Shown one piece after another: positions 1-64,000 of a stretch of 64,000 nt of DNA. The notes below the pieces were generated by a model. The model was not told the origin of the DNA, searched no databases, and saw only the letters and a program-made list of their open reading frames with translations. The stretch spans positions 320,001 through 384,000 of the forward strand of contig OZ252299.1 in NCBI GenBank assembly GCA_965250285.1, written 5' to 3'. The first letter of the stretch is position 1, and each line of letters starts with the position of its first letter. Source of the stretch: Myxococcota bacterium (lineage in GTDB: Bacteria; Myxococcota_A; UBA9160; UBA4427). A program made the translations under genes and the position numbers.

Positions 1-1
1 C

Positions 2-253
2 TCGACGTGGTCGGCGCTCTCGTCGGGGGCGAAGCTCGCCGATACGATGGCGTCGGTGACGGTGCCGACGTTGATCCAGCACCCGACCGCCGATACCGAG
101 ATTCGTGTCCACCAGGCGCTGGCGATTCGCGACGCATCGCCGGCCGACGATCTCACGTATCAGCAGCTCGAAGGCGCCCCGCACTACCTCGAGGGCCACC
201 GACCCGAAGCGATGCGCGCGGTGGCCGAGTGGGTCGCCGCTCGATTCCCCTGA
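2..253 (+). CDS. alpha/beta hydrolase, C-terminal fragment (5' truncated by window edge)
   Basis: Frame is open from position 2; VTVPTLIQHPTADTEI ... LEGAPHYL matches the Asp and His strands of the alpha/beta hydrolase catalytic triad. Confidence 0.65.
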   Translation, partial: STWSALSSGAKLADTMASVTVPTLIQHPTADTEIRVHQALAIRDASPADDLTYQQLEGAPHYLEGHRPEAMRAVAEWVAARFP

Positions 254-263
254 TCCATCGCGC

Positions 264-920
264 TCAGGCGTGCGGGAGCTGGCTGCGGTCGCCGACGTCG
301 CCGACGGGCTTGGCGGGGATGCCGACGGCCAGCGTGTGCTCGGGGATCGAGCGGGTCACGACGCTTCGGGTTCCGACCACGCTCTGCGAGCCGATCGTGA
401 CGCCCTTCAGCACGGTGGTATCCGACGCGACCCAGACCCACGACCCGATCGTGACCGGCGCGGTCTGCTCGGGACGCGCATCGTCGAGATCGTGCTGATC
501 ACTGTCGAAGACGCGCGATCCGAAGCCGATCATCGTCTCTTGGCCGATCACCAGGCGCTCCTTGGCGCTCAAGTGGCAGCCGTTCATCCAGGCGTGTGGG
601 CCGATCTCGATGCGTGCGCCTTCGAACGCGGCGATGTGGGTCGGATGCACGTTCGCGCGCAGCCAGGCGCCACGCTCGATCCGCACGTGGGCGCCGGCTT
701 CGACGTGAAAACGCACACCGCGCGGGATCCGATCGGCCTCGACACCGGGGCCGATCTCGAGCCGCGCGCCGGGGGCGAGGCCGAACTCGGCGACGGCGAG
801 GTTGGTCGACGCCGTGGGGTCGATCGTGAGCCCGGGATGCCGTCGCATCAGGCGGCGCAGACGAAAACGATCCCACGCCTGGATCAGGCGCAGCAATAGG
901 ACGAGGTGTCGAGGCGGCAC
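264..920 (-). CDS. left-handed beta-helix (hexapeptide repeat) acyltransferase
   Basis: DSDQHD, PVTIGSWVWVASDTTVLKGVTIGSQSVVGTRSVVT and GIPAK are typical of maltose/LPS O-acyltransferase-like LbH proteins. Confidence 0.88.
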   Translation of the reverse strand: MPPRHLVLLLRLIQAWDRFRLRRLMRRHPGLTIDPTASTNLAVAEFGLAPGARLEIGPGVEADRIPRGVRFHVEAGAHVRIERGAWLRANVHPTHIAAFEGARIEIGPHAWMNGCHLSAKERLVIGQETMIGFGSRVFDSDQHDLDDARPEQTAPVTIGSWVWVASDTTVLKGVTIGSQSVVGTRSVVTRSIPEHTLAVGIPAKPVGDVGDRSQLPHA

Positions 921-983
921 GGCGAGACGGTAGCGCCCCGCGTCGCCGGCGAGTCGAAGCCTCGAGGCCGCGTGGGCCGGCGG

Positions 984-1574
984 CTAGAACCGCAGGCGCA
1001 ATCCTCCGACGCCCGTGAAGCCGTCGAAGCCCTTGCCGCGCACGTGGGAGTAGTCGCCGGTCAGTGCCCACGTGTACCCGAAGCGGCCCTCGCCGAAGAG
1101 GCCGATGCGTCCGCCGGCGACCGGGACGTGCAGGCCGAACAGGCCGATCACCGACGCCGAGAGTCCGAGCTCCGAGCCCCGCGTCGACGTGCTGGCCGTG
1201 CGAATGGCGCCAAGACCGCCGCCACCGCCGAAGTAGGGCGAGATGCGCTTGGGCGCGAAGACGAAGCGACCGAGCAGTCGCACGTTGTAGAGGTCGACGG
1301 GCACGTCTTCGATGGCGCCGCCGGCCGGCGAAGCGTCCTGCCGGCGAAACTCGAACTCGGTGCCGCCCAGGAAGTGCTTCGAGCCCCACATGTGGCCGCC
1401 GAACTCGCCGAGCACCGTCCATCCCACCTGTCCCTTGTACGGGATCGCGACACCGCCGCCGACGCCGATGAATCGATCGGCGAGTGCAGGGCCGGGTAGG
1501 GCGACGAGGCATGCCCCGAGCAGGGCGGCGGAAAGAACGCGGGCGTGCGCCCGCAGCGACCGGTGGGCCGACAT
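984..1574 (-). CDS. outer-membrane beta-barrel protein (about 8 strands, OmpA/OmpW-like)
   Basis: Signal peptide ending PALA-D, alternating amphipathic strands, PYFGGGGGLG, C-terminal GGLRLRF BAM signal; start trimmed to ATG 1574. Confidence 0.75.
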   Translation of the reverse strand: MSAHRSLRAHARVLSAALLGACLVALPGPALADRFIGVGGGVAIPYKGQVGWTVLGEFGGHMWGSKHFLGGTEFEFRRQDASPAGGAIEDVPVDLYNVRLLGRFVFAPKRISPYFGGGGGLGAIRTASTSTRGSELGLSASVIGLFGLHVPVAGGRIGLFGEGRFGYTWALTGDYSHVRGKGFDGFTGVGGLRLRF

Positions 1575-1809
1575 CGACGAATCCTCCTCGGCCCGGATCG
1601 GGCCTCTGCACCCAATCGGCGCGGGCGGCGGTGATCTGGAGAACTCTTTTCGATTCGCGGAGTTGCGGGCCGTCCTGCCGCCGCCTGGAGGCGCAAAACG
1701 TCTTTGATCACGGGGGGTTGGCGGCGGCGGGGCGGCGCGCGCACTTCGACTAAGCTCGCTCGCCCACGCCGGCGGCTCGGCCGGCGTGCTCCCGGGAGAA
1801 GCGACCCGC

Positions 1810-4038
1810 ATGGTCCAGAAGATCGGTGTCGGCCTGTTGATCGTCGCCGTGCTCATGGCGGGGCTCGTCTATGCATCGGGGATGGGCTGGCTCGGTTCGC
1901 GCGACGTGCGACGCGGCGTGGTGTCGACGCCGCGTCCCGAGGCCGAGACCACCGCCCGCGTCGATGCACAGCGCGCCGGCGCCGCCGCGGTCGAGGCCGA
2001 CGCATCGAAGCAGATCCTCTTCGGCGACTTCCATGTTCACACCACGTACTCGGCCGACGCGTTCATGTTGAGCCTGCCGCTGGCCCAGGGCGAGGGCGCG
2101 CACCCGCCCGCCGACGCCTGCGACTTCGCGCGCTTCTGTTCGGCACTCGACTTCTGGTCGATCAACGACCATGCCGAGAACATGACGCCGGCGCAGTGGC
2201 AGGAGACCGTCGATGCGATCCGCAGCTGCAACGCAGTCGCGCCCGACAGCGAGCCCGACACGGTGGCGTTCCTCGGTTGGGAGTGGACGAACGTCGGCGT
2301 GACGCCCGACGATCATTGGGGCCACAAGAACGTCGTCGTCCGGGGTCTGTCGGACGACGAGGTGCCGGCACGACCGATCTCGTCGCGCGGCATGGCCTCG
2401 GCCGCGCTCGGCACCGGCCCAGGGGTCTGGGTGCGCGGCCTGATGGCGCTCGGCGGGCGCGATCGGCGGTATCACGACTTCGCGCGCTTCCTGGCTGAGC
2501 GCGACCAGAACGTCGCGTGCGAAGCCGACGTGCACGTGCGCAAGCTGCCCCGCGACTGCGTCGAGTCGGCCGAAGACCCGGCCACGCTCTTTCGCAAGCT
2601 CGACGAGTGGGGCTTCGCCTCGCTCGTGATCCCCCACGGCACGTCCTGGGGCTTCTACACGCCGCCCGGCTCGAGCTGGGACAAACAGCTGACGCGCGAG
2701 CAGCACGACCCCGATCGCCAGACCCTCGTCGAGCTGTACTCGGGCCATGGCAACTCGGAGCTCTATCGACCCTGGCGCGCGGTGATCGAGGACGGCGCCG
2801 GCGGCTACCTGTGCCCCGAGCCGAGCCCCGACTTCGAGCCGACGTGTTGGCGGGCGGGCGAGATCATTCGCCAGCGCTGCCTCGACGAAGGCGTCGAGGC
2901 GGCCGAGTGCGATACGCGCGCGGCCCAGGCGCGGCTGCATGCGGCGAACGCGGGCGTGGCCGGCCACCTGACCGTGCCGGGCGCGGAGGCCGACGAGTGG
3001 CTCGACGCCGGCCAGTGTCGCGACTGCTTCCTGCCCGCCTTCAACATGCGGCCGGCGAACTCGGTGCAGTACATGATGGCGCGCAAGGACTGGACCGATC
3101 CCGACGCCCCCCGCTCGTTTCGCTTCGGTGTCATCGCCTCGAGTGACATCCATTTTGCGCGCCCCGGCACCGGCTACAAGGAGTTCGCGCGCGAGGGCAT
3201 GAGCGAGTCGATCACGCGCGGCAACCTCGCGTTCGTCGCGCCGCCCGAGGCCGAGCCGGTGGCCGAGTCGGTGCCGTTCGGGCCCGACGACGTCGGCGAC
3301 GTGCAGGGCTTCCAGCTCGTCGAAATGGAGCGCCAGGGCTCCTTCTTCGCCACCGGGGGCCTGGTCGCGGCCCACGCGCCCGGGCGAGATCGGGATTCGA
3401 TCTGGGGTGCCCTCGATCGACGCGAGGTGTACGGCACGAGCGGTCCGCGGATCCTGCTCTGGTTCGATCTCGTCAACGCCGGCCAGGGCGAGGCGCGCGC
3501 GCCGATGGGCTCGCAGGTGCAGCTGCCCCGGTCGCCGAAATTCGAGGTGCGCGCCGTCGGCAGCTTCGAACAGAAGCCCGGCTGCCCCGACTCGAGCGTG
3601 CAGGCCCTGGGCGCCGACGAGATCGAACGCCTCTGCAAGGGTGAGTGCTATCACCCGTCCGAGCAGCGGCGGCCGATCACGAGAATCGAGGTCGTCCGGG
3701 TGCGCCCCCAGCAGCGGCCCGACGAGCCGGTCGACGCGCTCATCGAAGATCCGTGGCGGGTACTCGAGTGCCCAGGGGTCGAGGAGGGCTGCGTCGTGCG
3801 CTTCGACGACCCCGAGTTCGAGACGAGCCCGCGTGAGACGCTCTACTACGTGCGAGCCATCGAGGCGCCGAGCCTGGCCGTGAACGGCGACAACCTGCGC
3901 TGCGACCGCGACGCTTCGGGGCGCTGCGTGCGGGTGAACCGCTGCGCGGTGCCGGGCGACGAAGGCGACGACTGCCTGGCCGAGATCGAAGAGCGCGCAT
4001 GGTCGTCCCCGATCTACGTCGATCCGGTCGGACTCTGA
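1810..4038 (+). CDS. DUF3604 family exported PHP-like metallohydrolase
   Basis: N-terminal hydrophobic anchor; FGDFHVHTTYSADA, LDFWSINDHAE, GWEW, IPHG, SSDIH, REVYGTSGPRI, YYVRAIE, EERAWSSPI; Cys-rich. Confidence 0.85.
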   Translation: MVQKIGVGLLIVAVLMAGLVYASGMGWLGSRDVRRGVVSTPRPEAETTARVDAQRAGAAAVEADASKQILFGDFHVHTTYSADAFMLSLPLAQGEGAHPPADACDFARFCSALDFWSINDHAENMTPAQWQETVDAIRSCNAVAPDSEPDTVAFLGWEWTNVGVTPDDHWGHKNVVVRGLSDDEVPARPISSRGMASAALGTGPGVWVRGLMALGGRDRRYHDFARFLAERDQNVACEADVHVRKLPRDCVESAEDPATLFRKLDEWGFASLVIPHGTSWGFYTPPGSSWDKQLTREQHDPDRQTLVELYSGHGNSELYRPWRAVIEDGAGGYLCPEPSPDFEPTCWRAGEIIRQRCLDEGVEAAECDTRAAQARLHAANAGVAGHLTVPGAEADEWLDAGQCRDCFLPAFNMRPANSVQYMMARKDWTDPDAPRSFRFGVIASSDIHFARPGTGYKEFAREGMSESITRGNLAFVAPPEAEPVAESVPFGPDDVGDVQGFQLVEMERQGSFFATGGLVAAHAPGRDRDSIWGALDRREVYGTSGPRILLWFDLVNAGQGEARAPMGSQVQLPRSPKFEVRAVGSFEQKPGCPDSSVQALGADEIERLCKGECYHPSEQRRPITRIEVVRVRPQQRPDEPVDALIEDPWRVLECPGVEEGCVVRFDDPEFETSPRETLYYVRAIEAPSLAVNGDNLRCDRDASGRCVRVNRCAVPGDEGDDCLAEIEERAWSSPIYVDPVGL

Positions 4039-4109
4039 TCGAGTCCGCGCGGGGCGACACGAGCGACAGCAACCCAGAGCCAACTCAACGAAGAAGGACC
4101 GAGAGCGAG

Positions 4110-4901
4110 ATGACGAAGCTGGACGGAAAGGTCGCGCTGGTGACGGCGGGTGCGACGGGCATCGGGTACGGCTGCGCCGAGGCGATCATCGCCGCGGGGG
4201 GCCGGGTCATGATCTGCGCCCGTCGCGAGGACGTATTGAAGGAGGCCGCCGCGAACCTCGGCGAGGCCGCGGAATGGATCGCGTGCGACGTCGGGGACGA
4301 GGCGTCGGCGAACGCTGCGGTGGAGGCGACGGTCGAACGTCTCGGTCGGCTCGATCTCGCGGTGAACGCGGCGGGTACGGGCGCGGCGAGTCCGCTGCTC
4401 TCGATGCCGACGGAGCAGTGGGACAACTGCATCAACACGAATCTGACGGGCGCCTTCTACTGCGTGCGCGCCCAGGCGAACGCGATGGTCGCGGCCGGCG
4501 GTGGCGGCAGCATCGTCAACGTGAGCTCGATCGCCGGCACGCTGCCCCACCCCTGGATGAGCCCGTACTGCGTCTCGAAGGCCGGGCTCGACATGCTCAC
4601 GCGCTGCGCGGCCGAAGAGCTGGGCGAGCACGGGATCCGGGTGAACTCGGTGCAGCCCGGCGTCGTGAAGACGCCGATGGCGTCGATGCTCTCGGACAAT
4701 GAGGTCTCGCGGGAGGAGTACATGCGCCGGATGCCGATCGCGCGGGTCGGCGAGCCCGAGGACGTCGGCCAGCTCGTCACCTTCCTGCTCTCCGACGCGG
4801 CCAGCTGGATCACCGGCCAGGTGATCGGCGTGAACGGAGGCCATGATCTGCGCGGCGGGCCCGATCTGAAGCCGCTGTTCAAGAGCTTCGGAATGGGCTG
4901 A
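4110..4901 (+). CDS. short-chain dehydrogenase/reductase (SDR)
   Basis: TAGATGIG, VNAAG, NVSS, YCVSK (YxxxK), VNSVQPG. Confidence 0.92.
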   Translation: MTKLDGKVALVTAGATGIGYGCAEAIIAAGGRVMICARREDVLKEAAANLGEAAEWIACDVGDEASANAAVEATVERLGRLDLAVNAAGTGAASPLLSMPTEQWDNCINTNLTGAFYCVRAQANAMVAAGGGGSIVNVSSIAGTLPHPWMSPYCVSKAGLDMLTRCAAEELGEHGIRVNSVQPGVVKTPMASMLSDNEVSREEYMRRMPIARVGEPEDVGQLVTFLLSDAASWITGQVIGVNGGHDLRGGPDLKPLFKSFGMG

Positions 4902-5035
4902 GGCGCCCGTCACCGAGCCGATCTGGACACGCGGGGCGGTGAGGCCGAACGCGTCGCGGCGGAATCGAAGGTCACGTGCCGGCCCAGGTTCGCCGGCCGC
5001 ACGTGGACGCCCAGGGCAGGGAGTGAGGACGGTCG

Positions 5036-6244
5036 ATGGCGAAGATGCTGGGTCTGGCGCTGGTGCTCGTGTCGGCATCGGAGGCGTGGCTGGCGTTCCT
5101 GCTCGGGCGCGCGATGGGGCGCCCCCTCGATCCGGGCCTTGCCCTCGCGCTCGTGCCGGTGCTGCTCGTTCTGAACGCCCTCTGCCTGCCGCTGGCGCGC
5201 CGCTCGCTGCGCAGCGACTCGCGCCTCACGAAGCAGGCGGCGCGCACGTGGATGATCACCAGCATCGCCTTTCTGCTCGGCGGCACTCTGAGTGTGCTCG
5301 CCTTCGTGCTCGGGGGTGGGCTCGGTGTCGCCGGGTCGCTCGTCCTGGGGCAGCCGGCCTTCGGGGCTGAGGCGGTGCCGTCCGACGAGGCGCTTTGGCC
5401 GCTGCGCACGGCGGTCGGCGGGGCGATGGCCGGCGGCGTCGTGGGCTTCGCCGCGATCTGGTGGGGCTACGTCGTGGGCCAGCGCTGGGTGCACGTCGAG
5501 GACGTCGCGCTGCCCACCGCTGGCTCGAACCCGGCGCTCGCCGCCCTGCGCATTGCGCACGTGACCGATCTGCATGTCGGGCCGCTGCTCCGCGCGCCGC
5601 GCCTCGCCAAGCTCGTCGATCGCATCAACGCGACGTCCCCGGACGTGATCGTCCTGACCGGCGACATCTTCGACTTCGATCCGGCCTATGTCGAAGAGGG
5701 CTGCCGCGAGCTCGCGGCGCTGTCGGCCCCACTCGGCGTCTACGCCGTGCTCGGCAACCACGACGTCTACACCGGGGCCGACGTCGTCGCCGAGGGGCTC
5801 GCTCGCGCCGGGCTCACCGTGCTGCGCGACCAGTGGTGCGTCGTGGGCGAGGGCGACGCCCGGTTCTGTCTGGTCGGGGCGGAGGATCCCGGCGTCGGCT
5901 GGCAGAAGCGCGACAGCGAGCTGCCCGCGCTCGACCGACTGGCGCGTGAGGCACCGAACGATCTGCCGCGTCTGCTGCTCGTGCACCGTCCGAGCTTCTT
6001 CGGGCAGGCGGTCCGACTCGGCTTTCCCGCGATCCTCACCGGCCACACGCACGGTGGGCAGCTCGCGCCGCCGTTCATGCGCGAGCACAACGTGTCGCGG
6101 GTGATCTCGCGTTGGACACGTGGCCTCTACCGCGACGGCCAGAGCACGATGTACGTGAACCCGGGCATCGGCGTGGCGGGCCTGCCCGTGCGGCTCAACT
6201 GCCCGCGCGAGATCGCGATGATTCGGATGGTCGAGGCGGCCTAG
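5036..6244 (+). CDS. membrane-anchored metallophosphoesterase (YkuE/YaeI-like)
   Basis: N-terminal TM helices followed by DLH, GDIFD, GNHD, H and GHTHGGQ calcineurin-like motifs. Confidence 0.9.
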   Translation: MAKMLGLALVLVSASEAWLAFLLGRAMGRPLDPGLALALVPVLLVLNALCLPLARRSLRSDSRLTKQAARTWMITSIAFLLGGTLSVLAFVLGGGLGVAGSLVLGQPAFGAEAVPSDEALWPLRTAVGGAMAGGVVGFAAIWWGYVVGQRWVHVEDVALPTAGSNPALAALRIAHVTDLHVGPLLRAPRLAKLVDRINATSPDVIVLTGDIFDFDPAYVEEGCRELAALSAPLGVYAVLGNHDVYTGADVVAEGLARAGLTVLRDQWCVVGEGDARFCLVGAEDPGVGWQKRDSELPALDRLAREAPNDLPRLLLVHRPSFFGQAVRLGFPAILTGHTHGGQLAPPFMREHNVSRVISRWTRGLYRDGQSTMYVNPGIGVAGLPVRLNCPREIAMIRMVEAA

Positions 6245-6271
6245 CGACCGGGGTCGGTCGCGCGCCGCACG

Positions 6272-6577
6272 TCAGCCGGCCAGGCGGCTGAACACGTCCT
6301 CGGGGCTGTTGCCCGGTCCATCGGTGTCGGGCGCCGCTGCGAGCGCGCTCTTGATGGTCGAGCAGACCGACGCTGTGTCGGAGACGCCGCGCGCTTCGAG
6401 CTCGCGGGGCAGGATCTTGTCGACCACGACCGACAGCTGACTGCCGCTCACCGACGCGGCGTCGAGACCGGCCTCCTTGAGAGCGAGACGAATCGTGCCG
6501 CGCGCCTCGATGCGTTCCAGGCTCGAAGCCTGCTCGAGCTGCTCACACGCGATCGTGAAGGCCTGACTCTCGGCCAT
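6272..6577 (-). CDS. small hypothetical helical protein (101 aa)
   Basis: Protein-like composition; GGAGGG RBS-like sequence upstream of ATG 6577; convergent with the phosphoesterase. Confidence 0.7.
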   Translation of the reverse strand: MAESQAFTIACEQLEQASSLERIEARGTIRLALKEAGLDAASVSGSQLSVVVDKILPRELEARGVSDTASVCSTIKSALAAAPDTDGPGNSPEDVFSRLAG

Positions 6578-6830
6578 GTCCGTCACCCTCCCCATGGACC
6601 CGTCCGGCGTTGAATGGCGCCGGGCGTCGATGGCTTCGGGACCTATCGGCCGTGTGCAGGTCGGGCCTGAGGGCCCGCCGGCGCTTTTTTCGTGAATCAG
6701 AGGGGTTGGGGGCGAAAGCACGCACTGGCTGCACATCAGTCGAGGGCGGCGTGTCACGCCCGGGGCCCGACGCGCTGGCTGCGGTCGCCGCGGCGCCGCG
6801 AGCCACAGCCCGAAGGGCCTGCGCGTGCGC

Positions 6831-8972
6831 TCAGGCCTCGGCCAGGCCGCGCACGTTGACGGGGATGGCGCTCTGCCGCGGGATGCCCGAGATGGGGTCG
6901 TACTCGCGCTCGACGTCGATCAGACGCGCCGTAGACGTCCCCAAGGCTTCGACATCGTCGTCTTCGCCCGGGGCCGCACCCCAGGCGTGGGCCATCGACA
7001 CGACGCCCGGCCGCACGTCGTCGGTGGCGGCGACGATGGCGCGCACACGGGCTCGGCTCGACTCGATCTCGACCGGCTGGCCATCGACGAGACCGAGGGT
7101 CTCGAGGTCGTCGGGGTGCATGTAGGCCGGGTTGTAGGGCCGCTTCGCGCGCAGCGAAGGCAGCTCGCGGCCGACCGAGTTGCAGACCTCGCGGAGGCGA
7201 CGCGAGATCAGCCGATGACTGAAGCCGGCGTCGCGGTCGGCGCCGTCCTCGATCTCGGCGTGGAGCGTCGCCAGCTCGGCGAGGGCGTCGGGGTTCGCCA
7301 GCGCGAGGGACGGTTTGGGCTCGCCGCGGTTGGGCGACACCGTCAGTGCCTCGGTCGGTGGAAAGAGCGCGCCGTGGGGATGCTTGCGCACCTCGTCGAG
7401 GGGCACGCGCGCCGGTGCGGTCACGAGGTCGAGGACGGCGTCGGTCGTCGGCCGTTCGTCGAGCGGCAGCGCGCCGCCGGGCATGGGAACCTCGGTGCCC
7501 ATGCGCGAAGCCAGCTCCCACACGAAGCCCCACTCTTCGGTCACCTCACTGCCCTTCGGCGGTTCGCAGACCTGAGGCGTGTACATCGCGTACGCCTCGG
7601 GCCACCAGGTATCCATCAGCGTCGTGGCGTCGGCGCGCTCGAGCGAGAGGGTGGGCGCGATGACGTAGTCGGCGAGTTTGGCCGTCGAGCCCATGAAGGG
7701 GTCGAGCACGACGAGCAGGTCGAGGGCCTGGAGCGCCTCGAGCGTCTTCAATTGGTCGGGCCACGCCATCATGGGGTTGCCGCCGAGCACGATGAGCGCG
7801 CGCACCTGGCCCTCGCCCGGCGTGAGAATCTCGTCGGCGAGCGCCGCGGTCGGCAGCTCACCCGCGATCTGTCCGAGCCCGCGAATGCGGCTCTGCGTGC
7901 CCATGCGATAGCCGGGCATCGGGGCGCTGGCGCCTTCGAAGGCCGGGCGCGCCGGCATCAGCGTGCCCGGGTTGGCGAGCTCCTCCCCGAGGCGATTCAC
8001 GCGCCCGCACAGCGTGTTCATGCAGAGGATCAGGTACTCGGTCAGGTTCGGGTACGGCGCCATCGACGGGCCGGTGCCCGAGCTGGCGAGGCCGCGCTTT
8101 CCGCCGGCGAAGCGCCGGGCGGCCTCGGTGACGAGATCGAACGAGAGGCCGGTGCGCCGCTCGACCATCTCGTTGGTGAACCCCGCGACCGCTCGGGCGA
8201 GCTCGTCGCGGCCCGTGGCCCACGTCGAGACGAAGTCGGCGTCTTCGAGGCCCTCTTCGAGGATCACGCGAATCATGCCCGCGAGCAGCGTCGCGTCTTC
8301 GCCCGGCTTCACCGGCAGGTAGAGGTCGGCCATCTTCGCGACGTCACTGCGGCGCGGATCGACGACGATCAGGTCGAGGCCGCGGCGCTTCGCGTCGCGC
8401 AGCCGCTTGGTCGGGTTGAACGAAGGAAAGCCCGACGTGCCGCCGTACATCGAGACGATCGAGTTGCAGCCGAAGACCATCCACACGTCGGACGTCGCGA
8501 ACGAGTGGGTGCCGCCCATCCAGCCGCCGTGCAGCTGGGGGGCGATCAGCTTGTTGGGCTGATCGATCGAGAGGCTGGTGTAGAAGCTCGGCGAGCCGAG
8601 ACCGGCCATCCACGCGCGGCCGACCGCGAGGCCGGTCGCGTTCTGATACGCCGCCGTCCCGCCATAGACGGCGACCGCGCGCGGGCCGTGTTCGGCGATG
8701 ATCGACTGCAGGCGCGAAGCGATGTCGTCACAGGCATCTCGCAACGCCACCGGTGAGAACGTGCCGTCGGCGTTGCGCTTCTGCGGGTGCAGTAGCCGAT
8801 CGGGGTGCGCGTGCTGTTCGGGCAGGGCGCGGCCCTTGATGCACGTGTATCCCTCGGACATCGGGTTCTGCTTGTCGCCGCGGACGCGCAGCGGTCGGCC
8901 GTCGTCATCGAGATCGACTTCGATCCCGCAGAAGGCGTGACAGAAACGACAGAACGAAGTGGTGGACGACAT
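6831..8972 (-). CDS. molybdopterin (bis-MGD) oxidoreductase, cytoplasmic, N-terminal 4Fe-4S
   Basis: CRFCHAFCG...TCIKG Fe-S motif, RLLHPQKR, PVKPGED, AYMHPDD...VRPGVVSMAHAWG dinucleotide-binding domain; no Tat signal. Confidence 0.92.
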   Translation of the reverse strand: MSSTTSFCRFCHAFCGIEVDLDDDGRPLRVRGDKQNPMSEGYTCIKGRALPEQHAHPDRLLHPQKRNADGTFSPVALRDACDDIASRLQSIIAEHGPRAVAVYGGTAAYQNATGLAVGRAWMAGLGSPSFYTSLSIDQPNKLIAPQLHGGWMGGTHSFATSDVWMVFGCNSIVSMYGGTSGFPSFNPTKRLRDAKRRGLDLIVVDPRRSDVAKMADLYLPVKPGEDATLLAGMIRVILEEGLEDADFVSTWATGRDELARAVAGFTNEMVERRTGLSFDLVTEAARRFAGGKRGLASSGTGPSMAPYPNLTEYLILCMNTLCGRVNRLGEELANPGTLMPARPAFEGASAPMPGYRMGTQSRIRGLGQIAGELPTAALADEILTPGEGQVRALIVLGGNPMMAWPDQLKTLEALQALDLLVVLDPFMGSTAKLADYVIAPTLSLERADATTLMDTWWPEAYAMYTPQVCEPPKGSEVTEEWGFVWELASRMGTEVPMPGGALPLDERPTTDAVLDLVTAPARVPLDEVRKHPHGALFPPTEALTVSPNRGEPKPSLALANPDALAELATLHAEIEDGADRDAGFSHRLISRRLREVCNSVGRELPSLRAKRPYNPAYMHPDDLETLGLVDGQPVEIESSRARVRAIVAATDDVRPGVVSMAHAWGAAPGEDDDVEALGTSTARLIDVEREYDPISGIPRQSAIPVNVRGLAEA

Positions 8973-9027
8973 CGCGACTCCCTGCTTCGCCGTCCGGTGA
9001 AGCGACGGTTCGCTCGTTCGGCGGCGT

Positions 9028-9138
9028 GGCGCGGTCGCGAAATCGTACCATCAAGCGGTGGCGTGGCGCGGCCGCCCAATCGGTCGATCAAGCGCCGGCG
9101 CGGCGCGGTCGCGAAATCGTACCATCAAGCAGTGGCGT
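9028..9138. repeat. three tandem 37-bp units
   Basis: 9028-9064 GGCGCGGTCGCGAAATCGTACCATCAAGCGGTGGCGT; 9065-9101 diverged copy (28/37 identical); 9102-9138 copy with one mismatch. Confidence 0.85.
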
Positions 9139-11563
9139 CAGGGCGGCTCGAATCGAGCTCACCGCGCATCTTCACGACGCGCATCAGCGCGGGCGCCAGC
9201 ATCACGTCACACACGAACGCCACCAGACATGCGGCCCCCGCGAGTACGCCGAGCGACCTCGTGTTGCTGAAGCTGCCGAACGCCATCGTGAAGAAGCCCG
9301 AGGCCAGCACGAGCGTCGTCACGAGCATCGCGCTGCCCGTGGTCGAGAGCGTCTCGCGCACCGCGGGCGCAAATTCGCCGCCGCGGGCGTAGTACGTGCG
9401 AAATTTGTGCATGAAGTGGATCGTATCGTCCACGCTGATGCCGATGACCATCGCGCCGATCATCATCGTCGTCGAGTCGAGCTTGATGCCGGCCCAGCCC
9501 ATGATGCCGAGGGTGCAGATGACGGGCAGCAGGTTGGGGATCATGGCCACCAGGCCGAGCCGCAGGCTGCCGAGCAGCAGCATCATGATCGGCGTGATCG
9601 CGGCCAGGGCGAACACGTACGAACGACCCATGCTGACGAGCACGGCGCTGATCGCCTCGGCGAGCACGGCGATCACGCCCGTACTCTCGATCCCGACGTC
9701 GGGGCCCAGGCGCTCGCGGACGCCTGTGCGAATCTCGTCGAGGAAAGGGCCGTAGAGCAGGGCATCGACCCACGGCACGCGCAGCGTCAGGCGCGTTTCA
9801 CGAAAGGTCGGATCGACGATCTCCTCGAGATCATCGTTGCCGCTCTGCTCGAAGAGCAGCAGCTCCTGCGCGACGAGGGCGCGGTCGTCGGGGATCACGG
9901 CCATCTCGGGGCGGTCTTCGTTGAGCGCCCGGTGGATCTCTTTCACGACGTCGGCGAGTGACGTCGCCTTGCCGACTTCGACCGGGCCGGTGCGGTGGGC
10001 TTCGGCCCAAGCCGCGGCATCCTCGATGCGACGAAGCAGGGCCGGATCCTTCAGCCCGTCGGCCTCGCCGCTGTCGATCACGATCTCCATCGAGATCGCA
10101 CCGCCGAGCTCGCCGTCGATCACCTCGTGATAGAGCAGCATGGGCTCGTCGTCGGGAAACCAGTTGAGCGGGCTGTGCGACACCTCGAGCCGCATGATGC
10201 CGAGGACGGCGCCGGCGACGATCACGCCGCTCCCCGCGATCACCGTCCACGGGCGCCGGACCGAGAAGTCTCCCATCGCGAGCAGCCATCCGCGTGCTGC
10301 ACCCACCGCGCCCGTGTGCTTGGGCGCGCGTGCGCGCAGGGGCAGCATCGCGAGCAGGGCCGGCAGCAACACCGCGGTGTAGACGAAGGCGAGCATCACA
10401 CCGATCGGTGCGATCACGCCGAGATCGGCGATCACGGCGAGCTCCGCCGTGATGAACGACGCCATGCCGGCCGCGGTGGTCACGCTCGTCATCAACACGG
10501 CGAGCCCCGAGTGCCCCATCGCCCAGACGATCGCGTCATCTCGGGCGTCGCCGGCATCGAGTCGCTGGTACACGATCGTGAGGATGTGCACGGCGTCGCA
10601 GACCCCGACGGTCAGGAGAAAGACGGGCAGGATCTGCGACGAAACGCTGCCCGGCAGTCCGAGCCAGACCATGATGCCCAGGCTCGTCAGCAGCGACAGC
10701 GTGACCACGAGCACCGGCAGCACCACGCCCGATGCGCGCCGAAAGAGCAGGCCGAGCAGCAAGATGATCGTGGCGAGCGCGAGGGGGAAGAAGACGCCCA
10801 GATCCTGCGTCACGCCGCGGTTGATCGTGTCGGTGAGCGGCAGCGCGCCCGCGTGGTAGAGCACGAAGTCGTCACCCTCGTGGGCTTCGAGCACGGCGCG
10901 CAGCGCCACCATCAGCTCGTCGTTCTCGGGCGCCGTGAGCACTTCGGGCTCGGCCTCGGTGCCGGGCTCGCCGTCGAAGCCCGCGAGGGCGTCGCCCACC
11001 GCGTCCGGCTGGTCGGCCACCGACCACATGAACGGCTTGACGAGCAGCGTCGTGAGGTCGCCGCCGCTGCTGATCAGGGTCTGCTCGTAGAGCGGGTTCG
11101 ACAGCGCGCGCGCGCGCAGCGCCTGACGTTCCGCATTCGTCTCGGGCCAGGTCTCCATCAGCTCGCCGACGATCAGGGTGTCTCCGTCGCCGCGGGTGTC
11201 GCGTGCATTCACGAGGCTGCGCACCTCGTCGACGTAGGGCACCTCCGACTCGAGCGCCTCGTGGAGCGCCCTCAGTCGCTCGAGGCTGTCGGCCGAGAAG
11301 ACGTCCGGCGTGCGGGCGGCGACGATGATCCAGTCGTCACGCCCGTAGCGGTCGCGAAACGAGTCGAGCGCCACGACCACGGGCGCGTCGTCGTGCAGGA
11401 ACGCTTCGACCGAGTTGTCCATGTGAAGCTGCGGCAGCGCGGTCATCGAAGCGCCGGCGAACGCGATCGATGCGGCCACGGCGAGGAACCGATGCCGCAC
11501 GACGAGCCGGGTCCATTCGGTGAAGGCGCGTTCGAAGCCGTCGGTCGCGCTGCGTGTCGACAT
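9125..11563 (-). CDS. MMPL/RND-family lipid transporter
   Basis: Two repeats of TM-large loop-5TM; TVGVCDAVH and GISVDDTIH motifs; start trimmed to ATG 11563. Confidence 0.9.
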   Translation of the reverse strand: MSTRSATDGFERAFTEWTRLVVRHRFLAVAASIAFAGASMTALPQLHMDNSVEAFLHDDAPVVVALDSFRDRYGRDDWIIVAARTPDVFSADSLERLRALHEALESEVPYVDEVRSLVNARDTRGDGDTLIVGELMETWPETNAERQALRARALSNPLYEQTLISSGGDLTTLLVKPFMWSVADQPDAVGDALAGFDGEPGTEAEPEVLTAPENDELMVALRAVLEAHEGDDFVLYHAGALPLTDTINRGVTQDLGVFFPLALATIILLLGLLFRRASGVVLPVLVVTLSLLTSLGIMVWLGLPGSVSSQILPVFLLTVGVCDAVHILTIVYQRLDAGDARDDAIVWAMGHSGLAVLMTSVTTAAGMASFITAELAVIADLGVIAPIGVMLAFVYTAVLLPALLAMLPLRARAPKHTGAVGAARGWLLAMGDFSVRRPWTVIAGSGVIVAGAVLGIMRLEVSHSPLNWFPDDEPMLLYHEVIDGELGGAISMEIVIDSGEADGLKDPALLRRIEDAAAWAEAHRTGPVEVGKATSLADVVKEIHRALNEDRPEMAVIPDDRALVAQELLLFEQSGNDDLEEIVDPTFRETRLTLRVPWVDALLYGPFLDEIRTGVRERLGPDVGIESTGVIAVLAEAISAVLVSMGRSYVFALAAITPIMMLLLGSLRLGLVAMIPNLLPVICTLGIMGWAGIKLDSTTMMIGAMVIGISVDDTIHFMHKFRTYYARGGEFAPAVRETLSTTGSAMLVTTLVLASGFFTMAFGSFSNTRSLGVLAGAACLVAFVCDVMLAPALMRVVKMRGELDSSRPDATA

Positions 11564-11886
11564 GGTCGTGCCCCTGTTGCTCCGCGCGCGGTCGACGCCG
11601 GAGCCATCGGGCGCCCAGCCTATTCGTGAGGAAAGGATCGCTCGCGCAGCATACGGCTGCGCACGCGACACCGAGCCGTGGCCGTCTCGCGGTGGCGAAG
11701 CAGAGCGCGTGCGGCAGCCGGGCTGCAACGCCTTGGGGCACCGCGTCGGAATGGACACGGTCGCCGGGCGCGGATGCATTCGCATCGTCTCGCGCGTCGC
11801 CTAGATTTGCGCCTCGATCCGCGATCCGCCCCGTGCGGTTCGCTCGCCCCCCGGCACGGCCGCGCCGTGCCTTCGAGGAGACGCCC

Positions 11887-12864
11887 GTGGCCCACCCGAG
11901 ACCGTTCCAGTTCGGTGTACAGAGCTTCAGCGCCGACAGCGCCACCCAGTGGAAGGATCGCGCCCGCCGCGCCGAAGACCTCGGGTACTACGCGCTCACC
12001 CTCGCCGATCACTTCCTGGGCCCAGGACCCGCGCTCGACAGCACGATGCATCCCCTCCAGACGCTCGCCCCCGTGCCGGCGATGACGCTCGCCGCCGAGG
12101 TGACGTCGACGCTGCGCATCGGCAGCCGGGTCTTCTGCATGGACTACCGGCACCCGGTGATGCTGGCCAAGGAGGCGGCGACGCTCGATCTGCTCTCCGA
12201 GGGGCGCCTCGACTTCGGGATCGGCGCCGGCTGGCTGAAGGCCGAGTACGAAGCCGCCGGCATGACCTTCGATCGTCCCGGCCTGCGCATCTCGCGCCTC
12301 GAGGAATCGATCGCGTTGATCAAGCAGATCTGGAGTGGCGAGCCCGTCGATCACCACGGCGAGTTCTTCGAGGCGACGGGCTTCACCGGTGCGCCCGTGC
12401 CATCGGCTGCGTCGAACATCCGCTGGATGGTGGGTGGGGGTGGCAAGCGCGTATTGACGGTTGCCGCGAGAGAGGCCGACATCGTCAGCTTCAACTTCGA
12501 CAATCGGTCGGGGGTTCTCGGCAAGGAGGGCGCGCTCAGCGGTACGCCCGAACGCACCGCCGAGAAGATCGGTTGGGTGCGTGACGCAGCGGGCGATCGC
12601 TTCGACGATCTCGTGCTCGAGATCGGCGCCTACTTCACCTTCGTGATGGACGATCCCACGCCGGTCGCCGAGGGTATGGGGGGCCTCTTCGGTTTGAGCG
12701 CCGAAGAGATGGTGAAGCATCCGCACGCCCTGATGGGCGGGGTGGACGCGATCTGCGACGAGCTCGAGCGCCGACGCGAGGAGTTCGGTCTGCACTACTT
12801 CACGGTGGGCGACGAGCAGTTCGAAGCCTTCGCGCCCGTCGTCGCGCGCCTCGCCGGCAAGTAG
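11887..12864 (+). CDS. LLM-class (probably F420-dependent) oxidoreductase
   Basis: AEDLGY..LTLADH, DYRHPVMLAKEAATLDLLSEGRLDFGIGAGW; GAGGAG RBS before GTG 11887. Confidence 0.88.
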   Translation: MAHPRPFQFGVQSFSADSATQWKDRARRAEDLGYYALTLADHFLGPGPALDSTMHPLQTLAPVPAMTLAAEVTSTLRIGSRVFCMDYRHPVMLAKEAATLDLLSEGRLDFGIGAGWLKAEYEAAGMTFDRPGLRISRLEESIALIKQIWSGEPVDHHGEFFEATGFTGAPVPSAASNIRWMVGGGGKRVLTVAAREADIVSFNFDNRSGVLGKEGALSGTPERTAEKIGWVRDAAGDRFDDLVLEIGAYFTFVMDDPTPVAEGMGGLFGLSAEEMVKHPHALMGGVDAICDELERRREEFGLHYFTVGDEQFEAFAPVVARLAGK

Positions 12865-12891
12865 CCGAGGCACTGCGTCGGGAGCGCGTCG

Positions 12892-14127
12892 TCAGCTACG
12901 GAAGAGCGCGCGCAGCGCGTCGGCCAAAGCGACGTAGTCGTCGGGCTCGTTGTAGAGCGCAGCCGATATTCGGATCAAGCGGCCGGGATGCGCGTCGCAG
13001 CCGAAGACCGGCACCTCGATGCCGTCGCTCTCGAGCAGGCGAGCGCGCACGGGGTCGCGCTCGATTGCCGATCGCGCGGTCGCATCGCCGAAGGCCCCGC
13101 CCGGTGGCAGCGGCAGCGTCGCCATGCATCCGATCATCTCGTCGCCGCACGGCGCCTCGATGTCGAGGGCCTCGCACAGCTGATCGCGCCCGAAGATCGC
13201 GAGTGCGTGATTGCGCCGGCGAATCTCGGGCCAGCCGCCCTCGACGAGCGCGCCCAGCGTCTCGATCACGGCCGGAACGCAGAGCGCGGCGGTCGGGTCG
13301 ACGGTGCCGGGCCAGTCGAACTCGGCATGGAAGCGCTCGCTCGGCTCGTCGAGGCCGTGTCCGTGGCTGACGATGGCGTTGTGGGTGTCGGCCACGCGGT
13401 CGGCGCGGGCCCAGAGAAAGCCTGCGCTCTTCGGTGCGCAGAGCCATTTGTGACAGTTGCCGGCATACCAGGCCGGCGCGAGCGCTTCGATGTCGAGGCC
13501 GACCTGGCCCGGCGCATGGGCGCCGTCGACGATCACGTCGATGCCCCGCGCATCGAGCGTGCGCACGATGCGCTCGATCGGCAGGATCAGCGCAGTCTGG
13601 CTGGTGACGTGATCGACGATGGCGACCCGCGTGCGTTCAGTGACCGCAGCGAGCAGACCGTCGACCACCGCGTCGTCGTCGACACCGACGAAGGGCAGGT
13701 CGGCGACGACGCAGCACGCGCCCGCGCGGCGCGACAGCACCTCGGCGATCTGTCGCGTGGCGTTGTACTCGTGGTTCGTCACGAGCACCTCGTCGCCGGG
13801 CTGCAGCGCGACCGACCCGAGGGCCGAGTTGAGCGCGACGGTGACGTTCGTCGTGAAGACGAGCCGCTCGGCGTCGGCGCCGATGAACGCGCCGAGTGCC
13901 CGCCGGGCCACGCGCAGGCGCGGTGCGATCTCGGCGTAAAACGCACCGGGCTGGCGCTCGAGCTCGTCGCGCAGCTCGATCTGCGTCGCGAGTACCTTCC
14001 GCGGGCAGGCGCCGTACGACGCGTGGTTCAGGTGTACGACCTCGGGATCGAGCTGCCAGTGCGGTCGAAGACCACCTGCGAGCGCGCTGCTCGCGATCTG
14101 CGTCGTCGTCGTTTCGCCTGCGCTCAT
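12892..14127 (-). CDS. class V PLP enzyme (isopenicillin-N epimerase / EgtE-like C-S lyase family)
   Basis: HLNHASYGACP, DHVTSQT, VDGAHAPG, GNCHKWLCAPK (PLP lysine). Confidence 0.88.
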   Translation of the reverse strand: MSAGETTTTQIASSALAGGLRPHWQLDPEVVHLNHASYGACPRKVLATQIELRDELERQPGAFYAEIAPRLRVARRALGAFIGADAERLVFTTNVTVALNSALGSVALQPGDEVLVTNHEYNATRQIAEVLSRRAGACCVVADLPFVGVDDDAVVDGLLAAVTERTRVAIVDHVTSQTALILPIERIVRTLDARGIDVIVDGAHAPGQVGLDIEALAPAWYAGNCHKWLCAPKSAGFLWARADRVADTHNAIVSHGHGLDEPSERFHAEFDWPGTVDPTAALCVPAVIETLGALVEGGWPEIRRRNHALAIFGRDQLCEALDIEAPCGDEMIGCMATLPLPPGGAFGDATARSAIERDPVRARLLESDGIEVPVFGCDAHPGRLIRISAALYNEPDDYVALADALRALFRS

Positions 14128-14192
14128 CGATTCTTCCCGACTTCGGCGACGCCGTGTCGCGCTCGCCCGATGATCGCACAGCGCGCTCCTAG

Positions 14193-15476
<1,284 letters not shown>

Positions 15477-15486
15477 GAGCCTCGCG

Positions 15487-16647
15487 ATGGAGTTCGAATG
15501 GGAGCCCGAGTACCGCACGTTCAGGGACGAGCTGCGTGCCTTCATCGGAGAATGGCGGACGCCCGAGCTGCTGAAGGAGTACGCCGAAACCTACGGTGCT
15601 GGCGGTGACCGGATCCACGCCTTTCACCGGGCGATGGACGAGCGGGGCTACATGCGCATGTGCTGGGCACCCGAGTACGGCGGCGACGGCCGGAACCTGC
15701 TCTATCAGTACATCTTCGTCGAAGAGATGGAGTACTGGGGCATGCCGTACGGCAACCTCACCTTCACGTCGATCGCGCCGGCGATCCAGGCCTTCGGCAC
15801 TGAAGCGCAGAAGAGTGAGTGGCTCCCGGGGATCTACAAGGGCGAGCTCACGTTCGCGATCGGCTACAGCGAGCCGAATGCGGGCACCGACCTCGCGAGC
15901 TTGCGCACCCGGGCCGAGCGAGACGGCGACGAGTGGGTCATCAACGGCCAGAAGATCTGGACCTCACTCGCCGACGTCTCGACGCACATCTGGCTCGCCG
16001 CCCGCACCGACGCCGACGCGGCCAAGCACGCCGGCATCTCGTTGATCGTCGTCCCGACCCAGAGCGAGGGCGTGACGATCCGACCGCTCTACACGATGTA
16101 CGGCGGCCACACGTGCGAGACGTTCTACGACGACGTGCGCGTGCCGGTGACGAACCTCGTCGGTCCCGAGAATGGTGGCTGGGGGATCATCATGCACGCC
16201 CTCAACCACGAGCGCGTTGCGCTCGCCGCGACGGGGGCGCTGGCGCGCATCTTCGATCAACTCGTGGCGCATCTCGAGGCCGAGCGCCCCGGCCAGCTCG
16301 AGGATCCGCGCACGCGCCTGCGCCTCGCCGAGCTCGAGCTGGAGATCCGAGAGCATCGCGCGCTCGCACTGCAGAACGCTTGGATCATCGCCCAGGGCGG
16401 GACGCCCATCGCCGAGGCGTCCATGGCGAAGGTCTCGGGCACCGAGCTGCGCACGCGCCTTGCGAGCGCGGCGATGGATCTGCTCGGGCGACGGGGCAGC
16501 ATCACCGCCGAGTCGGGGGATGCCGCGCCCTTCGAAGGGCGCGCCGAGTTCAACTACCGCCTCTCTCCGATCTTCCGCTTCGGCGGTGGCACGAACGAGG
16601 TGCAGCGAGACATCGTGGCCGGCGCCGGCCTCGGGATGCCGCGCTGA
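15487..16647 (+). CDS. acyl-CoA dehydrogenase alpha subunit (FadE26/ChsE4-like)
   Basis: FAIGYSEPNAGTDLASLRT, GQKIWTS, LNHERVAL (catalytic Glu), FGGGTNEVQRDIVA..GLGMPR. Confidence 0.9.
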   Translation: MEFEWEPEYRTFRDELRAFIGEWRTPELLKEYAETYGAGGDRIHAFHRAMDERGYMRMCWAPEYGGDGRNLLYQYIFVEEMEYWGMPYGNLTFTSIAPAIQAFGTEAQKSEWLPGIYKGELTFAIGYSEPNAGTDLASLRTRAERDGDEWVINGQKIWTSLADVSTHIWLAARTDADAAKHAGISLIVVPTQSEGVTIRPLYTMYGGHTCETFYDDVRVPVTNLVGPENGGWGIIMHALNHERVALAATGALARIFDQLVAHLEAERPGQLEDPRTRLRLAELELEIREHRALALQNAWIIAQGGTPIAEASMAKVSGTELRTRLASAAMDLLGRRGSITAESGDAAPFEGRAEFNYRLSPIFRFGGGTNEVQRDIVAGAGLGMPR

Positions 16648-16657
16648 GGAGGCCGTG

Positions 16658-17749
16658 ATGGATCTCGAGCTCACCGAGACGCAGTCGCTCCTGCGCGACA
16701 CCGTGACCCAGTACCTCGAGCAGGAGGTGCCGTTCGATCGCATCCGCGAGCTCGAGCGCGAACGGCGCAGCGACGAAGCCCTCTGGAAGGCGGTGTGCGA
16801 GCAGGGTTGGATCGGGGTTTCGATCGGCGAGACGTTCGGCGGCGTCGGTGGTTCGCTCGTCGATCTCGGGCTGGTCGTCGAAGCGATCGCGCGCAGAGCG
16901 GCGCTGGTGCCGATTCTCGAGGTGGCGACGTGCGCGTGGGTCATCGAGCGCAGCGCCCACGAGGACGTCGCCCGCCGTCTGCTCGGCGGGATCCTCGAGG
17001 GCAGCGTGGTCGTCGTGCCCGCGCTGCTCGAAGACGGTGATCGCTTCGACGAATGCGCCACGACGTGGACCGCCGAAGGCGCCGTGGACGGTCACAAGAC
17101 CTTCGTCGATCACGCCGAGATCGCGACGCATCACCTGGTGCGTGCCGTCGGGCCCGAGGGTCCGGTGTTGGCGCTCGTCGATGCGCGAGCCGACGGCGTC
17201 GCGATGACGTCGCTCGCCAACGTCGGCTGGACCCCGTCGTCGCGCGTCGTCTATGCGGGGGCTCCCGGCGAGGTGGTCGCAGCCGGCGACGACGCGGTGG
17301 CGGCATTGCTGCGGCTCGGCCGCGCGCTGGCCGCCGTGCAGATCGTCGGCTCGATGGCCTCGAGTCTCGACGGCTCGGTCGAGTACGCCAAGGTGCGCGA
17401 GCAGTTCGGAAAGCCGATCGGCAGCTTCCAGGCCGTCCGCCATCATGCGGCGAACATGGCGAGCCGGGTGGCGAGCGCGCGCCTGCTCTCATTCGAAGCG
17501 CTCTCGCGCATCGACGCGGGCGTCGCCGCCGATCGCGAGGTCGCCGCTGCCAAGGCGTCCGCCTCGCGAGCTGCGCCCGAGGTCACGATGCTCGCGCATC
17601 AGATCTTCGGAGGGAACGGCGTCATCCTCGAGAACGACCACTACTTCTTCACGCTGCGGGCCCGCGAGCGGGCCAGCGCCTGGGGCACGGTCGACGAGTG
17701 CCTCGCCGTGCTCGCGAGCGACGTGCGCGCCGACCAGGACTGGCTCTGA
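16658..17749 (+). CDS. acyl-CoA dehydrogenase beta subunit (FadE27/ChsE5-like)
   Basis: REQFGKPIGSFQAVRH and HQIFGGNG are present but SEPxAG and GGTNE are missing; starts 10 bp after the alpha subunit. Confidence 0.85.
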   Translation: MDLELTETQSLLRDTVTQYLEQEVPFDRIRELERERRSDEALWKAVCEQGWIGVSIGETFGGVGGSLVDLGLVVEAIARRAALVPILEVATCAWVIERSAHEDVARRLLGGILEGSVVVVPALLEDGDRFDECATTWTAEGAVDGHKTFVDHAEIATHHLVRAVGPEGPVLALVDARADGVAMTSLANVGWTPSSRVVYAGAPGEVVAAGDDAVAALLRLGRALAAVQIVGSMASSLDGSVEYAKVREQFGKPIGSFQAVRHHAANMASRVASARLLSFEALSRIDAGVAADREVAAAKASASRAAPEVTMLAHQIFGGNGVILENDHYFFTLRARERASAWGTVDECLAVLASDVRADQDWL

Positions 17750-17816
17750 GCCAAGTCGTCCGTCGTCTGGATTGACATCGAACCGCGTACGCCACCGCGC
17801 GCGGATGGAGGACCGA

Positions 17817-18638
17817 GTGTCCGAGACCGAACCGCATCTGCTCGTCGAGCGCCGCGAAGACGGCGTCATGATCCTCACGATGAACCGGCCGAAGCAGAAG
17901 AACGCGCTGAGCCCCGAGATGCTCGTGCGGCTCAACGAGGCGTGGCACGAGTTTCGTGACTCGAGTGACTTGCGCGTCGCGATCCTGACGGGCGCCGGGG
18001 AGACCGACTTCTGCGCCGGCGGCGATCTCAAGCTCACGATGCCGCTCATGACGGGCGCGCGTCAGCCAGAGAGCGAGTGGGATCATCGCCTGATGGGCAA
18101 CTTGAAGCAGTTCACAGACGCGATCCTGCGCGGCTTCGAACTCTACAAGCCGGTCATCGCTGCGGTGAACGGCAATGCGCTCGGCGGCGGGACCGAGATG
18201 ACGAACGCCTGCGACATTCGAGTCGCTTCGGACAACGCGGTGTTCGGTACGCCCGAAGCCAAGGTCGGGCTGTTGCCGGGGGGCGGATCGATCACGCGGC
18301 TGCCGCGCCAGATCCCGTACGCCAAGATGATGGAGATTCTGTTGATCGGCGACCCGTTCAGCGCCGAGGCCGCGCTCGAGATGGGCTTCGTCAACGCGGT
18401 CGTTCCCCGGGCACAGCTGCTCGACAAGGCACTCGATTACGCCGCTCGACTCGCCGAGAATGGGCCCCTCGCCGTCCGCAAGATCAAAGAGGGGGTCATT
18501 CGATCGAGTGGCCTGCCGATGGATCAAGCCCTCGCGATCGAAGACGAGGTGTCGGCCGTCGTGATGACTTCGAAGGACGCCCGCGAGGGGCCGCGCGCGT
18601 TCGCCGAGAAGCGCAAGCCGCACTTCATCGGCGAGTAG
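17817..18638 (+). CDS. enoyl-CoA hydratase (EchA19-like)
   Basis: MNRP..KNAL, FCAGGDLK, ALGGGTE, PEAKVGLLPGGG, EGPRAFAEKR; GGAGGA RBS before GTG. Confidence 0.88.
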   Translation: MSETEPHLLVERREDGVMILTMNRPKQKNALSPEMLVRLNEAWHEFRDSSDLRVAILTGAGETDFCAGGDLKLTMPLMTGARQPESEWDHRLMGNLKQFTDAILRGFELYKPVIAAVNGNALGGGTEMTNACDIRVASDNAVFGTPEAKVGLLPGGGSITRLPRQIPYAKMMEILLIGDPFSAEAALEMGFVNAVVPRAQLLDKALDYAARLAENGPLAVRKIKEGVIRSSGLPMDQALAIEDEVSAVVMTSKDAREGPRAFAEKRKPHFIGE

Positions 18639-18671
18639 GGGCGCGGGTCCCGACGCGAGGAGGTCTCGTCC

Positions 18672-19718
18672 GTGCGCAAGAAGTGGGGCCGCATCCGCGG
18701 GTACCTCGACGAGATCGAAGAAGACATGCGCATTGCCGGCGAGCGTCTGGCCGAGGCCGAGCGCCTGTCGTCCGACGCCTGGGAGAAGGCGTCCTGGCAT
18801 CGCCGCCTGCGCACACACGCCGCGGGCGAGATCGTGCGCCGCGCGCTCGACGTTCCTTTTCTCGGCGAGCTCGTGCGGCTCGCGTGGAAGGTGGGGCCCG
18901 ACCTCTCGCCCGACGCGCCGGATTTCGATGGCACGCCGTGGGTGGAGGGCGAGCGGACGCACCGATACGACGAGCCGTCCGAGACCGAGCGCGAGCCGTT
19001 CGAGGCGCCCGCGGCGGCGATTCCGGCCGAGGCCCCGGCGCGCCTGCGGGCGGCCGAACGCGCGCTCGCGCACCGCACCCGCTCGCTCGTCGTCGCCCTC
19101 GACAACCTCGTCAGCCCGCGCAACGCCTCGGCCATCGTGCGCACGGCGGACGCCCTCGGCTTGCAAGAGGTGCATGTGATCCAGCCCACCGGCCAGCACC
19201 GCATCGAGCGCACGCTGACGATGCGCTCCGAGCGCTGGGTCGACCTCACGTGGTACCGCGACACCGACGCCTTCATCGAAGCGATGCGCTCAGCGGGGCG
19301 GCGGATCCTCGTCGCCGACTTCGGCGAGGATTCGAAGCCGATCGAGACCGTGCCGCTCAGCGACCGAGTCGTGTTGGTGGTCGGGAGCGAGCAGCGCGGC
19401 GTGAGCGACGCACTGCGCGAGGCCGCCGACGGTCACTTCTTTCTGCCGACCGTCGGCTTCACTTCTTACTTCAACGTCTCGGTGGCGACGGCGATCTCGT
19501 GCTGGACCCTCGATCGTCGCATGCGTGAGGAGGGGCGGCGGTCGCCCCTCGATCCCGAGGATCGTGCCCGCGTGCGCGCGGTCTGGTACGACCGACTCGC
19601 CAAGGGCAATCCGGGTCGGGCGGCGCTGCATCGCGCGTTCCTCGACGACCCGCCCAAACCGGCGGCCGCCGTGCGCGAGAAGAATCAGCACACACCGATG
19701 GGCGACGACGAGGGCTGA
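18672..19718 (+). CDS. TrmH/SpoU family RNA 2'-O-methyltransferase with N-terminal extension
   Basis: RTRSLVVALDNL..PRNASAIVRTADALG, GSEQRG, PTVGFTSYFNVSVA. Confidence 0.8.
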   Translation: MRKKWGRIRGYLDEIEEDMRIAGERLAEAERLSSDAWEKASWHRRLRTHAAGEIVRRALDVPFLGELVRLAWKVGPDLSPDAPDFDGTPWVEGERTHRYDEPSETEREPFEAPAAAIPAEAPARLRAAERALAHRTRSLVVALDNLVSPRNASAIVRTADALGLQEVHVIQPTGQHRIERTLTMRSERWVDLTWYRDTDAFIEAMRSAGRRILVADFGEDSKPIETVPLSDRVVLVVGSEQRGVSDALREAADGHFFLPTVGFTSYFNVSVATAISCWTLDRRMREEGRRSPLDPEDRARVRAVWYDRLAKGNPGRAALHRAFLDDPPKPAAAVREKNQHTPMGDDEG

Positions 19719-19727
19719 CTCGTCGAC

Positions 19728-20270
19728 TCAGAAGCGGTATCGCAACGTCACGAACTGCCAGCTGAACGCCCAGTTGTTGCCCGCGTTGCGCGTGAGGATC
19801 GGGTTGAACATCACGTCACTGCCGATATAGACGTGATCGCTCACCGGGACTTCGGCGCCGAAGCCCATGTTCATCGTGAAGTCGGTCGCCTTCGCGCCGT
19901 TGATCTTCGTGTACACCAGGCCGGCGCCGCCCTGGACGAAGGGCTCGACCCGGTTGAAGCGCGTGCGCCGAAGGAAGTCGAACGAGTAGCGGATGTTCGC
20001 GGTGAAGATCAGGTTGACGGCTTCCTGGCCGAAGCCCACCTGCATCCAGGGGCCGATGGCAAAGTGCTCGGTGAGGTGGATCGGGAGGTCGAAGCCGAAC
20101 TCGTACAGTCCGTTCGACGAGCTCAGCTTCTGGAAGCCCATGTTCGCGCCCATGCTGACGGTCGGATAGGACGACTCGTCCTGTGCGCGGGCCGGCGTGG
20201 TGGCCACCGCCACGAGGGTGAGGGCGAGAAGCAACGTCCCGCCGCGGTGCACTCGTTCGATCTTCGTCAT
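19728..20270 (-). CDS. outer-membrane beta-barrel protein
   Basis: Signal peptide ending ARA-Q, amphipathic strands, PFVQGGAGL, C-terminal TLRYRF. Confidence 0.75.
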   Translation of the reverse strand: MTKIERVHRGGTLLLALTLVAVATTPARAQDESSYPTVSMGANMGFQKLSSSNGLYEFGFDLPIHLTEHFAIGPWMQVGFGQEAVNLIFTANIRYSFDFLRRTRFNRVEPFVQGGAGLVYTKINGAKATDFTMNMGFGAEVPVSDHVYIGSDVMFNPILTRNAGNNWAFSWQFVTLRYRF

Positions 20271-20478
20271 GACAGGTCCCCGTTGGAGCGGCTCGGCATC
20301 GCTTCGACCTCCGGCGCAGCCTTCGCAGCGCGCCGCATCGCGCGAAGGCGGGCGAAACATCGGAGACACGGGGGATCGCCGCAAGACGGCATCGCGACTG
20401 CGGTGCCCCGCGTCGACGAATCTGCGGGTAGAATGAGTCGGTCTGGCAGCCACGCCGGCTGCGGCGGAGGTCGAAGCG

Positions 20479-21471
20479 ATGCCGAACGTCGCCATGTGGG
20501 GCAAGGCGCTGACGGTCATGCCACGGATCGACCGAGCCGAGTGGGACGGGCTCGATCTCGTTTCGCGCTGGCTCATCGCGTCGAGGGCGGCGGTGATCAT
20601 CATGACGTTCACGTCGTCGGCGTATGCGGGCATGCTCGCGGTCAAGGACGGCGTCTTCGACGGCCTGCTCTTCACGCTCGTCACCCTCGGTCTGTGTCTC
20701 GCCCACGCCACGAACAACTTGATCAACGACCTGACGGATCACTGGAAGGGCGTCGACGAAGACAACTACTTTCGAACGCAGTATGGCCCGCAGACGGTGC
20801 AAGAGGGGTTCCTCTCCGTCCGGCAGCTGATGCTCTATGCCGCGGTGACCGGCGCGGCTGCGCTCGCGGTCGGCGTCTACCTCGTCGTCCTGCGCGGTGA
20901 GATCGTCCTCTGGCTGCTCGCGGCCGGGGCCTTCTTCGTACTCTTCTACACCTTCCCGCTCAAGTACATCGGGATGGGGGAGCCGGCCGTGCTCGTCGTG
21001 TGGGGCCCCCTCATGGTCGGTGGCGGGTACTACGTCATGTCGGGGCATTGGAGCAACGAGGTCGCCATCGCGAGTCTCGCCTACGCGCTCGGCCCGACCG
21101 CCGTGCTCTTCGGCAAGCACATCGACAAGCTCGACGCCGACCAGGCAAAGGGGATCCGGACCCTGCCGGTGATCCTCGGCGAACGCGGGTCGCGCGCGTG
21201 CGTCGTCGGCATGCTGCTCGCGCAGTTCGGGGTCGTCGGATATCTCGTGGCGACGGGCTATTTCGGCTGGCCCGTCTTGTTGTGCTTCGCGGCTGCGCCG
21301 TCGCTCCGCCGGGTGTTCTCGGTCTACGCACAGCCGCGGCCCGCCGAGGCGCCGCCGGAACTGCCCGATGGGGTGTGGCCGCTCTGGTTCGTCGCGGCGG
21401 CCTTCTGGTACACCCGGCGCTTCGGCCTGTTCTTCGTCGCCGGTCTGGTGATCGACTTGCTGATCGGCTGA
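20479..21471 (+). CDS. menA: UbiA-family prenyltransferase, MenA-like
   Basis: HATNNLINDLTDHWKGVD, YTFPLKYIGMGE, HIDKLDADQAKGIRTLPVILG; multiple TM helices. Confidence 0.8.
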   Translation: MPNVAMWGKALTVMPRIDRAEWDGLDLVSRWLIASRAAVIIMTFTSSAYAGMLAVKDGVFDGLLFTLVTLGLCLAHATNNLINDLTDHWKGVDEDNYFRTQYGPQTVQEGFLSVRQLMLYAAVTGAAALAVGVYLVVLRGEIVLWLLAAGAFFVLFYTFPLKYIGMGEPAVLVVWGPLMVGGGYYVMSGHWSNEVAIASLAYALGPTAVLFGKHIDKLDADQAKGIRTLPVILGERGSRACVVGMLLAQFGVVGYLVATGYFGWPVLLCFAAAPSLRRVFSVYAQPRPAEAPPELPDGVWPLWFVAAAFWYTRRFGLFFVAGLVIDLLIG

Positions 21472-21483
21472 GTGCGGGACGGC

Positions 21484-22485
21484 TCAGGTCAACAGCTCTT
21501 CGGCGCCGATCGACTCGGGGCCGTGGCCGTGCTTGCGTGCGCCGAGGAGCGCGGCGAGCGCCCGGGCGTTCGCCGGCGTCGGGACGGCGTGCCGCGTACC
21601 CAGATCGATGATGCGTTGGTGAAAGCGATCGGCTTCGAGCCCGAGGCGCCGGTCGTCGAGAGCACGCCAGACCGCGTTGTAGACGGGCAGGGCGCGGGCG
21701 CTGGTGCCGCCTGCCAGTGAGGCGCGCTGATATGCGGCTTCTTCGGCCAGCGTTCGATCGTTCGCGTCGCAGGGGTGTGCGTCGATGCCGGCTGCGGCGA
21801 GCACGTCTGCAGCCTCGTCGAGCAACCGCGCCTTGACCTCGACGAAAGCGCTCGTGGTGTGATCGGCGCGCTGCACGAGCGCGTTCGGTGTACTCATCAG
21901 GTTGATGCAGAGCTTCAACCATTTGTCGCGCTCGATGGCCGGCGAACGGCCGACCGAGAAGCCGGCGCGCTCGGCGGCACACGCGAGAGGCTCGAGACGC
22001 GGCCCGCACCCTCTCGGATGATCGCCGAGCACGATGCGTCCGGCGCCGTGGGTGTAGACACGCGTGTCGTCTTGCCGCGTGCAGGTCTGGCGAAACACGA
22101 GGCCCGCGACCCGGTCGGCCAGCGAAGCCACTCGGGCCTCGTTGTCGACGTCGTTCTGTGCGCAGACGAACAGCGCGTGCGGGGCGGTGCGAACGAGGTC
22201 GAAGGCTCCGCCGTCGAGCTCGGTGGTGCGCATGCACAGCACGATCGTTCCGCGGCGCGCCGCGTCGGGGAGGGCATCGGGCGACGGGACCGCCTCGACG
22301 CGCGCCGAGAAGCTCTTGTCATCGGCGAGGTCGCGCACCGTGACCCCGCGCGCGTTCAGCGCCTCGGCTGCTTCGGCGCGGCGGGTGACGACACAGACGC
22401 GCTCGCCGGCGCGTGCGAGCCGACCGCCCAGCGAGAGTCCGATCGAACCGGCACCGACGATCGTGATCACGCTCGAATCCCCCAC
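21484..22485 (-). CDS. ketopantoate reductase (PanE/ApbA) family protein, divergent
   Basis: GAGSIG Rossmann motif, KWLKLCIN (Lys), LEAD (Glu), VPTPAN. Confidence 0.8.
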   Translation of the reverse strand: MGDSSVITIVGAGSIGLSLGGRLARAGERVCVVTRRAEAAEALNARGVTVRDLADDKSFSARVEAVPSPDALPDAARRGTIVLCMRTTELDGGAFDLVRTAPHALFVCAQNDVDNEARVASLADRVAGLVFRQTCTRQDDTRVYTHGAGRIVLGDHPRGCGPRLEPLACAAERAGFSVGRSPAIERDKWLKLCINLMSTPNALVQRADHTTSAFVEVKARLLDEAADVLAAAGIDAHPCDANDRTLAEEAAYQRASLAGGTSARALPVYNAVWRALDDRRLGLEADRFHQRIIDLGTRHAVPTPANARALAALLGARKHGHGPESIGAEELLT

Positions 22486-22585
22486 CCATCCAGCCGCGCA
22501 CGGTGCGGCGGGGACGGGCGGCGCGGAGCCTAGCAGCGGCGTCGCTGCGCCGGTGGTCTTCGCCGAGCGGCGATCGCGCGGCGGG

Positions 22586-23563
22586 TCAGTTGGGGCTCGC
22601 CGGCGGTGATCCGCCGAACGTGACGTTCAGCGTAAAGCTCTGGGTCGCCTTGCCGCCCATGCGATCATCGACCTCGAGCTCGATCGGATGCGCGCCCGCG
22701 TTCGCCTCGCGAGGCTGCCACGTGACCTTGCCGCCGAGTACGTCGACGTCCATCCCCGGCGGTCCCTCGATCAGCCGATACATGAACGCGCGGTCTCCAT
22801 CGGGATCCTCGGCCGTCAACTGATAGCGGAAGAACCCATCGGGCCCGATGGCGCCGGGTGTCGAGGTGATCTGCGGCTGTGCGTTGGCCACCTCGATCTC
22901 CTGGCTGCGCAGCGTGTCGCTGTCGGCGTAGCCATCCGACGCCACGACCTCGAGCACGACGCGGTCACCGCGTGAGAACTCGCCGCCGTCGATCGTCGGC
23001 CCCGACTCGAAGAGTCGGCGGCCGTTCACGTACCACGTGTACTTGAAGGTGAGCGGGTCGCCGTCGGGGTCGACCGCGTTGGGCAGGGCAGCCATGCTCT
23101 GGCCGGCAAACCAAGTGCCCGACGGCTCGAATCGAATCGACTCGATGCGCGGCTCGCCATTGCCGAGACTCACCGACGCCGTCATCGGCTGGCTCTGGGC
23201 CTGCCCGTCGTCGGCGACGACCGACACCTCGACCTTCGCGCCGCGTCCCGCGTTCTCGAGGTCGAAGCTCGGCCCCTCGCCGACCTGTCGCCCGTTGACG
23301 GACCACGTATAGCGAGCGACCGCGCGATCACCGTCGGCGTCGCTGACCTTCACCTGCGCCTGCACGGTGTCGGAAGCCGTCGGTGCGCTCGGCGTGATCG
23401 TGACGCGTTCGACCGTGGGAGGCGTGTTGCCTGCAGCCGCCGATGCCTGCTGGGTCGGCTGCCCGGTCGGCGCGTGGGTCGCTTCGGGTGCATCGCTTCC
23501 GCACGCGACCGCGCCCATCAGCGCGGCGGCGAGCAGGGTGCCCTCGAGCTTGAATCGAAACAT
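22586..23563 (-). CDS. lipoprotein with three Ig-like/cadherin-like repeats
   Basis: Lipobox GAVA-C; three N-x-x-P...DxDGD repeats, the last resembling a putative Ig (He_PIG) domain. Confidence 0.8.
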   Translation of the reverse strand: MFRFKLEGTLLAAALMGAVACGSDAPEATHAPTGQPTQQASAAAGNTPPTVERVTITPSAPTASDTVQAQVKVSDADGDRAVARYTWSVNGRQVGEGPSFDLENAGRGAKVEVSVVADDGQAQSQPMTASVSLGNGEPRIESIRFEPSGTWFAGQSMAALPNAVDPDGDPLTFKYTWYVNGRRLFESGPTIDGGEFSRGDRVVLEVVASDGYADSDTLRSQEIEVANAQPQITSTPGAIGPDGFFRYQLTAEDPDGDRAFMYRLIEGPPGMDVDVLGGKVTWQPREANAGAHPIELEVDDRMGGKATQSFTLNVTFGGSPPASPN

Positions 23564-23630
23564 GTCTGTCCTCTCCCGAATCGGGCGATGTCGCTCCGAC
23601 ATAACCGATCGGCCCCCTCCCGAGAGAGCC

Positions 23631-23951
23631 TTAGTCTTCGATCAGTTCGTGAACTCGCAGAGTGACGACGACCGGTCTGGCGTTGGTCTCGCGCACGACG
23701 TACGTGACCTCTCGGTCGATGTGCTGGTCGAGGCGTTCGAGTGTGGTTTTCTGCCCACGGTGGTCGTACAGCTTCGTGGCCGCGTCGACGGTGTAGGGCT
23801 CGAAGTCGATCCAGACGCTCGATCCGCCCGGCTCCACGTCCGTCAGCGTCCCGGCGCTCCCGTGCTTGCCCCAGGCTGCGACCGAGAGCGGCAGCAGGAT
23901 GAGTGCGAGCAGCAGCGCGAAGCCTCCGATCGCCATCGTGTTGTTTCTCAT
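23631..23951 (-). CDS. small exported hypothetical protein
   Basis: Signal peptide, beta-rich mature part, GGGAG RBS; lies directly downstream of pilY1. Confidence 0.7.
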   Translation of the reverse strand: MRNNTMAIGGFALLLALILLPLSVAAWGKHGSAGTLTDVEPGGSSVWIDFEPYTVDAATKLYDHRGQKTTLERLDQHIDREVTYVVRETNARPVVVTLRVHELIED

Positions 23952-23988
23952 GGCTCGTCTCCCTTCGTGCAGCCCGGCCCGCGTGGGC

Positions 23989-26900
23989 TCAACGCTGCCG
24001 CCACGACTTGATCCGCACGCCGGCATTGTCGATCGAGCCGGGGCAGTCGTTCGTGATGCTGCCGTCGCTGGTGATCATGACGACCTTGTTGCGGCAGTCG
24101 CCCGAGTTCGAGCCGCCCTGGTTCAGGTCGCCCACCGAGATTCGGGGGCGCGTCGGAATGCCTCCGCCGACCTCGCGACGACGGTCGTTCGCCGGCACGC
24201 CCGTGCCTCCACCGAAGGTCGGGTTGCCGCACTCGATGTCGAACGAGAACACGTAGCCGGTGCCCGATGACTCACAGGCGCCGCCCGGTGCGTAGGGGTC
24301 GGGCGGGACGTACGAGCCGCTGATGACCTGGCCGAGGAAGATCACGCTGTTGGTGATGAACTTCTCGGCATCGAAGCCGCGGAAGAAGTAGCCCTCACCG
24401 CTCGCCTTGAGCGTGGTGCAGTCGGCGGGGAAGTTCGAGTCGAGGTCGTTGAGATCGCCGTCCCGCATCTGATCGGCGATCGGCAGGTACGTGGCGCCCT
24501 CGTTCTCGAGCGGGTCGCGATCCTTGATCACGTAGTAGCGGTTGTTGTTCGACGGATCGTTGTCGCCGTAGTGCGAATCGGGGCCCTTCGGGTTCGCGCG
24601 CTCGCCCGCGCCGATGGCGAGGTGGAGCACGCCCGACGCGATCGTGCCGGTCGGCGGGAAGAAGAAGCTCTGGTAGTGGACCGTCTTGTCGTACGAGCCG
24701 CCCGAGCGCTCGAGCGCCGGCTTGTCGGGCTGCGCCGCGAAGAAGAGACGGAACGGCCAGTTCGGCTGGGCCGGGTTCGCGTTGTCGCTGCCCGGCGTGT
24801 TGTTGATCGGGTCGTGGCCGATGTCGCTGATCACCCACTTCCAGATGTTGCCGCCGAGATCGGGGATGTAGATGACGTCGGCGTAGCCATCGAAGTCGAG
24901 GTCGTACACCGCGGGCGCCGAGGCGAACGCGTAGAGCATCTGCTCGAAGCCGATCTGCGTGCCGTTGATCGACGTGTTGTTCGGATCGAAGAACTTCGCG
25001 GCGAGCAGCTTGCCCGTCGTGATGTCGATCATCAGGATCGCGCGGCCCGCTTTCGCCGCCGGATCGTAGTCGGGCTCGCCCGCGTTGCTCTTGAGGTTCG
25101 GGTCGCTCTCGGGGTCGTAGCCGGCCCCGACGATCGCCACCCAGCGCTCGTGGCCCTGGGGACTACCGCCATTCACGGCGACCTTCACGCGCGTGATGAT
25201 CGGCTCGGACCACGTGAGGCCCATGTAGTCCTGGTACGTCAGGCCGCCCGGCACCGAGCCGGCGCCCGTGCACGCGGTCGCGTTGCCCTCGCACGGAAAG
25301 CTCCAGAGGGTGAGCGGATAGGCGGCCGACGCCTTGGCGGCAGCGGCGCTCTCCTGCGGCTCGGTGATGTCGAGCGCGTAGAGCATGCGGCCGCCGTTGC
25401 GCAGTCCGCCCATGATGATCGTCCGCCACTGCTGCTTGACCTGGTCGACGTAGGTCGCGGCCGGCAGCAGTCCGCCTCGGGGCAGGCCCCCCGACACGCT
25501 GCGGTAGAACCAGACGTCCGCCGCCACCGGCGGCGCGTCGACCGATTCGAGGGTGCGCGGGAAGCTGGTCTGGGTCGGCAGCTCCCAGATCTTCTGACGC
25601 ACCTCGTATGGCATGTACCCCATGATCTCTTCGCCGGTACCCGCGTCATGGCGCGGGATCGGAAGGGTCTGGGTCGAGCCAGCGTCATCGACGTACGTCG
25701 TGCGCCAGGTCCCTGCATGGAAGCCATGGAGGAAGCCGTCGTTGGCGCCGGCGTAGATCACTCGCGGTCGCTGGCGCTTGTCGAGCGCGAAGTCTCGGTA
25801 GCTCGCCGAGTTGATCGCCGAGTTCGGTGAGCCGACGACCACGGGATTCGAGTGGAAGATGTCGCCCAGGTAGACCTTGTGGGTCTGCTCCTCGTTGAGT
25901 CGCGGCGTGCAGGGGCTGCTGTCGAACTCGCAGCCCGAGATGTGCTCGACGATCGCGTCGGCGAGCGCCCCAGGCCCCGAGCCGATGGCCGTCGACGAGG
26001 CGTAGGGCTCGGCCGCCTGCACGAGCGACAGCAGCGTGCCCCCGCCGTCGACGATCTCGAGGTCGAACTCGTCCATCTCGGTCGAGTCCCAGCTCGCGGG
26101 CTTCGTGAACGGCGTCGGCGAGTTTGCCTCGACCAGGAGGTTTCGGCTGAGCGGCGCCGGCACCTCATCGGCCGCGTCCCAGTAGCCCTCGGCGAAGAGG
26201 TCGAACTGCCCACCAGCCTGGCAGGTGGGGTTCGGCACGACGTTGCCGCTCGCGCCCGTCGCGCAGTAGCCGTTCTTGTCGAGAATGTCGCCCAACGCGG
26301 TGAACTCGAAGCTCTTGAGGTGTCCCTCCCAGAGGCCCGTGTCCTCCTTCGGGAGGAAGTAGCTCGAGTAGAAGTGGTTGCCGTCGGTCGTTCGGCTCGC
26401 AGGGACCGTCGCCGAGGTGAAGGCCTGGGCCTTGTCGATCATGTCGGCGATCGCCGAGACGAGGTCGTCCTCGAGCTGGTCGGCGTCGGAGCTCTCGAAG
26501 TAGAGCCCGTTGCCGCGCTTGGCTGCGCGCTCGAGCGCCGAGCCGTAATTCAGCGAGTTGGGGTCGAGCTCGTCGCCTTCCTCGGCGTCGGGATCCTGCT
26601 GGGTCTCCATCGAGTAGCCGACGGTATAGGTGTCGATGACCTGCACACCCGGCAGATCGGGGCGGTAGTCGTAGCGGTTCATGAACAGCGCGATGTCGTC
26701 GAGCAGGTTCATGCTGCCACTGGCGGGCGCCTCGTCTCTGCCTTCGTCGGGCAGGGTACTGCCCGGGTTGTCGGGGTCGGGCATGCGGAAGTGGTCGCCG
26801 ATCAGCTCATAGAAGATGTCGTAGCCGCGATCGGTGCCGGTATCGAAGTCGACGGGCAGATTGTTGTCGGCGCCGAAGATGTCGTAGATGTCCTCGTCGC

Positions 26901-28650
26901 GATCGGTGAAGTCGTCGCCGGCCGACCCACCGTCGGTGATGATGAGGATGAAGCTCTTCTGGCACGCGTACTGGATGGGGTCGGGGGCCGCGAAGCCGTC
27001 GAAGACCGTCGAGCCCGCAGCGGGGATCGCCGCATCCTCGTCGTAGTCGCCCGGGTCCGAGCCCATGAAGACGCCGCCCACCTCGTAGAGCGAGCTCGGG
27101 GGCGTATTGGCGGCGTTGTACATCGTGTCCCGCTTGGGGTCGTAGAGGGACATGTCGTAGTTGTAGACCGGGAACTTGTGGGTCGCGCCTGCCAGCTCGA
27201 CCCCGTCGCGCTGGCTGCCCTCGATGTCGCGGCCATAGGGCATGTCGGCCGCGGTACGCGGCATGAAGTACGTGTAGAGCTGGAAGAGACCCTCGTTGAG
27301 CGGCGTCTGCGCGTCGGGCGTCGAGTTGTCGATCGCCTTGAGCAGGTGCTCCTCGTGGGTCAGCGTCTCACCGTGGAGCGTGTACGTCATGGGCGATCCC
27401 AGCGCCTTGTCGCGGTACCAGTCCATCACGGGCACCGCCACGTAGGCACCGTTGTCGTCGCCGCTCTTGCCGTGGTACCGGAACTGGGCGTAGCCGAAGC
27501 GCACGCCGGTATCGGTCTGCTCGTTCACGCGGCAGATCAGCTGGCGCAGAATCAGCTTGAGCGCCTGGATGCGGGTCCGGCGATAGGTCCAGTAGTACCG
27601 CGGCTCGGGGGCGCCACCGACCGTGCCGAGCGTGAGGCAGCCCGCCTTCTCGCGCTTGCCGTCATTGATGCCGATGCCGCTCGAGTTGGCGAGGGTGTAG
27701 TCGCGCTCGACGTCGAACGTTTCGCGGCGCGCGGTGGCGCCGTAGCTGCTGAAGAGGAAGTCGAGGTACTCGGGCTTGAACTGAGTGGTCGAAGTGCCGT
27801 CGATCGCGGAAGCGAAGGGGTCGTCCTTGTCCCACAAGGAGTAGTTCGATGCGTCGACCCCGCAGATCGTGCTGCCGGGCGCAAAGCGAAGGGTGAGGGG
27901 GTCCATCCCGACGGATCGGAGCGCCGATGCATCGCTGATGTACGAGAGCGACTTGGCCTTGCTGCCCTTCGGGTTGTTGCTCGAGCCACCGTTCTTCAGC
28001 TCGTAGTAGAGCAGACGGTCGCCGTCAGCCGGCTCGTAGTTGCCGTCGCCATCGTCGTCGTAGAACAAATGGGTGCCGTCGTAATCCTGGATCGGCACCT
28101 CTCGACCGGTGCCGATGCCGTTCTTCGTATCCCAATTGGTCTGGTTCGTCGTCTCCGGGTTGAGCATCCGGTGATAGAGCCAGATCTCGCCGTCGGCCTC
28201 TTGCTGCACGCCGTCGCGGTTGAGGTCGAGGAAGAGATGGTTCCCATCCATGTCGTTGATCGGAAAGTCGAGCTCGTGCGCCTGCGTGTTCTTCCGGTAG
28301 AACGCCTGGATGCCGTTCACGTTGGTGTAGTTCTGCAGCGTGGGCGTGTCGTAGACGCGGATGCTGCCGGTGTTGTCTCGGAACCACCGGCACTCGGTCT
28401 GGTTCTTGTTGGAGACCGTCGTGAACCCGCCCGAGCCGTCCGGCACCTTGTGGCTGCCTTCGTAGTCGCGGTGGGTCACGACGTTCCGCATCGAGCTCGA
28501 GTTGTCGACGAAGAACAGGATGTTCGGCGGGATCGCGCGTCGGAAGAGGTCCGTATCGTTGGCGATCGCGTTCGATGCAGGGATGAAGAGAGCCGCGGAG
28601 AGCGTCAGCAGAGCGAGTGCGGCGGTGTTGCGGCGGGTCTCGGGGATCAT
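23989..28650 (-). CDS. pilY1: PilY1/PilC type IV pilus tip adhesin (vWA domain plus beta-propeller)
   Basis: Signal peptide; vWA MIDAS residues (FVDNSSSM, TPL, ITDG); LGDIFHSNP, YAGANDGFLHGF, GLTWSEP and DLDFDGYAD propeller motifs. Confidence 0.9.
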   Translation of the reverse strand: MIPETRRNTAALALLTLSAALFIPASNAIANDTDLFRRAIPPNILFFVDNSSSMRNVVTHRDYEGSHKVPDGSGGFTTVSNKNQTECRWFRDNTGSIRVYDTPTLQNYTNVNGIQAFYRKNTQAHELDFPINDMDGNHLFLDLNRDGVQQEADGEIWLYHRMLNPETTNQTNWDTKNGIGTGREVPIQDYDGTHLFYDDDGDGNYEPADGDRLLYYELKNGGSSNNPKGSKAKSLSYISDASALRSVGMDPLTLRFAPGSTICGVDASNYSLWDKDDPFASAIDGTSTTQFKPEYLDFLFSSYGATARRETFDVERDYTLANSSGIGINDGKREKAGCLTLGTVGGAPEPRYYWTYRRTRIQALKLILRQLICRVNEQTDTGVRFGYAQFRYHGKSGDDNGAYVAVPVMDWYRDKALGSPMTYTLHGETLTHEEHLLKAIDNSTPDAQTPLNEGLFQLYTYFMPRTAADMPYGRDIEGSQRDGVELAGATHKFPVYNYDMSLYDPKRDTMYNAANTPPSSLYEVGGVFMGSDPGDYDEDAAIPAAGSTVFDGFAAPDPIQYACQKSFILIITDGGSAGDDFTDRDEDIYDIFGADNNLPVDFDTGTDRGYDIFYELIGDHFRMPDPDNPGSTLPDEGRDEAPASGSMNLLDDIALFMNRYDYRPDLPGVQVIDTYTVGYSMETQQDPDAEEGDELDPNSLNYGSALERAAKRGNGLYFESSDADQLEDDLVSAIADMIDKAQAFTSATVPASRTTDGNHFYSSYFLPKEDTGLWEGHLKSFEFTALGDILDKNGYCATGASGNVVPNPTCQAGGQFDLFAEGYWDAADEVPAPLSRNLLVEANSPTPFTKPASWDSTEMDEFDLEIVDGGGTLLSLVQAAEPYASSTAIGSGPGALADAIVEHISGCEFDSSPCTPRLNEEQTHKVYLGDIFHSNPVVVGSPNSAINSASYRDFALDKRQRPRVIYAGANDGFLHGFHAGTWRTTYVDDAGSTQTLPIPRHDAGTGEEIMGYMPYEVRQKIWELPTQTSFPRTLESVDAPPVAADVWFYRSVSGGLPRGGLLPAATYVDQVKQQWRTIIMGGLRNGGRMLYALDITEPQESAAAAKASAAYPLTLWSFPCEGNATACTGAGSVPGGLTYQDYMGLTWSEPIITRVKVAVNGGSPQGHERWVAIVGAGYDPESDPNLKSNAGEPDYDPAAKAGRAILMIDITTGKLLAAKFFDPNNTSINGTQIGFEQMLYAFASAPAVYDLDFDGYADVIYIPDLGGNIWKWVISDIGHDPINNTPGSDNANPAQPNWPFRLFFAAQPDKPALERSGGSYDKTVHYQSFFFPPTGTIASGVLHLAIGAGERANPKGPDSHYGDNDPSNNNRYYVIKDRDPLENEGATYLPIADQMRDGDLNDLDSNFPADCTTLKASGEGYFFRGFDAEKFITNSVIFLGQVISGSYVPPDPYAPGGACESSGTGYVFSFDIECGNPTFGGGTGVPANDRRREVGGGIPTRPRISVGDLNQGGSNSGDCRNKVVMITSDGSITNDCPGSIDNAGVRIKSWRQR

Positions 28651-28669
28651 GTTCGACGCCTCCGTCGGT

Positions 28670-29188
28670 CTAGTTGAACGCATGGCAGCGCTCGGCCGTC
28701 GCCTGGATCTGTGAAGTCGCGCCGCCCGGCGCCACGCCCTGGACGCGCACGCTCCAGAGGGTCTTCATGTACGTCGCGCCCTGGCCGAGCTCGAGGCTCT
28801 GGCCGAGGCCGCAGGGCTCTGCGTTGCCCATCATGCAGATCTGCGAACCGTTGGGTGCGTCGGGGTCATCGCGATAGAACGCCTGGTTGGGCAGCGTGCG
28901 GTTGGCCAGGGTCTTGCTGGTCACGGTCGCCGTCAGGCACTCCCCCTGAGCGAGCGCCGCGCCGGTGACTTCGCTGCGCAGAATGTCGAGCGACTCGGCG
29001 ACCCCGGCATCGGCGGCGTAGAGAGCCGACTGGGCGAGCTGCGAGTAGCCGGCGACCTGGCGGTCGCGCATCACGGTGTCGAGCGACGCCATGCCGACGA
29101 GCCCCATCAGGGCGAGCATCAGCATGGAGACGAGCAGCGCTGCGCCTGATTCGCGGCGGTTCGTCGAATGATCGGCGGTCTTCCTCAT
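28670..29188 (-). CDS. pilX: PilX-like minor pilin
   Basis: RESG/AALLVSMLML class III signal without Glu5; ALYAADAG; overlaps the pilW stop. Confidence 0.85.
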   Translation of the reverse strand: MRKTADHSTNRRESGAALLVSMLMLALMGLVGMASLDTVMRDRQVAGYSQLAQSALYAADAGVAESLDILRSEVTGAALAQGECLTATVTSKTLANRTLPNQAFYRDDPDAPNGSQICMMGNAEPCGLGQSLELGQGATYMKTLWSVRVQGVAPGGATSQIQATAERCHAFN

Positions 29189-30210
29189 GAGTCGATGTTC
29201 CTCACGCGTACGACCGACGTGTAGACGCGTCGATGTCGGCCGTCGTTGCCGGGGGCCGACACCAGCGTTCGGTTCTCGCGCGCCTGGCCCCGGCCGGCGT
29301 CGTCGCGGTTGCGGGGATCGTCGGAGGCCGTCTGCACGACGACGTGGAAGCGCACCTCGCGCAGCTCGGTCACGTCGCTGTTCATGCTGTTGTAGAGATT
29401 GAGCGTCGTGTCGCCGCGGTACTCGTTGGCATCGACGATGCCGTCCGCATCGGCGTCGAAGAAGAAGGCGGTTTGGAGATCCTCGACGTTCTCGGAGAGC
29501 AGGATCCCGTCCCGCGTGATCTGCGGCGGGTCGACGGCGACGTTGACCGCATAGACGTGCGCCGGCAGCACCTTGAGGTCGCTGGCGCCTCCGGCACCGG
29601 CGAGCGTCGACGCGAAGTCGATCCGGATCGAGCCGGCGTCGACGGCTTCGACGACGCCGCACGCCGTGCCTCGACCGGGGTTCAGCGCATCGACGACGAT
29701 GGCGCCGCCACCGACACGGAAGTCGCTGTCGAGCACGGCGCTGCCCGGATCCTTGAAGTAGGTCGGCGTTCCATCGATCACGATGGTGTCGACGGTGAGG
29801 GTCCGGCTGCCGAGCCCCGGGACAGTGGTCGTCGAGGCGCCCAGCTCGCCCCCGGCGAGATTCTCCGGGAGCTGGTCGACCGGCAAGATGGCGTCGGTGT
29901 CGCTGGTGAAGAGCGTGTCGGGCGCGACGGTGCTGTCGATCGCACAGATCGAGCCCGCGTCGGGCACCATGTAACCCGCATTCCGGATGTCGCGCTCGAG
30001 CATCGTCGCGACGCCGCGCATGCTCTGCTGGGCCTCGGCCACGTCCTCGATCACCGTCGATGTCTGGTGATGCACCGTGAAGGTGCCCAGCGTATAGACG
30101 ACCACGATGACCATCGCGAACGACGCGAGGATCATCTCGACGAGCGAGAAGCCGGCCGAGCGATTAGGGCGAGCGGGCAGGGCGGTGCCCTGGGCGGTCG
30201 GCGTCAGCAT
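29185..30210 (-). CDS. pilW: PilW-like minor pilin
   Basis: SAG/FSLVEMI; LERDIRNAGY; ENVEDLQ; C-terminal VRVRN. Confidence 0.88.
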   Translation of the reverse strand: MLTPTAQGTALPARPNRSAGFSLVEMILASFAMVIVVVYTLGTFTVHHQTSTVIEDVAEAQQSMRGVATMLERDIRNAGYMVPDAGSICAIDSTVAPDTLFTSDTDAILPVDQLPENLAGGELGASTTTVPGLGSRTLTVDTIVIDGTPTYFKDPGSAVLDSDFRVGGGAIVVDALNPGRGTACGVVEAVDAGSIRIDFASTLAGAGGASDLKVLPAHVYAVNVAVDPPQITRDGILLSENVEDLQTAFFFDADADGIVDANEYRGDTTLNLYNSMNSDVTELREVRFHVVVQTASDDPRNRDDAGRGQARENRTLVSAPGNDGRHRRVYTSVVRVRNIDS

Positions 30211-30716
30211 CCGGCACCTCCCCAGTTGTACCGTCGGGTGGCGAGGCGCATACGCTTCGGCGTCGACATGTTCTCTTCTTGCCAGCGCACGTTGACCTCG
30301 ATGTCGCGCACGCAGGCGGAGACGTCGGTGACGGTCCACGTGACGTTGTAGGTCTCCTCGATCGACTGGGCGCCGCCGTCGGGGCGATCGATGCCGGTCG
30401 TGACCTGATTGCCCTGGTTCGTCCAGAACACGTTCGTCTCTGCACCGGCGCCGGCAGCGAGCGCGTTCGTAAGCTCGGCCCAGCTGACGCGCTGCATCTG
30501 TTCGAGGTAGCTGCGTGCGACCGCCGAGGCGTCGCCGGTGTGGCGACCCGCCGAGCCCTGCTTGAGCGCGTGAATCTGCATGGTCGCGAGGGTGAGCAGG
30601 CCGAAACCCATCACGACGAGCGCGATCATGACCTCGAGCAGCGTGAAGCCGCCGCGGCGCCGTTGGCCGTCGCTGGGCAGCGAAGCGCCACCGCGGCATC
30701 CTCGACCGTCCTTCAT
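30204..30716 (-). CDS. pilV: PilV-like minor pilin
   Basis: RRGG/FTLLEVMIALVVMGFGLL; TGATG coupling to the upstream gene. Confidence 0.85.
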   Translation of the reverse strand: MKDGRGCRGGASLPSDGQRRRGGFTLLEVMIALVVMGFGLLTLATMQIHALKQGSAGRHTGDASAVARSYLEQMQRVSWAELTNALAAGAGAETNVFWTNQGNQVTTGIDRPDGGAQSIEETYNVTWTVTDVSACVRDIEVNVRWQEENMSTPKRMRLATRRYNWGGAGC

Positions 30717-31426
30717 CACGACTCCCATGCGTTCGTTCCCGGGTTCCAGGTCAAGACACGCGACGTACCGAGCGGCATCAGCACCACGGCGTAGTCGCGC
30801 TCGCCGTTGGTCACGTAGATTCCGCCGCCCCCCTGACCGGGCAAGCCGCGACCCGTGCAGGTGAAGCCGTCGGTCGTGTAGAGGCGCGGGATGCCGTCGG
30901 GCTCGAAGTAGATGGCCCATGAAGAGACGAGCGGGTTCCGGGCCGCCGTCGAGAAGCTGGTGCCGCCGGGGACGCTGCCCGCGGCGACGCCGAAGTCGTT
31001 GGGTGCGACGCGGCCGTTCGCGAGGGTGTTCGTCGTTCCGAAGTTCACGCCCTGGCCGAAGTCGAAGTCGTGGACGACGTCGTCGAGACCGAACACGCAG
31101 TTCGAGTTGGAGGGGCGATCGTCTCGCGCGATGACGATGTCGGCGGCGGCGGGGGCCTGTCCCTGGCGGAACACCACGATGTGGTTCTCGCCGGTGCGCA
31201 TCGCTTCGCCGCGCGCGAGCATGAAGGCGTCGGCCACGGATCGCGCCGCGTCCTTCGCCCGCTGATTCTCGGCCCACGAGCGGACGCTGAAGGATGTGAT
31301 CCCGATCAACGAACCCGCGACTGCCAATACAATCAAGAGTTCGACGAGCGTGACGCCGGAATTGTGACGTGATGCACGCAAGCCACCGTCTCCCATTCCC
31401 AAGAGCGCGTCGCACCGTTGCGACAA
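30716..31426 (-). CDS. FimT/FimU (GspH-like) minor pilin
   Basis: NSG/VTLVELLIVLAV; ARGEAMR; FEPDG; start uncertain (31426 or 31396). Confidence 0.82.
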   Translation of the reverse strand: MSQRCDALLGMGDGGLRASRHNSGVTLVELLIVLAVAGSLIGITSFSVRSWAENQRAKDAARSVADAFMLARGEAMRTGENHIVVFRQGQAPAAADIVIARDDRPSNSNCVFGLDDVVHDFDFGQGVNFGTTNTLANGRVAPNDFGVAAGSVPGGTSFSTAARNPLVSSWAIYFEPDGIPRLYTTDGFTCTGRGLPGQGGGGIYVTNGERDYAVVLMPLGTSRVLTWNPGTNAWES

Positions 31427-31597
31427 GCCCGCCCCACCAGTGATAAAGTTTCGGCACAGGTGGGAATTTCTTGAGGATGTACGGGGGGTTGGGAAACCCG
31501 ACGGGTTTACCCTGAGTTGCCGCGCAAGAACTTGCGTGGCGACCGCCAGTTTCGTGCGGTGGGAGCGGAACCGAGGCGTGCCGTTGGAACTCGGTGC

Positions 31598-33076
31598 TCA
31601 GGCGGTGGGATCGAAGAGATCGACCATCCGCGGATCGAGGCTGGCGGCCCGGGCACGCACGCGCGCCCAGTCCCGCAGCTCCTTGATCGAATCCTCGTAC
31701 GTGTCGTAGAGGGGCACGGTCTCTCCGATGGCGTTCTGCAGGTCGACGTCGGTGACCTCGCGGTTCTCGGAGAACGCCGTGTAGAGCCCGGCGGCGACGA
31801 CCTGCTCGAGCTCGGCCCCCGAGAGGCGCTCGGCCTCGTGCGCGAGCATCTCGAGATTGAACTGCATCGGGTCGCGGCCGCGCTTCGCCAGGTGGATCGA
31901 GAGGATCTCGATGCGCTCGGGCGGCGTCGGCAGGTCGACGAAGAAGAGCTCGTCGAAGCGACCGCGCCGGAGCAGCTCGGGCGGGAGATGACTCACGTCG
32001 TTGGCCGTGGCGACGACGAAGACCGGCGCCTGCTTCTCGGAGAGCCAGGTCAGGAACGAGCCGAACACGCGCGCGGCCTTCGGATCATTGCCCGAGGCCG
32101 AGAAGCCCTTCTCGATCTCGTCGATCCAGAGCACGGCCGGCGCGATCGACTCGGCCACCGCCGTCGCCTCCCGAATCGCCGCTTCGGGGCTCTGCTCAGT
32201 GCCGGAGAAGACCGAGGCGAGATCGAGTCGCAGCAGCGGGAACTGCCACTCGAGCGCCACGGCCTTCGCACACAGCGACTTACCGCAGCCCTGGACGCCG
32301 AGCAGCAGCAGACCCCGCGGCGAGGGCAGACCGAACTGCCGTGCCTCGAGGCCGAAGGCGCGGCGGCGCTCGCCGAGCCAACGCTTCAGCTCTTCCATGC
32401 CACCGACCGTCTTCATGCTCTCATCGGTGTCGTGGTAGGTGAGAGAAGGCGTGCGGCGCAGCGCCTGACGCTTCTCGCGGGCAATGTGCCCTGCAGTCTC
32501 GATCGTGAGGCCGCCCGTCAGCTGACAGGCCTTGCGCACGACCCGCACGGCCTCGGCGGCCGTCAGGCCGAGGGCCGCGCGTACGGCGGCCTGGAGCGGC
32601 TCGGATCCGGCTTCTGCGCCGACCTCGGGCACCTTGGCGAAGAGCTGCTCGAGCTCTTCGGCTCGGGGCAGGGGCAGTTCGACGTGGCCGGCCTCGCGCT
32701 CGAGCTCGAGGGGCAGCTCACACACGGGTCCGATGAACGCGAGTGTCTGACGCTTGCGGTGGAAAGTGGGCAGCAGATCGCGCACCAGGCGGACGGCGCG
32801 ATCGTCACCGAGGAGCCGCTGAGCATCGAGCAGGGCGAAGACGACGGGCTCCTCGATCGAGGCCATGCGTCGAAGGCCGGCGCACAGGTCGTCGTCGGTC
32901 GACTCGTGACCGGCCAACCCGCTGGCGATCGACCACGTCACCATCTTTCGCTCGGCGCCCTTCGCGGCGCGTTCGAGCACGCGAAGCCCCCGATCCTCCT
33001 CGAAGGTCTCGAGGGCGACGATGCGCCAGCCCGAGCGCAGCAGCAGGGTCAGCTCGGAGACGACAGCCTGGCTCAT
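31598..33076 (-). CDS. Ycf46/SpoVK-like AAA+ ATPase
   Basis: Degenerate N-terminal AAA module; GVQGCGKS Walker A, LWIDEIEK Walker [13 protein letters not shown]. Confidence 0.9.
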
Positions 33077-33179
33077 GAATCCACCGTTCCCATGGGCGCG
33101 AAGGCCCGTCTCGTGCGTTCGCCGAAGCGCGCGTAGCGCGGGCGAGCCCTCGGCCCGACCGGCAGCACGGCTCCGTCTC

Positions 33180-35084
33180 TTATCCGTTGTCGGCCGTGAT
33201 GCGCACGACCTCTTCGAACGTGGTCAAGCCCTCTGCGAGACGCCGGATCGCACACTCCCGGAGGCTCTCCATTCCCTCGATGCGCGCCGCGTCGTTGATC
33301 TCGTTCGCGTCTTCGCCGCCTCGAATCAGCTTCTGCACGCGCCGACCGACCTCGAGCATCTCGAAGACCGCGATCCGGCCGTGCAGGCCGGTGTGTCGAC
33401 AGTCTGGGCAGCCTTCGCCGAAGCGCACGGGGAGCTGTTCGCGCCGCTCGACCGGGATCTTGATGCCGAGTGCGCCGACCTGGTCGGGTGTGAGGTAGCC
33501 ATCGACCCCGCAGCTCGGACAGATCTTGCGCACGAGGCGCTGGGCGACGACGCCGCGCAGCACACTGGAGAGCAGGAAGGGCTCGACGCCGAGCTCGGTC
33601 AAGCGCGTGACGGCGCCGGCCGCGTCTCGCGTATGGACGGTCGAGAAGACGAGGTGGCCGGTCAACGCAGCCTGGACGGCCATCTTGGCGGTCTCGCCGT
33701 CGCGGATCTCACCGACCATGATGATGTCGGGATCCTGACGCAGGATCGTTCGCAGGGCCTGGCTGAAGCCGAGCTCGATCTGTCGCTGCACCTGCACCTG
33801 GCTGAAGCGAGCATCGATCAGCTCGATCGGATCCTCGACGGTCGTGATGTTGATCTCGGCGCCCGACAGGTATCGCAGCGTCGAATAGAGCGTGGTGGTC
33901 TTGCCCGACCCCGTCGGGCCCGTCACGAGGATCAGGCCCGAGGGCGAAGTGATCCAACGCTCGAACTTCTCGCGCTCGTTCGTCGTGAAGCCGAGGTCGT
34001 GCAGCTCGGCCATCAGTACGTTCGGATCGAAGACGCGAATCACGACCTTCTCACCGAAGGCCGTCAGCATGCTCGACACGCGCAGCTCGACCTCGCGGTC
34101 ACCCCGGTTGGTCTTGATGCGACCATCCTGGGGGCGACGGCGCTCGGCGATGTTCATCTTGGCGAGCACCTTGACCCGTGACGTCACGGCGCCATGGACC
34201 GAGAGGGGCAGCTTCTCGATCTCGTGGAGGATGCCATCGATGCGAAATCGGATCGCCGCGTGATCGGGACCCGGCTCGAGGTGGATGTCCGACGCGCGCT
34301 GATCGAAGGCGTATTTCAGCAGGTAGTCGACCGCTGCGACGACGTGTTCGTCGCTAGTGGCTTCGAGCTCGGCGTTGCTTCGCAGCTCGACGAGCTCAAC
34401 CAGAGCGGTATTCGCACCGTGCCCTTCACTGAGCTCTTCGTTCGCTTTGTCGACCTTCTGCTTGAAGCCATGCACTCGCTCGATGATCGCGAGGATGTCC
34501 TTCTTCGCGCTGACGACGTACATCAGCTCGAAGTCGAGCATGTTCGAGAGCGACTCCTGAAGCGTGCTGTCGAAGGGGTCGGTGATCGCGAGCGTCAGGC
34601 GGTTCGCCTCTCGTGAGACGGGCACGACGACATGACGATGGGCGAAGGCCCGTGAGAGCGTCGACGTGATCAGCTTGTTGTCGAGCTTCAGCGGGTCGAG
34701 CTTCTTGTACGGGAACATCGCTGCTTCGGCGATGCACTCGGCGATCGTGTCTTCGTCGATCAGGCGCCGCTCGCGTTTCGCGTTCGGCATACAGGCGGCC
34801 ACGACGATCTCGGCGGCGCTCACGTCGTACTTCGCGGCGGCCTGAGAGCGGACCGATCCGACCTTCTCTTTCAGCACCTGACTGCGCAGGGTCATCGTGC
34901 GCGACTCGATGTCGGCGCTCTGACTCTCTTCGATCAGACCCGCATGGACGAGCAGCTCGAGCAGCTCGGTGAGGTTGAGGGGCGGCCGCAGGTCGTCGGA
35001 GCCGGCGAGATCGCGCAGGGCGCTCGGCTCGGGCTTCTTCGCGGGCGGCTTCTGGACGCGGCGCTGGGGAATCTGCTCGGACAT
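33180..35084 (-). CDS. GspE/PulE/PilB family secretion ATPase
   Basis: RASDIHLEP, PQDG, GPTGSGKT, TVEDPIE, LRQDPDIIMVGEIRD, CPSC/CPDC zinc site. Confidence 0.93.
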   Translation of the reverse strand: MSEQIPQRRVQKPPAKKPEPSALRDLAGSDDLRPPLNLTELLELLVHAGLIEESQSADIESRTMTLRSQVLKEKVGSVRSQAAAKYDVSAAEIVVAACMPNAKRERRLIDEDTIAECIAEAAMFPYKKLDPLKLDNKLITSTLSRAFAHRHVVVPVSREANRLTLAITDPFDSTLQESLSNMLDFELMYVVSAKKDILAIIERVHGFKQKVDKANEELSEGHGANTALVELVELRSNAELEATSDEHVVAAVDYLLKYAFDQRASDIHLEPGPDHAAIRFRIDGILHEIEKLPLSVHGAVTSRVKVLAKMNIAERRRPQDGRIKTNRGDREVELRVSSMLTAFGEKVVIRVFDPNVLMAELHDLGFTTNEREKFERWITSPSGLILVTGPTGSGKTTTLYSTLRYLSGAEINITTVEDPIELIDARFSQVQVQRQIELGFSQALRTILRQDPDIIMVGEIRDGETAKMAVQAALTGHLVFSTVHTRDAAGAVTRLTELGVEPFLLSSVLRGVVAQRLVRKICPSCGVDGYLTPDQVGALGIKIPVERREQLPVRFGEGCPDCRHTGLHGRIAVFEMLEVGRRVQKLIRGGEDANEINDAARIEGMESLRECAIRRLAEGLTTFEEVVRITADNG

Positions 35085-35305
35085 GACGCATCGCTTATCG
35101 GCAGCCGGCGAGAAATCCCAATCCTCCCGGTCGCGCATCGGCTGCAGCGCGGTGCAGTGACGCTGAACGGGTTCCGCTGGCACCGCGCGAGTGCGGGCGC
35201 AGGCGACACCGGGTCGAGGCTACGGGCGGCTCGCAGCCGGGGGCGGAGGTGGGCCCTGCGCTGGGCGCCGGGCCGGCGCGGGCGCCTTCGACGGCGCCGG
35301 CGCGC

Positions 35306-36298
35306 CTAGAGCGTGCGCATGCTGATGTAGGCGACGTAGATCGCGAAGAGGGCGAAGCCCTCGTAGCGAATGATCACCTGGCGGTGGGTGTTCGAAGTGA
35401 GCCAGAGGGCCAGTGTCAGAATGGCGGTCGCTGCCAGGTCGAAGTGGGCACTCTGCGGAAACTCCATCGGTTTGATGGTCGCCGTGATGCCGCCGATCAG
35501 GAGCGTGTTGAAGATGTTCGAGCCGACGATGCCGCCCACCGCCATGTCGACGGCTTTCCTGCGTACGGCGAGGATGGCCGCGACCAGCTCGGGGAGGCTC
35601 GTCCCCACCGAGACGAGGGTGAGGCCGATGATCACCTTGGGCACGCCGAGAATCGTCGCCAGACTGACCGCCGAGTTGACCGTGAAGTCGGCGCCGATGC
35701 TCAGCCCGATCAGGCCCGCGATCGTGAGGCCGATGTCGCGCCCGATTCGGGGGGGTGTGTCTTCGTCGGGCAAGTCGGCGTTGGCGATCAGCGGCGAGAT
35801 GTCGGCTTCTCGGAAGCCCGCCGTGCGCTGTCGGCTGAGGTCGCCGACCGTGTAGTAGAGAAAGACGATGAAGAAGAGCAGGAGGATCAGTCCATCACCG
35901 CGACTGATCGTATCGACCGGGCCACCGAGATCGGTGTCGAACCCCATGATCGCGAACGCCAGGGTGGCCAGCAGAAGCATCGGCAGCTCGCGGCGCGTGA
36001 CGACGCTCTGGATCGGGAGCGGACTCAGGAAGGCGGTCAGGCCCACGATCAGCCCGATGTTGGCCATGTTCGAGCCGAAGATGTTGCCGAACGAGAGCGC
36101 GCCGGTGTCGTTCAGCGCCGCCTTCACGTTCACGAAGAGCTCGGGTGCGCTGGTGCCGAAAGCGACGACGGTCAGGCCGATCGCGAGCGTCGATACGCCG
36201 AGCGCGCGGGCCAGCTGCGCGGCCGACCGCACGAGAAGCTCCCCCCCGCCGACGAGAAGGATCAGGCCGAGAGCCAACCATGCGAGCTGGGTCCACAT
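35306..36298 (-). CDS. Ca2+/Na+ antiporter (YrbG family)
   Basis: Two alpha repeats: GTSAPE...GSN and GTSLPE...GSN. Confidence 0.92.
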   Translation of the reverse strand: MWTQLAWLALGLILLVGGGELLVRSAAQLARALGVSTLAIGLTVVAFGTSAPELFVNVKAALNDTGALSFGNIFGSNMANIGLIVGLTAFLSPLPIQSVVTRRELPMLLLATLAFAIMGFDTDLGGPVDTISRGDGLILLLFFIVFLYYTVGDLSRQRTAGFREADISPLIANADLPDEDTPPRIGRDIGLTIAGLIGLSIGADFTVNSAVSLATILGVPKVIIGLTLVSVGTSLPELVAAILAVRRKAVDMAVGGIVGSNIFNTLLIGGITATIKPMEFPQSAHFDLAATAILTLALWLTSNTHRQVIIRYEGFALFAIYVAYISMRTL

Positions 36299-36564
36299 CG
36301 CGACGAACTCTAGCAGCACGTTCGAGGCCCCGGCCCTGCCCGCGGCGCGGAAAGTCGGCTCGGCGAGAGCCGGCACGGCGCGTGCACATGGCTTCGAGGC
36401 CGCAGCCGATGGGCTCGGCGCCGGTGTGCCCCGGAGCGTTGACTCCGACGCGTTGCGGCGTGATGTTCTGCGCGTCACCCGACCGCTGAATGGCGCCTTC
36501 GCGCCTCGCACTGCAGGCGGCGGGCGCGGCCCGCTCGCCGTCGCCGCCGCTCGAGGACCCTCGC

Positions 36565-37326
36565 ATGTCGACCCGCTACGAGCTGCGCGATGGCGCGGCC
36601 TGGATCACGCTGGCCTCGCCAGAGAATCGCAACGCGATGACCGACGCCCTGATCGGCTCACTTCTCGACGATCTGACCCGGGCCGAGGCCGACCCCGACG
36701 TGCGGGCGATCGTGTTGACGGGGGACGGCCCCGCGTTCTGCGCGGGGGCCGATCTGAAGAACCGGGGTGCCGGGGTCCTGGATCAGCAGGGAGCCGAGGC
36801 GCCGCTGGTGCGGATCCTGAAGATCCTTTGGGAGGGCGCGAAGCCGACGATCGCCGCCGTGAACGGCCACGCGTTCGGCGGCGGTGTCGGGCTGGTCGCG
36901 GCGTGCGACATCGCCCTCTGCGCCGACAGCGCGCGCTTCAGCTTCAGCGAGGTTCGCATCGGCGCGATTCCGGCGATGATCTCGGTCGTTTGCATCCCGA
37001 AGATCGGCGCGAACCAGGCGATGCGTCTCTTTCTGAGTGGCGCGCGCTTCGATGCGCATGCGGCGCAGGGCTACGGCCTCGTGCACGAGGTCGTGCCGCT
37101 CGACGGGCTCGAGTCGGCCGTGCGGCACGAGCTGGCCGAGATTGCGAAGGGTGGTCCGATCGCCGTCACCGAGGCGAAGCGATTGGTGCGCGCCGTTTCG
37201 ACCTCGTCGATGCAGGCCGGCTTCGACTACGCCCAGCGAAAGATCGCCGAGATCTTCGCGTCGGACGAAGCGGCCGAGGGGATGGCCGCGTTCAGCGAGA
37301 AGCGTCCCGCCGCCTGGGTCGAGTAA
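36565..37326 (+). CDS. enoyl-CoA hydratase/isomerase (methylglutaconyl-CoA hydratase-like)
   Basis: FCAGADLK, AFGGGVGLVAACD (first Glu absent), SEVRIGAIPAMIS. Confidence 0.85.
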   Translation: MSTRYELRDGAAWITLASPENRNAMTDALIGSLLDDLTRAEADPDVRAIVLTGDGPAFCAGADLKNRGAGVLDQQGAEAPLVRILKILWEGAKPTIAAVNGHAFGGGVGLVAACDIALCADSARFSFSEVRIGAIPAMISVVCIPKIGANQAMRLFLSGARFDAHAAQGYGLVHEVVPLDGLESAVRHELAEIAKGGPIAVTEAKRLVRAVSTSSMQAGFDYAQRKIAEIFASDEAAEGMAAFSEKRPAAWVE

Positions 37327-37394
37327 GGACGGCGCGTGGCGCGCTCGCGGTGCCGCGCCCGGGAACGCACCGCGTCGTCTGCGACTTTCGAGCC

Positions 37395-38732
37395 TCAGTG
37401 CGTGGCTTCGAGTCGCTTGCGCCGCTCCCGCACGCGCATCGGCACGCCGCCCTTGGGCGCCAGCGTGACGTTTCGGCGCTCCGTCGCCGGCGCCTCGCGT
37501 TCGAGCAGCTCGAGATCGAGCTCGTTGAGGATCGTCGCGAGCGCCAGCGCCATCTCGTGGAGCGCAAACGACGCGCCGAGGCAGCGCCGCGCGCCGCCGC
37601 CGAAGGGCAGGTACTCGAACGGCGTGAAGCGTCGCTCGAGGAAGCGCTCGGGAAGAAAACGGGACGGCTCGGGAAAGGTCTCGGGGTTCGTGTGCGCGAG
37701 TGAGATGCTGGCGCAGAACCCGGCGCCCGCCGGCACCTCATAGCCGCCCAGCTCTCGGTCGACGGCCAGGATCCGCATCACTTCGCTCAGGATCGGATGC
37801 ACACGGAGTGTCTCCTGACACACGGCCTCGAGGTAGGGCAGCTCGGCGATCGTCGCGGGGTCGAACTCGGGGCCCACCGAGTCGATCTCGTCGCGCAAGC
37901 GCGGGAGGACGCCCGGCGTGCGGTGGATGCGATCGAGCGCCCACGAAAGGGCGATGCCCGTCGTCTCATGACCGGCGGCGAGGAAGGTCTTCAGCTGCGA
38001 CGCGATGAATGCGTCGCTCGGTTTCGTGCCGTCTTCGTACTCGAGGCAGAGCATCTGCGATAGCACGTCGTCGCGCTCGGCTGCGACGGGGCGAATGCGC
38101 TGGATCTGCTCGAGCAGGAGCGCATCGGCGCGGCGATTGACCCTCTGAAAGTGCGCCCACGGCCCCCGACCGAAGAACTCGCGCTGCAGCGGCTTCGCGA
38201 ACAGGAAGAGCGGGCTGAGCGCGTTCATCGTCGCGAGGATCGCCTCGTGATACGTCTCCATGCGTTCGGGCTCTTCGACGCCGAACATCGCATCGAGGAT
38301 CACGTCGAGTGAGATCGCCTGCGTGAGCTGCATGGCGGTGAAGCAGTCGCCCGCTTCGAGTCGGGCGACGCGACGGTGGGTGGCCCGCACCATCATCGGC
38401 CCGAGCCCGCGCATGCGCGAGCCGAGGAAGGGCGGGCCGAGCAGCCGGCGGTCACGACGATGCTCGGGGCCCGACTTGATCAGGATCGCCTGGGCGCCGA
38501 TCAGCGGCGCCAGCACCTCGTTGCCAAAGGGCAGGTAGTCATCGGGGTCGGCCGTAAAGATGTCGCGAATCAGATCGGGACGACCTGTCGTGATGAGATC
38601 GCCATTCAGTGCGTTGATCCGGAACGGATCACCATGGGTGTTGCGCCACTGTTCGATGACGTCGGGGCCGCCCGTCATCAGGCGGTACGTCGTCCACCAC
38701 TTCGAACGCGGACCGGGGGGCAGGTCAGCCAT
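37395..38732 (-). CDS. cytochrome P450 (CYP110/CYP135-like)
   Basis: AGHETT, ETLR, FLPERF, PFGGGARRCLG heme Cys. Confidence 0.93.
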   Translation of the reverse strand: MADLPPGPRSKWWTTYRLMTGGPDVIEQWRNTHGDPFRINALNGDLITTGRPDLIRDIFTADPDDYLPFGNEVLAPLIGAQAILIKSGPEHRRDRRLLGPPFLGSRMRGLGPMMVRATHRRVARLEAGDCFTAMQLTQAISLDVILDAMFGVEEPERMETYHEAILATMNALSPLFLFAKPLQREFFGRGPWAHFQRVNRRADALLLEQIQRIRPVAAERDDVLSQMLCLEYEDGTKPSDAFIASQLKTFLAAGHETTGIALSWALDRIHRTPGVLPRLRDEIDSVGPEFDPATIAELPYLEAVCQETLRVHPILSEVMRILAVDRELGGYEVPAGAGFCASISLAHTNPETFPEPSRFLPERFLERRFTPFEYLPFGGGARRCLGASFALHEMALALATILNELDLELLEREAPATERRNVTLAPKGGVPMRVRERRKRLEATH

Positions 38733-38876
38733 GCGCCGACTCCTTCGTGCGAACGAGGAAGGCGAGCGGCACGTGCCTGCTCGCCACGCGTCGAGTGTCC
38801 GCGGCGGGCCGAGGCGTGGGAAATGCATCGGATCGCTGCGCGACGCCGCTGCGGTTTCGGTGGCGCCCTAGACGCA

Positions 38877-38904
38877 GCAGGCCCGCCGAGAACGGCGGGC
38901 CTGC
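38877..38904. terminator. perfect 12-bp GC hairpin between the two P450 genes (possible terminator or stabiliser)
   Basis: GCAGGCCCGCCG-AGAA-CGGCGGGCCTGC; no U-tract. Confidence 0.5.
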
Positions 38905-38971
38905 CTGGTGGCGCAGCGCGATGTGGCGCGTGGGGGCGTTCGGACGCCGTTCGCACGCGGGCGAGAGAGGC

Positions 38972-40204
38972 CTACGCCTCGGGCGTGAACTTCACCTTCA
39001 TCTCGCAGCACGTCCGCACGAGGGCCGAGGGCTTCAGCACGGGGCCGTCGCTCGCGTAGGCCATGTCCGGCATGCGCTTCAGGATCTGCTCGAAGGCGAC
39101 GCGCAGCTCCATGCGTGCCAGGTTCGCGCCGAGGCAGAAGTGCGTGCCCATGCCGAAGGCGAGATGCTGAGGGTTGCGATCGATGTCGAACTTCTCGGGA
39201 TCGTCGTAGCGGCGGGGATCGACATTCGCGGCCGGGTACATGATCAGGACCTTGTCGCCCTGCTTGATCGGCTGGCCTGCGATCTCCGTATCCTGGGTCG
39301 CCGTTCGTCCGAAGGAGTGAATCGGCGACACGAGCCGCAGCATCTCTTCGCACGCCTGAGGGATCAGCGACGGGTCCTCGATGAGACGCTGCCGCTGCTC
39401 GGGGTGCTCGATCAGCAGGGCCATGCCGCCCGAGAGCGCGTTTCGCGTCGTCTCGTTGCCCGCGACCATCAGCAGAACGAGCATCATGACGAGTTCGTCG
39501 TTCGCCAGGGCGTTCTGCTCCTCACTGAACTCGATCTCTTCGATCAGCTCGGTGCGGCCGAAGTTGCCGAGCACGCCTTCGTCCTTGGCGCCGACGAGGA
39601 TGCTCACCAGATCGTCCTGCGGATTCGCACGCCGGTCTTCGATGATCTCCTTCGTGTAAGCCGAGTACTCCATGAAGGCCTTGGCCGCCCTGGCCATGAT
39701 CTCTGGGTTATCGAAGTTGCCGTCGCCGGCGATCATCGCGTCACTCCACTCGTGGAAACGCTTGCGGTCCTCTTTGCGAATGCCGATCATCTCCGCGATC
39801 AGCAGTAGGGGCAGCGGGACCGCGATGTCCTCGACGAAGCAGCACTCGCCCTTCGCCGCCACGGCGTCGATCGCATCGTTGGTGATCTCGAGGAAGACTG
39901 CTTCGAGCTTCTTGACCATCCGGGGCGTGAAGCCGCGGTTGATCAGCTTGCGCAGGTTGCCGTGCTTCGGCTCGGCTTCGTCGATGAGGCCCAGCTTGGC
40001 CGGGTTGTTCGGGCGCACGCCCTCGGCCGATGTGAAGAGCTCTTGATGCTTCGAGACGTACTCGACGTCGGCATAGCGTGTGACGACCCAGACCTGGTCT
40101 TTCTCCGACCAGTACACCGGGGCGTGATCCTGCATGTATTGCAGGCGGGGCCGCATGTCTTCGTCCCAGCTCGAGGCGGAGAGAAAATCGACGTCGAGAT
40201 CCAT
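38972..40204 (-). CDS. cytochrome P450, CYP142/CYP125-like (candidate steroid side-chain monooxygenase)
   Basis: ELFTSAEGVRP, RKLINRGFT, AGNETTR, EEMLR, HLAFGMGTHFCLG; AAGGAG RBS. Confidence 0.9.
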   Translation of the reverse strand: MDLDVDFLSASSWDEDMRPRLQYMQDHAPVYWSEKDQVWVVTRYADVEYVSKHQELFTSAEGVRPNNPAKLGLIDEAEPKHGNLRKLINRGFTPRMVKKLEAVFLEITNDAIDAVAAKGECCFVEDIAVPLPLLLIAEMIGIRKEDRKRFHEWSDAMIAGDGNFDNPEIMARAAKAFMEYSAYTKEIIEDRRANPQDDLVSILVGAKDEGVLGNFGRTELIEEIEFSEEQNALANDELVMMLVLLMVAGNETTRNALSGGMALLIEHPEQRQRLIEDPSLIPQACEEMLRLVSPIHSFGRTATQDTEIAGQPIKQGDKVLIMYPAANVDPRRYDDPEKFDIDRNPQHLAFGMGTHFCLGANLARMELRVAFEQILKRMPDMAYASDGPVLKPSALVRTCCEMKVKFTPEA

Positions 40205-40247
40205 GGTGGGGGGCTCCTTCTGCGTCGCCGCACGACGCAGTTTCAGT

Positions 40248-40952
40248 TCATTCATCGGCGGACCGTGGGTCCGACTGTTCGCTCGACACGAGCAGCTTCA
40301 CCAGCTCGCCGAAGAATTCGACCTGTCGTCGAATGGTCTCCGGCGAATCGGGTTCATCGCCCGTGAGGATTCTCAGAAGGGGAGCGGTCGTGAAGTGACC
40401 GATCAGTAGGTTGTAGAACGCGAGCAGAAGCATCGGCCGTTGCTCGGGCTTCCAATGGCTTCCTGCACTCACCTGCTCGAGTGCTGCCGCTCCGCCGACG
40501 AGCGCGGGCTGGACCGATTCGTCGAGTACGAGTGCGAGTTGTTCGCCGCCCGAGAGCAGCTCGTACTGCAGCAGCTTGGGGATGTTCGGTCGAGCGCGAA
40601 ACACATCCATCATCGACGCGATCACGTGCTGCGGCTCGCTCGAGAGCCGGCCATCGTTCACGCCTTCGAGCACGTCGGTGATCGGCGCGATCGCGCTCGA
40701 GAGCACGGCCTCGTAGAGCGCCGACTTGCTGTCGAAGTGGTTGTAGAGGCTCGGGATGCGAATGCCGACCCCGTTCGCGACGTCGCGCAGCGAGGTGCCG
40801 GCGTAGCCTCGTTCGGCGAAGGCGGCCTCGGCGGCGCTGAGGATCCGGTCGCGGGTCGAGGGGCCCTCGGCCGCACGACGCACTTCGCCCGACCCGGCTC
40901 GGGCGGGGGCGGTTCGAACGTCGGGGGTGAGCGGAGACGGCATCGGGGGCAT
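40248..40952 (-). CDS. TetR/AcrR family regulator
   Basis: TRDRILSAA..FAERGY.GTSLRDVA..VGI..PSLYNHF.SK. Confidence 0.92.
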   Translation of the reverse strand: MPPMPSPLTPDVRTAPARAGSGEVRRAAEGPSTRDRILSAAEAAFAERGYAGTSLRDVANGVGIRIPSLYNHFDSKSALYEAVLSSAIAPITDVLEGVNDGRLSSEPQHVIASMMDVFRARPNIPKLLQYELLSGGEQLALVLDESVQPALVGGAAALEQVSAGSHWKPEQRPMLLLAFYNLLIGHFTTAPLLRILTGDEPDSPETIRRQVEFFGELVKLLVSSEQSDPRSADE

Positions 40953-40977
40953 CCGGTCGCGGGGCAGCGAGCGTGCT

Positions 40978-41037
40978 AACTAACGATCGCTAGGAACTAA
41001 CAAACGCTAGTTTCGGTCGATCGGCGGCCCAAGTCAA
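40978..41037 (-). promoter_or_regulatory. sigma70-like promoter with tandem putative TetR operators
   Basis: Minus strand TTGACT (41037-41032), 17 bp, GAAACT (41014-41009); boxes CTAACGATCGCTAG (40980-40993) and CTAACAAACGCTAG (40997-41010). Confidence 0.65.
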
Positions 41038-41180
41038 GCTGAATCTGTGGCCGAATGGGCTCTCTGGGGGGCGAACGGGCTGCGTGGGCGATCGAGCGGC
41101 GTGCGGGCGCTGCGAAGCGTGCGAGGCCGCACTCAGACGTCCGTGGATGCCGCCGGCGCGCACGCCGACCGCGCCCGGCC

Positions 41181-42719
41181 TCAGCGCACGCGGATCGCGA
41201 AGTGCGCCAGATCGCGCGTCTTCGCACGCAGGAGCACGGCCAGCACGAAGCCGACCAGCGCGGGGTCGGGGGCATGGGGCTTGAGGGCGTAGCGGAGGCC
41301 GAGGGTGCGCCCCGCATCGTCGTCGAGCGCGACGATCAGCTCGCCGACGCCCGCGCCGCCGTCCTCGGCCTCTTCGGCCTGAGCCCGAACGCGGAGGATC
41401 CGCCGCGCGCCGCGTTCGTACTCGGGGTTGGTCACGTGGGTGAAGAACCGGTCGACGAACGCGCGGTCGAGCTTGTCGAAGAGCGCCTCGACCGAGCCGG
41501 TTCGAGAGTGCTCCGAGAAGTTCACGCGAGCGCCGCCCTCGGCCGGCTCGACCCAGGGCTCGAGCTGTCGCTCGACCTCGTTCGTGTGGGCCGCAGTCTG
41601 CGCTGCGCGGGCGGCCTTGCGCGAGATCTGTTGCGACGTCGAGAGCTGCACGGCCCGGGTGTCGCGGCGCGCCTCGCCGACCAGCTCCTTCAGGCGCCGG
41701 ATCTCGCGGTTGCGTGCGCGCAGCTTCGACTCGAGATCGGCGTGTTGCGTCTCGACCTCCGCGAGCAGCTCTTCGGCTGCTGCGAGCTCTTCGCGCGAGG
41801 CGTCGAGGTCGTGCTCGTATCGCTCGACCATCGAGTCGTGCTCGGCGAGCACGCGCTCCATCTGTGTCTTCTTCGATTTGATCGAGCGCAGGCGCGCATC
41901 GTCCACGCGATCGGGCGGCTGGCCCCGGGTCACCTCGTCGAACTCGCGGTCGACCGCGGCGATCTCGGCGTCGAGTCGGGCACGTTCGTGCGCCGCCTCG
42001 TCGCGTTGGCGCTCTGTCTCCGTCACTCGACTTCGGAGCAGCGCCGTCTCCCGGCGGTTGACTTCGCGCAGATCGCCGAGCTCGCCCGCGACCTCGCGCG
42101 CCTCCGCGTCGATTCGGTCGAGCTCGAGCTGATCGCGGTGCAAGGCACGCACCGTGCCGAAGCCCACGAACATCACCGTGATCAGGTAGCCGTAGAGCGG
42201 CAGCGATCGGTTGTAGAGGTGGCGCTCGAGCCAGGCATCGGCGTCGGCGAAGTAGTCTTCGGCCGAGAGAGTCCAGGCGCGGCCGAGCGCGGTCAGCAGC
42301 GGCGGTCGAATGCCCTGCGCGACCTCGACGACGAGCCGGCGCCCATCGGCCAGATCGAACTCGAAGCGCTCGGCGAGCGCCGTGCGCTGCAGATCGACGA
42401 CACCGCGGTTGTGCAGGCGCAGAGGCTCACCGCCCGAGGCACGCGAGAGCGTGACGTCGACGTGCGCCGCACGACGGTCGATGTGCTTCTGGATCGCGGC
42501 CTCGGCCGCTGCATCGGTCGGCCCAGGCCACAGGGCGACCAGATCTCGCACATCGCCGGCCATGCGCTCTGCGCCGGCGATCGCGAGGTGTCGCTGGGTA
42601 TCGTAGAACGTGTGCCAGTTGAACGCGTAGAGCACCGATGCGAGCAGCACCGAGCCCGCGAGCCAGACGACGGTCGAAGCCGCCGCCGAGCGCCAGATGC
42701 GCGCGCGCAGCCCACTCAA
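41181..42719 (-). CDS. hypothetical membrane protein with long coiled coil
   Basis: TM, roughly 140-aa loop, TM, about 180-aa E/R/A-rich heptad region, globular C-terminus. Confidence 0.75.
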   Translation of the reverse strand: MSGLRARIWRSAAASTVVWLAGSVLLASVLYAFNWHTFYDTQRHLAIAGAERMAGDVRDLVALWPGPTDAAAEAAIQKHIDRRAAHVDVTLSRASGGEPLRLHNRGVVDLQRTALAERFEFDLADGRRLVVEVAQGIRPPLLTALGRAWTLSAEDYFADADAWLERHLYNRSLPLYGYLITVMFVGFGTVRALHRDQLELDRIDAEAREVAGELGDLREVNRRETALLRSRVTETERQRDEAAHERARLDAEIAAVDREFDEVTRGQPPDRVDDARLRSIKSKKTQMERVLAEHDSMVERYEHDLDASREELAAAEELLAEVETQHADLESKLRARNREIRRLKELVGEARRDTRAVQLSTSQQISRKAARAAQTAAHTNEVERQLEPWVEPAEGGARVNFSEHSRTGSVEALFDKLDRAFVDRFFTHVTNPEYERGARRILRVRAQAEEAEDGGAGVGELIVALDDDAGRTLGLRYALKPHAPDPALVGFVLAVLLRAKTRDLAHFAIRVR

Positions 42720-42758
42720 CGTGCGATCACCCCGTTGCTTCGAATGCGCTCCGCCGGG

Positions 42759-43619
42759 TCAGGGCAGCTCGTCGAGCCAGGCCGCATCGACGAACCAGCG
42801 TGCTCGCAGCTCCTCGAGCAGACCCGTGCCCTCGAGCAGGTTCACGTAGTTCTGCACGAGGTTCGTGAACAGCGGGTCGTTCGCGGGCAGGGCGATGCCG
42901 ATCGGTTCGAAGTTGAACGGCGAGCTCAGGCTGATGAGCCCGGCGTCGGGGTTGCGAAAGACCGAGATCACGCAGATCGGGAAGTCGGCCACGAGCGCGT
43001 CGACCTTGTCGTCGATCACCGCCTGCACGGCATCGTCATACGACTGAACGCTCGTCAGCTGGGCCTCGGGGGTCACCTCCTGCACGAAGCGCTCGCTCGT
43101 CGAGCCGGCGAGGGCCGCCAGACGTACGGTGCCCTTGTTGATGTCGCCCGAATCCTGCGAGTTCGCGAGCGTGTCGTCCTTCGTCAAGATCGCCTTGCCC
43201 GAGACGAAGTACGGGCCGACGAAGCCGACCTTCATGTTGCGCTCGGGGGTCATCGTGAGGCCCGACATCACCATGTCGACTTCACCCGCATCGAGCGCGT
43301 TCAACAGGGTGCCGAAGGGCCGCTGCACGAGCTCGAGATCGACACCCAGCGAATTGGCGAGCGCGCGGGCCAGGTCGACCTCGAGGCCGATCAGCTCGCC
43401 GCTCTTGTTGACGACGTTGAAGGGCGGCTGGTCGCCGCTCATGCCGACGCGCAGGGTGCCGCGCTCGACGATCGCCGCCAGCACCGGGGCGTTCGAGGCG
43501 TCGGACGAAGGGCCGCCGTTGCCACCGGTCGAGGTGCATGCGGTGAGACCCATCGCGACGAGGGCCAGGGCGACGACGAGCAGGCGCTGGACGGTCGAGG
43601 GGACCATCTTCGACATCAT
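42759..43619 (-). CDS. amino-acid ABC substrate-binding lipoprotein (SBP family 3)
   Basis: Lipobox LTAC; GTLRVGMSGDQPPF, GLEVDLA, SGLTMTPER, GST. Confidence 0.9.
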   Translation of the reverse strand: MMSKMVPSTVQRLLVVALALVAMGLTACTSTGGNGGPSSDASNAPVLAAIVERGTLRVGMSGDQPPFNVVNKSGELIGLEVDLARALANSLGVDLELVQRPFGTLLNALDAGEVDMVMSGLTMTPERNMKVGFVGPYFVSGKAILTKDDTLANSQDSGDINKGTVRLAALAGSTSERFVQEVTPEAQLTSVQSYDDAVQAVIDDKVDALVADFPICVISVFRNPDAGLISLSSPFNFEPIGIALPANDPLFTNLVQNYVNLLEGTGLLEELRARWFVDAAWLDELP

Positions 43620-43932
43620 GATTCGATTACTCCTGAGCCGGAAACACGGCGGAATGCGCTCGCGTCGTTTCCCGGTGAGGGGGTCATGCGGACCGGGGCG
43701 CCAGCGGTGGCGCGCCGCGCCGTTCGGGGAGAGCGGTCTGGATGCACGCCGCACCCCGAGGGCTGCGCGGGTGTAGCAGCCGGGCTCGGGCGACACAAGC
43801 GAGCCGGCTCAGGGTGCGCGCAGGGCCGTTCGGCCGGGCCCTCGGCTGCACGCGCCGAGGTGGGCGCGTTTGCGATCGTTTCGCTGCGCCGGCTCGCGAC
43901 CAAAGCGGCGGCGCGCCCGGGCGCAGGTTTGC

Positions 43933-44820
43933 TCAGCTCTGCCCCTGTTCGCGCAGCGCCCGCTGGCGGAGCGAGGCCGCCGACTTCGGGCCCTGATCCG
44001 CCGAGCGAAGCAGGATCGACTGGCTGCTGTGGCCGATCGGCCCCTTCGCATCGTGGACGAACGCGAGCGCGGTGCCGGCGCCCTCGCCACCGTAGTGGAT
44101 CAGCCCGTCGAGTCCGACCCACTCGCCTTCGAGCGGGCGATGCAGATTCACGCTCGTATCGGGATTGATCGCGCTGAAAGCCCGCGCCGGCGGAATGCCG
44201 CCGCTGCGGAACGTCCGCGAAATGAACGAGCAGGAGTAGGTCCAGTCGGCGACGAGCGCGGTGCGCACGAAGGGCGAGAGCGTCTCGCCCTCGACGAGCG
44301 GCAAGCGCATGCGAAACCAGATCGCCGGTCGCTCGGCGCCCTGGACCGGCTGGAAGTCGACCGCCTGATGGAACGCCGGCGGCATCGGCTCGTCGCTCTG
44401 CGGGATGAACGAGCCCGACCACTCGGGATCGGGCGCCGGCATCGGCAGCCCCGTGCCGTACGACGTCGGCTCCTCGGCCGTATCGATCTCGGAGACGCGC
44501 AGGCGCATCGCCGTCGCGCGCGCACACACCCGGCCGTCGGCCTCGATGCGCGCCTCGACCAGCTCACTGCTCCGGCCGGCGTGGAAGATCTCGGTCGGCG
44601 TTTCGAGCGGCGTGAGCGGCGCCGCCCGCATCATGTCGACGGTGAAGCGCGTCACCTGAAACTCGCCTTCGCTCGGGACGCCCTCGATGGCGCGCGCCAG
44701 CAGCCCGAGCATGGCGCTCCCGTGCATCGTGCCCTCGTACCACGGGCCGGTGGCCAGTGGCTGCGGAATCCAGCGCGCCCCGTCGCGGGCGAAAATGAAG
44801 GGCGGAACATCGGCGGGCAT
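43933..44820 (-). CDS. double-hotdog thioesterase family protein
   Basis: TGPW..GTMHGS, RFTVDM, LVADW, INPDTSVNLHR. Confidence 0.85.
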   Translation of the reverse strand: MPADVPPFIFARDGARWIPQPLATGPWYEGTMHGSAMLGLLARAIEGVPSEGEFQVTRFTVDMMRAAPLTPLETPTEIFHAGRSSELVEARIEADGRVCARATAMRLRVSEIDTAEEPTSYGTGLPMPAPDPEWSGSFIPQSDEPMPPAFHQAVDFQPVQGAERPAIWFRMRLPLVEGETLSPFVRTALVADWTYSCSFISRTFRSGGIPPARAFSAINPDTSVNLHRPLEGEWVGLDGLIHYGGEGAGTALAFVHDAKGPIGHSSQSILLRSADQGPKSAASLRQRALREQGQS

Positions 44821-44909
44821 GGGTTCTCCGTGGGCTCGCCCACTCGAACGACGACGGCGCGCCCCGGTCGAGTCGGTGCGTCGGCGCCGCTTCGGGCACG
44901 GGTCGGGCT

Positions 44910-45353
44910 TCAGGGCGCTTCGTGGATGGCGCCGCGCGCGCCAGGCGCGCGGTGGCCGAGGTTCGAATCGTAGACGAGAACGCGGGCGGCGGCCGGTGCC
45001 AACACCTCGCGGCCGGCTCGCACGTGGTCGGGATGTGCGAGATACGTCTCGAGGGCGGCCCGGTCGCGCAGCACCACGACGATCGACAGGTCGAAGCTGT
45101 CGTCGACGATCGGTCGGTCGCTCTCGATGGGTCCACCCACGAGCACCTGCTCGACGCCGTCGATCGACTCGAAGCCGAGCGAGGCGTGCACGAGGGCGGC
45201 TCGCGCTTCTGAGTCGTCGGGATCGTTCAGCCATACGATCACGACGTGCGCCACGCCGGGCTCGCCGGGCGGCGGCGCCGCGCAGGCGCCGAGCACGAGC
45301 GAGGTCAGGACCGCGGTGGCAATGAGCCGCGCGCGGCGCGCCACGCCGTTCAT
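44910..45353 (-). CDS. Dabb (stress-responsive alpha/beta barrel) lipoprotein
   Basis: Lipobox LGAC; HVVIVWL ... FD ... YLAHPDH. Confidence 0.8.
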   Translation of the reverse strand: MNGVARRARLIATAVLTSLVLGACAAPPPGEPGVAHVVIVWLNDPDDSEARAALVHASLGFESIDGVEQVLVGGPIESDRPIVDDSFDLSIVVVLRDRAALETYLAHPDHVRAGREVLAPAAARVLVYDSNLGHRAPGARGAIHEAP

Positions 45354-46357
45354 GAAGCCTCTCCGCCGGGCGCAATGATGATGGCCTCGTCGCGCAGCGC
45401 CTTCGTGAACTCGAGGAGCGCAGCCTGCTCGCGTTCGCGCTCGACGCGGCTGCGCACCTCGGTCTCGACCTCGGCAAGCGGTGGATCGACCGCGGGCCGC
45501 GCGTCGCTCACGAAGACGAAGTGCTGTCCGAAGCTCGACGCGATCGGGCCAACGAAGGCCCCCGGTTCGGCCTCGAACGCGCCGCGCGCGAAGTCGTGGC
45601 CGAAGCGGCGCGCGAGCTCGTCTTCGCTCGTGCCGCGCACGCGCACGGGCAGCAGGGAGGGGTCGCCGAGCTCGACGGCGTCGTCGGGCGAGAGACCCGG
45701 GCTGCGCAGCTGCTCGCCGACCTCACGCGCCACGGCATCGAGCGCGTCGCCGTGGCGGTCGCGGCTCAGATAGATCTGCGTGAGATCGCGGCGCGCTGGT
45801 CGCTCGAACAGTTCGGGGTTCGCTTGGAGGAACGCTTCGAGCTCGGCGTTCGACGGGGGGTCACGGCGCGACGCTTCGGCCACGGCGAGGCGCACGCGTT
45901 CGCGCAGGCGGCGCTGCACGACGATGTCCGTCTCGTCCATGCCCTGCTCGTATGCTCGGGCGAGCAGGGCCGCGTCGTCGGCCGACGCATCGGTTTCGAG
46001 AAAACGCTGGTTCTGGATCAGCCGCCGCTGCACGACGGGGTCGGTGCGGTGCCAGCCGCGCCGTCGCGCTTCGGCGACGAGCAGCCGGTCATCGATCTCG
46101 CGGTCGATCAGGTGGCGGCGCAGCGCCGCATTGGGTGCACGCCCGGTCTGTTGGGCGAAGGTGATCTCGAGCGCCTGAACGTCGGCATCGCTCAGCACGA
46201 TCGTCGGACCGTCGGGCGCGTCGTCGAAGATGCCCGCGGCGGAGTAGATCAGCCCACCCGCAAAGAGGAAGGCGACGCCGCGCACCCACGGTCGCGCGAG
46301 CCACGGCCGCGTCGGCGCTTCGCCTCGCTCGCGCACGGTGTCTCCGCGATCGCTCAC
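45350..46357 (-). CDS. membrane-anchored parvulin/PpiC-like peptidyl-prolyl isomerase
   Basis: N-terminal TM; EARRRGWHRTDPVVQRRL; FG..FA; GPIASSFGQHFV; GTG start overlaps the DUF3604 stop. Confidence 0.8.
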   Translation of the reverse strand: MSDRGDTVRERGEAPTRPWLARPWVRGVAFLFAGGLIYSAAGIFDDAPDGPTIVLSDADVQALEITFAQQTGRAPNAALRRHLIDREIDDRLLVAEARRRGWHRTDPVVQRRLIQNQRFLETDASADDAALLARAYEQGMDETDIVVQRRLRERVRLAVAEASRRDPPSNAELEAFLQANPELFERPARRDLTQIYLSRDRHGDALDAVAREVGEQLRSPGLSPDDAVELGDPSLLPVRVRGTSEDELARRFGHDFARGAFEAEPGAFVGPIASSFGQHFVFVSDARPAVDPPLAEVETEVRSRVEREREQAALLEFTKALRDEAIIIAPGGEAS

Positions 46358-48312
46358 GGCGTCCCGGTGCCGACCCAGATCGGCGACGTCCAGGCCCGCT
46401 GCTGGATCGTCTTCGCGTGTTCGGGGGCGCAGCAGTCCTCGTAGCCGGGCGGCACCGAGCGCGCGGCGCCGTCGCATACGACGCCGGCCTCGCGGCAGAC
46501 CCTCTGGCTCCAGCGGCAGGTCGGGTTCTCGATCACGCGCGCATAGTAGAAGGCGGGCTCGCCCGGATCGAACGCATCGTCGGTCCAGACGGCGCACAGC
46601 TCGCGCGCGCCCCGGCCCTCGGGCTCGCAGGTCATCGTGTCGACCGTCGCGCCGTTCTCGCCGCCCGCGACGTCGACGACACGCTCGCGCAGCTCGTCGC
46701 CATCGAGCCAGCCCTTCACGATCTGGATGCGCTGCAGGTCGGTGCCTTCCGCCCCAGGTACCCCGGCGTCGGCCCGTGCCGAGACGAGGAACCTCAGCGG
46801 GGCGGTCGCTTCGGGGGGCGACTCGAGCTTGCCGCCCATGGGCATCCCACCCGCGTAGGCGCGAGCGACCCGGTCGCTCGCATCGCACAGATCTTCGGGC
46901 AGGTCGTAGCCGCCGAAGAGGCGGGCTTCGATGCGCGGGCCGCTCGTACCGTACGTTTCGCGGCGCTTCAGCGCAGCGAAGATCGAGCTGCGTGAGTTCT
47001 CTTCGGCCCAGACGACCGCGAGCCCCCCCGGCCCGAAGTCGATCGCATCGGGCAGGCCGCCGTCCATCGTCTGGTCGGGGGGCTTGCCCGCGCCGCCGTG
47101 GCCGGGGAAGGAGGCGCTCTGCTCGACGAGGCCCGGCGTGCCGAGGTGCGTATCGGTGCTCGCGATGATTCCGTACTCGAACGGGTTCACGCCGAGGCGC
47201 TGCTCCTGAGCGAGGCCCTCCTGCAGCACGTGTCGCACGAACATCCGCGGCACATGTTCGCCGTTCTGCCATGGCAGGAACCGCGCGCCCATGGTCGTCG
47301 TGTCGAGCTTCTCGAAGCCGCACAGCTCGTCGTTCGTGCCGACGCCGGTGCGGCACTCGCTGTCGCCCTTGTGCTGCATGATCTCGACGAGGCGTTCGAG
47401 TCGGTGACGTTTCGAGGCGATGTCGACATCGATCGGCTGCCCGGCATCGTCTTCGATCGCGAACATGTAGCCGCCGCCGAGGTTCGAGTTGTGGGGGATG
47501 ACGATGACGTCGCAATCGATGTCGGCGCCGGTGCAGTCGCGCTCGAGCGCGTCCCAGAGCCCCTCGGGCTCGGGCTCGTCGATGGCCGAGGTCGGCAGCT
47601 CGGGCACCGCGTCGTTTGCGAAGATGACGTTGCGGTGCATGTTCGCCGAGGTCGATCCCTTCTGACCCGTCCACTCGTAGGCTGTGAACGCCGTGAACGT
47701 GCACGCGTCGCTGCGATCGGTCGCGGCATCGGCGGCGCGCTGCATCTCCTGCCACGGCCCTCGGGAGGCCTCGATGCAGAGCTCGCCATTCTCGCCGCAG
47801 AAGGCCGGGCGATCGCCCATGCTCGCCTGCAGGTTCATCAGGAAGAACGCGGCCCGGGGCCACCAGCGGTAGATGCGGCACTGGATCGACGTGTACCCGG
47901 CGAGGTCGGGGTCGGTGCAGTGCTCGAGCTCGCCGAAGACCTCGGCGTGATCGGTGACGGCCGCGAAGTCGAGCGGGCGCGAGAGCTGAACGTGGCGGAG
48001 CGGGTTGCCGTCGTCGTCGTGCGGTTGGATGCCGATGCGTTCGCCTCGGGCGAAGCGGTACGCCTCCTCGGGGCCGTTGCGGGTATCCATGGTCGAGGCG
48101 TCGAGCGAGTAGCGCGTGTGCACGTGCAGGTCGCCGAAGAGCGGCTGCCGGTCGGGCGTGTGGTTCGCGCAGACGCCGAGCTCGACGTCGGTCTCGTTGA
48201 TGTCGCCGGTGATGAGCTCGCTCGTCACGGCGAGCGCATGGGTGGCGACGCAGCTGAGCAACGCGACGAGCAGAGCGCTTACGGCGGCGCGCGGGGCTTT
48301 CGATCGGGGCAT
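46354..48312 (-). CDS. DUF3604 family exported PHP-like metallohydrolase (second paralogue)
   Basis: Signal peptide; FGDLHVHTRYSLDA, LDFAAVTDHAE, AYEWT, HRNVIF, IPHNSN, QHKGDSEC, STDTH, RETYGTSGPR, QRAWTSPIW. Confidence 0.88.
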   Translation of the reverse strand: MPRSKAPRAAVSALLVALLSCVATHALAVTSELITGDINETDVELGVCANHTPDRQPLFGDLHVHTRYSLDASTMDTRNGPEEAYRFARGERIGIQPHDDDGNPLRHVQLSRPLDFAAVTDHAEVFGELEHCTDPDLAGYTSIQCRIYRWWPRAAFFLMNLQASMGDRPAFCGENGELCIEASRGPWQEMQRAADAATDRSDACTFTAFTAYEWTGQKGSTSANMHRNVIFANDAVPELPTSAIDEPEPEGLWDALERDCTGADIDCDVIVIPHNSNLGGGYMFAIEDDAGQPIDVDIASKRHRLERLVEIMQHKGDSECRTGVGTNDELCGFEKLDTTTMGARFLPWQNGEHVPRMFVRHVLQEGLAQEQRLGVNPFEYGIIASTDTHLGTPGLVEQSASFPGHGGAGKPPDQTMDGGLPDAIDFGPGGLAVVWAEENSRSSIFAALKRRETYGTSGPRIEARLFGGYDLPEDLCDASDRVARAYAGGMPMGGKLESPPEATAPLRFLVSARADAGVPGAEGTDLQRIQIVKGWLDGDELRERVVDVAGGENGATVDTMTCEPEGRGARELCAVWTDDAFDPGEPAFYYARVIENPTCRWSQRVCREAGVVCDGAARSVPPGYEDCCAPEHAKTIQQRAWTSPIWVGTGTP

Positions 48313-48331
48313 GGGGCGGGCCGTCTCCGGG

Positions 48332-49750
<1,419 letters not shown>

Positions 49751-49768
49751 TCAGGGCGAGCCTGAAGC

Positions 49769-52700
49769 TCAGCCGACGAAGCGTCGCGCGTTGCGGAACA
49801 GACGCATCCACGGCCCATCCTCTTCTTCGGTCGAGGGGTGCCACGAGTGCTGCACGGTGCGGAACACGCGCTCGGGGTGCGGCATGAAGATCGTTGCGCG
49901 GCCGTCGGTCGACGTAACGCCCGTGAGGCCGGCTCTCGAGCCGTTGGGGTTGTCGGGATAGCGCTCGGTCGGTGCACCCCGGTGGTCGACGTAGCGCGCG
50001 CTCTCGAGGCCCTCGTTCGACAGCGCGGCAGCGGCCGCCGCGCTGCGGTGCTCGACCCGGCCCTCGCCGTGCGCGACGGGCACCAGCAGGCGAGACCCCG
50101 CCATGTCGGCGAAGAGCACCGAGGGGCTCTCGAGCAGCTCGACGGTGACGAGCCGGGCCTCGAACTGCTCGGATCGGTTGCGTACGAAGCGCGGCCAGTG
50201 GCTGGCGCCCGGGATCAGCTCGTAGAGGTTCGAGAGCATCTGGCAGCCGTTGCAGATGCCGAGCGAGAAGGTGTCGGGGCGCTCGAAGAACGCTGCGAAT
50301 GCGTCTCGGGTCGCCGGGTGGAAGAGCACCGACTTGGCCCAGCCCTCGCCGGCCCCGAGCACGTCGCCGTAGCTGAACCCCCCGCATGCGACGAGCCCCT
50401 TGAAGTCGGCGAGGTGGCGCCGTCCCTCGAGCAGGTCACTCATGTGGACGTCGATCGCTTCGAAGCCGGCCCGGTCGAAGGCCGCGGCCATCTCGACGTG
50501 ACCGTTCACGCCCTGCTCACGCAGAATCGCCATGGGCGGTCGCACACCGGTCGCGACGAAGGGCGCGGCGACGTCCTCGCTCGGGTCGAACGTCGTCGTC
50601 GGCGTGAGGCCGGGATCGTCGAGGTCGAGTCGCGCCGCGTGTTCTTCTTCGGCGCACTCGGGGTCGTCGCGCAGCGCCTGCATGCGGCGTGTCGTCTCGC
50701 TCCAGAGGTCGCGCAGGGCGTCGCGGCCGCGTTCGAAGAGGATGCGGTCGCCGCTTCGCACGCGCACTCGATCGTCGCCGGTCGGTCGCCCGATCCAGTG
50801 CGATGCCTCCGCAAGCTCGTGCCGAGCCAGCAGCGCTTCGACGGCCTCGACGTCGCCTTCCCGCACCTGCAGGACGGCGCCGAGCTCCTCGCAGAACAGC
50901 GCCGCGAGACCGTCGTCGCCCAGGGCCTCGAGGTCGACGTCGACGCCGCAGCCCCCGGCGAAGGCCATCTCGCACAGCGTCGCGAAGAGACCGCCGTCGC
51001 TGCGGTCGTGATACGCGAGCACCTGTCGCGCTTCGTTCGCGGCGTGGACCGCATCGAAGAACGCGCGCAGCGCCTCGGGGCGGTCGACGTCGGGCGCCGC
51101 GTCGGCGACGCCACCATAGACCTGGGCCAGCGCCGAGCCGCCGAGTCGATGCTGGCCGAAGCCGAGATCGATCAGCAGCAGGCGCGTCGCGCCCGCGTCG
51201 CTCTGGATCTCGGGCGTGAGAGACCGGCGCGCATCCGATACCGGCGCGAAGGCCGAGACGATCAGCGAGATCGGACTCGTCACGCTTTGCTCGCCGCGCT
51301 CGTCGTCCCAGACCGTGCGCATCGAGAGCGAGTCCTTGCCGACGGGCACCGCGATGCCCAGCGCCGGACCGAGCTCGAGACCGACGGCGCGGACGGCGTC
51401 GTACAGGCCAGCGTCCTCGCCCGGTGCGCCGGCGGGCGCCATCCAGTTGCACGAGAGGCGCACATGGCGCGTGCTCGGGATCGACGCCGACGCCAGATTC
51501 GTGAGCGCCTCGCCGATCGCCATGCGCGCCGCGGCGGCGGGATCGAGCAGCGCTACGGGCGTGCGTTCGCCCACGGCCATCGCCTCGCCGACGACGCCGT
51601 CGAAGTCGGCGAGGGTAACCGCGGCGTCGGCGACCGGAACCTGCCACGGGCCCACCATCTGATCGCGCGCGATCAGGCCGGTCACGGTGCGATCGCCGAT
51701 CGAGATGAGGAACGTCTTGTCGCCGACGGTGGGCAGCTGCAGCACGCGTGCGGCGGCGTCGTCGATCTCGATGGTGTCGCGCGGGAGCGGGTCGGGCGTG
51801 AACGCCACGCGCGTCACGTCGCGCTCCATCTTCGGCGGCTTGCCGAGGAGCACCTCGAGCGGCAGGTCGATCGGTGTGTCGCCGAAGTGCGCGTCGGTGA
51901 CGACGAGCTGGCCGTCGTCGGTCGCCTCGCCCACCACGGCGAAGGGGCAGCGTTCGCGCGCGCAGATGGCCTCGAACTCGTCGAGCCGATCGGCCGCGAT
52001 CCCGAGCACGTAGCGTTCCTGGCTCTCGTTGCACCACAGCTCGAGCGGGGTCATGCCCGGCTCGTCGTTCGGCACTTCACGCAGCTCGAAGCGCGCGCCC
52101 CGCCCGCTGTCGTGCACCAGCTCGGGCAGCGCGTTCGACAGGCCCCCTGCGCCGACGTCGTGGATGGCGATGATCGGGTTGTGCTCGCCGCGCGCCCAGC
52201 AGCCGTCGATCACCTCCTGGCAGCGTCGCTCCATCTCGGGGTTGCCGCGCTGCACCGAAGCGAAGTCGAGGTCTTCGGCGCTGTCGCCGCTCGCCATCGA
52301 GCTCGCGGCGCCGCCGCCCAGTCCGATCAGCATCGCGGGGCCGCCGAGCACGACGATCTTGCCGCCGGGCGGGATCGTGCCCTTGTCGACGTCCCCCGGC
52401 CGCACGTTGCCGAGCCCGCCGGCCAGCATGATCGGCTTGTGATAGCCGCGCACCGCGCGACCCCAAGGGCCGGGCACCTCGGCTTCGAACGCGCGGAAGT
52501 AGCCCGCGATGTTCGGCCGGCCGAACTCGTTGTTGAACGCGGCGCCGCCGATCGGTCCCTCGAGCATGATGTCGAGGGCCGAGGCGATGCGGGCCGGCTT
52601 GCCGTGATCGACCTCCCACGGCTGCTCGGCGCCGGGGATGCGCAAATTCGAGACCGAGAAGCCGGTGAGGCCGGCCTTCGGCTTGCCCCCGCGGCCGGTC

Positions 52701-53665
52701 GCGCCCTCGTCACGAATCTCGCCCCCCGATCCCGTTGCGGCGCCCGGGAACGGCGAGATGGCCGTCGGGTGATTGTGCGTCTCGACCTTCATCAGGATGT
52801 GCGCAGGCTCGGCATGCCGGCCATAGATGCCGGTCGCGGGATCGACGAAGAAGCGTTCGGCCTCGTGTCCGGCCATCACGGCTGCGTTGTCCGAGTAGGC
52901 CGAGAGCACGCCGTCGGGCGACTGGTTCGTCGTATTGCGGATCATCTGAAACAGCGACTGCGTCTGTGCTTCGCCGTCGATCTTCCAGTCGGCGTTGAAG
53001 ATCTTGTGCCGGCAGTGTTCGCTGTTTGCCTGGGCGAACATCATGAGCTCGACGTCGGCCGGGTTGCGTCCGAGCTCTCGAAACGCGTCGGCGAGGTAGT
53101 CGATCTCGTCGGGCGCGAGCGCGAGACCGAGCTCCTTGTCGGCCTGCGCGAGGGCCTCGCGGCCGCTGCCGATCACGTCGACCTGGCCGAAGGGCTTGGG
53201 GCTGTGCTCTTCGAAGAGGGTCTCGGCGCGGGTGATGTCGCCCGCGACCGTCTCGGTCATGCGGTCGTGCAGCGCTTCGGCGAGCACCGAGAGGTCGCGC
53301 TCGTCGAGGTCGCCTTCGGCGTGCCAAGCGATGCCGCGCTCGATGCGTGCGACGGCGTCGAGCCCGCAGATGTGGGCGATGTCGGTTGCCTTGGACGACC
53401 ACGGCGAGATCGTGCCCACCCGTGGCAGCACCAGGAGCAGCGAGCCGGCGTCGCCGGCCCCGGCCTCGTCTTCGGGCGTCGGGCCGTAGCGGAGCAGGGC
53501 TTCGAGCACCTGCTGCTCATAGGCGTCGAGGTCGCGGTCCAGCTGCACGAAGTGCATGAAGCGGGCGGAGAGTCGCTCGAGCTTCGGGATGCGGGCCGAG
53601 AGCGACCGAAAGGTCCGCTCGAGGCGCGCGGGGGTCAGGGCGTCCGCGCCGCTCAGGTGGAGCAT
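49769..53665 (-). CDS. purL: phosphoribosylformylglycinamidine synthase (large single-chain form)
   Basis: [38 protein letters not shown]. Confidence 0.97.
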
Positions 53666-53924
53666 CGGGGCCTCGCTCGTCCGCCGGTCATGGCGGGCCT
53701 CGCGCTGGGGGAGCGGGCCCGGTCCGTCCGGCATCCCGCCGACTCTTGAATCGGCGGGCAGGGGGTTCGCAACGCCGCCCGGTTGAAACACCTCGGCCCG
53801 TCGTCGGCCCCGCCGGGTGGCTCGGCGGCGGGCTCGCGTCGGGTCGGCGCTCGGCGCCGGGTGGGGCTGTGGGGATGCAACGCGGGCAGTCTACCGCTTC
53901 ACGCGGCGGCTTTCAGCCGGCGGC

Positions 53925-53956
53925 GGTGCACCTCGCGATGGGTGCACCTCGCGATG
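53925..53956. repeat. 16-bp tandem duplication
   Basis: GGTGCACCTCGCGATG twice in the purL/HAL2 divergent intergenic region. Confidence 0.75.
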
Positions 53957-54096
53957 GCGGCTGCGCCGCCGCGCGACTTCATGGCAGCCCCCAAAGGGAT
54001 TCGGCATCGTCCCGCCTTCGAAGCGTCCTGGCCCGCGGCGGTGAGGCCGGGGGACCCGAGCACGGCACGAGCGGACACGCGAAAGGAAGAGCAGGC

Positions 54097-55086
54097 ATGG
54101 CGTACGAAGCGGAGCGCGCGGCGGCGATCGAGGCGGTCGAGATCGCAAGTCGACTGTGTCAGCAGGTGCAGTCGGTGCTCGTCGACGACGCGTCGATGGC
54201 CAAGAAGGACAAGTCGCCCGTGACGGTCGCCGACTTCGGAGCCCAGGCCGTGGTGTCCCACACGCTCGTCTCGGCGTTCCCCGACGTACCGCTGGTCGGC
54301 GAAGAGGACGCCGCCGAGCTGCGCCAGTCCGACAACGCCGGGCTCTGCGCCCAGGTGGTCGAGCACGTGCAGCGGGCGAAGCCCGCCCTCGGTGAGAGCG
54401 AGGTACTCGAGCTGATCGACCGGGGAACCTATGCCGGCGGCGGCGCGGGCCGGCACTGGACCCTCGACCCGATCGACGGCACGAAGGGTTTTCTGCGCCG
54501 CGATCAGTACGCGGTCGCGCTGGCGCTCATCGAAGACGGCGAGGTCGTGCTCGGAGTGCTCGGTTGTCCGAATCTGCCGGTCGACACGGCCGACCCCGAT
54601 GGCGAGCGCGGTGGCCTCTTCGTGGCCGTGAAGGGCGAGGGTACGTTCACGCGGCCGCTCACGGGCGATGCCGAGCGCCGGATCCACGTCACCGATGTGA
54701 CCGACCCGTCGGGCGCGAATTTCTGCGAGTCGGTCGAGTCGGGCCACTCGAGCCAGGACGACAGCGCGAAGGTCGCCGAGCTCCTCGGCATCACCCAGCC
54801 GCCTTTCCGGATCGACAGTCAGTGCAAGTACGCGGCGGTCGCGCGCGGCGACGCGTCGATCTATCTCCGCCTGCCGACCCGCGCCGACTACGAGGAGAAG
54901 ATCTGGGATCACGCCGCGGGCTCGATCGTCGTGCGTGAGGCCGGCGGCCGAGTGACCGACGTGACCGGCGCCGATCTCGACTTCTCGATCGGCCGGACCC
55001 TGGCGAAGAACACGGGCGTGATCGTCACCAACGGCCACGTGCACGACCCGGTGGTCGCGGCGGTCCGCCAGGTGCTCGGCGTCTGA
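54097..55086 (+). CDS. 3'(2'),5'-bisphosphate nucleotidase, HAL2/SAL1 type
   Basis: SPVTVADF, GEED, LDPIDGTKGF, CESVESGHS, DSQCKY, EKIWDHAAG. Confidence 0.92.
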   Translation: MAYEAERAAAIEAVEIASRLCQQVQSVLVDDASMAKKDKSPVTVADFGAQAVVSHTLVSAFPDVPLVGEEDAAELRQSDNAGLCAQVVEHVQRAKPALGESEVLELIDRGTYAGGGAGRHWTLDPIDGTKGFLRRDQYAVALALIEDGEVVLGVLGCPNLPVDTADPDGERGGLFVAVKGEGTFTRPLTGDAERRIHVTDVTDPSGANFCESVESGHSSQDDSAKVAELLGITQPPFRIDSQCKYAAVARGDASIYLRLPTRADYEEKIWDHAAGSIVVREAGGRVTDVTGADLDFSIGRTLAKNTGVIVTNGHVHDPVVAAVRQVLGV

Positions 55087-55102
55087 GCCGCCGCGGCGAA
55101 GC

Positions 55103-56152
55103 GTGATCGAGCCGGAGCCCTTCGGCGTCACGCGGGGCGGTCTGCCCGTCGCGCGCCATCGCCTGCGCAACGCGCGGGGCACCGAGGCCGTCTTGATCGA
55201 CTACGGGGCCTCGCTCACCGAGCTGTGGGTCGACGGCGTCGACGTCGTCCTCGGCTTCGACTCGCTCGCAGGCTACGAGGCGCATCGCACCTGGTTCGGC
55301 TGCGTCGTGGGTCGCGTCGCAAATCGCACCGCGGGCGCTCGTTTCGAGATCGATGGCGAGGCGTTCGAGCTCGAGTCGAACGAAGGCACACATCATCTAC
55401 ACGGCGGGTCGCAGGGCCTCTCGACCCGGGTGTGGCAGCCCGAGCCCACCGACGGCGGGCTTCGATTCAACGTCACGAGTGAGCCGGGGGACGGGGGCTA
55501 CCCCGGCCGCCTCGACGTCGCCGTGACGTATCACTTGACCGACGACGACCGACTGCGCATCGAGTATCGGGCAACCGTCGATCGGGCGACGCCCGTGAAC
55601 CTGACCCATCACGCCTACTTCAACCTGGCCGGCCATGGGGATGTCCGTGGCCACGAGCTCGAGATCGGGTCGAGCCGGGTGGTCGAGGTCGGACCCGATC
55701 TCATCCCGACCGGCGTGCTGCGCGAAGTGGCCGAGACGCCCTTCGACTTTCGAAAGGCCAAGCCCGTCGGTCGCGATCTCGAGGCCGCCCCGGGCCAGGG
55801 GTACGACGTGAGCTACGTGCTCGCTGGCTTCGACGACGCGCAGGCGCGCGCGTCGCTCCGCCCGGCGAGGGTCGCCACGCTGATCGAGCCCCGGTCGGGG
55901 CGACGCATGGGCGTCTCGACGTCAGCGCCGTGCCTGCATCTCTACACGGGGCAGGCCCTCGACGGTCGACGTGGCAAACGCGGCGCCCGGCTCGATGCAT
56001 TCGGCGGACTGTGCCTCGAGGCGCAGCATCCGCCGGACGCGCTGCATCAGGCGGGCTTCCCATCGATCGTGTGCCGCCCGGGCACGCCCTACCACCAAGT
56101 CACCGAATACGACTTCGCCGCTGCCAACGAGGTCGACAGCGGCGAAGTGTGA
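55103..56152 (+). CDS. galM: aldose 1-epimerase
   Basis: GRVANR, HLHGG, NLTHHAYFNL, CLEAQ. Confidence 0.92.
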   Translation: MIEPEPFGVTRGGLPVARHRLRNARGTEAVLIDYGASLTELWVDGVDVVLGFDSLAGYEAHRTWFGCVVGRVANRTAGARFEIDGEAFELESNEGTHHLHGGSQGLSTRVWQPEPTDGGLRFNVTSEPGDGGYPGRLDVAVTYHLTDDDRLRIEYRATVDRATPVNLTHHAYFNLAGHGDVRGHELEIGSSRVVEVGPDLIPTGVLREVAETPFDFRKAKPVGRDLEAAPGQGYDVSYVLAGFDDAQARASLRPARVATLIEPRSGRRMGVSTSAPCLHLYTGQALDGRRGKRGARLDAFGGLCLEAQHPPDALHQAGFPSIVCRPGTPYHQVTEYDFAAANEVDSGEV

Positions 56153-56186
56153 CTCGATCGATGAGTCGGGCCAGCGAGGGCCGGGC

Positions 56187-58937
56187 TCAGCTGAGCAGCG
56201 AGAGCGTCGTCGTTCGCTGGCGCTCGGCGATCTCTTCGGGTGACTCCTCGATGACGACCTCATCGGGCTCGATCTTGAAGATGGGCTGGCCCGCCGTGAC
56301 GACCTTGCCGTCGCTGTCGGGCATCAGGTTCTCGGTCACCGTGCCCGAGAAGGGCGCGTTGATCTTGTTGAACATCTTCATCACTTCGATCACGAAGAGC
56401 GGCTGGCCTTCGTCGAAGTGCGTGCCGACGTCGGCGAGCACCGGCAGATCCGGCGCCTCGCGGGCGTAGTACGTGCCGCCCATCGGTGTGACGATCTCGT
56501 CCGAGCTCGCCTTGGGCGGCGGGTTCAGGCCCTTGATCAGATCCTTCATGATCTGTTCGTCGAGGTACTGCTCGGGGAACACCGGCTCGAGCTTCTCGTC
56601 GACGGTGATATCGAGGAAGCCCGATCGAATGCCGATGCGGGGAATCATCAGCAGCATCTCGAGGCCGAGCTGGAAGCCGCGGTGCGCCGCCTGGCACCTC
56701 GCCCACAGCTCGGCATTGCCACCGGCGATGGCTTCGGCGCCGGCGCCATCGAACAGCTTCTGCTGTTCGGCCCACTCGGAGACGCCCGTGCGTCGTTCGA
56801 CCTCCGAGTAGAAGTCCAGGGCCTCGCGGATCGCGGCGGCGTCATCCTGCCAGATCATCTCGCTCGCGGGCTTGCCCGGGGCTTCCTCCATGTGGAGGTA
56901 GTGGTAGAGCGCGTCGAGGAACCCCACCGGGTTCTCGGCGAAGTCGACCTTGTCGCCTTCGCGGATCCAGAGATGGTCGTCGTGCAGGCCGATGAACCCG
57001 GCGAGCGCATGCGGATCGGCCAGCAAACGGCCGAGCGGGCGCAGCAGCAGGGTCTCCTTCGCGGCGAACACCGTCTTGGCGTCGCGGTCGGGGATTCGAC
57101 CCAGCGTCTCCTGCGCGGCGACGTCGAGATCGACGTCCTTCGCGATCACCTCGAGCGAGCCCACGGCGGCGAGGTAAGACGACAGGAAGCGCGTGTTGGG
57201 CTTCATCATGGGCTCGAGCCCGAGCGTCCAGTTGATCAACCCGTACTGCATCTGGCAGCTGGTCTTCACGTCGTCGCCGCGAATCTCCATCTGGCGGAGG
57301 ATCTCGGCGAGGCGGTCGAGGTTCTCGGCGCGGCTCCCGGCCTCGGCGAGGATCAGCGCGATGTTGCTGTCATAGGCGCCGGCCAGGTTGTAGTAGACGA
57401 ACGAGCCCGTGTCGGGGTTCGCCACGCTGATGCCCTGGTCGTCGCGGTGCTCGAAGTCGAGCGGCTGTGACCAGCTTCGGATCATCCCACCGGCGTGGGG
57501 CTGCAGCGCCGCGTTCATGGCGTTGACGCGGATCTCGGCGCCCGAGATCGATCTCAGCTCGCGGGTCGGTCGAGGCAGGCGCGGACCGTGGAGCGTCACG
57601 AGCACCATGGCCTCGATGAGCCGGTCGACGTAGAAGCAGTCGTTCTCGTCGTCGGGGTTGGTGAACTTCAGGCGATAGGCGAGCTCGGTCACGCCGTGCT
57701 CGACCTGGATGCGCGTGTTCATCTCCATGAAGAAGTGGTCGAAGCCCTCGACGATGCACTCGAAGGTCGAGACGCTATCGAGCCCGACGCCCTGGCCGAA
57801 GCGCTCGGAGTCGTCCTCCATGTTCTGAAGCGTCTGCTTGTCCTTGGTGAGGGTCTCGGCTGCCACGCCCTCGTAGCGCGGGATCGCCTCGTCGAGCAGC
57901 TCCTGGGTCAGCGAGAACTCGAGCTGCTTCTGCTCATACATCTGGATCGAGCAGTCGCGACCGCCGAGCGACATCGCCCAGTCACCGTTGCCGATCACCT
58001 GGATCTCGTTGTGTCGCGTGGTCTCGAGGTTGAGCTCGATGAGGAAGTTTCGGTTCGAGCCGGGCGCCGTGACCTTCTGTTCGGCGAGGATCTCGAACAC
58101 CGCGTCGGCGGTCTCCTCGACCTTCGACACCACGCGCTGCCCCTTGCCGCCGCCACCGCCGATCGCCTTGTAGCGGATGCGCTTGTCGGGGTACTGGGCC
58201 CAGATCTTCTCGCTCTCGCGCTCGGCTGCGCGCTGCAGCTCCTCGATCGTGACCAGCTCGATGGTCTGGGCATAGCCGGCCTGCAGGAGCGCCTCGGCGT
58301 TCTCGATCGGCTCCTTGTCGCCCTGCCAGGCCCATGCGCCGTCGAGGCCGTTCGCCTTTGCGAGCGTCTCGAGCGCGCCCTGGTCGGGGTGGGCCTCGAG
58401 CAGCGCGATGGCCGAGATGTAGTCGACGCCCGGGATGACCGCGTTGCCGAGGGCGCGGGCGAGCTTCTTCGCCTCGTCCTTGGCGCCGGCCTTCTTGATC
58501 ACCGAGCTCGACGGGCCGATGAACTCGAGCCCCGCCTCTTCGATCGCCTCGATGAACTCGAAGTCTTCGGCCATGAAGCCGTAGCCGGCGAAGAGGTGCG
58601 TGTACCCGTTCGCCTTGGCGATGTCGATGATCTCACCGATGCGCTCGACCTTCTCGGCCTGGCCCACGCCCATGTAGTCGGCGACGCGGTGCACGTTGGC
58701 CGGGAACTTCAGGCTGCGCAGCTCGGGGGCGAGGCAGCGCGGGTAGACGATCGAATCCTTCTCGCTGAGCAGCATGCCCCATTCGCGCACGCCGCACTCT
58801 TCGAAGACGTCGAACGCCTCCTTGCGCACCGGGCCGCGGCAGACGACGAGGCACTTCACGTCCTGCAGCGAGAACGATCGCACCCAATCCGAGTCGGCTT
58901 CGTGAAACGTGCTTTCGGTCAGATCACTCAGTCGCAT
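56187..58937 (-). CDS. biotin carboxylase-BCCP fusion with large central domain
   Basis: GYGFMAE, GGGGGKG, RDCSIQ, EMNTRIQVEH; C-terminal EVMKM biotinyl lysine. Confidence 0.9.
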   Translation of the reverse strand: MRLSDLTESTFHEADSDWVRSFSLQDVKCLVVCRGPVRKEAFDVFEECGVREWGMLLSEKDSIVYPRCLAPELRSLKFPANVHRVADYMGVGQAEKVERIGEIIDIAKANGYTHLFAGYGFMAEDFEFIEAIEEAGLEFIGPSSSVIKKAGAKDEAKKLARALGNAVIPGVDYISAIALLEAHPDQGALETLAKANGLDGAWAWQGDKEPIENAEALLQAGYAQTIELVTIEELQRAAERESEKIWAQYPDKRIRYKAIGGGGGKGQRVVSKVEETADAVFEILAEQKVTAPGSNRNFLIELNLETTRHNEIQVIGNGDWAMSLGGRDCSIQMYEQKQLEFSLTQELLDEAIPRYEGVAAETLTKDKQTLQNMEDDSERFGQGVGLDSVSTFECIVEGFDHFFMEMNTRIQVEHGVTELAYRLKFTNPDDENDCFYVDRLIEAMVLVTLHGPRLPRPTRELRSISGAEIRVNAMNAALQPHAGGMIRSWSQPLDFEHRDDQGISVANPDTGSFVYYNLAGAYDSNIALILAEAGSRAENLDRLAEILRQMEIRGDDVKTSCQMQYGLINWTLGLEPMMKPNTRFLSSYLAAVGSLEVIAKDVDLDVAAQETLGRIPDRDAKTVFAAKETLLLRPLGRLLADPHALAGFIGLHDDHLWIREGDKVDFAENPVGFLDALYHYLHMEEAPGKPASEMIWQDDAAAIREALDFYSEVERRTGVSEWAEQQKLFDGAGAEAIAGGNAELWARCQAAHRGFQLGLEMLLMIPRIGIRSGFLDITVDEKLEPVFPEQYLDEQIMKDLIKGLNPPPKASSDEIVTPMGGTYYAREAPDLPVLADVGTHFDEGQPLFVIEVMKMFNKINAPFSGTVTENLMPDSDGKVVTAGQPIFKIEPDEVVIEESPEEIAERQRTTTLSLLS

Positions 58938-58940
58938 GGT

Positions 58941-60629
58941 CTACTCGTGCTCTCGCTGCGGGCCGCCCATGGGCTCCGGGGTGTAGTGGCGCATCAGGAA
59001 GGCCAGATTGCGCGACAAGATGCGGCGGCTCTCGCCCGGCATGACGATGCGGTGCACCGAGCCCAGGCTGAGCGCCTCCTTCGGGTTCATCAGCTCTTCT
59101 TCGTAGCGGGCCGTCAGGCCGGCGAGTGCGGCGTCACGCGCCGCTGCTGCGTCGGCGGGGTCGGCGCCGTCGGCGATCGCCTTGTCGTAGGCCTTCGCCG
59201 CGGCCCGCACCTCGTCCTTGTACACGAAGTCGCGGCCACCGCCCGGACCCATCACGGCGATGCGAGCCATCGGCATCGCGAAGACGCGATCGGCGCCGGT
59301 GAAGTACGAGTTGTAGCTCGCATAGGCACCGCCAAACGCGTTTCGAATGATCATCGTGAGGCTCGGCGTACGAATGTCGATGATCGAGTCGAGCAGCTTG
59401 CGACCCGCCTGGATGATGCCCTTCGACTCCTGCTCGGTGCCTGGCAGGAAGCCCGTCGTGTCCTCGATGAAGATCATCGGGATGTTGTAGAGGTTGCAGA
59501 AGCGGATGAAGCGCGTGCCCTTGAGCGCGGCCGCGATGTCGATCTGACCCGACGCCACGAACGAGTTGTTCGCGACGAAGCCCACGACGTGTCCGCCGAG
59601 GCGGCCGAACGCCGTGATGATGTTGCGGGCCCGCTGCGGCTGCAGCTCGAAGTACTCGCCGTGGTCGCACACCTGCTGCAGGTACAGCGTGATGTCCATC
59701 GGCGCGTTCATGCCGGCCGGGCTCGTGAACGTCTTGCGGAAGAGCAGGTCTTCTTCGTCGACGTGTCGATCGGTCGGGTCGGAGGTCTCGTGGAAGGGCG
59801 CGCCCGTGTGGTTGTTGTCGGGCAGATACGTGAGCAGCCGCATCGCCTGGCGCAGCGAAGCGAGCTCGTCGGGCGTGACCAGGTCGCACACGCCCGACTG
59901 GCCGTGCACGCCGGGACCGCCGAGCTCGTCTGCGGTGACGTCCTCGCCCAGGGCGCTCTTGACGACGCCGGGCCCCGTCAGGCCGATGAACGTCTCGTCG
60001 CACTGAATCATGAACGAGCCCTGCCGGGGCAGGTAGGCGCCGCCGCCCGCGTTGTAGCCGAACATCAGGCTGATCGAGGGCACGAGGCCGCTGATCCTGC
60101 GCAGGGCCGTGAATGCCTCGCTGTAGCCGTCGAGGCCGCCGACGCCGGCGGGCACGAAGGCGCCGGCCGAGTCGTTCATGCCGATCAGCGGGATGCCCTT
60201 CTCGCCGGCCATGTAGATCAGGCGCGCGAGCTTGGCGCCGTTGGTCGCATCCATCGAGCCGGCGCGCAGCGTGAAGTCGTGACCGTAGACGGCGACGTCG
60301 CGGCCATCGATGCTCAGGATGCCGGTCACGATCGAAGCGCCGTCGAGGTTCGGGCCCCAGTTCTGGAAGAGCATCTGCGGCTCTTCGCGACTGAGCACGT
60401 TGATCCGCTCCCAGACCGTCATGCGCCCCTTGGCGTGCTGGGTGCGCACGCGGGCGATCCCACCGCCGAGCAGCGGCTTGCGGATCAGCTCTTCGCCGAG
60501 CGCGAGGGCCGCGTCGTACGGGTTGTCGGGCGCCGCAGTTTCGGGCGCGGCCTCGACGGGCGCGGCGGCGTTCTCTTCGGCTGCTTCGGCCGCGAGGGGA
60601 TCGTTGGTCTGATACTCGGGTTGGGCCAT
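58941..60629 (-). CDS. acyl-CoA carboxylase carboxyltransferase (beta) subunit
   Basis: [46 protein letters not shown]. Confidence 0.92.
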
Positions 60630-61119
60630 GGGGTCGGTCCGGTCCTGGAAGGGTGCGGCGCCGAGGCGGACCCGGTCGCCGTACGCATTCATCTCGTCCG
60701 CGCGAGGCGGCGCATTCGGTGCCTTGCTCGATCGTGCCCCGGTTCCGTGCCGGCCCGTGCGGGTCCGGTCGGGCAGAGTGCGGGGGCCGTGCAGACGCTG
60801 CATGGTCGCCGCTTCCGTTCACCGATGCATCCGGCGTGTCGAGGTTGCAGCGGGCGGATTCCCTGCGGGGCAGGGTCTCGCGCCAACCTCGAGCAGCTGG
60901 CTCGGTTGGGGCGCCGAGAGGCAGCGGGGGGCCGCGTCCTCTCGTCGAGCGCGCGCAGTCTATCGGGTTTGTCCAGGCGGAGCGAGGCTCGCGCAGAGGC
61001 AAATCGGCCCGTGGCCCGGCCCCATCCGGCCGCGTTCGGCACCAATCTGGACAGCGCCGGCGGATCGCGCCACCGTCGGCCGGTCCGACAGTGAGCAGAG
61101 AGAAGAGAGAGGAAGCACG

Positions 61120-62199
61120 ATGCCGGCACCGATCGGTCGCGACGCCGCCAAGACGAAGGCCCAGCTCGAGGATTGGTTTCGTGCGCGCGAAGAAGGCGCC
61201 GACTCGGTCACGCTCGAAGGCCTGGGCGGGCCCGAGGAGACGGGCTTCTCGAGCGACACGCTGATGTTCGACGTCGTCGTCGCGCGTGCCGGTGCCGCGC
61301 CCGAGCGCCGACCGGTCGTGGTGCGCATCGAACCGGCGACCCCGTTCCCGATCTTTCCCGAGTACGACCTCGGCCTGCAGTTTCACATGATGCAGCAGCT
61401 CGAACGCGAGGCGGTGCCGGTGCCGCGGATGATCGCGATCGAGCACGATCGCGGCCCTCTGGGCGCTCCGTTCTACGTCATGGAGCGGCTCGACGGGCGC
61501 GTCCCGACCGACACGCCGCCCTATCACACGGCGGGCTGGATCACCGAGCTCGGTGCCGGCGACCGGGCGGCGATGTGGTTCAGCGCGCTCGACGCCATGG
61601 CCGAGGTGCACAGACTCGACGTCGAACAGCCGCGCTTCGACTTCCTTCGCCGCCCCGAGGCCGGGCAGACCCCGCTGCAGGCGCAGCTCGCCTACTGGGA
61701 TCACTACCTCGAGTGGGGGATGGAGCGTGAGACCTATCCCCTGCTCGATCGTGCGCTCGCGTGGCTGAACGCGAACCAGCCTTCGAACGAGCCGACGGCG
61801 ATCTGTTGGGGCGACTCGCGCATCTCGAACCAGATGTTCGACGACACCCGCTGCATCGCGGTGATCGACTGGGAGATGGCGTTCCGAGGCAATCCCGAAG
61901 CCGACCTCGCCTGGTTCATCAGCCTCGACCGCTGCTTCACCGAGGGCATCGGCGTCGAACGGCTCGCCGGGATGCCCGACCGCGACACGACGATCGCGCG
62001 GTGGGAGGAGCGCGTCGGCCGCGCCGTCGAGCACTGGGACTACTACGAGTGCTTCGCGCTGTTTCGTTTCTCGGCGATCATGGCTCGCGTGATGCTGCAG
62101 CTGAAATACTACGAGAAGCTGCCGCAAGACGTGATGGCCGACCGCGACAACCTCGCGAGCCTCGTGCTCGAGAAGGTGCTCGCCGAGCGCGGCGCTTGA
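61120..62199 (+). CDS. phosphotransferase (APH / ACAD10-11 kinase-like)
   Basis: GFSSDT, PFYVMERLDG, WGDSRISN, IDWEMA..G.PEADL. Confidence 0.88.
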   Translation: MPAPIGRDAAKTKAQLEDWFRAREEGADSVTLEGLGGPEETGFSSDTLMFDVVVARAGAAPERRPVVVRIEPATPFPIFPEYDLGLQFHMMQQLEREAVPVPRMIAIEHDRGPLGAPFYVMERLDGRVPTDTPPYHTAGWITELGAGDRAAMWFSALDAMAEVHRLDVEQPRFDFLRRPEAGQTPLQAQLAYWDHYLEWGMERETYPLLDRALAWLNANQPSNEPTAICWGDSRISNQMFDDTRCIAVIDWEMAFRGNPEADLAWFISLDRCFTEGIGVERLAGMPDRDTTIARWEERVGRAVEHWDYYECFALFRFSAIMARVMLQLKYYEKLPQDVMADRDNLASLVLEKVLAERGA

Positions 62200-62301
62200 T
62201 GGCGGTGCCTCGCCGCGACGGAACACTCAGGGGCCCAACGACATCGAAGCGGGGAGAGCCGAGGGCGGAGCGCCGCGAGCGGAGAGCGGAGTGAGAGGTT
62301 G

Positions 62302-63012
62302 ATGTCGGACAACGACGAATCAGGCGAGAGCGCACCGCGCCAATACGGCATCGAAGACGAGCTGCCGCGCGATGGCCGAGTTGCCCGCGCCGTTCGCACG
62401 CGTCGTGCGGTGGCCGACGCGATGCTCGCCCTGATCGACGACGGCGATCTGCGCCCGACTTCGAAGGCGATCGCCGAGCGCGCCGGCGTCAGCGAGCGCA
62501 CGATCTTTCAGCATTTCGACGATCTCGAGGCGCTCTTTGGCGCCGCGTCCGAACGCGTCGGGGAGCTGATCGGCAGCCAGGCCGAGAAGGTGCCCATCGA
62601 CGGCGACTTCGAGACGCGGCTGGCCGCGTTCGTGCACGAGATGGCGTACCTGAACGAGGCGATGACGTTCGTGCGCCGCGCGTCTCGCCTCCACGAGCCG
62701 TATTCGCCGGTCTTGCAGGAGGCGCTGGGCAACCTGCGGGCCCTGCGCCGCCGCATCGGAGAGAAGGTCTTTGCGCCCGAGCTCGCGGCGCTCGACGACC
62801 CCGAGCTCCGGCGGCGCGCCGCGAACGGGATCGTGCTGCTCTCGCTCTGGAGCAGCTGGGAGAACATGCGCGCCCATCTCGGCCTCGACCGGGCGGAGGC
62901 GCGCGCGACCCTGAAGCAGGGGCTGCGTGGCATGCTCGGGCAGCCGCGCCCCGCGAGCGAGCCCGTGGAGGACGCGACCGATCCGCGCCTCATGGACGAG
63001 CCAGAGGCGTAG
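62302..63012 (+). CDS. TetR/AcrR family regulator
   Basis: DGR..R..RTRRAV, IAERAGVSERTIFQHFDD. Confidence 0.88.
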   Translation: MSDNDESGESAPRQYGIEDELPRDGRVARAVRTRRAVADAMLALIDDGDLRPTSKAIAERAGVSERTIFQHFDDLEALFGAASERVGELIGSQAEKVPIDGDFETRLAAFVHEMAYLNEAMTFVRRASRLHEPYSPVLQEALGNLRALRRRIGEKVFAPELAALDDPELRRRAANGIVLLSLWSSWENMRAHLGLDRAEARATLKQGLRGMLGQPRPASEPVEDATDPRLMDEPEA

Positions 63013-63033
63013 CGGTTCGAGTCTGCGCCACCC

Positions 63034-64000
63034 CTACGTGGTGCGCAGGAACTCCGAGAGGCCGTAGCCGACCTGGTCGCCGATGCGCCACTCGGTCATG
63101 CCCTCGCCGATGTGCGTGACCATCCCCTCGCGGCGATTGCGCAGCGGGATGAAGCCCTTCACGTCGCCCTCGATCTCGATCGATTCGCCCTTGCTCGTCT
63201 CGACGCGCACGTGCACCCGCTCGTGGTAGAGGCCGTTCTCGGCGTAGTCCGCCGTGATCTCTGCATGCTTGACGCCCACGAGCTCGCCGTCGCGCATGAT
63301 GACGCCGCCCGCCTTCACGTGGTCGGCGTCGCGCCGAACGATCGAGATCATGGCGCCGAGCTTCTCGCCGAAGTTCATCGTCAGCCACTCGTAGCTCTCG
63401 ATGGCTTGCCAGTGCCGCGGGCCCCAAGAGTGGTCACGCAGCCCATAGCCGTCGATCGAGATCGTCTCACCGTCGATCTCGATCGTGCCGGTCACACCCA
63501 TGTGCTGCTCGTAGTGCGCCTTGGCGAACTGGTTCTCGGCTTCACGCCCCTGCTCGTCGGGGTCACCGGCCTTGCCGTACATCGGTCCGACGGCGCGGTG
63601 TTCGAGGTCGAGGACGATCTTCTTCTTCGGGCTCTCGAGGAACGCGCTCTTCGGATCGGCCATCGACTTCGGGTCGTCGAGCTCGAGCACGCTGCCCTCG
63701 TAGACCGTGCGCAGGCGTTCGGTCGGCTCGATCACCTCGAAACGAAGGCCTCCGGCGTCGAACGCGTCGTTGTGATCGATCGGCGCGCGCTTGAAGCTGA
63801 AGAGCACGCGACCGTCTGGCATGTAGAGGCACACCGTCATCTCGGCCCGGCCTTCATTGGCGCGGTTGCCGAGCCGTACGAAGCCCCCCATCGACTTCGC
63901 CGGGTCGAAGAAGTTGAAGTACATGCTCTCGTTGAAGTTCGGCTCGGGGCCGAGCTCATGCGTGTAGTCGTCTTCCGGCTTGAGGTTGCCGAGGATCTTC
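63034..64000 (-). CDS. hypothetical tocopherol-cyclase/lipocalin-like beta protein (5' truncated)
   Basis: Frame open to the window edge; NFNESMYFNFFD, HYEQ, GLRDHSWGPR.W, EGM, GYGLSE. Confidence 0.7.
   Translation of the reverse strand, partial: KILGNLKPEDDYTHELGPEPNFNESMYFNFFDPAKSMGGFVRLGNRANEGRAEMTVCLYMPDGRVLFSFKRAPIDHNDAFDAGGLRFEVIEPTERLRTVYEGSVLELDDPKSMADPKSAFLESPKKKIVLDLEHRAVGPMYGKAGDPDEQGREAENQFAKAHYEQHMGVTGTIEIDGETISIDGYGLRDHSWGPRHWQAIESYEWLTMNFGEKLGAMISIVRRDADHVKAGGVIMRDGELVGVKHAEITADYAENGLYHERVHVRVETSKGESIEIEGDVKGFIPLRNRREGMVTHIGEGMTEWRIGDQVGYGLSEFLRTT

Follow-up and report, generated by a model that had tools for sequence, protein, structure and literature searches.

What does an exported DUF3604 protein do in the company of the genes packed around it at one locus of a Myxococcota bacterium? 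The window, which is the whole 64,000-nucleotide stretch of DNA analysed, contains the following features:

49769-53665, minus strand: purL, large-form FGAM synthase (NCBIfam PRK05297 and TIGR01735 above cut-off; start picked by the gene caller)
48332-49708, minus strand: purB, adenylosuccinate lyase (NCBIfam PRK09285 above cut-off)
46354-48312, minus strand: DUF3604, exported Cys-rich PHP-fold protein with a C-terminal beta-sandwich (652 aa; PF12228, 545 bits)
47146-48132, minus strand: span of the candidate PHP-type metal ligands H63, H65, D71, D121/H122, E213, H226, H274, D387 and H389
46744-46782, minus strand: DUF3604 loop 511-523 (D-[P/A]-G), with contacts in the complex model
45350-46357, minus strand: PpiC-like, membrane-anchored protein of PEB4/PrsA/SurA type with one parvulin domain (335 aa; Rotamase_2, 50 bits)
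45488-45802, minus strand: parvulin domain, about residues 186-290 (from the alignment and the complex model)
44910-45353, minus strand: Dabb lipoprotein (147 aa; PF07876, 48 bits)
43933-44820, minus strand: double-hotdog acyl-CoA thioesterase-like protein (4HBT_3 and 4HBT_3C)

The original prediction read DUF3604, the parvulin-like protein and Dabb as a periplasmic phosphoesterase system of three proteins, possibly one for scavenging nucleotides in connection with purine synthesis. The layout on which it was built is confirmed: purB and DUF3604 are separated by 19 bp, 4-bp overlaps join DUF3604 to the parvulin gene (GTGA) and the parvulin gene to Dabb (ATGA), and the PF12228, Rotamase_2 and Dabb families were all matched above cut-off. 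Hydropathy and inspection, used in place of a signal-peptide predictor, placed one hydrophobic N-terminal segment in each of these three products and none in the hotdog protein, whose gene follows Dabb after 89 bp. Gene order and overlaps are identical in the single same-genus genome compared. Such packing is weak evidence on its own because it is common in the host genome, where our gene calling gave 4-bp overlaps for 452 of 3482 co-directional neighbour pairs and put 1003 no more than 20 bp apart. No sigma-70-like promoter was found at the locus, the terminator-like sites include one within DUF3604 and one within the parvulin gene (4 in total, against a chance expectation of 5.4), and neither these scans nor one for intergenic folding rose above shuffles. 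Dabb, the thioesterase gene and purLB are probably co-transcribed here.

The conserved neighbourhood of DUF3604

The conserved unit is DUF3604 with the parvulin-like protein, usually accompanied by an Anglerase-type HupE/UreJ-2 permease. Among the closest 80 DUF3604 loci, the parvulin gene is directly downstream in 39 and HupE is present in 23, against none for Dabb, none for the hotdog gene and one for purB; the expected DUF3604-PPIase linkage thus stood, and the expected Dabb and pur linkages did not. DUF3604-parvulin adjacency is seen across several phyla, and all four plasmid records examined, out of 78 matching ones, carry annotations for DUF3604, peptidylprolyl isomerase and HupE/UreJ in that order (Sinorhizobium, Pseudoalteromonas, Roseibium and Rhizobium). 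The three families occur together in 39 of 41 related genomes, the same two genomes lacking all three. Across 151 genomes of the phylum, which include kin and are not independent, DUF3604 and the parvulin family co-occur in 45, all of them with HupE; 9 have DUF3604 only, 4 the parvulin family only and 93 neither. These helpers are not obligatory, since 9 of 54 DUF3604 genomes gave no match to the parvulin family, and HupE was not found in 8 of the 9 either.

At the host locus the parvulin-like gene directly follows DUF3604, as in this module, and HupE/UreJ-2 is absent from the operon, with Dabb in its position. The usual third gene, PF13795, encodes the Anglerase-HupE/UreJ-2 type of protein (Ang-1, PDB 9GCE; PMC12537917), in which the periplasmic domain starts with His after an apparent signal peptide. 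It lies outside the window: the host PF13795 genes are at C1:312798, 2443253 and 3118021, the nearest about 52 kb off. In four relatives HupE is found 11-14 kb past the parvulin gene, which agrees with insertions having split the triad, and we give even chances to HupE acting in trans. Both this usual third member and the host's 18 DUF3604 genes had been missed in the first reading.

Dabb matches PF07876 at 48.2 bits (cut-off 25), has a lipobox, LGAC, with Cys24, and has 3bn7 as its nearest solved relative (E 5e-7), which shares PF07876 but from which it differs as an exported lipoprotein. Its export is not special, because signal-bearing relatives are common (by inspection, about 18 of the best 19 metagenome loci), and its codon usage is not foreign (CAI percentile 43). 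Just 2 of 41 related genomes yielded the host Dabb type. Of 37 metagenome loci with the exported subfamily, many of which are short contigs, 35 have no DUF3604; the Atlas added nothing beyond Dabb. Membership of Dabb in the module is therefore not borne out, with no occurrence in 80 loci, a genus-restricted range and relatives elsewhere unlinked to DUF3604, and the gene is an apparent genus-level addition rather than a conserved member. One could argue that the exported Dabb replaced HupE in this genus as a metal- or ligand-handling helper, since it sits at the HupE position with a 4-bp overlap with the parvulin gene in both genus members and conserves H36, H107 and H110. HupE is, however, already out of the operon in relatives without Dabb, three HupE/UreJ-2 genes are still in the host genome and the subfamily mostly occurs apart from DUF3604, so such a replacement is scarcely probable.

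The purine connection fared no better. Of 19 relatives having purB, one has DUF3604 immediately after it, and an opposite-strand DUF481 gene sits between purB and DUF3604 in relatives. The parvulin gene is near purB in 8 of the 19 (one inferred across a contig break) and neither gene is present at the other 11 purB loci; in four relatives the parvulin gene remains behind purB while DUF3604 is gone from there, with 5-14 full copies elsewhere. Inspection of neighbours by sequence found no purine synthesis gene near the other 17 host DUF3604 paralogues. The three-protein scavenging system could still appeal to the tight packing, retained in the same-genus genome and one metagenome contig, to the parvulin genes near purB, and to the nucleases EndoQ (Z 11.8) and RNase AM (Z 8.7) among the nearest PHP structures. 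Against the locus counts, the intervening gene, the purB loci without DUF3604 or without both genes and the paralogues without purine neighbours, we regard it as very improbable; nucleotide scavenging as deduced from pur linkage is unsupported, and the purB link is apparently an inherited position. Dabb, the thioesterase and purLB are very probably passengers.

The DUF3604 protein

DUF3604 matches PF12228 at 545.5 bits against a cut-off of 20.4, over profile positions 2-589 of 591, and contains H63-x-H65, D121-H122 and D387-x-H389 motifs and 19 Cys. Its AF2 model (pLDDT 95.6) has a PHP barrel, and in VIA-align the top 8 rows were all PHP-containing entries, the best being 3e38 (Z 16.3, rmsd 3.5, 229 aligned); sequence searches of the PDB returned no solved relative. 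The candidate ligands follow the PHP motif set and were measured as invariant across 119 homologues, with H122 in at least 90%; nearly all are retained in the 18 host paralogues. The barrel is shared with the PHP hydrolases BVU_3505 (3e38), EndoQ (5zb8), BAD_1165 (3o0f) and RNase AM (7ug9) (Z 16.3, 11.8, 10.4 and 8.7; rmsd 3.5-3.8; 181-229 aligned), as are the HxH / DH / E / H / H / DxH motifs, whereas identity is 12-16% and DUF3604 is set apart by its 650 aa, large Cys-rich insertions, C-terminal beta-sandwich and export. The predicted fold and intact metal motifs support the exported PHP-fold metallohydrolase of the original prediction, and we are highly confident that DUF3604 is a metal hydrolase.

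Phosphoesterase activity does not follow from a PHP fold: the CehA/McbA proteins are periplasmic carbamate hydrolases in which histidines are essential and a PHP-like domain is predicted (PMC8292978). DUF3604 is not a member of that family, with a weak match to NF038032 (E 6e-4, 19.3 bits against a cut-off of 80). The recurrent neighbours of the 80 loci, in the 20 of 45 listed clusters scanned, gave no hint of a substrate; besides the module genes and one small membrane protein they are general catabolic enzymes. We put a phosphoester substrate at slightly less than an even chance. According to a 2026 preprint, neither metal binding nor activity has been reported for DUF3604 (10.64898/2026.10.18.759936). 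In papers open without subscription we found passing mentions of DUF3604 only and none of PF12228; nor did that literature, with the supplements of the preprint and of PMC12537917 set aside, yield a description of the DUF3604 - parvulin - HupE/UreJ-2 triad.

The family is large (880 clusters at 50% identity, E up to 1e-30), and 39 of 41 relatives each contain between 1 and 20 full matches to it. Many of the 18 host paralogues carry, by inspection, their own N-terminal membrane anchor or lipobox, and only two have a parvulin gene within four genes.

The parvulin-like protein and its predicted complex

The AF2 model of the parvulin-like protein (pLDDT 97.3; hydrophobic segment from residue 27) has a chaperone scaffold with an inserted parvulin domain. 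Profile and fold matches were to PEB4 (3rfw), HP0175, PrsA and SurA, with Foldseek E values of 4e-8 to 1e-4, and these proteins share the helical scaffold. In contrast to them, the parvulin-like protein has an N-terminal membrane anchor, a duplicated helical motif in its N-domain and a His-to-Gln change in half of its family, is tied to one client family and falls under every NCBIfam cut-off (13-16 bits against 303-493 for PrsA, SurA and PpiD); SurA_N_3 scored 19 bits, also under cut-off. An active parvulin is described as having dual His plus cleft residues, as in Pin1 H59, C113 and H157, and inactive bacterial domains are known from PpiD and SurA P1, according to PMC6468809. Motif and alignment mapping showed that the first parvulin His is Gln194, with D232, F256, S274 and H279 retained. 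The change is present in 23 of 46 DUF3604-linked copies, including the host copy and all four from cultured proteobacteria, and prolyl isomerase activity is doubtful.

Complex models of DUF3604 with the parvulin-like protein scored 0.76 (runs 0.73, 0.79 and 0.76), against 0.00 for the best of three unrelated-partner controls. Of 157 solved pairs, 116 come up to the score mark, as do 2 of 215 mismatched ones; these counts are rough because our own alignments were used. The runs share at least 78% of contacts, with partner pLDDT of at least 83, and memory of a like complex is less likely as an explanation because DUF3604 has no solved sequence relative. The parvulin domain carries most of the predicted interface, which on DUF3604 comprises the N-terminal ends of the barrel strands and the D-[P/A]-G loop of the beta-sandwich, where residue 516 (loop 511-523) makes the best-ranked contacts. 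From PHP topology, this face would lie opposite the metal site and leave the site open. The model points to a parvulin domain that binds folded DUF3604 directly, and we consider such binding probable. Conservation at the interface is no higher than average: the top residue has a mean frequency of 0.50 against 0.57 in DUF3604 and of 0.53 against 0.51 in the partner.

Residue 516 is Pro in 58% of alignment A4 and Ala in the host copy, and the D-P-G loop is missing from the 9 distant host paralogues. The docking-loop Pro occurs in 28 of 38 unlinked and 36 of 46 linked DUF3604 copies, counts that leave out pieces under 520 aa and exact duplicates and are approximate in that L067, L118, L123 and L124 have an adjacent parvulin gene and were binned as unlinked. 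This equal frequency fits action in trans, as does the parvulin gene kept at purB in relatives whose full DUF3604 copies are elsewhere. Two further candidates were dropped: a compensated loss in the host copy, as parvulin His/Gln and DUF3604 Pro/Ala516 show no co-variation in the same approximate counts (P-H 17, P-Q 17, A-Q 3, A-H 2), and columns discriminating linked from unlinked DUF3604, an apparent alignment artefact.

Alternatively, the parvulin-like protein may be a general envelope chaperone, the pair being kept by co-regulation and the interface being a model artefact. The SurA/PrsA/PEB4-like fold, the gene persisting at purB in four relatives that have lost DUF3604 there, the 4 of 49 parvulin-family genomes without DUF3604 and the interface without special conservation would all agree with this. 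On the other hand, DUF3604 is present in 45 of those 49 genomes, adjacency extends across several phyla and the three unrelated partners scored 0.00, making this quite improbable. Conserved adjacency, co-occurrence and the predicted complex instead support the idea, already put forward for this locus, of a dedicated membrane-anchored chaperone.

A proposed shared membrane chaperone

We suggest that the host locus is a rearranged copy of a widespread DUF3604 - parvulin-like - HupE/UreJ-2 module, in which a family-serving membrane chaperone binds an exported PHP-fold protein that is likely a multi-metal hydrolase; we judge this reading a little better than even as a whole. The parvulin domain is predicted to dock on folded DUF3604 at the membrane, and the chaperone would keep the Sec-exported, disulfide-rich enzyme at the inner membrane until folding is done, as Lif does with lipase. 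Metal may be supplied or handled by an Anglerase-HupE permease whose gene is at a separate genomic site, and three parvulin-type and three HupE-type genes would serve the 18 DUF3604 paralogues in trans. The parvulin-like protein is likely a family-specific maturation chaperone or tether, shared among these paralogues.

The comparison with NifM, which is cytoplasmic and unanchored, concerns dedication to a client. NifM is a PpiC-domain protein dedicated to the maturation of one metalloprotein, NifH (PMC12691677), a client that differs from DUF3604. The functional analogy with Lif/LipH and LipA is that of a membrane-bound periplasmic chaperone binding one exported hydrolase tightly (PMC7046727, PMC13381987). 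The parvulin-like partner differs in matching SurA/parvulin proteins and no Lif family and in having a metalloenzyme as client, whose dependence on it for folding is putative.

The complex model contains the folded enzyme, and a permanent tether fits it equally. The parvulin-like protein might then be a membrane tether or structural subunit for mature DUF3604, possibly beside HupE, with no folding role; the predicted interface with fully folded DUF3604 on the face that would lie opposite the metal site, the Gln in 23 of 46 linked copies and the known inactive bacterial parvulin domains (PMC6468809) speak for this. Three parvulin genes are, however, far fewer than 18 DUF3604 genes, many paralogues have their own anchor or lipobox, and the complete SurA/PEB4 chaperone scaffold is retained, and we hold the tether to be unlikely.

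An extension of the shared-chaperone reading is possible, if rather less likely than not to hold: DUF3604, parvulin and Anglerase-HupE might form a dedicated periplasmic metal-loading machine, in which the parvulin domain, turned from isomerase to docking module, clamps the enzyme's back and the His1 'angler' domain inserts metal, so that few helpers serve 18 hydrolases. The usual metals of PHP enzymes are Zn, Mn or Fe. Cu and Ni are the preferred metals of a characterised Anglerase domain, whose stability drops slightly with Zn, Mn and Fe (PMC12537917). The main text of that paper has no 'isomerase', and we found no DUF3604 in it. This Cu/Ni preference, set beside the usual PHP metals, counts against metal supply by HupE.

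The Dabb and purine links of the first reading are of little importance, and what matters is a large uncharacterised family that is strongly expanded in the host lineage. The predicted interface names residues to mutate, and expression of DUF3604 for a substrate screen may need the parvulin partner. If the model is true, a SurA/PrsA-type protein would be dedicated to one exported metalloenzyme family, and the module would give a lead on metal supply to exported enzymes and on what Anglerase permeases serve.

Layout of the DUF3604 locus

The genes of the locus lie as follows:

46354-48312, minus strand: DUF3604 gene
45350-46357, minus strand: PpiC-like (parvulin-like) gene
44910-45353, minus strand: Dabb gene
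43933-44820, minus strand: double-hotdog thioesterase gene
purL and purB, minus strand: same strand as DUF3604, next to the DUF3604 locus of the window

All six genes lie on the minus strand, where the original prediction had placed them, and when we re-measured its 19-bp gap between purB and DUF3604 and its two 4-bp overlaps the values were the same; Dabb and the hotdog gene are 89 bp apart. A single N-terminal hydrophobic stretch was found in each of DUF3604, the parvulin protein and Dabb, and the hotdog thioesterase lacks one. A same-genus genome has identical gene order and overlaps, with a purB-DUF3604 gap of 21 bp. Across the host genome, 452 of 3482 co-directional neighbour pairs overlap by 4 bp and 1003 of 3482 lie ≤20 bp apart, counts that rest on our own gene calls. 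We conclude that tight packing is ordinary for this genome; co-transcription across these genes is plausible. Elsewhere in the window, 41181-42719 (minus strand) encodes a coiled-coil protein of 512 aa that is membrane-anchored and gives no more than weak matches of the SMC/ATG16 type; it is missing from the corresponding place in the same-genus genome.

A DUF3604, parvulin and HupE unit and its local setting

We surveyed the best 80 of at least 594 confirmed DUF3604 loci in GTDB, several of which end at contig edges. The predicted linkage held for the parvulin gene, which is directly downstream in 39 of these 80 loci, and failed for Dabb (0/80) and purB (1/80); HupE/UreJ-2 (PF13795) is present in 23 and the hotdog gene in none. 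All four annotated plasmid records inspected have the order DUF3604, peptidylprolyl isomerase, HupE/UreJ. The three families occur together in the same 39 of 41 related genomes, and the same two genomes (95-96% complete) lack all three. Among 151 genomes across the phylum, in which kin are not independent, DUF3604 and the parvulin family co-occur in 45, all with HupE; parvulin occurs without DUF3604 in four, and 93 have neither. Nine have DUF3604 without parvulin, eight of them also without HupE, indicating that these helpers are optional.

An unnamed membrane protein of ~130 aa adjoins DUF3604 in 35 of the 80 loci, mostly just upstream (for example L092:4543-4935, plus strand, and 34 other loci; 86 homologues). 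The L092 copy has no Pfam or NCBIfam match, and a search of the host genome did not find the protein. This protein and the parvulin gene seldom share a locus: 29 loci have the membrane protein alone, 33 have parvulin alone, 6 have both and 12 have neither. On the DUF3604 tree, however, its copies group by clade. It may act as a substitute membrane partner. Tandem DUF3604 genes were also seen: a gammaproteobacterial genome carries an array of four or more (L090), and a conjugative Sinorhizobium plasmid has a pair next to its type IV secretion genes (L151).

Dabb, originally counted as a module member, is a local addition to the locus. Strong matches to it occur in just two of the 41 genomes, its own and the same-genus genome, with one further weak match; none was found at E 1e-8 in 300 other genomes of the phylum, and a large database gave five protein matches. 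The Dabb Pfam family occurs in 13 of the 41 genomes, one of them without the module. The parvulin-Dabb link recurs in two of 37 metagenome loci, both 63-85% identical to the window locus; in the remaining Dabb loci, many on short contigs, no DUF3604 was seen, and two have a weak parvulin match on the opposite strand. Signal peptides are present on most close Dabb relatives, so export does not set this Dabb apart. In one relative the hotdog gene directly follows the parvulin gene, suggesting that Dabb was inserted between them.

The purine coupling had been read as a functional clue, and we find that the link is positional. In 19 relatives with purB, DUF3604 is directly behind purB in one, and DUF3604 and parvulin lie a few genes past purB in two, where an opposite-strand DUF481 and/or DUF4156 gene intervenes; in one more the link was inferred across a contig break. 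Four (L032, L033, L034 and L038) have a parvulin gene near purB in a locus without DUF3604, and in three of these it starts ≤~20 bp from the purB stop; at 11 purB loci neither was seen. In four relatives the HupE gene is found 11-14 kb past the parvulin gene, and in the host genome the nearest one is at a distance of ~52 kb. On the simplest account, the triad was still intact when it came to lie behind purLB, in an ancestor shared by some members of the family; insertions then broke it up, and Dabb was gained later.

The 6.25-Mb host genome has nine full and nine distant DUF3604-family genes, nearly all with PHP-type motifs, and only three parvulin-like genes of the module's family and three HupE/UreJ-2 genes; nearest homologues are mostly labelled Myxococcota. 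A second cluster (L156, G000:C1:2440266-2445234) encodes parvulin, HupE/UreJ-2, a 131-aa exported protein without a match in a Pfam search, and a 792-aa DUF3604. HG replaces the K-G motif in eight of the nine distant paralogues; one of the nine, at window 1810-4038 (plus strand), encodes 742 aa with 20 Cys and intact PHP motifs. A lone HupE/UreJ-2 gene lies near the window (L155, G000:C1:312798-313886), and a DUF3604 gene comes after it in the same-genus genome (L163) and not in the host genome.

The enzyme and its predicted partner

The AlphaFold2 model of DUF3604 (PF12228; pLDDT 95.6, pTM 0.95) supports the proposed PHP fold. PHP proteins make up its best structural matches, led by 3e38 (Z 16.3, rmsd 3.5, 229 aligned), with EndoQ (Z 11.8), 3o0f (Z 10.4) and RNase AM (Z 8.7) next, and its C-terminal beta-sandwich has weak matches only. 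Across 119 homologues there is no variation at the candidate ligands H63, H65, D71, D121, E213, H226, H274, D387 and H389; together, fold and residues make a multi-metal hydrolase likely. The commonest activity of PHP proteins is phosphoesterase. The fold leaves this as one option among substrates, since McbA, as described in PMC8292978, is a periplasmic carbamate hydrolase with a PHP-like domain; DUF3604 matches the McbA-related profile NF038032 weakly. A 2026 preprint (10.64898/2026.10.18.759936) states that metal binding or activity is not reported for DUF3604.

The partner has a predicted PEB4/PrsA/SurA-type chaperone fold with a single parvulin domain. Gln replaces the first parvulin His in the window copy, as it does in 23 of the 46 linked copies, making isomerase activity uncertain; inactive parvulin domains are described in PMC6468809. 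The modelled complex scored 0.76 over three runs, against 0.00 for the highest of three controls, with contact agreement between runs of at least 78% and partner pLDDT of at least 83. Of 157 solved complexes, 116 reached the benchmark mark, as did 2 of 215 mismatched pairs; these rates apply roughly, since our own alignments were used. As a prediction, the model supports direct binding of the partner to DUF3604. The predicted interface involves mainly the parvulin domain (residues 186-303) and DUF3604 residues 49-59, 112-113, 192-205, 460-481, 511-523 and 569-573. These DUF3604 segments precede strands whose ends bear metal ligands, and from this strand order we infer that the partner docks on the barrel's back face. 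In the best contacts, DUF3604 residue 516 (Ala in the window copy, whereas 58% of homologues have Pro) meets residues 249-253 and 274-276 of the parvulin protein; motif mapping would place these at the rim of the proline pocket. Against the model, interface residues are not more conserved than average, and distant DUF3604 paralogues lack the 511-523 loop. A duplicated helical motif in the partner's N-domain (residues ~90-120 and 133-160; window 45950-46100 and 45880-45960, minus strand) holds most of the residues that are invariant in the partner's family, yet lies outside the predicted interface; it could serve HupE binding or dimer formation.

Proposed maturation of exported DUF3604

Most likely, Sec-exported DUF3604 would be caught by its membrane-anchored parvulin-like partner and held until folding and metal loading were complete. 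The main rival, to which direct binding is equally relevant, is that the partner is a permanent tether of DUF3604. For the catch-and-hold reading, analogues are Lif with lipase, for a partner holding an exported enzyme, and NifM with NifH, for partner-assisted maturation. An Anglerase-HupE permease, as described in PMC12537917, would act in trans; this is the weakest step because Ang-1 prefers Cu and Ni in that account. The few helper genes would be shared among the DUF3604 paralogues. Our literature search found no paper describing the DUF3604, parvulin and HupE/UreJ-2 module; new here are a modelled enzyme-chaperone complex and evidence that members of the triad can lie scattered across a genome.
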